From: a virus
Lineage: Duplodnaviria; Caudoviricetes
IMG/VR virus record: IMGVR_UViG_3300032329_000171
Location: 1-31,339 of that record
Length of the DNA: 31,339 bases
Reading direction: 5' to 3' (one strand)
Shown here: in pieces, positions 1 through 31,339 of the stretch
Position numbering within the stretch: position 1 is the first letter of the stretch
How the letters are laid out: each line of letters opens with the position of its first letter
Translations under genes and position numbers: made by a program
Notes under the pieces: generated by a model
The model's database searches: none
What the model was told of the DNA's origin: nothing
Seen by the model: only the letters and a program-made list of their open reading frames with translations

Positions 1-135
1 CTGATCGCGCAGCATCTCCCACATGCCGGTCAGCGTGATGGCGGTCTTGCCCGCACCCACTGGCGCTAAGACCATCGCGCGGTCATGCTCGTAGATGAAG
101 TCAGCGGCCAACTCCTGATAGGGACGCAGTTTCAT
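1..135 (-). CDS. SF2/SNF2-like helicase, N-terminal fragment (runs off the window)
   Basis: Manual translation MKLRPYQELAADFIYEHDRAMVLAPVGAGKTAITL has the LRPYQ Q-motif and a Walker A GAGKT. The ATG overlaps the stop of the upstream gene (ATGA). Confidence 0.88.
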   Translation of the reverse strand, partial: MKLRPYQELAADFIYEHDRAMVLAPVGAGKTAITLTGMWEMLRDQ

Positions 136-341
136 TTGCGGCTTTCCAACTCGATCAGCAATTCGATGTAGTGCTTGGCTTTCTCAAGGTCAGCAATGCC
201 GTTTTTGTTGCGCCAGCGGCTGACGTACTTAACGACGTTGCCCTCCAAATAGCCCATCGCGTTGGCGTGGATGTACTCGACTGGCTGGATCGGCATGTCC
301 TTGTAGTGACTGCCGTCAACTTGTTTGTTTAATGAGTTCAC
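132..341 (-). CDS. DUF3310 / SaV-like protein
   Basis: Motifs QVDGSHY, GNVVKYVSRWRNKNG and DLEKAKHYI are typical of DUF3310. Confidence 0.85.
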   Translation of the reverse strand: MNSLNKQVDGSHYKDMPIQPVEYIHANAMGYLEGNVVKYVSRWRNKNGIADLEKAKHYIELLIELESRK

Positions 342-456
342 TTATGAATTTCTCCAGTTGTTCTTTGGTAAAAACGTAGTGTTCTGTAAAGCCTTTTGTC
401 AAACACCGCGACTCGATGCTGCCGCCAGCCTCAAGTACTTTTGTTGATAAATTCAT
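316..456 (-). CDS. Small hypothetical protein (46 aa, not in ORF track)
   Basis: MNLSTKVLEAGGSIESRCLTKGFTEHYVFTKEQLEKFISELIKQTS* fills the gap between VRR-NUC and DUF3310 with short overlaps at both ends. Confidence 0.55.
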   Translation of the reverse strand: MNLSTKVLEAGGSIESRCLTKGFTEHYVFTKEQLEKFISELIKQTS

Positions 457-706
457 CTATCTGCTCCTTAGTCCATAAACATGCGTATCGTTGATTTAAA
501 AGTGCCATATCAGCCGCAAACAACTTCTGCAAGGGCGACAGCCTGCCGCCTTTGGTTTTGAGTTCCACAAACCACGTCTGCCCATTGGGTAGGCAGGCGA
601 TCCGGTCGGCCACGCCTTTGCGTCCTGGCGACATGAACTTGTATGCACGCCCACCCGCACGCTCGACTGCCCAAACAAAGTGTCGTTCGACTTCTGATTC
701 TTTCAT
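431..706 (-). CDS. VRR-NUC domain nuclease (91 aa; true start 706, not 1204)
   Basis: MKESEVE...SPGRKGVADRI...FVELKTKGGRLSPLQ is a PD-(D/E)xK VRR-NUC signature. The ORF-track upstream extension is antisense to real genes. Confidence 0.88.
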   Translation of the reverse strand: MKESEVERHFVWAVERAGGRAYKFMSPGRKGVADRIACLPNGQTWFVELKTKGGRLSPLQKLFAADMALLNQRYACLWTKEQIDEFINKST

Positions 707-713
707 GCCGTGA

Positions 714-763
714 AGTATACCCGTAAAAAACTTTTGCACAACAATTATTTTTGCTGTTATACT
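714..763. promoter_or_regulatory. Divergent sigma70-like promoter pair
   Basis: Rightward: TTGCAC (734-739), 18 nt, TATACT (758-763) with extended TG. Leftward: TATACT (rc of 714-719) with TTGTGC (rc of 736-741). AT-rich gap between divergent operons. Confidence 0.65.
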
Positions 764-793
764 GGCCTTCCCATCAACTAAACTGGAGTACAC

Positions 794-946
794 ATGAAAA
801 TTGAACTTACCCGCGCTGAAGTCGAGCGCATCATCTTGGATTACGCTAACGCGCTGGTCCCGGGCTACGGCTTTGACGACGTTCGCGGCGGCTATAGCTT
901 TATCCCAACCACCGTTACCGTGGAGAAAAAAGATGCAGCACAGTAA
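794..946 (+). CDS. Small hypothetical protein (50 aa, not in ORF track)
   Basis: GGAG RBS at 785-788, then MKIELTRAEVERIILDYANALVPGYGFDDVRGGYSFIPTTVTVEKKDAAQ*, overlapping the next start. Confidence 0.7.
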   Translation: MKIELTRAEVERIILDYANALVPGYGFDDVRGGYSFIPTTVTVEKKDAAQ

Positions 947-2045
947 TATCGTCGGCGGCTCGACCGCCAAGCGCGTCATTAACTGCCCCGGCTCTGTGGT
1001 GCTGGTGCAAAAAATGCCGCCCAAGCCATCCAGCGAACACGCAGACCGTGGCACTTTGCTGCACAACGCCATCAGCGCCATCTTGGAAGACATGAACGTC
1101 GATGTGATCGGCATGAAGTACGAAGACCAAGTGCTGACGCAAGACCTGTACGATGAGAAGATCGTTTCAGCTTTAGCTCTACTAGATGAAGTAGACCCAG
1201 ACAAGGAGATGGTTTATGAAGTGGAGACGCGTGTTGGGTTTGGCGATCTTCTACCAGGTGTGTTTGGTAGTACTGACCTTGTTGGTCGCATTGGAGATAA
1301 AGCTATTGTTCTTGATTGGAAATTTGGTGACGGGGTTGTTGTAGACGCCATTGAGAACGAGCAGCTAATGTTCTACGCAGCCGCCGCCATGCGGACAGAA
1401 GCAGCAGCATGGGCGTTTGATGGTACAACCGAGATCGAGTGCATCATCATCCAGCCGCCCATGATCCGTCGCTGGACAACCACCAAGGAACGCATCGCTC
1501 AGTTTGAGCGTGATTTGGTTAAGGCCGTCAAAGCCGCACAGTTACCTGACGCCAAGCTGGCCGCAGGCGAACACTGCCGCTGGTGCGCCGCCAAGCCTGT
1601 ATGCCCCAAGATGACCGGCGCAGTAGATCGCGCCCTGCAAACGCAACTCAAAGAAATAGATGTTGACACGCTGGGCAGATACCTGAAGAATGCAGAGCTT
1701 CTTGAGGACTGGATCAAAGACCTGCGTGGGCTGGCGACTCAGCTTTTAGAGGCGGCGACGCCTGTGCCTGGCTACAAGTTGGTTGCCAAGCGCGGGACAA
1801 GACAGTGGGTCAATGAAGACGAAGCAGTCATGGTGCTGGGCGTCGCAGGCATTGACCCTTACAAAGAACGTGAAGTGATTTCGCCAGCCGTGGCTGAGAA
1901 ATTACTCAAAAAGAGCAAGACGGCATTGCCACCCGAACTCGTGGTGACAGTATCGTCGGGCACAACACTGGCAAGCATGGATGACCCGCGCCCAGCAGTG
2001 TTGCAGTTGAGTGGCCTGACGGCTGCTCTTTCTAAACTTCAGTGA
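933..2045 (+). CDS. DUF2800 / Cas4-like PD-(D/E)xK exonuclease
   Basis: N-terminal HS..GGSTAKRVINCPGS, GTLLH, FGSTD, DWKFG, QLMFYA and C-terminal CRWC...C cysteine cluster. Start moved to ATG 933 (GGAG upstream). Confidence 0.85.
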   Translation: MQHSNIVGGSTAKRVINCPGSVVLVQKMPPKPSSEHADRGTLLHNAISAILEDMNVDVIGMKYEDQVLTQDLYDEKIVSALALLDEVDPDKEMVYEVETRVGFGDLLPGVFGSTDLVGRIGDKAIVLDWKFGDGVVVDAIENEQLMFYAAAAMRTEAAAWAFDGTTEIECIIIQPPMIRRWTTTKERIAQFERDLVKAVKAAQLPDAKLAAGEHCRWCAAKPVCPKMTGAVDRALQTQLKEIDVDTLGRYLKNAELLEDWIKDLRGLATQLLEAATPVPGYKLVAKRGTRQWVNEDEAVMVLGVAGIDPYKEREVISPAVAEKLLKKSKTALPPELVVTVSSGTTLASMDDPRPAVLQLSGLTAALSKLQ

Positions 2046-2054
2046 AAGCTAAAA

Positions 2055-2687
2055 ATGCAATTGACTACATTCTCCTCGGCAAATCTGCCAGCCGTTTCCA
2101 CCTTGTCCACTGCCCTGCGCGCGCTTGAAAAAGACGTCGGCCCAGCCGGTACTGTCATCCTGAAAATGGACAAGACAGGCCATTGGGTCTTTGGTGCAGA
2201 CCAGACCGAAGTGGAAGACGACGCTCTGTGGGCGATCAATCCTTTCTCGTTTATCCACGGCTTCATTGCTTGGGGTGACGGTGAAGTGTTGGGCGAAAAG
2301 ATGGTTGGTGTGTCTGAACCTTTGCCAGAACTCGACGGCGCTCCCTCGGGTGCCAAGCGTGGCTGGGAAACTCAGATCGGTATGTCACTCAAGTGCACCA
2401 CTGGTGAAGACAAGGACATGGAAGCGCGCTTTACGACCACTTCGGTGGGCGGCAAACGCGCAGTCCAGACCCTTGGCGTTGCCATTGCTACGCAAGTTGA
2501 GAAAGACCAATCCAAGCCTGTGCCAGTCGTGCGTCTGAAGAAAGACCACTACCAGCACAAGTCGTTCGGCAAAATCTACACGCCAGTGTTTGAGATTGTT
2601 GAGTGGGTTGGCCTTGATGGCGCATCTGATGAGCCTGAAGCAGCGCCCGAAGCGCCTGCCACTGGCCGTCGTCGCCGTAGCGTTTAA
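2055..2687 (+). CDS. Putative single-stranded DNA-binding protein
   Basis: Sits between the Cas4-like nuclease and PolA, the SSB slot in this module type. Beta-rich with aromatic residues (YQHKSFGKIYTPVFEIVEW) and a low-complexity tail. Function is inferred from position. Confidence 0.6.
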   Translation: MQLTTFSSANLPAVSTLSTALRALEKDVGPAGTVILKMDKTGHWVFGADQTEVEDDALWAINPFSFIHGFIAWGDGEVLGEKMVGVSEPLPELDGAPSGAKRGWETQIGMSLKCTTGEDKDMEARFTTTSVGGKRAVQTLGVAIATQVEKDQSKPVPVVRLKKDHYQHKSFGKIYTPVFEIVEWVGLDGASDEPEAAPEAPATGRRRRSV

Positions 2688-2692
2688 TTAAC

Positions 2693-2840
2693 GGGGGTGA
2701 AAGAATCTCGGTCTGGGAGTAGTGGTACCCTCCATTTAAGCCCGGTTGGGTTGTGTGTAGCTTAGTCTGGTTGAGCACCTCATATCGAGGAAGGCGTTGG
2801 TTCAAATCCAGCCGCACTTAGAGATTCAAGTAACCCCCAC
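2693..2840 (+). ncRNA. Structured RNA element 1: long closing stem with a loop-E-like motif enclosing two hairpins and a tRNA-like domain
   Basis: GGGGGT/ACCCCC and GAATCTC/GAGATTC stems separated by a GAA/AGTA internal loop. Inner hairpins GGAG/CTCC and AGCCC/GGGTT. tRNA-like fold at 2753-2817. Confidence 0.65.
2753..2817 (+). other. tRNA-like domain with truncated anticodon arm (pseudo-tRNA)
   Basis: TAGCTTAGTCTGGTTGAGCA D-arm, GTTGG-TTCAAAT-CCAGC T-arm and GTGTG/CGCAC partial acceptor stem. The anticodon arm is only CCTC-ATATC-GAGG and there is no CCA. Confidence 0.7.
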
Positions 2841-2850
2841 CTTTTTAATC

Positions 2851-2942
2851 GGGGGCTGTTAAGCCAGCGTTCGAGGATGGTGACTTGCGGATTTTCTGGC
2901 TTTCTCCCGCAACTTGTCGAAACCCAAATCGAAGCCCCCACC
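2851..2942 (+). ncRNA. Structured RNA element 2 with predicted pseudoknot, directly upstream of DNA polymerase
   Basis: Nested pairings GGGGGCT/AGCCCCC, TTCGA/TCGAA, GAC/GTC and TTGCGG/CCGCAA. AAGCCAG (2861-2867) is complementary to loop CTGGCTT (2896-2902). Confidence 0.65.
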
Positions 2943-2958
2943 TACAGTAAAGTAAAGT

Positions 2959-4875
2959 ATGGTTTATATCGACTTTGAGACGCGCAGCCGATGCGATCTC
3001 AAGAGCAAAGGCGTTTACAACTACGCGCAAGACTTAAGCACTGAAGTTCTGTGCATGTCTTACGCCTTCGACGATGACGAGGTGCAGACATGGACGTCTG
3101 GCCCGTTGCCTGACTTCACAGGCCACATGATCTACGCCCACAACGCCGCCTTTGAGCGGCTGATCTTTTGGTACGTGCTGCAACAGAACTACCCCCTTGA
3201 GTCGTTCTACTGCACGGCCACCCAAGCCCGCGCTAATTGCGCGCCTGGTGGCCTTGAGGACGTGGGGCGCTTCGCTGGCGCGGTCATGAAGAAAGACCAT
3301 CGCGGCTCACAACTGATCCGGCTGCTCTCTATCCCAAAGGCCGACGGTACGTTCAACAACGACCCGACCCTGATGGCCGAGATGATTGCTTACTGCGAAC
3401 AGGACGTGCGTGCCATGCGTGCGGTCAGCAAGGCCATGCGGCCCCTATCCGCTGACGAACTGCTCGACTACCACGTCAACGAACGCATTAACGACCGTGG
3501 CCTGATGGTTGACGTGCCCCTGTGTCAAGCCGCCGTCAAGTACGCTGGCGCTGAGATGGACGAGATTCAAAAGATCGTCGCCGAAGTGACAGACGGTCAG
3601 ATCACGTCGGTGCGCTCACCCAAGATGCGCGAGTGGGTGCTGGAGCGTGTCGGGCCAGAGGCCAAGAAGCTGATGTGGACTGGCGAGAAATATTCCATTG
3701 ATAAAACTGTGCGGGCGAATCTGCTTGCGATGGAGAACCATGATGAAGTTCCGCCCGATGTGGCCGAAGTTATACAGTGCGCCGATGACCTCTGGGCGTC
3801 GTCGGTTGCGAAGTTCAGCCGCCTTGCGAGTTTGGCAGATGAGGAAGATGCCCGAGTTAGAGGTGCCTTTGTTTTTGCTGGAGGCAGTGCAACAGGGCGC
3901 GCTTCGTCGTACGGCGCTCAAGTCCATAATCTCCCGCGTAAAAGCGCTCAAGACCCCGAAGCCGTCCGCACAGCAATGGTTCGAGGCCATGAAATCGTGC
4001 CACGATTCGAAAAACGCATTACAGACGTTTTGAAGAAAATGCTACGCCCTGCCATCGTGGCAGCGCCTGGTAATGTCCTGATCGCCTACGACTGGTCGGC
4101 CATCGAGGGGCGCGTGCATCCGTGGCTGTCCAACTGCCCAGCAGGCGAGGCCAAGCTGGATGTGTTCCGCTCGGGCCTTGATCCGTACAAAGTCAACGCA
4201 ACCGCGACCTTTCGCGTGGCTTACGACGATGTGACGGGCGACCAGCGCCAAGTGGGCAAGGTGCAGGAACTCGCGCTTGGCTTTCTAGGCGGCGCAGGAG
4301 CGTTCGAAGTGTTCGGGCGTGCCTACGGTATCCACCTGTCCGCTGGCGAGGTTGCGCGGGCTGTGGAGGGCTGGCGCAGGGCTAATCCGTGGGCTATGCA
4401 GCACGGCCGCCGCTTAGAAGATGCGTACCTGCGCGCCATGAGAAACAAAGGGCATGAATTTGCTGCGGGTCGTGTTGTGTACTTGTTCGATGGTCAGACC
4501 CTCTGGTACAGTCTGCCTTCCGGCCGGGTGCTTTGCTACCCTAACGCCAAGTTTGACGAAGAAGGTAACGTGACGTACACCAAAGCAGCTTGGAAGCCTG
4601 CCGCCGACGCGACAGAATGGCCCCGCGCCCGTCTGTGGCGTGGCTTGGCTTGCGAGAACGTCACCCAAGCCGCCGCGCACGACATCTTGCGTCATAGCCT
4701 ACGCGCCCTTGATGGCGTGATCGCTCACGTCCATGATGAGATCGTCGTCGAGTGCGCCGAATCAGACGCTGAAGCCATATCCGCACACATCCATCAAGTC
4801 ATGTGCACACCGCCCGCATGGGCCGAGGGTTTACCCTTGGCCGCTGAAGGTGTGACAACGAGGCGTTATAGCTAA
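2959..4875 (+). CDS. polA: Phage family A DNA polymerase with 3'-5' exonuclease domain
   Basis: ExoI YIDFETRS, ExoII AHNAAFE, TGRASS, motif A YDWSAIEGR, motif B RQVGKVQELALGF and motif C HVHDEIVVE. Confidence 0.95.
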   Translation: MVYIDFETRSRCDLKSKGVYNYAQDLSTEVLCMSYAFDDDEVQTWTSGPLPDFTGHMIYAHNAAFERLIFWYVLQQNYPLESFYCTATQARANCAPGGLEDVGRFAGAVMKKDHRGSQLIRLLSIPKADGTFNNDPTLMAEMIAYCEQDVRAMRAVSKAMRPLSADELLDYHVNERINDRGLMVDVPLCQAAVKYAGAEMDEIQKIVAEVTDGQITSVRSPKMREWVLERVGPEAKKLMWTGEKYSIDKTVRANLLAMENHDEVPPDVAEVIQCADDLWASSVAKFSRLASLADEEDARVRGAFVFAGGSATGRASSYGAQVHNLPRKSAQDPEAVRTAMVRGHEIVPRFEKRITDVLKKMLRPAIVAAPGNVLIAYDWSAIEGRVHPWLSNCPAGEAKLDVFRSGLDPYKVNATATFRVAYDDVTGDQRQVGKVQELALGFLGGAGAFEVFGRAYGIHLSAGEVARAVEGWRRANPWAMQHGRRLEDAYLRAMRNKGHEFAAGRVVYLFDGQTLWYSLPSGRVLCYPNAKFDEEGNVTYTKAAWKPAADATEWPRARLWRGLACENVTQAAAHDILRHSLRALDGVIAHVHDEIVVECAESDAEAISAHIHQVMCTPPAWAEGLPLAAEGVTTRRYS

Positions 4876-4905
4876 AAAGAAAGCCCCTGCGGTTAGGCAG
4901 GGGCT
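4875..4905. terminator. GC-rich hairpin between polymerase and primase genes
   Basis: AGCCCCTGC/GCAGGGGCT 9-bp stem preceded by an A-run, so the U-tract lies on the minus strand only. Confidence 0.55.
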
Positions 4906-4928
4906 AAATTCCAACTAAGGAGAGAACC

Positions 4929-7223
4929 ATGTCCGATTTTACAGAGTTTTTAAGCGCATTAGCGCCTGAGGGCGAAACATTCCTCGTTGTGCGTCAAAAG
5001 CCACAACTGAAGGACGGCCAGTATCAATATCACGCCGACGGCGCGATCAAGTGCACATGGCCCGCCATGCTGCCCACCGCCAAGATCAAACCCGATTGGG
5101 CGATCTACGGCAACACCGCCAGCTTTATCGTTGATCGCTTCAAAGACGGTCACGTGAGCGCCCAAGCGGCGAATTGTGAATACGTCCTTGTGATGGTGCT
5201 GGACGACGTGGGCACCAAGGCCACCGTGCCGCCGCTTGAGCCGACTTGGAAGATGGAAACGTCCGACGGTTCGTTCCAGTGGGGCTACGTTTTCAGCGAG
5301 CAGCCGACCAAGGCCGAGTTCAGCGCCGCCATCATCGCTATTGCCGAGGCAGGCTACACCGACAAGGGCGCGATCAACGCCGTGCGTAATTTCCGTCTGC
5401 CTGGAAGTGTAAACATCAAACCTGGTCGGGACTCGTTTCGATCAATCTTGCGTGAGTTTCACCCCGAGCGTGACTTCACACTGGAAGAAATCTGCAAAGC
5501 CCTGAACGTGACCCCCAGCGCCGTGGCGGGCGACGCGTACAAACCGATTCGTATCTCAGACGATGGCACAGACGATGTGATGATCTGGCTGTCAGAAAAC
5601 GGTCTGCTACTGTCGCAACCCAATCAGGAGGGTTGGGCTGGCGTGATGTGCCCCAACAGTGCCGAGCATACCGACGGCAACCCAGAGGGCCGCTATATGC
5701 CCGCTAATCGGGCGTATACGTGCCTGCACAGTCATTGCATTGACTTCGGCAGTCGTGATTTCCTTCAGTGGGTTGCCGACAACGGTGGCCCCAAGCATAC
5801 GCCTGGACTGCGTGAGGAACTGCTCACGGCGGCAATGGAGTCTGCGCTCTCCAAACTTACGCCCACGCCTGAGTTTCCCGACGTGGTGGCCGACGTGGTG
5901 GCCGAGGTCGAGCGCAAGGAACTCGGACGGCTTGAGAAGGATGGCTGGTATGAGCGTTTCGCATATCTGCAAGACGATGACGCTTTTTTCGATCTGGTCG
6001 AGCGCCACGAAGTGTCGCGGCAGTCGTTCAACGCGATCTTTCGTCATGTCGCCTGCAACAGTATCCACGGCAAGCGCCCCAAGATCGAGGCGGGCACTTG
6101 CTTTGACGAGAACCGCCAAGCCAAGGGCGCGCGCATCTTGAAGGGTGTAACCTACGCTGCGGGCGAGTCAATCCTCTGCTCACGCGATGGCATCGTCTAC
6201 GGCAATCGCTGGCGCAATGCCCGCCCCGTTCCTGTGGCTGGCAACGTGAAGCCGTGGCTCGACCATGTGGAGCGCATGATTCCTGACCCCAAAGAGCGCG
6301 CGCATGTGTTGAACGTGATGGCGTTCAAAGTGCAACACCCCGAGAAGAAAATCAATCACGCCGTACTGCATGGGGGCAACCCTGGCAGCGGCAAAGACAC
6401 CATGTGGGCACCGTTTTTCTACGCCGTCGGGGGCAACGCCTTGCGTAACGTGTCGCTAGTACGTAATGAGGAGGTGACCTCCCAATGGGGCTACGCATTA
6501 GAGACCGAAGTGCTGGTCATCAATGAGCTGCGCCAGTCTGAGGCCAAGGACAGAAGGGCGTTAGAAAACACCCTCAAGCCCCTGATTGCCGCCCCGCCTG
6601 AATTCCTGATGGTGCAGCGCAAGGGCTTGGCCCCTTACGATCTGGTCAACCGCCTGCAAGTGATCGCGTTTTCTAATGAGCGTGTCGCCATTAACCTGCC
6701 GTCTGACGACCGCCGATGGTTTGTTATCTGGTCAGATGCCAAGCGCATGACCGATGCAGAGGGTGAGGCCATCTGGGCTTGGCTGGAGTCGGGCGGCAAG
6801 TCTGCCGTAGCGGCTTGGCTGCACGCCCGTGACGTGTCCGCGTTTGCGCCTGGGGCCACGCCTATGCTGACTGAGGCCAAGGCCATCATGGTAGAGGCGG
6901 GGATGTCTGGCGCTGAATCGTTCCTGGTTGACTTGATGCGGAACCGTCTGGGCGAGTTTTCCAAGGGTGTCGTTGGCGCGCCCTGGCACGCCCTCTGTGA
7001 TCGTTTGCAGGGCACGGCGCAGGGTAGCGTCAAGATTGTGCAGCCTGCCTTGCTACATGCCCTTAAAGAGGCCGGATGGGTGGATATGGGTCGCCTGAAG
7101 TCGCGCAGGTACGATAGTAAAAAACACATTTTCGCTGCGCCAGAATTGGCGAGTTATCCTAAGTCAGACCTTCGGGATATGGTGGAGGAGCCGCCCGCGT
7201 CTAGTGTGCGTCTGGTGAAATGA
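4929..7223 (+). CDS. Primase (RepB-like/AEP) fused to SF3 helicase (DUF5906-like)
   Basis: VLDDVGTK and METSDGSFQWGY primase motifs, CPNSAEH...CLHSHC zinc motif, Walker A GNPGSGKDT, Walker B VLVINE, and AFSN / DDRRW motifs. Confidence 0.9.
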   Translation: MSDFTEFLSALAPEGETFLVVRQKPQLKDGQYQYHADGAIKCTWPAMLPTAKIKPDWAIYGNTASFIVDRFKDGHVSAQAANCEYVLVMVLDDVGTKATVPPLEPTWKMETSDGSFQWGYVFSEQPTKAEFSAAIIAIAEAGYTDKGAINAVRNFRLPGSVNIKPGRDSFRSILREFHPERDFTLEEICKALNVTPSAVAGDAYKPIRISDDGTDDVMIWLSENGLLLSQPNQEGWAGVMCPNSAEHTDGNPEGRYMPANRAYTCLHSHCIDFGSRDFLQWVADNGGPKHTPGLREELLTAAMESALSKLTPTPEFPDVVADVVAEVERKELGRLEKDGWYERFAYLQDDDAFFDLVERHEVSRQSFNAIFRHVACNSIHGKRPKIEAGTCFDENRQAKGARILKGVTYAAGESILCSRDGIVYGNRWRNARPVPVAGNVKPWLDHVERMIPDPKERAHVLNVMAFKVQHPEKKINHAVLHGGNPGSGKDTMWAPFFYAVGGNALRNVSLVRNEEVTSQWGYALETEVLVINELRQSEAKDRRALENTLKPLIAAPPEFLMVQRKGLAPYDLVNRLQVIAFSNERVAINLPSDDRRWFVIWSDAKRMTDAEGEAIWAWLESGGKSAVAAWLHARDVSAFAPGATPMLTEAKAIMVEAGMSGAESFLVDLMRNRLGEFSKGVVGAPWHALCDRLQGTAQGSVKIVQPALLHALKEAGWVDMGRLKSRRYDSKKHIFAAPELASYPKSDLRDMVEEPPASSVRLVK

Positions 7224-7250
7224 AGAATGGCCCGTTAAGGGCCATTTTTT
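7223..7250. terminator. Bidirectional intrinsic terminator between convergent operons
   Basis: AATGGCCC-GTTAA-GGGCCATT stem followed by a T-run and preceded by AAGAA. Confidence 0.8.
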
Positions 7251-7308
7251 ATAGGTCTAAGAGAATGGCGAGCAACGCCGCCAGTAGCAGGCTAAGGACT
7301 GCGAGCAT
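7249..7308 (-). CDS. 19-aa hydrophobic peptide (not in ORF track)
   Basis: MLAVLSLLLAALLAILLDL*, with AAGGGG upstream. Fills the space between the preceding gene and the terminator. Confidence 0.5.
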   Translation of the reverse strand: MLAVLSLLLAALLAILLDL

Positions 7309-7474
7309 CTGCGCGCCCCTTTTCGATCAACGTGCGCGCATATGTTTGGTCTTCAGGCCGTTCACTGGACAGCATGGCGCGCAAGCGTTGCGCTATGGCG
7401 CGGGCTTTGTCTGGCGTGACGGCGCGCTCAAACGCCGCGCCGGTGTTGATGTAGTCGGCTTCGGTGTGGTTCAT
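7292..7474 (-). CDS. Hypothetical protein (60 aa)
   Basis: ATGA-coupled to the upstream gene in the leftward operon. Confidence 0.7.
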   Translation of the reverse strand: MNHTEADYINTGAAFERAVTPDKARAIAQRLRAMLSSERPEDQTYARTLIEKGRADARSP

Positions 7475-7680
7475 GGCAGTACCCTTGCCGCCAGCCTTAT
7501 TGCCTCGCCTAACGTCATCGAACCGCGCAGCAAACCCGCATAAATCGCTTGCAAGGCTTCAAGGTACAAGTCGCGGTCGGTTTCTGCGTCCGCAAGCCGC
7601 GCCAATAACGCGGCGGCTTCGGTGAAGCCTTCGGTGTACGCGATGCGCTCGCGCTCGGTGGGTGTGATGTTGGTTAGCAT
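7471..7680 (-). CDS. Hypothetical protein (69 aa)
   Basis: GAGGAG RBS upstream; overlaps neighbouring genes of the operon. Confidence 0.72.
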   Translation of the reverse strand: MLTNITPTERERIAYTEGFTEAAALLARLADAETDRDLYLEALQAIYAGLLRGSMTLGEAIRLAARVLP

Positions 7681-7847
7681 GTGGCAATCTCCTCAATTTC
7701 GTTTAATTCCCACGCCGCGTCCCACATATCGGTGGCGTTGTATTCAACTTCGCGCCAGGCTTGCGCCTCTGCCGCCTCTGCGCTGTCGGCTTCAATTGTC
7801 AATGTGACGTAGGAAACGCGTTTCAATTCAATTTGGTAGGTTTTCAT
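7674..7847 (-). CDS. Small acidic protein, DpnD/PcfM-like pattern
   Basis: MKTYQIELKRVSYVTLTIEADSAEAAEAQA pattern; ATGA overlap with the methyltransferase-like gene. Confidence 0.65.
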   Translation of the reverse strand: MKTYQIELKRVSYVTLTIEADSAEAAEAQAWREVEYNATDMWDAAWELNEIEEIATC

Positions 7848-8443
7848 AATTTTCCCCATTGGTTAGCCATTGCGTCTGCGATTCCCTTATAGGTTTTGCT
7901 CCTGATTTTCCATCTGTCCGCGCTTGGCGGCAGTTTGTTTTGCCCTGAGTCTGTCTGATTGCCCCATCTTTTGCGTCCGTTGACCAATCGCGGCGCGATC
8001 TGGTCGGTCGGGGTAAGGGGTGGCAAACCTTTAAGCCAGAGGCAAGTCGCCTTGCTTGCGTCATGCCCGAACTGGTGGGGCTGAATCGTCTGGTCGGGTT
8101 TGCGTATGCATGTGCTGATGCACCCGATAGGATTCTCTAATGCAATTCGCGCGATTGGCGCGTCTAGCAACTGACGCACAAAATCGAGCGCGGCCTCAGT
8201 CTGTTGTGCGCGTTCCGGTCTGCGCTTGTTCCAATGTAGACCGCTGGCGCAAAGGAAAGTACACGGCGGATGCGCGATCATCAAGTCCCAATCGTGGCTG
8301 ATGATGTCCATCACATCACACTGGTAGTGATCGCCCAGTGGCGATTCACTGGGCAGCAGGTCACAAGAGGCGGCGTAATGTCCAGCGCGGATAAATGCGT
8401 CCCGCACAGCGCCGGAATACTCGCAGGCTATTAGGACTCTCAT
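7844..8443 (-). CDS. Compact DNA cytosine-C5 methyltransferase-like protein
   Basis: VLIACEYSG (degenerate motif I), DLMIAHPPC (motif IV), LENP (motif VI) and C-terminal RSKTYKGIADAMANQW. Confidence 0.75.
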   Translation of the reverse strand: MRVLIACEYSGAVRDAFIRAGHYAASCDLLPSESPLGDHYQCDVMDIISHDWDLMIAHPPCTFLCASGLHWNKRRPERAQQTEAALDFVRQLLDAPIARIALENPIGCISTCIRKPDQTIQPHQFGHDASKATCLWLKGLPPLTPTDQIAPRLVNGRKRWGNQTDSGQNKLPPSADRWKIRSKTYKGIADAMANQWGKL

Positions 8444-8595
8444 AGATCAGCAAAGAAGACGCAGGGGAACTGGTCACCGGACAGCGTGACGTAGTGGTGT
8501 TCGCCATTGCGGAAAATAACCCGCTTGTAGACGATCACCAAACCCTTGTGAAGGTTGAAGGCAGAATTATCAGTGGTACAGATTGCGCGTTTCAT
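8440..8595 (-). CDS. Small hypothetical protein (51 aa, not in ORF track)
   Basis: MKRAICTTDNSAFNLHKGLVIVYKRVIFRNGEHHYVTLSGDQFPCVFFADL*, with ATGA overlaps at both ends and GAGG upstream. Confidence 0.7.
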   Translation of the reverse strand: MKRAICTTDNSAFNLHKGLVIVYKRVIFRNGEHHYVTLSGDQFPCVFFADL

Positions 8596-8861
8596 GCCGC
8601 CACCTCATTCAATCCGCAGATGTAGGCGTGCATCAGATTGGCCAGCTCGCGTTTGGTGACGTGGCCGACCGACAGTGGCGACGATACGCCGCCGCCATCA
8701 TTGTGCATACGATGCAAGCAAACGCCGCCGTAAGCGTGACTCAAATGATAGTTGCCTATCTGGGCCTTGCCGTTAGCGTAAGGCTCAAGGGGTGAACCTG
8801 TAATGCGGTTAATACGGTCAACGATGGCTTGCAGTTGTTTTTCAGTTACGCGGTTTGTCAT
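8592..8861 (-). CDS. Hypothetical protein (89 aa)
   Basis: Co-oriented and tightly packed in the operon; plausible globular sequence. Confidence 0.75.
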   Translation of the reverse strand: MTNRVTEKQLQAIVDRINRITGSPLEPYANGKAQIGNYHLSHAYGGVCLHRMHNDGGGVSSPLSVGHVTKRELANLMHAYICGLNEVAA

Positions 8862-8870
8862 GATGGGCTT

Positions 8871-9011
8871 TCAGAATGTGAGGATGTCAAAATAGGCCAA
8901 CGCGCAGAGCGTTAGGGCTGCTGAATAAATAAGCACGGCTAAATAATCCATTGCCGCCTGACGGCGCTTTTCGAGTGCTTCCTGACTGGGTTTGTAGGTG
9001 TAGCGATGCAT
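8871..9011 (-). CDS. Small membrane protein (46 aa, not in ORF track)
   Basis: MHRYTYKPSQEALEKRRQAAMDYLAVLIYSAALTLCALAYFDILTF*, with AAGGA RBS and one C-terminal hydrophobic helix. Confidence 0.68.
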   Translation of the reverse strand: MHRYTYKPSQEALEKRRQAAMDYLAVLIYSAALTLCALAYFDILTF

Positions 9012-9014
9012 GAT

Positions 9015-9179
9015 TCAGTCCTTCGCAAAGTTAGCTTTGAATTGTTGGTGCGGATAAAGCGCCTTAGCGGCGGCGATGGCATCGCGGCATGTGCGATACG
9101 CATTGGTTGCCCACGCAAACGCGGGCACGCCGTTGCGTACTTGGTAAACGTGAATTTTGCGTTTGTAGACTTTAAACAT
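9015..9179 (-). CDS. Small basic hypothetical protein (54 aa, not in ORF track)
   Basis: AAGGAG RBS; MFKVYKRKIHVYQVRNGVPAFAWATNAYRTCRDAIAAAKALYPHQQFKANFAKD*. Confidence 0.72.
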   Translation of the reverse strand: MFKVYKRKIHVYQVRNGVPAFAWATNAYRTCRDAIAAAKALYPHQQFKANFAKD

Positions 9180-9190
9180 GGTTTCTCCTT

Positions 9191-9358
9191 TTAGATGAGT
9201 GACAGCCGCGCCGCGTCGATGTTAGCGGCGATCAGCGCGGCGGCGAGTTCTTGCGCCTTCACGCCGTGAAACTGCGCCGCGTCAGTGCACGCGTCGATAG
9301 GGTTGAGTTGCCGCTGCGCGCGAATGTAGCGGTATGTTTGAATGGCTTTGTGGATCAT
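9191..9358 (-). CDS. Hypothetical protein, first gene of the leftward operon (55 aa)
   Basis: AGGAG RBS (rc of 9366-9370) favours ATG at 9358 over 9391. Confidence 0.7.
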   Translation of the reverse strand: MIHKAIQTYRYIRAQRQLNPIDACTDAAQFHGVKAQELAAALIAANIDAARLSLI

Positions 9359-9389
9359 GTGGATTCTCCTGTTGGTTGTTGATGTGTCC

Positions 9390-9417
9390 ATTGTAAGAGA
9401 TTTTCTAACATGGTCAA
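9390..9417 (-). promoter_or_regulatory. Sigma70-like promoter for the leftward accessory operon
   Basis: TTGACC (rc of 9412-9417), 16 nt, TACAAT (rc of 9390-9395), with an AT-rich upstream tract. Confidence 0.7.
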
Positions 9418-9502
9418 CAACTATTTTTCAATACCTGACAAAAAAGTGGGGTCTTACCAGGTAGATCGCATTTTTCCAGGCTTTTGACGCCAGATTGGGG
9501 TT

Positions 9503-9878
9503 TGTGGACGTGCGGGATAGCGGTTGGACTATGTGAACAGTTGAGCGTGACCCACACGCGATGTGGCATGGATGCTGGTTGCGGGTTGCTTTGTGGATAT
9601 TGTGGACTATTGATATTTAACTTTACAAAAAACAACTGCTTAAAAAATAGGCAATATGGGGTAGAGCGATTTAAAACTAGCGTCCAGAGTGTCCACAGTG
9701 TCCACGTTTTAAACCCACGCATTTTGCGTGATGCCTCTCCACCCGCGCCATAGAGCCGCTACACCATTGTCCACATTGTCCACACTACTGACGGCTGACA
9801 GTTTTGCGCGTGTTGTCCACATTGTCCACAGTCTGCTGAGGGTTTGCGGTTTGGTGTGGGCAGTCCACATGACCCACA
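9503..9878. repeat. GTCCACA iteron-like repeats flanking an AT-rich core; candidate replication origin
   Basis: Inverted copies at 9503, 9532, 9592 and 9601. Direct copies at 9682, 9691, 9700, 9769, 9778, 9815, 9824 and 9863, mostly at 9-bp spacing. AT-rich core at about 9608-9680. Confidence 0.8.
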
Positions 9879-9970
9879 GGATTCGCCGCGAGGGGGAGGG
9901 GGTAGGGCCGACGGCAAAGGGCCTGCTGTAACGGAGCGTCTGCAAAAACTTTTTTATTTTTTAGCAACTC

Positions 9971-10008
9971 GTAAACAATTGCCTGACAATTAGCTTTATG
10001 TTTACAAT
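9971..10008 (+). promoter_or_regulatory. Candidate late-operon promoter with overlapping inverted repeat
   Basis: TTGCCT (9979-9984), 18 nt, TACAAT (10003-10008). GTAAACA (9971-9977) and TGTTTAC (9999-10005) form an inverted pair. Confidence 0.5.
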
Positions 10009-10038
10009 GAGCGCACGCATTCACGCGGCCATACGAAT

Positions 10039-10515
10039 ATGAGTTTTCATTCACTGCCACTTGTCATCAACGAGATACGCGCTACCGAGGCGGTGCTTAA
10101 CCGCATCTACGACGCCGCCAAGCTCGGGCTGAAGGGCGACAACTTAGCCCTGGCGGCTGGAATGCTGCCCAAGGCCTATCGTCAGTTGTGCGAGATGGAC
10201 CCCGTCGCTGAGATGGCCGAACAAAAAGGCCGCGCTGATGGCGAGCTGACCGCCTCCAAGCAACTGCACAAGGCCGCCGAGCAGGGCGACGTTAAAGCCT
10301 CGCTGGCGATCTTGCAGAACGTCCACGGCTGGGTCGCCAAGCAGTCCATCACTGTCGACGTAGACCAGCGTATTTCCATCATCGGCGCTCTCGCCGAAGC
10401 CGAACGCCGCGCCGCTGATGTGGTGGATGTCATAGCCCACGAACCCAGCCCCGCGCTCACCGCACGGCCAGCGCCAAATAAGAAACAAGATGCAAACCAC
10501 ACGCTACTCGGCTGA
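10039..10515 (+). CDS. terS: Terminase small subunit (putative)
   Basis: Immediately upstream of and overlapping terL; helical HTH-like N-terminus and AAEQGDVKASLAILQ helix. Confidence 0.72.
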   Translation: MSFHSLPLVINEIRATEAVLNRIYDAAKLGLKGDNLALAAGMLPKAYRQLCEMDPVAEMAEQKGRADGELTASKQLHKAAEQGDVKASLAILQNVHGWVAKQSITVDVDQRISIIGALAEAERRAADVVDVIAHEPSPALTARPAPNKKQDANHTLLG

Positions 10516-12019
10516 AGACGAACAGGAACTGATGGCGCGGTTGTGGGCACCGCAGTACAAGGACAACCCATTGGCGTTTGTGAAGTTCGTATTTCCGTGG
10601 GGCGTGCAGGGCACGCCACTGGAAAACTTCGACGGACCGCGTAAATGGCAGCGCGAGGTGCTGCAAGAGATTGCCGAACAAATTAAGAAGAACAAAGGCC
10701 AGATAGATTTCAACACGCTACGCCACTCGGTCTCATCTGGGCGCGGTATCGGTAAGTCGGCGCTGGTTTCGTGGATTGTCATCTGGATGCTGTCCACCAG
10801 GATAGGCTCGACGACCATCGTGTCGGCTAACTCGGAAAGTCAGCTGCGCTCTATCACCTGGGCCGAGATTACCAAGTGGCTGGCGATGTCACTCAACAGC
10901 CATTGGTTTGAAGTCTCAGCCACCCGGCTGATGCCAGCTAAGTGGCTGACCGAACTGGTCGAGCGTGATTTGAAGAAGGGCACGCGCTACTGGGGCGTGG
11001 AAGGGCGGCTGTGGTCGGCTGAGAATCCGGACGCCTACGCGGGTGTGCACAACTTCGACGGTGTGATGGTGATCTTTGACGAGGCATCGGGTATTGACGA
11101 CGCCATCTGGGCGGTGACGGCTGGTTTCTTTACTGAGAACACGCCCAACCGGTTTTGGCTGGCGTTCAGCAACCCGCGTCGCAATACGGGCTACTTCTAC
11201 GAGACGTTCCACAGCAAGCGTGAGTTTTGGGTGACCAAGGTGGTGGACGCGCGCACGGTCGAAGGGACGGACAAACAGGTCTACCAGCAGATCATCGACG
11301 AATACGGGCCGGACTCATCACAAGCGCACGTTGAGGTGTATGGCGAGTTCCCCAACGCGGGCGATGATCAGTTCATTTCAAGCCTGGTCGTAGACGACGC
11401 CATGAAACGGCCACTGTATAAAGACCCAAGCGCGCCGATAGTGATCGGGGTGGACCCCGCACGGTTTGGGGCGGACGCGACGGTGATCGCGGTCAGACAA
11501 GGGCGGGATATTGTCAAGATCATCCGGCACAGGGGCGACGACACGATGACGGTGGTCGGGCATGTGATCGAGGCGATTGAAGAATGGAAGCCCGCGATGG
11601 TGTTCATCGACGAGGGCGGGCTGGGCGCGGGGATTGTGGACCGGCTCAAGGAGCAGCGGTACAAGATTAAGGGCGTGAACTTCGGCTGGAAGTCTAAGAA
11701 TCCGGCCATGTATGGCAACATGCGGGCGCAGATTTGGGGTGATATGCGCGAATGGCTTAAAAGCGCCAGCATCCCGAATGATAGGTTCTTGAAAACCGAT
11801 CTGATTTCGCCTATGATGAAGCCGGACTCCAAAGGATCGATATTCTTGGAGTCTAAAAAGGACATGAAGGCGCGTGGTTTAGCGTCTCCAGATGCTGCGG
11901 ATGCGATAGCGCTGACGTTTTCGTACCCTGTAGCCAGCCGTGGGGAGTACAATTCCCGCATCGAGCGCCGCCAAGTCTACGACCGCGCGGCAGTTGCAAC
12001 TGGATGGATGGGATCATGA
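10490..12019 (+). CDS. terL: Terminase large subunit
   Basis: Walker A SGRGIGKS, Walker B VIFDEASG, coupling motif SNP, nuclease IGVDPARFGAD and SPDAADA. Confidence 0.95.
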   Translation: MQTTRYSAEDEQELMARLWAPQYKDNPLAFVKFVFPWGVQGTPLENFDGPRKWQREVLQEIAEQIKKNKGQIDFNTLRHSVSSGRGIGKSALVSWIVIWMLSTRIGSTTIVSANSESQLRSITWAEITKWLAMSLNSHWFEVSATRLMPAKWLTELVERDLKKGTRYWGVEGRLWSAENPDAYAGVHNFDGVMVIFDEASGIDDAIWAVTAGFFTENTPNRFWLAFSNPRRNTGYFYETFHSKREFWVTKVVDARTVEGTDKQVYQQIIDEYGPDSSQAHVEVYGEFPNAGDDQFISSLVVDDAMKRPLYKDPSAPIVIGVDPARFGADATVIAVRQGRDIVKIIRHRGDDTMTVVGHVIEAIEEWKPAMVFIDEGGLGAGIVDRLKEQRYKIKGVNFGWKSKNPAMYGNMRAQIWGDMREWLKSASIPNDRFLKTDLISPMMKPDSKGSIFLESKKDMKARGLASPDAADAIALTFSYPVASRGEYNSRIERRQVYDRAAVATGWMGS

Positions 12020-12273
12020 CAAAGAAAAGTGTTTCTTTATCCGTTGGTCGAGGCGAGAAGTTGCCGGTGTCCAAAGGCGCAGGCTTGACAGCCAAAGGCC
12101 GCGAGAAGTACAACGCGGCTACGGGCTCACATCTCAAAGCGCCAGCGCCTAATCCAAAGACCAAAGCAGATCAAGGCCGCAAGGATTCATTTTGCGCCCG
12201 TATGAGTGCCGTTGCGGCTAACGCCAAAGACGGCGAACGCGCTAAAGCAGCGCTCAAACGATGGAAGTGTTGA
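12016..12273 (+). CDS. Small basic conserved phage protein
   Basis: K/R-rich, with GLTAKGR, SFCARM and LKRWKC motifs; ATGA overlap with terL. Confidence 0.78.
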   Translation: MTKKSVSLSVGRGEKLPVSKGAGLTAKGREKYNAATGSHLKAPAPNPKTKADQGRKDSFCARMSAVAANAKDGERAKAALKRWKC

Positions 12274-12275
12274 TT

Positions 12276-12422
12276 ATGAAACCCGGACTCTACGCTAACA
12301 TTCACGCCAAACAAGCCCGCATCAAGGCTGGCTCTGGTGAAAAAATGAACAAACCAGGCAGCAAAAACGCGCCTACCGCCAAAGACTTTAAAGAGTCGGC
12401 TAAAACTGCGAAGAAGAAATAA
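12276..12422 (+). CDS. Small Lys-rich protein (48 aa, not in ORF track)
   Basis: MKPGLYANIHAKQARIKAGSGEKMNKPGSKNAPTAKDFKESAKTAKKK*; TAATG coupling to the next gene. Confidence 0.78.
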   Translation: MKPGLYANIHAKQARIKAGSGEKMNKPGSKNAPTAKDFKESAKTAKKK

Positions 12423-12850
12423 TGGCTAACACTAAACCAATCGGCGTCGCATACGAAGACCAGAACATTATCGGCGCGGATATTGTCAAGGCCGCTAACA
12501 TCGCTACCACAGGCACGATTGGTTATGCCGCTGGTGCATACGACACTGTAACGCAGCAGAACAACAAAACGACCGGCGTAACGATCAATACGCCATCGGG
12601 CCAAATCATCACGGCTAACGCTCAACTTGCGCCAAGCGCAAACGCTGTGTTTGTGGTTACTTGCAGCACTGTCAGCACCAAAGATGTCGTGGTGATCAGC
12701 GTATCTTCGGGCGGCACTGTGGGCGCGTACAACGTGTTTATCGCGGCCATCGCTGACGGCTCGTTTACTGTGGTGATTAAAAACATCACGAACAACGCCT
12801 ATTCTGAGGCGCTGCATTTGAACTACGCCATATTCCACACAGCCACTTAA
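12422..12850 (+). CDS. Putative virion structural protein, paralog of 22513-22920
   Basis: T/V/A-rich beta protein that aligns by eye end to end with 22513-22920. Confidence 0.75.
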   Translation: MANTKPIGVAYEDQNIIGADIVKAANIATTGTIGYAAGAYDTVTQQNNKTTGVTINTPSGQIITANAQLAPSANAVFVVTCSTVSTKDVVVISVSSGGTVGAYNVFIAAIADGSFTVVIKNITNNAYSEALHLNYAIFHTAT

Positions 12851-12859
12851 AGGACTGAT

Positions 12860-13003
12860 ATGCCACTTGTTAAATCCAAATCACCTGCGGCTTTTCGCAA
12901 AAACGTAGCCGCTGAAGTCAAAGCCGGTAAGCCGGTGAAACAGGCAGTTGCGATTGCGTACTCTGTCAAGCGTGAAGCCCCAAAACCAAAGGCCAAAAAA
13001 TGA
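12860..13003 (+). CDS. Small Lys-rich protein (47 aa, not in ORF track)
   Basis: AAGGA RBS; [47 protein letters not shown]. Confidence 0.78.
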
Positions 13004-13203
13004 AAGTCACTACAGCTGCCCGTAAGGCCATGCCCAAGTCTGAGTTTGGTATGCCAGGCTCTCGCTCGTATCCGATGCCAGATAAAGCCCATGCCGTTAA
13101 TGCCAAGGCACGCGCTACTCAGCAGGTAAAAGCTGGCAATCTGTCGCCCTCGTCTAAAGCCAAGATTGACGCCAAGGCCAACAAGATTATCAAGAAAAAA
13201 TGA
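13000..13203 (+). CDS. Small basic protein (67 aa)
   Basis: ATGA coupling at both ends; [15 protein letters not shown] motif; K/A-rich. Confidence 0.75.
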
Positions 13204-13442
13204 TGCTTCGTGCTTTACAAAATTGCTTGCTGATTGAGCGCGATGTTGAAAAGCACGCATTTTTGGAACTGCCGGTTGGTGAAAAATTAGGCACCGGTGT
13301 GGTACTATCCGCCGGACCTGACTGCACTACGTTAAAAGTCGGAGATCGCGTATACTTCGACGTAGGGCAAGAATTCACTTATGACCGCAAGGACTATGTA
13401 GTCATGCGCGAACCTCACGTTTTAGGGGTCTTTAATGGCTGA
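13200..13442 (+). CDS. groES: GroES-like co-chaperonin
   Basis: LRALQNCLLIER, GVVLSAGPD, LKVGDRVYF and YVVMREPHVLGV match the Cpn10 pattern (PL.DRV.V.R, G.V.AVG, VKVGD.V.F, .I..E.DILA). Confidence 0.8.
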   Translation: MMLRALQNCLLIERDVEKHAFLELPVGEKLGTGVVLSAGPDCTTLKVGDRVYFDVGQEFTYDRKDYVVMREPHVLGVFNG

Positions 13443-15612
13443 TCCAACCGGAATAGTCGCCGCAGCTAACGTAGCTGCCGGTGGCAAACCACTAAAAAGC
13501 GACTCAGATATTCTGACCGTTGCGCGTGCCCGTCTGGATATGGCCGTATCGGCGCTGGCCGAGTCCCGTGAGGATGAGATCGACGACTTGCGTTTCTACG
13601 CTGGCTCGCCCGACAACCACTGGCAGTGGCCTGCTGACGTACTGGCTACCCGTGGCGCGGTTCAAGGGCAGACCATCAACGCCCGTCCAACGCTGACCAT
13701 CAACAAACTGCCCCAACATGTGCGCCAAGTCACCAACGACATGCGCCAAAATCGCCCTGGGGCCAAGGTCATCCCTGTGGATGACAACGCCGACATCGAA
13801 GTGGCAGACATTTTCAACGGCATGATTCGGCACATCGAGTACATCTCGGACGCTGATGTGGCCTATGACACCGCCTGCGAGAATCAGGTGTCCTACGGTG
13901 AGGGTTACATCACCCTGATGACCGAGTATTGCGACGAAAACACGTTCGATCAGGACATCAAGATTGGCCGTGTGCGTAACAGCTTCTCGGTCTACATGGA
14001 CCCACTGATTCAAGACCCCACTGGCGCGGATGCCAAGTGGTGTTTTATCACCGAAGACCTGACAAAAGCCGAATACGAGCGCCAGTACCCCGATGCGGCG
14101 CCTATTTCGACCTTGCAGTCGCTTGGCGTGGGCGATCAGTCGATCAGCAACTGGCTGAATGAAGACACCGTGCGTATTGCAGGGTACTATTACATCGACT
14201 ACGACAAAGCCACCCTGAATTTGTACCCTGGCAATCAAACCGCGTTTGAAAGCACGCCGGAAGACAAGGCTTTACGGGCGATGTTTGGCAAACCCAAGCG
14301 CAATCGGGTGTCCGAGCGCCCTCGGGTGAAGTATTGCAAGATCAACGGCTACGAAATTCTTGAAGAAAAAGAGTGGGCTGGCAAGTGGATTCCCGTTATT
14401 CGTGTTGTTGGCAACGAATTTGAGGTCGATGGCCGTTTGTACGTGTCAGGCTTGGTGCGTAATGCCAAAGATGCCCAGCGCATGTACAACTATTGGGTGT
14501 CCCAAGAGGCCGAAATGCTGGCCTTGGCCCCCAAAGCGCCGTTTATCGGCTACGGCGGTCAGTTTGAAGGCTACGAAGACAAATGGAAGACCGCTAACAC
14601 AAACAATTGGCCCTATTTAGAGGTCAATCCAGACGTTACAGACGGTTCTGGCTCCATCCTGCCACTACCCCAGCGTGCCCAGCCTCCGATGGCCTCTACG
14701 GGCCTTCTACAGGCCAAGGCAGGCGCGTCTGAAGACATCAAATCCACCACAGGCCAGTACAACGCCAGTTTGGGCATGGGTTCCAACGAGCGTTCGGGCA
14801 AAGCCATCCTTGCGCGTCAGCGTGAGGGCGATGTGGGCACCTATCACTATGGTGACAACCTGACCCGTGCTGTGCGCCATGTGGCCCGTCAACTGGTGGA
14901 CCTGATTCCTAAAATTTACGACACTCAGCGCATCGCCCGAATCATTGGTGAAGACGGCGAAACCAAGATGGTCAAGATCAACCCCGATCAGCCCGAGCCA
15001 GTCAACAAAATCGTTGACCAGCAAGGCATCGTGATTGAGAAAATCTACAACCCAGGCGTCGGCAAGTACGATGTTGTGGCGACCACCGGCCCAGGCTACG
15101 CGACCAAGCGTCAAGCGGCACTTGAAGCAATGGCACAACTGTTGCAGGGTAATCCCCAGCTGTGGTCTGTGGCCGGTGACTTGTTTGTCAAGAACATGGA
15201 CTGGCCCGGTGCTCAAGAAATGGCAAAGCGGTTCCAGAAAACCATTGATCCTAAGCTCTTGTCAGATGCTAACGAAGACCCAGCGTTGCAGGCTGCTCAA
15301 ATGCAGATGCAGGCAATGGGTCAAGAGATGGAGCAGATGCATCAGATGTTGCAAAACGTGGGCAAATCCATCGAAATGCAAGACATGGAGCGCAAGGACT
15401 TTGAAGCTCAGGTCAAGGCATACGAGGCCGAAACCAAGCGTTTGGCTCAAGTGCAGGCATCTATGTCGCCAGAGCAGATTCAAGACATTGTTATGGGCAC
15501 GGTCCACGGCATGATTACCTCTGGCGATCTGGTTGGCGAGATGCCTGGCCGTGAACAGAATGAGATGATGCCCGAAAGCGCTGAATACGCACCACAAGGA
15601 ATGCCACAATGA
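13435..15612 (+). CDS. Portal protein, P22-like
   Basis: 725 aa, with QW, RPTLTINKL, GLVRNAKDAQRMYNYW, SGKAILARQ and GKYDV motifs plus a Q/M-rich C-terminal coiled coil. Confidence 0.92.
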   Translation: MADPTGIVAAANVAAGGKPLKSDSDILTVARARLDMAVSALAESREDEIDDLRFYAGSPDNHWQWPADVLATRGAVQGQTINARPTLTINKLPQHVRQVTNDMRQNRPGAKVIPVDDNADIEVADIFNGMIRHIEYISDADVAYDTACENQVSYGEGYITLMTEYCDENTFDQDIKIGRVRNSFSVYMDPLIQDPTGADAKWCFITEDLTKAEYERQYPDAAPISTLQSLGVGDQSISNWLNEDTVRIAGYYYIDYDKATLNLYPGNQTAFESTPEDKALRAMFGKPKRNRVSERPRVKYCKINGYEILEEKEWAGKWIPVIRVVGNEFEVDGRLYVSGLVRNAKDAQRMYNYWVSQEAEMLALAPKAPFIGYGGQFEGYEDKWKTANTNNWPYLEVNPDVTDGSGSILPLPQRAQPPMASTGLLQAKAGASEDIKSTTGQYNASLGMGSNERSGKAILARQREGDVGTYHYGDNLTRAVRHVARQLVDLIPKIYDTQRIARIIGEDGETKMVKINPDQPEPVNKIVDQQGIVIEKIYNPGVGKYDVVATTGPGYATKRQAALEAMAQLLQGNPQLWSVAGDLFVKNMDWPGAQEMAKRFQKTIDPKLLSDANEDPALQAAQMQMQAMGQEMEQMHQMLQNVGKSIEMQDMERKDFEAQVKAYEAETKRLAQVQASMSPEQIQDIVMGTVHGMITSGDLVGEMPGREQNEMMPESAEYAPQGMPQ

Positions 15613-15971
15613 AAGCCGCTGATTTTTTAGGTTTGTTGTTTCTGGCTCGGGATGTCGCCCATTCCGTTCATTTGAACACCCGCAGTTTTTCCAAGCACAC
15701 GGCGCTCAACATTTTCTATGACCGCATCATTGATGCGGCTGATGACTTTGCTGAGTCCTATCAAGGCCGTCATGGTTTAATTGGCCCGATTACTTTGCAT
15801 TCGGCCAAGAAAACGGCTAACATTATCGAATTCTTGGAAGACTCACTCGCACAGATTGAAGCTGCTAGGTACGATGTGGTTGACCGGACCGATATGTCGT
15901 TGCAACAGTTGATTGACAACATCATTGAAATTTATCTCCGCACGCTGTACAAGTTAAAATTCTTGGCATAA
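15609..15971 (+). CDS. Ferritin/Dps-like four-helix protein (DUF5856-like)
   Basis: HSVHLNTRSFSKHTAL..FYD...DDFAESYQG and terminal TLYKLKFL motifs. Confidence 0.7.
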   Translation: MKAADFLGLLFLARDVAHSVHLNTRSFSKHTALNIFYDRIIDAADDFAESYQGRHGLIGPITLHSAKKTANIIEFLEDSLAQIEAARYDVVDRTDMSLQQLIDNIIEIYLRTLYKLKFLA

Positions 15972-15979
15972 GGATCATC

Positions 15980-16282
15980 ATGGAACTTCTCAACCCACTA
16001 TCAAAGGCCGATTTTCCTGGCCGTACAGCGTCCTACACCGGCACTGCTGGCAACACTTCCGACTGGAATCCTGGTCCTGAAGGTGTGGTGATCTGGTCTA
16101 CGACTCCATGCTATGTCGAAATTGGCCCTGCGGCTGTGGCAACCACCGCCAGCACCCCGATCCCTGCGTACACCCCAATCCCGTTCTATCTGCCTATGGG
16201 CACCGGCGCACCTTGGCGCGTGAGCGCGATCCAAGTGGCTGACGCTGGTTCGATCTACTGCAAACCGATTAATAAGCAATGA
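15980..16282 (+). CDS. Hypothetical virion protein (100 aa)
   Basis: AAGGA RBS; beta-rich; lies in the late operon. Confidence 0.72.
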   Translation: MELLNPLSKADFPGRTASYTGTAGNTSDWNPGPEGVVIWSTTPCYVEIGPAAVATTASTPIPAYTPIPFYLPMGTGAPWRVSAIQVADAGSIYCKPINKQ

Positions 16283-16443
16283 GCTTCGGTGTCGCCCTCC
16301 GTAACGCACTGGGTCTTGGACTTGGTGGGATTGCTACGCTATTTACGGGCACCCGTGATAGCGGTGCTTCGGTGGGCAACTTGCTGTGCGAAAATGGCGA
16401 CAATCTCGTCCAAGAGGACGGCGGTCAAATTCTTTTGGAGTGA
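16279..16443 (+). CDS. Small protein ending in an LLxExGDxLxQEDGGxILLE motif (54 aa, not in ORF track)
   Basis: MSFGVALRNALGLGLGGIATLFTGTRDSGASVGNLLCENGDNLVQEDGGQILLE*; ATGA overlap with the upstream gene. Confidence 0.75.
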   Translation: MSFGVALRNALGLGLGGIATLFTGTRDSGASVGNLLCENGDNLVQEDGGQILLE

Positions 16444-16448
16444 CCTAA

Positions 16449-16958
16449 ATGGCAACGGTTCTTCTTTCTCCTGCCGCCGGTGTCGCTGCTCAGTTCTTCA
16501 CTGACACCGGCTCAGTCCTGACCGGCGGTAAGCTGTACACATACCTTGCAGGCACGACAACCCCTGCGGCTACATACACTTCCGTGTCAGGTGGTACGAC
16601 CCACCCTAACCCCATCGTGCTGAATGCAGCTGGGCGCGTGCCCAACAGCGGTGAGATTTGGTTGGCCAACGGCGTGCAGTACAAGTTTGTGCTAAAGACA
16701 TCCACTGATGTTTTGATTGCCACCTACGACAACATTACTGGCGCGTTCAACCCTGCGAACATACAAATTGTGAACGGTACTGGTAATGGTGTGTTGACGG
16801 TTTTTAGTATGCCCACTACGCCAGTTAGCATCTATCAGACAAACATTTATATTAACGGCGTGTACCAAAACAAGAACACGTACACTCTTGCCGGATCGAC
16901 GTTTACGTTTTCTCAAGCACCTCCTTTGACCTCTGTCATTGAATTCCAATATTATTAA
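16449..16958 (+). CDS. Tailspike/fibre virion-attachment (adaptor) protein
   Basis: N-terminal GGKLYTYLAGTTTP...NPIVLNAAGR resembles tailspike particle-binding domains; small C-terminal beta domain IYINGVYQ...FSQAPP. Confidence 0.68.
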   Translation: MATVLLSPAAGVAAQFFTDTGSVLTGGKLYTYLAGTTTPAATYTSVSGGTTHPNPIVLNAAGRVPNSGEIWLANGVQYKFVLKTSTDVLIATYDNITGAFNPANIQIVNGTGNGVLTVFSMPTTPVSIYQTNIYINGVYQNKNTYTLAGSTFTFSQAPPLTSVIEFQYY

Positions 16959-16968
16959 GGGATAGATC

Positions 16969-17514
16969 ATGGCTGACAAAAAAATCTCTGCACTAACGGC
17001 GTCAACTACACCTTTAGCTGGTACTGAAGTATTGCCAATTGTGCAATCAGGTGCAACCGTTAAAGTTTCAGTTGCCAATTTAACTGCTGGTCGTGCTGTC
17101 GGTGCAACAAGTATTCAATTTGGCTCTGGTACTGTTTTATCTAGCTATGAAGAAGGCACTTGGACACCTGTGCCCGCTGCTTCAGTTGGTTCAATTACAA
17201 CGTACACATCTTCTGGAAGCTATGTAAAAGTTGGCAAGTTAGTTACTTGTATTGCACTTATAGATATTACAAATTTTGGCACAGCAAGCGGCGACTTAAT
17301 TGTTAACGGTTTACCTTTTACTTCGCAAAATACAACTGAATACGCGCCTGTTTTTATTAGAGAAACTTTTGCTACAGGCATTGCTTGTACCGGACGTCTT
17401 GTATTTAACTCAACTAGCGTAACACGGATATATAAATATGATGGGACTTCAATCATAAACGTAATCTATCCAAGAGAGATTTTTCTTTTAAATATCTCTT
17501 ATATTTCTGCTTAA
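16969..17514 (+). CDS. Short tail-fibre-like protein
   Basis: MADKKISALT N-terminal module followed by YEEGTWTP, YVKVGKLV and GLPF fibre-tip motifs. Confidence 0.72.
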   Translation: MADKKISALTASTTPLAGTEVLPIVQSGATVKVSVANLTAGRAVGATSIQFGSGTVLSSYEEGTWTPVPAASVGSITTYTSSGSYVKVGKLVTCIALIDITNFGTASGDLIVNGLPFTSQNTTEYAPVFIRETFATGIACTGRLVFNSTSVTRIYKYDGTSIINVIYPREIFLLNISYISA

Positions 17515-17525
17515 AAGGATAGATT

Positions 17526-19364
17526 ATGGCTCTGACAAAAGTCTCCTATTCAATGATCACTGGCGCTGTTGCTAATGTCAGGGATTTTGGCGCGACTGGT
17601 AATGGAACAACAAACGACACCGTAGCAATTCAAGCCGCAATCGACAGCCTAGCAGCAACTGGCGGCACAGTGTTTTTCCCAACAGGCATTTATAGAATCG
17701 CGCGTAATGTTGGCACAAATGACCGCTGGGGTGTTAAAGTTGTTAACAGTAATATCAGTTTGGTTGGTGCTGGGAACAGCACTAAACTTCGCCGTTTTGA
17801 TACTGATATAAGTACTTACGGTTTGGCGTACCCAATTGTTTTTATTGGAACTCCGGACAGCAATGTAGCGGCAGCAACTGAAAACGTTGTTGTTTGTGAT
17901 TTGCAATTTATCGGCGAAAACGTACAGCATTCTATTGGTGGCAGTGTAATACACGACTTCAGAAACGCTATAGAAGTTAAAAATACCAAGAATTTGGTTG
18001 TGCAAAACAATTTGTTTACCAACATTGATTCAGCAGTTATCTACTATCAAAAGCCAATTGAGTTTGACTACGCCAACAATCAAAACTATAACACCACAAA
18101 AAACTACAACGCTAAATTTATCAACAATAATTGTATTGCCGTTGCACACGCAATCGTAAGCCGAAATGTTCTCCACGCAGTGGTGTGGTCAGGTGTTGAT
18201 TTTTGTGAAGTTTCTGGTAATTATTTTGAGTGGTGCGATGACTGCGTAGCGGGTGAAGGTACTTATGCAATCCCAACTCAAGTTGAAACAGACACATGGA
18301 CATCAAGCATTGGTGTTGTAAAGCGATGTGGTCGTGGATGGCAGTTTAACAATAATAATGTATACAACTCATCTGAACACGCCGTTTATGCCGCAGGTGT
18401 CGACGTTGATGTCTGTAACAATTATTTTTATACCGATGCGCCAGCAATTTGCGCGTACCAGGTAGTTAATAGCCGATCTCGCAACATACAAATTACTGGG
18501 AACGTATTTGCTAACCATGCGTTACCAATTGGAATTGTCATACCGTCATTTGATGTTAATGTGGTTGGTAATACAATTTACGCTCCTGAAACTATTGCAT
18601 CGCTTTCATCTTCTGCTGTAATTGCTGTTGACAGTGATGGCCTAGAAACTTATTCATCTGGACGTCCTTGGTTTACTACCAACGACACAATGCGTAATAT
18701 TGCTATACGTGGAAACACTATTCAATTCCCATCTACAGCAGCGTCTACTGGTCTGTATCAAATAGCATTCCGTATTTATACAAGTGGGTCAAGCACTCTT
18801 TTCCCTTTATTTGAACAAGAAAACATAAGTTTTTGCGATAACTCAGTTTCCGGTGCAAAAATCGGCGTGTTTGTTATTAATCAACTTGTTCGTAATATTG
18901 ACATTAGCGGGAATAGTTTTACCGGAAAATCATTTACTGAGACTGGATTTAGCGGCTCTACGGTAGTAAATACATACGCCGCACTGGTCATTAACGACCA
19001 AAGTTCATTTGTTGGGCAGCAGATTAAATTTAATAATAACGCTGTGAGAGGGTCTACATATTTATATTCTACCTATACCCTTGCTGGAACTGCTGTTCAA
19101 ACACCCGCAATGGCAACAGGAAATAAACTTGATTATATTCAAAATTTTAAATCCTCAGATATGAATCAACCTGCATTATTGGGGTTTAACGGAAACAAGG
19201 GTCTTTATTTTCTTGATCGGACTGGTTGGTTTGTTGGTGGGCTTAACAATTCATTAAGCGACGGCACAAATTCAAACAGTGCTTTAAAGTCAATGATCAC
19301 ATTTGACGGCACAAATGTGCTGTTTTACAAAAATGATTCAGGAACAACCATTACTTTGGGGTAA
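17526..19364 (+). CDS. Tailspike / depolymerase with right-handed beta-helix (pectate lyase 3-like)
   Basis: NVRDFGATGNGTTNDTVAIQAAID and VFFPTGIY motifs, Asn-rich parallel beta-helix repeats, AT-rich DNA. Confidence 0.88.
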   Translation: MALTKVSYSMITGAVANVRDFGATGNGTTNDTVAIQAAIDSLAATGGTVFFPTGIYRIARNVGTNDRWGVKVVNSNISLVGAGNSTKLRRFDTDISTYGLAYPIVFIGTPDSNVAAATENVVVCDLQFIGENVQHSIGGSVIHDFRNAIEVKNTKNLVVQNNLFTNIDSAVIYYQKPIEFDYANNQNYNTTKNYNAKFINNNCIAVAHAIVSRNVLHAVVWSGVDFCEVSGNYFEWCDDCVAGEGTYAIPTQVETDTWTSSIGVVKRCGRGWQFNNNNVYNSSEHAVYAAGVDVDVCNNYFYTDAPAICAYQVVNSRSRNIQITGNVFANHALPIGIVIPSFDVNVVGNTIYAPETIASLSSSAVIAVDSDGLETYSSGRPWFTTNDTMRNIAIRGNTIQFPSTAASTGLYQIAFRIYTSGSSTLFPLFEQENISFCDNSVSGAKIGVFVINQLVRNIDISGNSFTGKSFTETGFSGSTVVNTYAALVINDQSSFVGQQIKFNNNAVRGSTYLYSTYTLAGTAVQTPAMATGNKLDYIQNFKSSDMNQPALLGFNGNKGLYFLDRTGWFVGGLNNSLSDGTNSNSALKSMITFDGTNVLFYKNDSGTTITLG

Positions 19365-19367
19365 ATT

Positions 19368-19616
19368 ATGGCACTAAAACAAACTTTTGAGCATTGTGGA
19401 ATTGCAGTAAACAACGGTTATTTAAAAGTAACTGAGTTTTCTGGCGACAAAACAGGAGTTGGTTTTTCACTTGCGTTCAAAGCATCCGCGGCAACAGATG
19501 CAATAAACTATAAGCAATATAATTTTGTTCCAAATCTTGATGGTCAAAATTTTATCGCCCAAGCCTACACGCACTTAAAAACTTTGCCAGAATTTGCTGG
19601 CGCAACTGACTGTTAA
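19368..19616 (+). CDS. Small tailspike-associated protein (82 aa)
   Basis: Follows the tailspike; NFIAQAYTHLKTLPEFAGATDC C-terminus; similarly AT-rich. Confidence 0.72.
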   Translation: MALKQTFEHCGIAVNNGYLKVTEFSGDKTGVGFSLAFKASAATDAINYKQYNFVPNLDGQNFIAQAYTHLKTLPEFAGATDC

Positions 19617-19669
19617 ACCGTACTGGTGCGGCCCACCAGCCTTAATGCCTGATTGGATGGTCAGGCTGG
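19617..19669 (+). promoter_or_regulatory. ACCGTA + double-hairpin leader, copy 1
   Basis: ACCGTA, CTGGTG/CACCAG and GCCTGATT/GGTCAGGC hairpins upstream of the RBS of 19685. Confidence 0.45.
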
Positions 19670-19684
19670 AAACAAGGAAATATC

Positions 19685-19936
19685 ATGGCTCTTGAAAAAA
19701 TTACGCTTGTTGATCTGATTGAAGTTGTTGAAAACGGCTGCATTCAAGTACGCGTCAAAACTACCATCAATGAAAATGGAGTTGAAATCAGCAGCAAGTT
19801 TCACCGCCACGTTGTCGTCCCCGGCGCTGACGTAAGTGCTGAAGACGCCAAAGTGCAAGCAATTGCCGCATCTATTCACACGCCTGAAGTTATTGCTGCT
19901 TACGAAGCCGCACAACAGGCCCAAATTCCAGCATAA
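19685..19936 (+). CDS. Small fibre-associated protein, possible chaperone (83 aa)
   Basis: AAGGA RBS; IQVR...SSKFHRHVVVPG...IHTPEVIAAY pattern. Confidence 0.75.
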   Translation: MALEKITLVDLIEVVENGCIQVRVKTTINENGVEISSKFHRHVVVPGADVSAEDAKVQAIAASIHTPEVIAAYEAAQQAQIPA

Positions 19937-19946
19937 TGCTGAAAAC

Positions 19947-19984
19947 ACCGTATCGGCCAGGTTGACCGAGGAATCTTAGGATTC
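19947..19984 (+). promoter_or_regulatory. ACCGTA + double-hairpin leader, copy 2 (scaffold gene leader)
   Basis: ACCGTA, TCGGCCA/TGACCGA (one mismatch) and GAATC/GATTC hairpins; the second overlaps the AGGA RBS. Confidence 0.45.
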
Positions 19985-19991
19985 AGAAAAC

Positions 19992-20780
19992 ATGACTGAA
20001 GAAGTCCAAGCCCTAGCGGAAGTAGACTCCGCGCCAACCACGGATGTGACGGCCACACCTGAAGTTGCTGAAAGTACGCCGGAAGTCGCTGAGAATCAAG
20101 TTGAGCAGGCTGAGGAGAAAAAATACTCCCAAGCTGAAATTGACGCGATGATCGGCAAACGCCTCGCAAGAGAGCAACGTAAGTGGGAACGAGAGCAAGC
20201 ACAACGGTCTGCGGAAACGCAAATCGTGAAAGCGCCAGCAGCATCGTCTGTTGACCAGTTTGAAAGCCCTGAAGCCTATGCGGAAGCATTGGCCTATCAG
20301 AAAGCCGAAGAACTGATCGCCAAGCGTGAAGCCGCGAAGCAGCAATCAGCTGTTCTTGAGAGCTACCACGATCTTGAGGAAGAAGCACGGAATAAGTACG
20401 ACGATTTTGAACAAGTCGCCTACAACCCCAAACTTCCAGTCACGAACGTGATGGCTGAAACGATCCAGTCTTCCGAGATTGGGCCTGAGTTAGCGTACTA
20501 TCTCGGCTCTAACCCTAAAGAAGCGGAACGTATCTCGCGCATGTCGCCCTTGAGTCAGGCGAAAGAGATTGGGAAAATTGAAGCCAAATTGGTTTCAGCG
20601 CCCCCGGTCAAAAAGACAACATCTGCGCCAGCGCCGATTTCTCCTGTTACTGCACGCTCCGCTGGAGCGCCAGCACTTGACACTACGGACCCTCGCTCCA
20701 TCAAAAGCATGACGGCCTCGCAGTGGATTGAAGCTGAACGTGCACGGCAGATTAAGAAGCTGCAATCGCAGAACCGCTAA
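19992..20780 (+). CDS. Capsid scaffolding protein
   Basis: Acidic, helical/coiled-coil protein directly upstream of the coat gene, with GPELAYYL motif and basic C-terminal helix. Confidence 0.82.
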   Translation: MTEEVQALAEVDSAPTTDVTATPEVAESTPEVAENQVEQAEEKKYSQAEIDAMIGKRLAREQRKWEREQAQRSAETQIVKAPAASSVDQFESPEAYAEALAYQKAEELIAKREAAKQQSAVLESYHDLEEEARNKYDDFEQVAYNPKLPVTNVMAETIQSSEIGPELAYYLGSNPKEAERISRMSPLSQAKEIGKIEAKLVSAPPVKKTTSAPAPISPVTARSAGAPALDTTDPRSIKSMTASQWIEAERARQIKKLQSQNR

Positions 20781-20801
20781 ATTTTTTAAAGGACTTTTGA
20801 G

Positions 20802-22010
20802 ATGTCAAACAGTATTCTGACCATTGACATGATCACCCGCAAATCGCTGGAGATCTTGGAAAACAACCTCGTGTTGACCCGTAACGTGAACCGTCAGTAT
20901 GACGATTCTTTCGCTGTTGAAGGCGCAAAGATCGGCTCTACACTGCGTATCCGTTTGCCCGACCGCGCCCTGGTGACTGACGGTGCTGCCCTGCAAGTTC
21001 AGGACGACAACGAACAGTACACCACCTTGACCGTTGCCAGCCAAAAGCACATCGGTGTCAACTTCACATCTGCTGAATTGACCATGCAATTGGATGACTT
21101 CGCAGAGCGTGTGTTGAAGCCTCGTATCAGCCAGCTGGCCTCCAGCATCGACGCTGACGTTGCTAACGCTTATCTGAACATTGGTAACAGCGTTGGTACA
21201 CCTGGCACCACTCCTTCGACTTCTTTGGTGCTGTTGCAAGCCCAGCAGAAGCTGAACGAGAACGCTGCCGTGATGTCTCCACGTTACGCTACCGTCAACC
21301 CTGCCGCTAACGCTGGTTTGGTTGAAGGCATGAAAGGTCTGTTTAACCCCACCGACACCATCAGCAAGCAGTTCAAGAACGGCATGATGGGCACTGGCGT
21401 GTTGGGCTTTGACGAGATCAACATGTCTCAATCGATCAAGCAGTTCACCACCGGTTCGCGTACTGCTACCGGCGGCACTTTGTCTGCTTCTGTGTCTTCG
21501 CAAGGCGCTACCACCATCGCTATCACTGGCGCTGGTAACGCTGGCGTGGTTAAGATCGGCGATGTGTTCACTGTGGCTGACTGCTACGCTGTGAACCCAC
21601 AGACCCGTGAATCCACCGGTTCGTTGTTCCAGTTCGTTGCTACTGCTGCAACTACCTTGGACAGCTCCGGCGCTGGCAACATCACTGTGGCTCCTATCTA
21701 CACTGCCGCCAATGCTTTGGCTACCGTGGACAGCTTCCCTGCTTCTGGCAAGGCTGTGGTGTTCGTGGGCGCTGCATCTACTCAGTACGCTCAAAACTTG
21801 GTGTACCACAAAGATGCCATCACCTTCGCAACTGCTGATTTGCTGTTGCCACAAGGTGTTGACATGGCTGCTCGCGCTGTGCACAACGGTATCAGCTTGC
21901 GTGTTGTGCGTCAGTACGACATCAACAACGACCGTATGCCTTGCCGTATTGACGTTCTGTATGGTTACAGCACGATCCGTCCACAAATGGGCGTTCGTCT
22001 GTGGGGCTAA
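20802..22010 (+). CDS. Major capsid protein, P22 coat (gp5)-like
   Basis: 402 aa, with KIGSTLRIRLP, NLVYHKDAITFA and RIDVLYG motifs; strong codon bias; followed by a terminator. Confidence 0.93.
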   Translation: MSNSILTIDMITRKSLEILENNLVLTRNVNRQYDDSFAVEGAKIGSTLRIRLPDRALVTDGAALQVQDDNEQYTTLTVASQKHIGVNFTSAELTMQLDDFAERVLKPRISQLASSIDADVANAYLNIGNSVGTPGTTPSTSLVLLQAQQKLNENAAVMSPRYATVNPAANAGLVEGMKGLFNPTDTISKQFKNGMMGTGVLGFDEINMSQSIKQFTTGSRTATGGTLSASVSSQGATTIAITGAGNAGVVKIGDVFTVADCYAVNPQTRESTGSLFQFVATAATTLDSSGAGNITVAPIYTAANALATVDSFPASGKAVVFVGAASTQYAQNLVYHKDAITFATADLLLPQGVDMAARAVHNGISLRVVRQYDINNDRMPCRIDVLYGYSTIRPQMGVRLWG

Positions 22011-22013
22011 TTT

Positions 22014-22036
22014 GAAACGGGGCTTCGGCCCCTTTC
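22014..22036 (+). terminator. Hairpin/terminator after the capsid gene
   Basis: GGGGC-TTCG-GCCCC followed by TTTC. Confidence 0.75.
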
Positions 22037-22066
22037 ATCGTTTAATCTTTTTTAAGGAAAATTATC

Positions 22067-22474
22067 ATGGCACTCCCTAACGGCGCAGGCGGTTATCAAA
22101 TTGGCGACGGCAACTTGCTGGAAGCCCAACTGACCGTACAAACTATCCCCACCAGCTTGACTGCTGACACCACCCTGACTGCTGCTCAAGTTGTAGTTGG
22201 TTTGGTTGTTTGTGCAAAAGCTACGGACGCTACATTGACCGTGACTCTGCCCACCGCAGCGTTGCTTGACGCAGCCATCCCTAGCGCAAAAGTTGGTTCA
22301 GCTTTTGAATTGACCATTTGCAACAACAACAACAGCGGCGCATCGTCTACCGTTCCTGTCACAGCAGGCACTGGTATCACGATCTTCGGCTCTGTTACCG
22401 TTCCACGTTTCGGTTCCTACACATACCGTTTCGTGAAGACTGGTGATGCTGCTTACTCGGCATTCTTGAAGTAA
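22067..22474 (+). CDS. Putative head decoration protein
   Basis: Directly after the coat gene; T/A-rich with TLPTAA motif; TAAGGA RBS. Confidence 0.68.
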   Translation: MALPNGAGGYQIGDGNLLEAQLTVQTIPTSLTADTTLTAAQVVVGLVVCAKATDATLTVTLPTAALLDAAIPSAKVGSAFELTICNNNNSGASSTVPVTAGTGITIFGSVTVPRFGSYTYRFVKTGDAAYSAFLK

Positions 22475-22477
22475 ATA

Positions 22478-22501
22478 ATGGGGGCTTCGGCCCCCGTTTT
22501 T
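22478..22501 (+). terminator. Intrinsic terminator
   Basis: GGGGGC-TTCG-GCCCCC followed by GTTTTT. Confidence 0.8.
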
Positions 22502-22512
22502 AAAGGAATATC

Positions 22513-22920
22513 ATGTCAAATACCAAAGCTACTGGCGTTGCATATCTGGATCCCGAATTCAGCACAATGTACGCAACCGAAGAAATCGGTTACTCTGCCG
22601 CTGCTCAAGGTACTGTGACTCAACTGACAAGCAAGTCCACAGCGGTCACGCTGGACAAATCTGCCGGTCGTATCACAATGAACAACGCTTCGTTGACCAC
22701 AGCTACGAATGCCACGTTCACTTTGAACAACGTTTTGATTAGCGCTAACGACACTGTGATTTTGACAATTTCTGGTGGTCAAACGACTCCTGGCTCATAC
22801 AACGTATTTGCCAACTCGCTGTCTACTGGCTCTGTCAGCATTACATTGCGTAACATTTCGGGCGGCACGCTGTCCGAAGCTGTTGTGATCAACTATTGCA
22901 TCATCCACAGCGCAAGCTAA
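22513..22920 (+). CDS. Putative virion structural protein, paralog of 12422-12850
   Basis: Shares NTK..GVAY.D, TVTQ, YNVF and SEA...NY motifs with 12422-12850. Confidence 0.75.
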   Translation: MSNTKATGVAYLDPEFSTMYATEEIGYSAAAQGTVTQLTSKSTAVTLDKSAGRITMNNASLTTATNATFTLNNVLISANDTVILTISGGQTTPGSYNVFANSLSTGSVSITLRNISGGTLSEAVVINYCIIHSAS

Positions 22921-22923
22921 ACT

Positions 22924-22950
22924 AAATGGGGGCTAATCACCCCCATTTTT
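22924..22950 (+). terminator. Intrinsic terminator
   Basis: AAATGGGGG-CTAATCA-CCCCCATTT followed by a T-run. Confidence 0.75.
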
Positions 22951-22956
22951 AAAATC

Positions 22957-23145
22957 ATGGTTATTTACCTCACACACCCTCTCCACGGCGCTAAGGTCGC
23001 AACGATGCACTTAGAGGCAGAAGCGGATGAACAAAATGGCTGGGTGCGCTACAATCCAGATACGCCTTCGGCTCCCGAAGAAGCGGCCAACACACTTGTT
23101 GCGAAGCGCAAATACACCCGCAAAGGTGAAACTGAAGGAGTCTGA
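22957..23145 (+). CDS. Hypothetical protein (62 aa)
   Basis: In operon; its 3' end carries the AAGGAG RBS of the next gene. Confidence 0.7.
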   Translation: MVIYLTHPLHGAKVATMHLEAEADEQNGWVRYNPDTPSAPEEAANTLVAKRKYTRKGETEGV

Positions 23146-23147
23146 GC

Positions 23148-23861
23148 ATGACCACGTACACCGCTGGCGAACAAATCAATCGGGCACTTAGGCTGCTCGG
23201 CGTGCTGGCCGAAGGTGAAACACCGTCTGCATCAGTTGCACAAGACTCGCTGATGGCGCTCAATCAGATGATTGACAGCTGGAATACTGAGCGCCTCTCC
23301 ACATTCGTTACCCAAGATCAGGTCTACACATGGCCTGCTGGCTTCATTAGCCGCACGCTTGGCCCATCGGGCGATTTCATTGGTAACCGTCCGATTTTGA
23401 TGGACGATGCTACGTATTACAAAGCGCCAAACGGCGTGTCGTATGGCATCAAGTTCATTAACCAGCAGCAGTACGACGGCATCGCAGTTAAAACTGTGAC
23501 CTCAACTTATCCGCAAGTGTGCTGGGTTAACATGGGTTTTCCTGACATCACACTGACTGTCTATCCCAAGCCTACGCAAGACTTGGAATGGCACATGATT
23601 TCGGTGGAAGAACTGGATCGGCCTGCCGATCTGTCCACGGTCATGTACTACCCACCAGGTTATCTGCGTGCGTTCACGTACAACTTGGCAATGGAAATCG
23701 CGCCTGAGTTTGGTGTCGAGCCAAGCCCACAGGTGACTCGCATTGCCATGACCAGCAAGCGCGATCTGAAGCGCATCAACAACCCTGACGATGTGATGGC
23801 ACTGCCATACGCGCTGGTGGCTAACCGCCAACGCTTTAACATCTACGCCGGTAACTACTGA
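23148..23861 (+). CDS. Head-to-tail adaptor (P22 gp4-like)
   Basis: INRALRLLGVLAEGETPS...ALNQMIDSW and YNLAMEIAPEFG motifs; position before the gp10-like gene. Confidence 0.78.
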   Translation: MTTYTAGEQINRALRLLGVLAEGETPSASVAQDSLMALNQMIDSWNTERLSTFVTQDQVYTWPAGFISRTLGPSGDFIGNRPILMDDATYYKAPNGVSYGIKFINQQQYDGIAVKTVTSTYPQVCWVNMGFPDITLTVYPKPTQDLEWHMISVEELDRPADLSTVMYYPPGYLRAFTYNLAMEIAPEFGVEPSPQVTRIAMTSKRDLKRINNPDDVMALPYALVANRQRFNIYAGNY

Positions 23862-25327
23862 TGAAGACGCCCATCCTTGGCAGCACCTATGTCGCTCGCA
23901 GCGTCAATGCTGCGGATGCGCGGATGATCAACTTGTTTCCCGAGATTGTGCCCGAAGGCGGCGTAGAGCCAGCGTTCTTAAACCGCGCCCCAGGCTTGAA
24001 CTTCCTTCAGACCGTGGGCACTGGCCCCATCCGTGGGCTGTGGGCGCACCAGACCAACGGCAGCGACTTTTATGTGGTGTCGGGCACTGAGGTCTACAAG
24101 CTGACCGGCACGACTGCCACGCCCACCAAGATCGGCGATGTGTCGGGCACTGGCCCTGTCTCAATCGCCGATAACGGCGCTGTGATCTTCTTTGCTTGCA
24201 ACGGCCCCAGCTACACGTATTACGAGCCTACAGGCGAGTTTGACGCCATCACAGATCCCAATTTCCCCGGCGCTGTAACGGTGGCTTACATCGACAACCT
24301 GTTTGTGTTCAACGAGCCAAACAGTCAGCGTATCTGGAGCGTGGATACGGTCAACCCAGCCAACGGCGATTACATCTACCCTCTAGTGTTCAACGCCCTA
24401 GACTTCGCGTCTGCTGACGGCTCTCCTGACGGCGTGGTGGCTATCAACGTGGATCACCGCCAGCTGTGGGTGTTCGGCACGGATTCGGTTGAAGTCTGGT
24501 ACAACGCCGGTCTGGCTAACTTCCCGCTGACCAACATCCAAGGCGCGTTTAACGAGGTCGGTTGCGTGGCGGCGTTCTCTGTCGCCAAACTGGACAACAC
24601 GCTGTTCTGGCTGGGCACAGACGCTCGCGGTCAGGGCATCGTCTATCGGGCGCAGGGCTATGCGGCTTCTCGCGTGTCTACGCACGCCGTTGAGTACGCT
24701 ATCGCGCAGTACGGCAACATCGCAGACGCGCTGGCCTACACCTACCAAGAAGAAGGCCACAGCTTCTATGTGTTGACCTTCCCATCGGCTAACGCCACTT
24801 GGGTCTACGATGTGGCGACCCAAGCCTGGCATGAGCGTGCTGGTTGGGTTAATGGCGCGTTTACCCGTCACCGCAGTAACTGCCAGTGCAACTTCGGCGG
24901 CAACATCATCGTGGGTGACTTTGAGAACGGCAACATCTACACGCTGGACTTGAACACCTACGCTGACAACGGCCAACCCCAAAAGTGGCTGCGTTCATGG
25001 CGTGCGCTGCCTCAAGGCCAAAACAACTGGAAGCGCACCGCGCAGCACAGCCTGCAACTCAATTGCGAGTCGGGCACCGGCCTGAACTTGGGCCAAGGTA
25101 GCGACCCCGAGGTTATGTTGCGCTGGTCTGACGATGGCGGTCACACATGGTCTAATGAGCATTGGTCCCAGATGGGCAAGATCGGCCAGTACTACCGCCG
25201 AGTCTTTTGGCGACGGCTGGGCATGACGCTCAAGCTGCGCGACCGTGTTTACGAAATCTCCGGCACTGATCCGGTCAAGATTGACATCGTGGGCGCTGAA
25301 CTGCTGATCTCGGGCACCAATGCGTAA
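23861..25327 (+). CDS. Tail nozzle / packaged-DNA stabilization protein (P22 gp10-like)
   Basis: 488 aa beta-propeller-like protein with GPIRG, TWVYD...WHER, WSDDGGHTW and WRRLG motifs. Confidence 0.88.
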   Translation: MKTPILGSTYVARSVNAADARMINLFPEIVPEGGVEPAFLNRAPGLNFLQTVGTGPIRGLWAHQTNGSDFYVVSGTEVYKLTGTTATPTKIGDVSGTGPVSIADNGAVIFFACNGPSYTYYEPTGEFDAITDPNFPGAVTVAYIDNLFVFNEPNSQRIWSVDTVNPANGDYIYPLVFNALDFASADGSPDGVVAINVDHRQLWVFGTDSVEVWYNAGLANFPLTNIQGAFNEVGCVAAFSVAKLDNTLFWLGTDARGQGIVYRAQGYAASRVSTHAVEYAIAQYGNIADALAYTYQEEGHSFYVLTFPSANATWVYDVATQAWHERAGWVNGAFTRHRSNCQCNFGGNIIVGDFENGNIYTLDLNTYADNGQPQKWLRSWRALPQGQNNWKRTAQHSLQLNCESGTGLNLGQGSDPEVMLRWSDDGGHTWSNEHWSQMGKIGQYYRRVFWRRLGMTLKLRDRVYEISGTDPVKIDIVGAELLISGTNA

Positions 25328-26076
25328 TGGCGACAACAACTAACCAAATCACCGCGCCCCGTGTCGATCTCATTGATGAGCGCACGGGAAAAATCACACG
25401 CGAGTGGTATATGTTCCTATACAACCTGTATTCAATTACAGGTGCAGGCACAGGCATTACACCGATCATCAACGGCGGCACGGGCATCGGTACGCTGCCC
25501 ACCAACGGCCAGTTGTTGATCGGTAATCTTGGCGAATATACTTTAAATACGTTGACCGCCGGTCTTGGCATTTCGGTAACCAACGGGCCAGGCACAATCT
25601 CGATTGCCAACACGGGTGTCCGGTCGGTGACAGGTACAGCGCCGGTGGTGTCCTCAGGCGGGGCAACGCCTGCCATCAGTATGCCTGCGGCCAACGCCAC
25701 GACAAACGGCTATTTGACATCAACTGACTGGAATACGTTTAACAACAAGGCATCGGCTGGCACAGCGCCGGTGACCAAGACGGCTGACTTCACGGTTGCA
25801 GCAACTGACTACTGGCTGATCAACAACAAGTCAGGCTCTACCTGTACGGTGACGTTACCGGCAGCGGCGTCCTATGCCGGACGCCAGTTGACGTTTAAGA
25901 ACATTCAGCCGCAACTGCTGGTGTCGGCGTCATCTAACGTAGTGCCGATTGACGGCACGGCGGCAGGCACAGCGATCCTCTTGGCAGTTGCCGGTAATTG
26001 GGCGACAATGGTGTCTGACGGCACGAATTGGGTCATTATGCAAGCTGCATCGAATAACAACTTGCTGTTGGAATAA
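25327..26076 (+). CDS. Tail needle/fibre-like protein
   Basis: Occupies the P22 gp26 slot; G/T-rich fibre repeats (GGTG, NGQLLIGN, GYLTSTDWNTFNNK) and a TVTLPAA knob. Confidence 0.7.
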   Translation: MATTTNQITAPRVDLIDERTGKITREWYMFLYNLYSITGAGTGITPIINGGTGIGTLPTNGQLLIGNLGEYTLNTLTAGLGISVTNGPGTISIANTGVRSVTGTAPVVSSGGATPAISMPAANATTNGYLTSTDWNTFNNKASAGTAPVTKTADFTVAATDYWLINNKSGSTCTVTLPAAASYAGRQLTFKNIQPQLLVSASSNVVPIDGTAAGTAILLAVAGNWATMVSDGTNWVIMQAASNNNLLLE

Positions 26077-26079
26077 CAA

Positions 26080-26418
26080 ATGATTGAACATCACTTCGGC
26101 GCTGGCATATACGCCAAAGAAACGCGCATACCAGCGGGGCATGTTCTTGTGCAGCATAAACACAAGTTTGACCATTTGTCGGTTCTTGCCAGCGGTTCAA
26201 TTGAATTGATGGTCGATGACGAGCGCAAAATTGTCCACGCGCCAGCTTGTTTGACCATTGAAGCAAATAAGCATCATGGCGTAAAATCGCTCACAGACGT
26301 TGTGTGGTATTGCATTCACGCCACCGACTGTACAGATACAGACGAGATTGATGAAGTGTTAATAGTGGCTGGCGATGAAACGCAAGCCCGAGAACTGGCC
26401 CAGTGCCTTCAGGAGTAA
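26080..26418 (+). CDS. Cupin-fold protein
   Basis: HKHKFDH...L.SG...HHGV cupin-like His motifs. Confidence 0.72.
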   Translation: MIEHHFGAGIYAKETRIPAGHVLVQHKHKFDHLSVLASGSIELMVDDERKIVHAPACLTIEANKHHGVKSLTDVVWYCIHATDCTDTDEIDEVLIVAGDETQARELAQCLQE

Positions 26419-26421
26419 ATT

Positions 26422-27135
26422 ATGCCTTGGTCATTTATTGTCCCCGCCGCCGCCAGTTTGCTTGGCGCGAGCATGTCATCCAATGCCGCAGAAAACGCCG
26501 CGAATACGACTGCTGGCGCTACGGATAAAGCTACGGCACTGCAACGCGAACAATGGTTAGCGCAACAAGAACAACAAAGGCCTTTTCGCGAAGCGGGCGT
26601 AACTGCGCTAAATGCGCTGACTCCGTTGGCGACAAATTACACGCCATTCGGCATGAATCAGTTTCAGCAAGACCCTGGATATCAATTCCGACTGCAAGAA
26701 GGACTGAAACAATTAGGCCACGCCGCAGGCGCTCGGGGCGGCTTAGTGTCTGGACAGACACTTAAAGGGGCGCAAGAATACGCACAAAATTTAGCATCTA
26801 ATGAATACACCAACGCATTCAATCGTTATCAAACCGAGCGTAACGCACGGTTAAATCCACTTCAGTCTTTGGCTGGCGTCGGCCAAACATCAGTTAACCA
26901 ACTTGGCGCTGCCGGTCAGAATTACGCAAGTTCAGTTGGTAATGCTTTGATCAATCAAGGCGTTAACGTTGGCAACGCAGGCATGGTCGGCGCGAATGCT
27001 TACGGTTCAGCTTTGTCAGGTATCGGCAGCGCTTACGGTAGAAGTCCAGTTAGTTTTAGTAGTTTGTACGGGGGTAACTCACCTGGCACTAATATGACTC
27101 AACAAGAATACGCGATTGCAAGCGGCGGGTATTAA
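26422..27135 (+). CDS. DNA ejection/pilot protein (P22 gp7-like)
   Basis: A/G/Q-rich with a hydrophobic N-terminus and DPGYQFRLQEG motif; first of three ejection-type genes. Confidence 0.75.
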   Translation: MPWSFIVPAAASLLGASMSSNAAENAANTTAGATDKATALQREQWLAQQEQQRPFREAGVTALNALTPLATNYTPFGMNQFQQDPGYQFRLQEGLKQLGHAAGARGGLVSGQTLKGAQEYAQNLASNEYTNAFNRYQTERNARLNPLQSLAGVGQTSVNQLGAAGQNYASSVGNALINQGVNVGNAGMVGANAYGSALSGIGSAYGRSPVSFSSLYGGNSPGTNMTQQEYAIASGGY

Positions 27136-27144
27136 GGACTAATC

Positions 27145-28542
27145 ATGGCACAACTTAATTTTGGCCTCTTAAACCAAAACCTGCCTGCTGAAATTGCAAG
27201 CAGTGTCCAACGCGGTCAAGACGAAGCGTTGCGTAATCAAATGGCTCAACAGCAAGTTAAAACCGCTGCTTTGCAACAAGAGTCAGCGCAAATGCAGCTT
27301 GAGCAAGCAAAGCGCGAACGTGAAGCCTTAGTAAAAATGCAAGAGCAATTTATCGCAAACGGTAAATCGCCGGACATGCGTTTAAATTTTCAAGAAATGG
27401 TGAAATCTGGTATCCCACATTTTATGGATATTGGAATTAAAGGTTTGCAAGCCGTAGATCGTCAAGATCGCGTGGCTAATATTCTTGGTGGTGGAGCGCC
27501 TGTTGCTGCTTCTGCAGCGCCGTCTTTGATGCGCCAACCTGTTGCTGCTCCCGTGCCAACTGAAAATGCTTTGGGTACTGGTATGTACGGCATGGAGCCA
27601 AGCGCGCCAGTTAATGCTTTAGCCGCTAAACCATCTGGCGCGTATACGCCGGTTATGCCCCGCAATGCGTTGGCGCCTGCAACGCCTGTGGCGGCTGGCA
27701 CGCCGGTAGCAAACGACATTGAAAACACATACCGCAAGATTGATCAACTTCATGCGATTGGTGAGCATGATCTTGCTAAATCACTTGAACAACGAGTCAA
27801 AGATAAATTGCCTCCGACTGCGGTGCAAGAATTTGAGTACGCCAAAAAGAACGGCTATGGCGGTACTTTTGCGGATTTCAAAACATTGCACGCGCCGCGC
27901 ACTACTGTCAACGTGCCGGTTAATGTCAGCACAGAAAAGAAATATGGCGAACAATTTGCAAGCAAAATGGCAGATACTGACATTGCCAAAATGACTGCTG
28001 CGGAAAGAGCGCCTGAGCTGGCCGCGAATGCTGACCAAGTGCTAGACATTCTCAAACAAGGCAACGTGTTTACTGGTTCTGCGGCTGATATTAAATTGAA
28101 TGTGGCTCGCGCATTGAACGTCGTCGGCGCAAGCAATGACGACAAGATTGCAAACACCGAAGGTCTTATTTCCGGTTTGGCGAAAAACACTTTGGGCGCA
28201 GTTAAATCTTCTGGTCTTGGCACTGGTCAAGGTTTTACCGATAAAGACTTGCAATTTTTGCAAGATGCTGAAGGCGGGCGTATTACGCTTAACGCGCAAA
28301 CATTGCAAAGACTTGCGAGTTTGTCGCGCAAAGCCGCTGAAGGCAGCGCTACTACATGGAACACACGTGTCCAGCAAATGCCTAAATCAGCAATTGAAGG
28401 CACTGGCCTTTCTACGCAACCTATTCAAGTACCTAAACGTACAGAAGCACCGCCTGCGATGTATGCAGTAAATCCAAAAACAGGCGAGCGCATTCAGTCT
28501 ACTGACGGCGGCAACACTTGGAAACCAGTAGGAGCTAAGTAA
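27145..28542 (+). CDS. Putative DNA ejection / internal virion protein
   Basis: Helical Q/A-rich 465-aa protein in the P22 gp20 slot. Confidence 0.65.
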   Translation: MAQLNFGLLNQNLPAEIASSVQRGQDEALRNQMAQQQVKTAALQQESAQMQLEQAKREREALVKMQEQFIANGKSPDMRLNFQEMVKSGIPHFMDIGIKGLQAVDRQDRVANILGGGAPVAASAAPSLMRQPVAAPVPTENALGTGMYGMEPSAPVNALAAKPSGAYTPVMPRNALAPATPVAAGTPVANDIENTYRKIDQLHAIGEHDLAKSLEQRVKDKLPPTAVQEFEYAKKNGYGGTFADFKTLHAPRTTVNVPVNVSTEKKYGEQFASKMADTDIAKMTAAERAPELAANADQVLDILKQGNVFTGSAADIKLNVARALNVVGASNDDKIANTEGLISGLAKNTLGAVKSSGLGTGQGFTDKDLQFLQDAEGGRITLNAQTLQRLASLSRKAAEGSATTWNTRVQQMPKSAIEGTGLSTQPIQVPKRTEAPPAMYAVNPKTGERIQSTDGGNTWKPVGAK

Positions 28543-30365
28543 TGGCTTTACCACCTGGATTTGAACTTGAACAACCTGCGTCTCGGTCCACCGGCGTAAA
28601 GTTGCCGCCTGGGTTTGAAATGGAAAGTGGCGGCGGTGTCCCTGGCCCGCGCCGCGCTTGGTCAGATGTTCCTGGCGAAGCACTTGCCAATTTAATGCCA
28701 AGCGCGCAAAACTTGGTTGGTGGTTTGTACGAAGCCGTCACAAGCCCAGTTCAAACGGTCAAAGGTTTGCTGGACATCGGTGCTGGTACGCTGCAAAACG
28801 TGTTGCCTAAAAAAGTTGTTGATTTTGTCAACCAGTTTGATGCCAATCCTCAAGCCGCGCAGCGCGCGGTACAAGCAGCAAACGCTGTGGGCGGCATGTA
28901 CAAAGACCGATACGGCAGTATTGAAGGCATCAAAAACACTTTTGCGACCGATCCTGTCGGCGCGGCTGCGGATTTGTCTGCGCTTCTTTCTGGTGGTGCA
29001 ACAGTCACTAGCCGCGCCGCGCCCGCCGCGTCTAAAGCACTTTCTACCGCAGCAACATACACTAATCCTGTTGCTCCTATCGTCACGGCTGCGGGATACG
29101 GCACGGCATTGACCAGCAAAGCGATTGGCAATGCTATGGATGCTATGCAAGGTCAACGTCCTGCTGTTCGTGCAGGCAATATTATTCGCAATGCTTTGAC
29201 TGAAGAAGGCCGCGCACCACAAAATCTGTTGGCCGCACAAACCGCGCTTCAAAACGCGCCCCCCACTGCCACTGTTCGCCAAGCCTTGTCGGATGTGATG
29301 TCACCACAAGCGCAGTATTTGGGTCAGATGGTTGAGGCCAGAACCGCGCCTGGTGCGGCTGAGTCTGTACGTGAAGCGCAACAAGCCGCCAGAATGGCGA
29401 ATCTGCAAGCTGTAACGCCTGACCTAGCAACTGCACAAGCGATGCGCGGGAATGCGGCTACACCACTTTATACGGCTGCTACGCAACCAACGACTGTCGT
29501 TTCAACTGCGCCACTTGTTCAAAACATAGACAAGATTTTGGAATCTAATCCAGGCAACGTCAAACTTACTTCGGCGTTGAATCAAGTCAAATCCGGTCTT
29601 GAGGCCAGCACAACTGCTGAACAAGTGTCGTCCGTTTTGGACAACCTTAAAGATTTGATTGCCACCAAAGATAATAAATTTATCGTTAAAAATTTGTTGG
29701 ACGTCAAAAGCAACGTCGAAAAAGCATTACCTGGCTATCAGCAAGCGCAACAAGTGTTTGCAGCCACGTCTACGCCAGTTAATCAAGCCAAAGTTCTTGG
29801 TGCGATGCAAGATGTGCTTGCCGCGCCTTTGGGCGTTGGCGAACGTGCTGGACCGTTTATGACGGCGATGGGTCGTGGCGAGCAAGCGTTGCTTAAAAAA
29901 GCAACAGGCGAACCGCGCTACGGCGAGTTGAGTCAAGTATTGTCACCTAGTCAAATGAAAGTGGTCGGCGAAGTTGAATCAGAACTAATGCGCGACGCGC
30001 GGGTTGCATCGCAAACTAAAGCTGGCGCTGAGGCCATGAAAATCATTATGGACTCTAACAAGTCCAAAGTTCGATTGCCTGACTTTATGAGCGTCAAAGT
30101 GACGTTGGCTAATCAGATGCTTAAAATTCTGGAAGGTCGACTCAATCAAAAGGTCATGGGCGAGCTGGAAAACGGCTTTAAATCCGGCACCAGTTTTGTT
30201 GACTTAATGAAAAAAGTCCCCGCATCCGAGCGCGTCGAAGTGTTGCGGGCGTTGGGTCAAGCAAAAGATCAATTAAGCGCCACTAAACTAAATGCTTTGG
30301 GCCTGTCGGCAAACGCTCTTTCACCCAAAGCGGAGTCAGAAAATCTTAACGCACTGGCACGATAA
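28542..30365 (+). CDS. Putative DNA ejection / internal virion protein
   Basis: Ala-rich helical 607-aa protein in the P22 gp16 slot; TAATG coupling at both ends. Confidence 0.65.
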   Translation: MALPPGFELEQPASRSTGVKLPPGFEMESGGGVPGPRRAWSDVPGEALANLMPSAQNLVGGLYEAVTSPVQTVKGLLDIGAGTLQNVLPKKVVDFVNQFDANPQAAQRAVQAANAVGGMYKDRYGSIEGIKNTFATDPVGAAADLSALLSGGATVTSRAAPAASKALSTAATYTNPVAPIVTAAGYGTALTSKAIGNAMDAMQGQRPAVRAGNIIRNALTEEGRAPQNLLAAQTALQNAPPTATVRQALSDVMSPQAQYLGQMVEARTAPGAAESVREAQQAARMANLQAVTPDLATAQAMRGNAATPLYTAATQPTTVVSTAPLVQNIDKILESNPGNVKLTSALNQVKSGLEASTTAEQVSSVLDNLKDLIATKDNKFIVKNLLDVKSNVEKALPGYQQAQQVFAATSTPVNQAKVLGAMQDVLAAPLGVGERAGPFMTAMGRGEQALLKKATGEPRYGELSQVLSPSQMKVVGEVESELMRDARVASQTKAGAEAMKIIMDSNKSKVRLPDFMSVKVTLANQMLKILEGRLNQKVMGELENGFKSGTSFVDLMKKVPASERVEVLRALGQAKDQLSATKLNALGLSANALSPKAESENLNALAR

Positions 30366-30586
30366 TGGACTACCAAGTTTTATTCAACATCGCCGTGGCG
30401 ATTGCTGGCTTCTTCGGCGGCTGGACACTAAACCGCATCTACTTAGCCATCGACCGGCTGGACAACGATGTGCGTAACATGCCCTTGAACTACGTCACCC
30501 GTGATGACTACCGCGCCGACATGCGCGACATCAAGGACATGCTGGGCAAGATTTTCGACAAGCTGGACAATAAAGTTGACAAATGA
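30365..30586 (+). CDS. Small membrane protein (N-terminal TM helix plus coiled coil), possible holin/lysis-region protein
   Basis: VLFNIAVAIAGFFGGW TM segment followed by YVTRDDY...IFDKLDNKVDK. Confidence 0.7.
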   Translation: MDYQVLFNIAVAIAGFFGGWTLNRIYLAIDRLDNDVRNMPLNYVTRDDYRADMRDIKDMLGKIFDKLDNKVDK

Positions 30587-31083
30587 TCCCAATAGACCCA
30601 TTTGCCGCGCTAGATGCTGTCCAGTCTGCGATCAAACTGGTCAAACAGGCAGCACAAACCGCTAACGACGTAGCCAGTCTCGGCCCTGTGCTGGGCAAAT
30701 ACTTTGATGCCAAGGTAGATGCCATCCAGGTTGTAGCCACCGCCAAGCAAGGCGGGTTTAAAGGCTCGGCGATGGGTAAGGCGCTTGAGCTTGAGATGGC
30801 GCTTGAGCAGGCCCGTGAATTTGAAGAACAGCTAAAAGGCTTGTTCTTCTCGTCCAACAAGATGGATGTGTGGGCAAAGATCAAAGCCCGCGCGGCGCAA
30901 ATGGAAGCTGACGCTGCCCATCAAGCGCGGCGTGAAAAAGAAGCAGCTGCCAAGAAGAAAAAAGAACTTGAAGAAACCGTAGAAATGATCGCTGGTGTGA
31001 TCGGCGGTTTGCTGCTTTTTGGCATGATCGCTTGGGGCGGCATCTACTTCTACTTGAACTGCAACAAGTACGGTTGCCATTAA
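30583..31083 (+). CDS. Coiled-coil protein with C-terminal TM helix
   Basis: Helical charged body and hydrophobic IAGVIGGLLLFGMIAWGGIYFYL segment. Confidence 0.75.
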   Translation: MIPIDPFAALDAVQSAIKLVKQAAQTANDVASLGPVLGKYFDAKVDAIQVVATAKQGGFKGSAMGKALELEMALEQAREFEEQLKGLFFSSNKMDVWAKIKARAAQMEADAAHQARREKEAAAKKKKELEETVEMIAGVIGGLLLFGMIAWGGIYFYLNCNKYGCH

Positions 31084-31232
31084 TGAAAGAAATAATAGAA
31101 GGCTTTAAGCAATGGTTTAAGGTTTTTTGTTATGTTGCGTGTGCTTGGTGGTTTTTGGATTTTGTGAAGGCTCTGCCCGAGCCGCTTGCCAAGCGTGCGA
31201 TGGATGCGGCGTTAAGTTATTTACCTTTTTGA
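31083..31232 (+). CDS. Small membrane protein (49 aa)
   Basis: TAATG coupling gives start MKEIIEGFKQWFKVFCYVACAWWFLDFV. Confidence 0.6.
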   Translation: MKEIIEGFKQWFKVFCYVACAWWFLDFVKALPEPLAKRAMDAALSYLPF

Positions 31233-31241
31233 AAGGCTAAC

Positions 31242-31339
31242 ATGGATGAACTTCTTTCTCTCCTCAAAGGCGTTGCGCCTGCTTTGGCTACCGCCGTTGC
31301 TGGCCCTCTGGGCGGCGCTGCTGTCAGTGCTATTGCCTC
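31242..31339 (+). CDS. Putative holin-like protein, N-terminal fragment (runs off the window)
   Basis: AAAGG RBS; MDELLSLLKGVAPALATAVAGPLGGAAVSAIA resembles N-termini of 3TM/GTA-type holin-like phage proteins. Confidence 0.55.
   Translation, partial: MDELLSLLKGVAPALATAVAGPLGGAAVSAIA

Follow-up and report, generated by a model that had tools for sequence, protein, structure and literature searches.

A conserved tRNA-like module without an anticodon loop in a larger, predicted loop E-closed phage RNA, and the exchangeable cassettes that share its outer frame

The replication block of the phage record analysed here (31,339 nt, hereafter the window) contains RNA1, a predicted small RNA of 149 nt which, judged by comparison of homologous sequences, is a real, conserved and rare structured element without an Rfam family of its own. 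The outer frame of RNA1 is a chassis common to other swappable cassettes in the same slot, with an RNase P-type RCC end; it was absent from an earlier note that had been made from the letters of the window. This common chassis and the prediction of release by RNase P are what is new here, tRNA mimics being already known as a class. The features referred to below are as follows, the arms and variable loop of the tRNA-like module having been read from the sequence.

2055..2687, + strand: upstream 210-aa gene, probable SSB (OB-fold-like), assigned from position and fold
2691..2846, + strand: 156-nt unit without counterpart in close relatives (joint 2690>2847 in contigs)
2693..2841, + strand: RNA1, whole predicted small RNA (clamp, S-turn, P2, side hairpin, tRNA-like module, ACC tail; four family members: the window, L379, L366 and L174)
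2693-2698 / 2833-2838, + strand: P1, GC clamp (innermost pair U-A in two members, G-C in two)
2699-2702 / 2828-2832, + strand: loop E / S-turn motif, GAA(A) opposite (A)AGTA (GAAA and AGTA invariant in 4/4)
2703-2709 / 2821-2827, + strand: P2, 7 bp (7/7 pairs kept; one two-sided and two one-sided changes)
2713..2745, + strand: side hairpin P3/P4 with a 6-nt loop at 2726-2731 (three pairs with two-sided changes)
2727..2751, + strand: possible pseudoknot of P4 loop 2727-2730 with the invariant linker 2748-2751 (4/4 pairs in all members)
2753..2817, + strand: tRNA-like module (RF00005, 35.5 bits; U8/A9 and elbow nucleotides)
2753-2757 / 2813-2817, + strand: acceptor stem, 5 bp, without CCA after it
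2758-2776, + strand: D arm
2778-2790, + strand: shrunken anticodon arm, 4-bp stem and 5-nt loop
2791-2795, + strand: variable loop, 5 nt
2796-2812, + strand: T arm
2839..2846, + strand: ACC (RCC) tail and T run, where RNase P recognition and 3' trimming are predicted (ACC in 4/4 members)
2851..2942, + strand: RNA2, a second cassette found more often than RNA1, with a GC clamp and an ACC tail of its own and a probable pseudoknot (8/80 relatives; alignment)
2959..4875, + strand: DNA polymerase A gene, 3' of the cassettes (PF00476, E 4.7e-19)

Genomic setting and predicted fold of RNA1

The phage record is about 31 kb long with an estimated completeness of 84%, and its portal and coat genes are P22-like. 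A GroES-like gene (13200-13442) lies immediately 5' of the portal gene, and two separate genes (12422-12850 and 22513-22920) match a single family, phrog_18251. The replication block is ordered as a DUF2800 exonuclease (801-2045), the 210-aa gene, a 271-nt gap, DNA polymerase A and primase, and the RNA1 cassette starts 5 nt past the stop of the 210-aa gene. A Pfam search with the 210-aa protein returned 0 matches, Foldseek returned none at E ≤0.001, and the ESM Atlas returned unnamed clusters only. The protein falls in PHROG 9528, which carries the family label 'nucleotidyltransferase'. Its structural model is of low confidence (pLDDT 58), with weak matches (Z ≤5.4), many of them to OB-fold ssDNA binders; together with the position of the gene, these suggest that the protein is probably an SSB. 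In Caulobacter phages, distant homologs carry the annotation 'polyribonucleotide nucleotidyltransferase', in contrast to the OB-like predicted fold, and that label may be wrong.

At the sequence level, RNA1 has an internal loop, flanked by a helix on either side, in which AGUA faces GAA, with a strand orientation that we take to fit the known loop E / sarcin-ricin motif. The arrangement, with at least five pairs on each side, occurs once in the window when both strands are considered; among 5000 dinucleotide shuffles of the intergenic sequence, 5 contained it and none had it with the observed 6+7 pairs. AGUA opposite GAA is a defined loop E / S-turn motif according to the accessible part of PMC4695836. 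The outer stems that this motif separates had been recognized in the earlier note and lie where it placed them, as do the intact D arm, T arm and 5-nt variable loop, the shrunken anticodon arm (2778-2790) and the 5-bp acceptor stem without CCA (2753-2757/2813-2817). What had been described as two more small hairpins is in fact one interrupted hairpin, in which P3 (2713-2717/2741-2745) carries P4 (2722-2725/2732-2735). The span originally given, 2693..2840, was right in location but too short, as the unit runs on to the ACC tail (2839-2841) and a T5 run that follows it.

The P4 loop could conceivably form a pseudoknot with the linker preceding the acceptor stem. All four of its pairs are present in every member, yet they show one one-sided change only, which is weak evidence; if formed, it is possible that the pseudoknot stacks on the short acceptor stem. 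The folding energy of RNA1 in the window is weak (z -1.9, with 11 of 200 shuffles equally good), and the four members range from z -0.56 to -1.51, with P1 shifted by one column on its 3' side in the constrained energies. A full cloverleaf is missing from the minimum-energy fold. Support for the proposed fold is comparative, drawn from aligned members, and not energetic.

Homologs, covariation and comparison with known RNAs

Three homologs of RNA1 were found, which are 98% (L379), 77% (L366) and 71% (L174) identical to the copy in the window; identity among the three divergent members is 71–80%. Nine collection scans were aimed at RNA1, and true members were counted among the loci that each returned: 0 of 86; 1 of 16, with L180, a locus of a sister frame, in addition; 0 of 41, where ordinary tRNAs prevailed; 1 of 119, previously known, with 49 of 64 parts of the collection covered; 2 of 31, one of them new; 1 of 26, with L400, identical in sequence to L180, in addition; 2 of 5 and 2 of 19, none of them new; and 0 in a scan of bacterial and archaeal genomes. 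The corrected covariance model R2 gave 0 matches in 151 genomes of the family of G006, a run that had no positive control and is hence uninformative. L366 was recovered with a pattern naming the outer frame only, and its interior is again an anticodon-less cloverleaf with other stem sequences. Because the pattern did not name the interior, the tRNA-like character of L366 is an independent result.

In the four-way alignment all 42 proposed pairs are standard in every member (168 of 168 cells), and eight pairs, spread over P1, P2, P3, P4, the anticodon-position stem and the T stem, change on both sides; the set comprises four members, two of them 98% identical, thus three independent sequences, from which the structure itself was drawn. 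None of 500 column shuffles reached the pairing or covariation score, a count that the tool warns is not a probability, and slid controls paired at 34–57%. The nucleotides U8, A14, G18, G19, U54, U55, C56 and A58 are invariant in all four members, and the tertiary 15-48 (Levitt) pair, G-C in the other three, is replaced by A-U in L174. Covariation of the Levitt pair together with an invariant elbow is as expected for an L-shaped core under selection, and RNA1 very probably has an L-shaped fold. The loop at the anticodon position measures 4, 5, 6 and 6 nt across the members, with no common sequence, and the variable loop 4–5 nt. The acceptor stem of 5 bp (6 possible in L174) runs on into P2.

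The Rfam tRNA model RF00005 matches 2751-2820 with 35.5 bits against a gathering score of 29 (E 4.6e-5 in 3 kb), the sole gathering-level match in the window. The earlier note had suggested Rfam as a check that might remove the novelty of the element; no family besides tRNA matches RNA1. It had also expected tRNA finders to return a pseudo or undetermined call; ARAGORN finds no tRNA in the window. RNA1 shares with canonical tRNA the D arm, T arm, variable loop and tertiary nucleotides. It differs in lacking the 5-bp anticodon stem and 7-nt loop (a 4-bp stem and 4–6-nt loop in 4/4 members), in having an acceptor stem of 5 instead of 7 bp without an NCCA end, and in being embedded in a larger RNA. 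Cultured phages yielded only partial, tRNA-like matches in BLAST.

These data bear on whether RNA1 is a captured tRNA fragment, decaying or hitch-hiking in a mobile cassette without function. At 71–80% identity not one of the 168 pair cells is broken, and all members have the same truncated design; that the 42 pairs hold in all four sequences, with eight two-sided changes and covariation at 15-48, argues that RNA1 is not a decaying tRNA. Its rarity (three homologs from nine collection scans), patchy distribution and weak folding energy would suit such a fragment, as would a D arm like that of ordinary phage tRNAs and the prevalence of tRNA-Pro among BLAST labels. On the sequences at hand this reading is largely refuted, and we regard it as very improbable. 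The opposite proposal of the earlier note, a conserved tRNA-shaped module in a larger loop E-closed RNA, is borne out: homologs exist, none is an ordinary intact tRNA, and the stems covary, as does the Levitt pair.

Theta and HDV-like tRNA-linked ribozymes and the T-box are known RNA families, with a nested double pseudoknot as a characteristic. For these there was no Rfam match up to E 10 in the comparison with RNA1, and the side hairpin, by eye, is without HDV topology. In outline RNA1 is built like YrlA (RF02553), a Y RNA of bacteria and mycobacteriophages. According to the available parts of PMC4201824 and bioRxiv 10.1101/312249, the long terminal stem of YrlA carries a tRNA-like domain that has a conserved D/T elbow but neither an anticodon loop nor a free CCA. 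However, YrlA is permuted (T before D), its acceptor is loop-closed, and it is attached via the anticodon stem and adjoins Ro60, whereas RNA1 has the normal D-then-T order, is attached via an open 5-bp acceptor stem and has no Ro60 neighbour. A TROVE/Ro60 gene was found neither in the window nor in five related records, which are partial (two are at least 90% complete). RF02553 gave 0 matches in the window, where the model is a weak judge, as the YrlA-like locus of ET08 scores only 24.6 bits; that locus has a T-type arm early, compared with D before T in RNA1. The YrlA motif GNCGAAN0-1G near the 5' end does not occur in RNA1, which has T in the window and G in L366 and L174 at the C position; the motif fits some copies of cassette family B (see below). 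An identity with YrlA was rejected on arm order, the lack of a Ro60 neighbour and the lack of an RF02553 match.

The stable RNA C of phage T4, or species 1 RNA (NC_000866 70908-71046), is about 140 nt long and includes a T arm; its function is stated as unknown in the accessible text of PMC9697503. It differs in lying inside a tRNA cluster and in showing no clamp or S-turn frame. Homology was rejected, since models R1 and R2 match only tRNA-Thr and tRNA-Pro in L406. E. coli pre-4.5S RNA and the C4 RNA of P1/P7 have, in the part of PMC11143913 available, a G-rich closing stem followed by ACC, and both ends of 4.5S RNA are nearly like those of RNA1 and the other cassettes in its slot; the interior of RNA1 is, however, unrelated, with no SRP or C4 match in Rfam. 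No description of RNA1 was found in the literature covered, to which the alignments of Fremin et al. 2023 (PMC10690425) did not belong, and four supplementary files of that paper gave 0 matches to RNA1 motifs or contig ids. The RNA1 family or its sister frames may nevertheless be among the 10,006 candidates of that study.

Exchangeable cassettes and the predicted release by RNase P

Contigs of six of eight public runs (X5, X16, X19, X2, X7 and X9) join 2690 to 2847, skipping exactly the 156-nt unit, and in L001, where the upstream protein is 100% identical, RNA1 is missing and RNA2 stands alone in the slot. RNA1 occurs in 0 of the 80 closest relatives of the upstream gene, of which five end within 60 nt of the stop; that search used model R1, with the 3' strand of P1 off by one column, and the corrected R2 was run on 22 sources. 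RNA1 is found again in L174, a phage with a different replication module. ARAGORN finds 0 tRNAs in L001-L060 (60 of the 80 loci).

Seven other cassette families, the smallest a 24-nt hairpin and the largest a 182-nt fold, fill the slot singly or in twos in 28 of these relatives, L005 included. Counting RNA1 as family H, all eight close with a G-C-rich stem and then ACC or GCC. RCC follows the closing stem in A 9/9, B 12/12 (counted with a pattern not forcing RCC), C 2/2, D 2/2 (on the gene strand), E 3/3, F 3/3, G 5/5 and H 4/4. The rule is not universal: of seven family B copies in bacterial genome records, three have a clear and one an imperfect RCC. The GAA/AGUA motif sits at the same place in families B, C and H, with two B copies reading CAA, and R2 picks up three B copies weakly via this S-turn base. 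The cassettes begin 3–13 nt past the stop of differing upstream genes, ending in an AAPW/AAPPW-type tail in L174 and L431 and in acidic tails in L180, L435 and L436, all of which we take to be SSB tails. The downstream neighbour differs as well, being polA in L366, RNA2 in the window and L379, and an exonuclease in L174. The commonest slot filler (L007-L012, L020, L025 and others) is a 17-nt hairpin that lacks RCC and directly precedes the next gene's ribosome-binding site.

Several of the other cassettes have features of their own. In RNA2, a 7-bp pairing of 2861-2867 with the loop of the inner hairpin co-varies in L034 and, by eye, in L068, which suggests a pseudoknot; RNA2 has no significant Rfam match and 0 BLAST matches to cultured phages, and contigs place it beside unrelated flanks. 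Family B (L002, L006, L045, L047, L051, L056, L060, L062, L064, L067, L078; L430-L436) is a widespread frame: its base is an S-turn, its bulged stem is conserved and its apical insert varies freely. The B copies scanned had no Rfam match, and one copy in a bacterial genome record adjoins a tRNA. In L180 (2488-2638, - strand; same sequence in L400), the cargo on the family B frame consists of a T arm and two hairpins, one D-like and one long. This second tRNA-like cargo has no 7-nt anticodon loop in its predicted fold, is unrelated to that of RNA1 and was apparently captured independently. Family G (second cassette past the stop in L051, L060, L064, L067 and L078) is a rod roughly 70 nt long that has U at -1 and terminates in ACCC, and it comes closest to the ends of 4.5S RNA. 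A long conserved hairpin and a T run precede an inserted ORF, presumably a homing endonuclease from its looks, in L002 (2258-2353), L006 (2269-2362), L067 (2393-2485) and L055. An Rfam search of 18 chosen cassette-bearing loci returned three sub-threshold mir-504 matches only; these are spurious and stem from that long hairpin. Family B copies occur in genome records labelled Polaromonas, Comamonas, Xylophilus and Fluviibacter (four of seven matches), which hints that the host of the window phage is among the Betaproteobacteria.

The 3' trimming of RNAs by host nucleases is well known. The ends of the cassettes resemble those of E. coli 4.5S RNA, which has a 5' G run and a 3' C run with ACCC. 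A closing stem with G+1/C+72 followed by 3' RCC, the pattern of non-tRNA RNase P substrates of the 4.5S/C4 type, is present in 4/4 members and in the eight families. RNase P pairs with the 3' RCC of its substrates, which include pre-4.5S RNA, phage C4 RNA, model hairpins and the T4 gene 32 mRNA, according to the available part of a review (PMC11143913). The common stem and RCC end, as in 4.5S RNA, suggest release by RNase P, and we consider it somewhat more probable than otherwise that RNA1 is transcribed and released by this host enzyme. From the 4.5S-like ends and the use of RCC by RNase P, we infer that RNA1 would be co-transcribed with the upstream probable SSB gene, cut by host RNase P before G2693 at the GC clamp and RCC tail, and trimmed at its 3' end near the T run. 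The inner tRNA module is unlikely to be cut out, charged or decoding, because it has no RCC of its own and only 10 stacked acceptor-T pairs.

In the RNA contigs of four RNA runs, 2705-2845 is uncovered; three of these runs hold cassette-less relatives, and contigs alone cannot show absence. RNA1 is covered in a single DNA run, X1, possibly the source sample. A promoter search returned none tied to the cassette (6 sites versus 5.2 expected by chance).

The same ends would also serve an element acting purely in cis, in which the clamp, RCC and elbow would control how much SSB message there is relative to downstream message, either by attracting RNase P or RNase E or by stopping exonucleases, with nothing acting in trans. 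The smallest slot cassette, a 24-nt hairpin plus ACC (family F, 3/80), the placement 3–13 nt past the stops of different upstream genes and the RNase P cleavage reported for T4 gene 32 mRNA (PMC11143913, accessible part) are all in its favour. A bare hairpin with RCC would, however, suffice for this and leaves the elaborate conserved interior unexplained; moreover, in the window and L379 RNA1 sits ahead of an RCC cassette, RNA2, that was already present. A purely cis role is doubtful.

Possible functions in trans

The reading that we favour, with an overall probability of about 0.35, is that RNA1 acts in trans as a decoy. Once free, RNA1 would present the elbow of a tRNA while having neither an anticodon nor an end that can be charged, and could thereby engage a host protein that recognizes the T loop or elbow of tRNA, the most plausible target being a tRNA-cutting defence nuclease. 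The patchy occurrence and exchange of RNA1 suit an accessory function in phage–host conflict, and an accessory trans role is further consistent with its absence from 80/80 relatives, its occurrence in L174 with another replication module and the second T-arm cargo on the L180 frame. The Cash defence nuclease cuts mainly the T loop and also engages the anticodon loop, as given in the available part of PMC13462974; RNA1 is without an anticodon loop, which counts against a decoy for this enzyme. Septu cuts the variable loop, and phages are described as overcoming it with working tRNAs that replace the cut tRNA and not by a sink (PMC13096335, accessible part). PARIS is likewise described, in the portion of the literature available, as beaten by functional phage tRNAs and not by decoys. 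The decoy reading is ranked ahead of both the purely cis role and a role as a tether.

As a tether, RNA1 would be a stable Y RNA-like scaffold, with the S-turn stem binding one protein and the elbow another, such as a phage or host protein of RNA processing or replication, and with no link to defence. The lack of a YrlA match and of a TROVE/Ro60 gene in the window or the five related records (two at least 90% complete) argues against this, as does an arm order of D then T instead of T then D. The two-module build is nonetheless as in YrlA (bioRxiv 10.1101/312249, available part), and the S-turn base is common to families B, C and H despite their differing cargoes, and we hold the tether as a tentative second choice.

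It appears improbable that RNA1 is a switch which senses a ligand or a tRNA factor and controls the downstream gene, or that the element works as single-stranded DNA, for example as a priming signal. The neighbour on which a switch would act varies between polA (L366), RNA2 (window and L379) and an exonuclease (L174), there is no evident alternative fold over a start site, and the presence of G-U pairs, an S-turn and the tertiary contacts of tRNA speaks for RNA. The possible pseudoknot at 2727-2751 and the location inside the replication module are the points that speak for it.

The decoy reading can be extended to a modular chassis of GC clamp, S-turn and RCC tail behind the SSB stop, released by RNase P and carrying interchangeable cargoes, in which the RNA1 elbow would sponge T-loop-cutting nucleases; such an RNA-only anti-defence platform is unlikely. 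If the decoy reading were true, an unchargeable, non-decoding elbow kept under selection and swapped between phages would represent a decoy strategy, unlike the supply of working tRNAs. Without a decoy role too, the stem and RCC end provide a concrete rule for the making of a set of small phage RNAs without Rfam match, and the analysis bears on the job of RNAs such as T4 RNA C. The window and L001 form a natural present/absent pair for studies of function.

Follow-up and report, generated by a model that had tools for sequence, protein, structure and literature searches.

The locus and its structured element

The window, by which we mean the whole 31,339-nucleotide stretch of DNA that was analysed, is a phage record of 31 kb that encodes P22-like portal and coat proteins and includes a replication block. 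Directly 3' of the portal gene lies a DUF5856 gene (15609-15971). The replication block is ordered as a DUF2800 exonuclease, a 210-residue protein that is likely a single-stranded-DNA-binding protein (SSB), a family A DNA polymerase and a primase. The element under study is located between the putative SSB gene and the polymerase gene, in a slot that is defined by the stop codon of the former. The features of the region are:

801..2045 (+): DUF2800 / Cas4-like exonuclease gene (Pfam PF10926, E=1e-54; phrog_69)
2055..2687 (+): upstream gene, 210 aa, putative SSB (phrog_9528)
2691..2846 (+): inserted module, an outer stem around a hairpin and a degenerate tRNA; separate from the RNA under study
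2751..2820 (+): degenerate tRNA-like sequence (Rfam RF00005, 35.5 bits); short anticodon arm, no CCA
2851-2857/2933-2939 (+): helix P1, 7 bp; two-sided changes in 7/7 pairs; 94.3% paired
2858..2870 (+): 13-nt 5' bulge with conserved GUY, pseudoknot strand (2861-2867) and conserved C2868
2861-2867/2896-2902 (+): bulge-loop pseudoknot, 7 bp, all Watson-Crick
2871-2874/2929-2932 (+): helix P2, 4 bp; 98.4% paired; 3/4 pairs covary
2875..2881 (+): GGAU side of a conserved 4x4 internal loop, then the 5' strand of P3 (2879-2881)
2879-2881/2922-2924 (+): helix P3, 99.2% paired; missed by the sequence-only reading
2882-2884/2916-2918 (+): helix P4, GAC/GTC; weak, 68.4% paired across 80 homologs
2885-2890/2907-2912 (+): helix P5, 96.9% paired; 6/6 pairs covary
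2891..2906 (+): apical loop, 16 nt, with U-run (2892-2895), pseudoknot strand (2896-2902) and conserved UC
2907..2924 (+): 3' strands of P5, P4 and P3 with two 3-nt bulges
2925..2939 (+): CAAA side of the internal loop, then the 3' strands of P2 and P1
2940..2943 (+): ACC tail 3' of P1, at the place of the RCC tail of phage copies and of the At1/Ti2 ends
2959..4875 (+): family A DNA polymerase gene (PF00476, phrog_17); not a required partner of the RNA

The library label of phrog_9528 for the product of 2055..2687 is 'nucleotidyltransferase'. We infer an SSB because the gene is placed between exonuclease and polymerase, and because gp2.5-like/SSB families are found upstream of other copies of the element. 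P1 and P2 are contiguous on the 3' strand and separated by the 13-nt bulge on the 5' strand. The polymerase ATG (2959) is 19 nt past P1, and the gap between P1 and 2959 holds no Shine-Dalgarno-like run, as an earlier interpretation made from the letters of this DNA (the sequence-only reading) had noted. No promoter-like site was found just before the element in the window, which is therefore likely read through from upstream.

The inserted module at 2691-2846 is missing in locus L001, though the upstream protein there is 100% identical, and three sequencing runs contain a contig joint 2690-2847, i.e. without the module. Its outer stem is predicted to fold with a GAAA/AAGUA internal loop and an ACC tail. 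ARAGORN reported no tRNA at 2751..2820, and an exact 27-nt pattern found no second copy of the degenerate tRNA in viral contigs. At the Rfam cut-offs, the window gave the tRNA only, 18 relative loci gave nothing, and 40 viral loci gave three tRNAs and one Betaproteobacteria-1 RNA. A Betaproteobacteria-1 RNA lies on the minus strand at L141:1170-1287, about 170 nt downstream of the phage copy.

Comparative evidence for a pseudoknotted fold

The sequence-only reading had described four stems (GGGGGCT/AGCCCCC, TTCGA/TCGAA, GAC/GTC and TTGCGG/CCGCAA) and a 7-bp pseudoknot between AAGCCAG in the 5' bulge and CTGGCTT in the apical loop. All four stems are present where it had placed them, but two need correction. 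The TTCGA/TCGAA stem is real, but its A2933 is also used by P1, and covariation gives this residue to P1, so that P2 has 4 bp. The GAC/GTC stem is present but weak in the homologs.

Folding of the single sequence was uninformative. The nested fold reaches -27.0 kcal/mol versus -28.9 for the minimum free energy (MFE) structure, with -9.3 for the pseudoknot duplex alone, and the MFE is no better than chance (z = -0.39; 67 of 200 shuffles equally good). Single-sequence folding also nests bulge and loop as a stem. Because the single sequence folds no better than shuffles, homologs were collected.

A search pattern with the pseudoknot sequence of the window matches an estimated 380 viral stretches, and a pattern that leaves the bulge unspecified matches, by estimate, about 1000 viral (IMG/VR) stretches. 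The bulge-free scan of 120 loci gave 112 distinct matches, 103 of them with GUY at a fixed offset. All seven pseudoknot bases pair in 101 of these 103 viral copies if G-U is allowed (91 are fully Watson-Crick), versus 23.6 +/- 3.6 (maximum 37) after shuffling of the bulges, with the best loop register taken in both cases and with related copies that are not independent of each other. Nineteen different bulge 7-mers occur. The sequence-only reading was correct about the pseudoknotted fold, which is strongly conserved.

We then aligned 80 of 132 cluster representatives, excluding At1-type copies (see below), apparent chance matches and copies that are truncated or contain long inserts. In this alignment, 94.6% of cells pair, versus 34-48% in slid controls, two-sided changes are seen in 26 of 30 pairs, and the column pairs with the highest mutual information are the predicted helices. 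Since the aligned copies had been pre-filtered for six or more of the seven pseudoknot pairs, it is the bulge-free shuffle test that judges the pseudoknot fairly. In helix columns, G-U outnumbers A-C by 85 to 11, and the plus-strand RNA is therefore the folded molecule. Together, these data confirm that the element is a real, pseudoknotted RNA fold that is conserved across viral copies and occurs in many freshwater phages.

Kinship with the At1 and Ti2 RNAs

Rfam gave a weak full-length match of the window element to RF02496, Atu_At1 (19 bits, E=1.3), which does not reach the gathering cut-off of 60 bits. An own-genome search was negative as well. At1 is an sRNA of Agrobacterium fabrum C58 (Wilms et al. 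2012, PMC3384568). Its gene lies on the plasmid pAt, upstream of ligD, and its bulge and loop are complementary to each other as in the window element. A genome-wide pattern found about 130 stretches, mostly in Rhizobiales, and compact cellular copies in Polynucleobacter, Polaromonas, Undibacterium and Zwartia. The structure of the phage copies is also borne out by covariation in 40 At1-type copies (97.3% of cells paired), whose pseudoknot is 100% paired, with double changes in two of the seven pairs.

We also built a model solely from the 40 Rhizobiales At1-type RNAs. With its E-values roughly calibrated, the window element is the top match in the window (25 bits, E=1e-4; next match 14.2 bits). 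The same model recovered all 26 of the compact viral copies searched at E<=1, of which 24 reached E<0.01, and none of four chance pattern matches. Matches between models of compact and At1-type RNAs are reciprocal, and five viral contigs contain RNAs of the At1 scaffold that exceed the Rfam cut-off. The window element shares the P1-bulge-P2-GGAUG loop-P3-P5 architecture with the 7-bp bulge-loop pseudoknot. Invariant bases common to both groups, and present in the window, are G10 U11 Y12 A13, C20, GGAUG, UUU, UUC and C..A, of which GGAUG, the U-run and CYRAAU are partly fixed by the search patterns and GUY is not. GGAUG, with this reservation, is found in 80/80 compact and 40/40 At1-type copies.

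By these model and motif comparisons, the window element is shown to be a homolog of the At1-type RNAs. We classify it as a compact variant of a wider At1/Ti2 class, placed outside RF02496 because it scores below the cut-off and has no side hairpin. It agrees with Atu_At1 in the order of helices, the GUY-A bulge, the 7-bp pairing of this bulge to a U-flanked apical loop and the GGAUG/CYNA internal loop. Unlike Atu_At1, it is about 20 nt shorter and is without the GCC-loop-GGC side hairpin between P5 and P3, which is conserved in the 40 At1-type copies; its P2 has 4 bp closed by A-U, its pseudoknot sequence is another one, and no promoter of its own was found. The extra hairpin of At1-type and some phage copies sits within the region that matches 2907..2924. 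In the Rfam consensus of At1, a small hairpin takes the place of the bulge and the pseudoknot is missing; the structure of At1 is hence corrected here.

BLAST of At1 matches the Ti plasmid at the coordinates of the sRNA Ti2. With 80.5 bits on RF02496, Ti2 is a member of the At1 family (L482:2996-3109 on the A. fabrum pTi). The link between Ti2 and At1 is not drawn in the part of PMC3384568 covered here. Ti2 resembles the window element in its pseudoknot and in an ACCC tail after P1, and differs by its plasmid location, a vir-box promoter and a longer side hairpin.

The internal loop of the window element (CCCAAA/GAUGG) and that of the Rfam At1 consensus (CCUAAC/GAUGG) resemble the 11-nt GAAA-tetraloop receptor (CCUAAG/UAUGG), as given in the part of PMC11381326 covered here. 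The window differs from it at 3 of 11 positions, and one position is free in At1-type copies. The likeness is a resemblance only, in an RNA without a conserved GNRA loop.

The At1-type class has already been catalogued as an orphan sRNA, and the compact phage form is what the present locus adds. What was an orphan Agrobacterium entry becomes a widespread class of structural RNA common to phages, plasmids and chromosomes, with a compact form that falls below the Rfam threshold, is very common in viral contigs and has strong pseudoknot covariation. The minimal form of 90 nt is suited to probing and structural work. We found no paper that describes the At1-type pseudoknot or the phage form. The motif strings are not in four supplements of PMC10690425, a study of viral candidate RNAs, whose larger files may hold the motif.

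Genomic context, expression and possible role

Among related phages with both flanking genes, 13 of 64 carry the element and 51 do not. Twelve of the 13 carriers have it 12-18 nt past the stop codon of the upstream gene, while the polymerase start is about 7-41 nt away in nine carriers and 140-603 nt away in the other four. In other relatives, the same slot holds plain hairpins (G+C, often followed by U-runs), other structured RNAs or nothing. In L016, L045, L047 and L064, it holds a second structured RNA without Rfam match, just past the upstream stop and also with GGAUG and a GAAA/AGUA-type loop, and in L010, L012, L071, L072 and L075 it holds additional hairpins whose internal loops are of the GAAA/AGUA type. 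Small RNA cassettes seem to be exchanged at this slot. Five loci (L013, L016, L024, L026 and L047) have in common, between it and the next gene, an element of roughly 110 nt that contains a long perfect inverted repeat and a U-tail and often lies 5' of an inserted ORF; the four loci scanned gave no Rfam match for it.

In other phages, we scanned 48 of 62 downstream ORFs, with near-duplicates dropped by eye. They comprise 7 polymerases, 10 exonucleases, 9 terminase subunits, 2 methyltransferases, 4 single others, 6 families of unknown function and 10 ORFs without match. Upstream genes in these phages include several SSB-type families, and bacterial relatives are placed among unrelated genes. 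The element is thus tied to no single neighbouring gene. It had no match in 50,697 deposited phage records. A pattern matched 15 of 201 Polynucleobacter genomes, of which 8 were judged real by eye. Model searches in one family (121 genomes) and one class (151 genomes) recovered the seed genomes only, in a weak search with 27-34 candidates scored per genome.

The relatives offer published evidence on expression. At1 measures 113 nt by sequencing and 115 nt by Northern blot and is highest at high cell density (PMC3384568). Ti2, also 113 nt, depends on VirA/VirG and is the most abundant transcript of the Ti plasmid; it shares a promoter with the downstream operon and accumulates separately, far above that mRNA (PMC3384568). 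Both RNAs give one Northern size that corresponds to the whole fold, in contrast to the two sizes tabulated there for RNAs that are processed (PMC3384568). Published coordinates, once mapped, put the ends of both RNAs 4 nt past P1, without a U-tract, and the start about 3 nt before P1 (mapped for Ti2). A different RNA-seq study possibly includes Ti2 in a 207-nt 5' UTR (PMC3738593). Deletion of Ti2 left tumour formation unchanged (PMC3384568, where the data are not shown); the strain retained At1, a paralog that may have masked an effect.

Of 101 Rhizobiaceae genomes, 36 (counting the seed genome) contain At1-type RNAs. A GGAAC/GAACY motif lies 45-62 nt upstream in 39 of 46 At1-type copies versus 9 of 184 phage copies, and in At1 itself GGAAC begins 36 nt before the mapped 5' end. 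We take this motif to be the EcfG/RpoE2 general-stress promoter. The regulon is described in PMC3616915, where the motif is not printed in the portion of text covered. In 16 of 199 viral copies, a TATAAT-like box precedes GUY by 20-21 nt (no more than 3 at any other offset), which would put the transcription start at P1. Among chromosomal betaproteobacterial copies, L350, L378, L392, L417, L435, L329, L367 and L425 share a TATGTGTG..GAAC motif and a TAAAGT-like box upstream, possibly a common promoter or regulator site.

The cellular set comprises 79 distinct copies, five doubtful or duplicate loci having been set aside beforehand. An opposite-strand ORF ends within 200 nt in 49 of the 79, Pfam-matched in 22; where a gene converges on the 3' end in this way, the copy has no gene to lead. 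Many Rhizobiales copies lie 20-60 nt before a same-strand gene, which fits a leader and speaks against a free RNA. In the 29 of 56 same-strand downstream ORFs that were scanned for bacterial copies, we found ligD, exonuclease III and pyridoxamine-oxidase-like, DUF892 and PRC-barrel genes.

At the 3' side, RCC follows P1 directly in 55 of 189 phage copies (no more than 2 at the next three offsets) and in 1 of 19 cellular compact copies, and a run of four U occurs within 8 nt after P1 in 58 of 189 phage copies. Because of these RCC tails, and because At1 and Ti2 end 4 nt past P1, the 3' end of a mature RNA is predicted near 2943. A dependence of RNase P on RCCA is reported (PMC12710915), and the tails hint at release of the phage RNA by this enzyme; plain slot hairpins end in RCC likewise, which counts against the hint. 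In sequencing runs, a 165-nt contig of depth 2.4 ends at 2944, although assembled contigs cannot show RNA ends.

The explanation that we favour, with moderate confidence, is that the compact relative of At1/Ti2, about 90 nt long, is a stable free RNA that is trimmed out of a longer transcript and acts in trans through its locked fold. Such an RNA would be transcribed behind the upstream gene (elsewhere from its own promoter or a strong operon), likely be trimmed to the base of P1, and be released as a stable molecule. From general pseudoknot geometry, the hairpin would bend at its bulged middle as at a hinge, the apical loop would dock on the 5' bulge, and the U-run would probably lie in the groove of invariant A-U pairs and form triples. 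P1 would seal both ends and stop 3' exonucleases, so that the RNA could outlast its parent mRNA. The invariant loop bases (GUYA, GGAUG/CYNA and UUUU..UC) may constitute a putative binding surface for a protein or a small molecule. Binding would matter once the cell or phage starts a strong programme, such as general stress, vir induction or phage replication. In the phage of the window, P1 probably also takes over the function of the plain slot hairpin of relatives. A discrete, full-length and abundant RNA ending just past P1 has been published for the relatives At1 and Ti2 only, and would by analogy be expected here; a stable decay product would give the same gel picture. The lack of a tumour phenotype on Ti2 deletion, the possible 5' UTR that includes Ti2 and the 51 of 64 related phages that have no copy also count against the favoured explanation. 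In a bolder version, which we regard as possible but tentative, At1/Ti2-type RNAs are a so far unrecognised class of fold-back pseudoknot RNAs that serve as a trans-acting sponge or decoy for one conserved cellular target, and phages have captured the minimal form. The putative target would be a stress metabolite or protein. Proteobacteria would use the RNA under general stress, Agrobacterium would do so while infecting plants, and with the 90-nt form freshwater phages, hundreds of them, would manipulate the same target as they replicate. The bulge-loop pairing could even form between molecules.

Several observations would also fit an element that acts in cis on mRNA stability or attenuation, its fold blocking nucleases or stalling read-through so that the upstream message is raised over the downstream one and the free RNA is a leftover. 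The plain G+C hairpins in the same slot of relatives, often with U-runs, are in line with such a barrier, as are the four-U runs close behind P1 of phage copies, the At1 and Ti2 ends 4 nt past P1, and the excess of Ti2 over its downstream mRNA. However, a plain hairpin suffices in most relatives, a barrier does not explain the invariant loop bases that phages have in common with Rhizobiales, At1 and Ti2 start about 3 nt before P1 with nothing upstream to protect, and a gene converges on 22 of 79 cellular copies; we therefore consider this explanation unlikely. The converging genes equally speak against a riboswitch-like aptamer that would control the downstream gene by sensing a metabolite or ion in the pseudoknot junction. 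Clustering of the invariant unpaired bases at the pseudoknot and internal loop, and the stress-type genes led by many bacterial copies (those listed above, from ligD to PRC-barrel), would suit an aptamer, yet downstream genes share no pathway, the aligned copies have no apparent conserved terminator or sequestered ribosome site, and no riboswitch family was found in Rfam at E<=10, which makes it improbable. A self-cleaving ribozyme of a new class, one of the suggestions of the sequence-only reading, is more doubtful still. Small ribozymes are common at intergenic phage sites beside replication and packaging genes, and the element matches such ribozymes in size, pseudoknot, invariant core and location. 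Nevertheless, no ribozyme family was found in Rfam at E<=10; hammerhead and twister, which the same reading could not match either, were absent at this threshold and at the cut-off, as were twister-sister, pistol, hatchet and HDV-like ribozymes, and none of the 40 viral loci scanned has a known ribozyme. At1 and Ti2 appear as single 113-115-nt RNAs that span the complete fold on Northern blots (PMC3384568) and end 4 nt past P1, which argues against self-cleavage.

Control of the polymerase level through a translational operator, as the sequence-only reading had also suggested, is largely refuted by the distribution of the element, and we give it very little credence. The start of the polymerase gene is indeed close in nine of 13 carrier relatives, but the element stays with the upstream stop in the other four, most relatives with both genes do without it, polymerases are a minority (7/48) of downstream genes in other phages, and in L012 and L064 the same A-rich leader comes after hairpins that are unrelated. 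No more probable is an antisense regulator of the C4/CI kind, in which bulge or loop would pair with phage mRNAs. C4 and CI are RNase P substrates, and the 7+4 bp stack of P1 and P2 followed by RCC in the phage copies with such tails looks like one. Against this, bulge and loop covary with each other, their longest complements elsewhere in the window (9-10 nt) are at chance level, and RCC is rare in cellular compact copies and also follows plain slot hairpins.

Two possible obligate partners of a free RNA were rejected. A bacterial Y RNA would have Ro60 as its partner, and TROVE was found in 2 of 101 Rhizobiaceae genomes, neither of them among the 36 with At1. Ku was encoded in 28 of 36 At1-positive versus 33 of 65 At1-negative genomes (hand count), leaving 8 At1-positive genomes without Ku. 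As a separate observation, the RNA of L114 is located just 5' of a gene that PHROGs names starvation-inducible.
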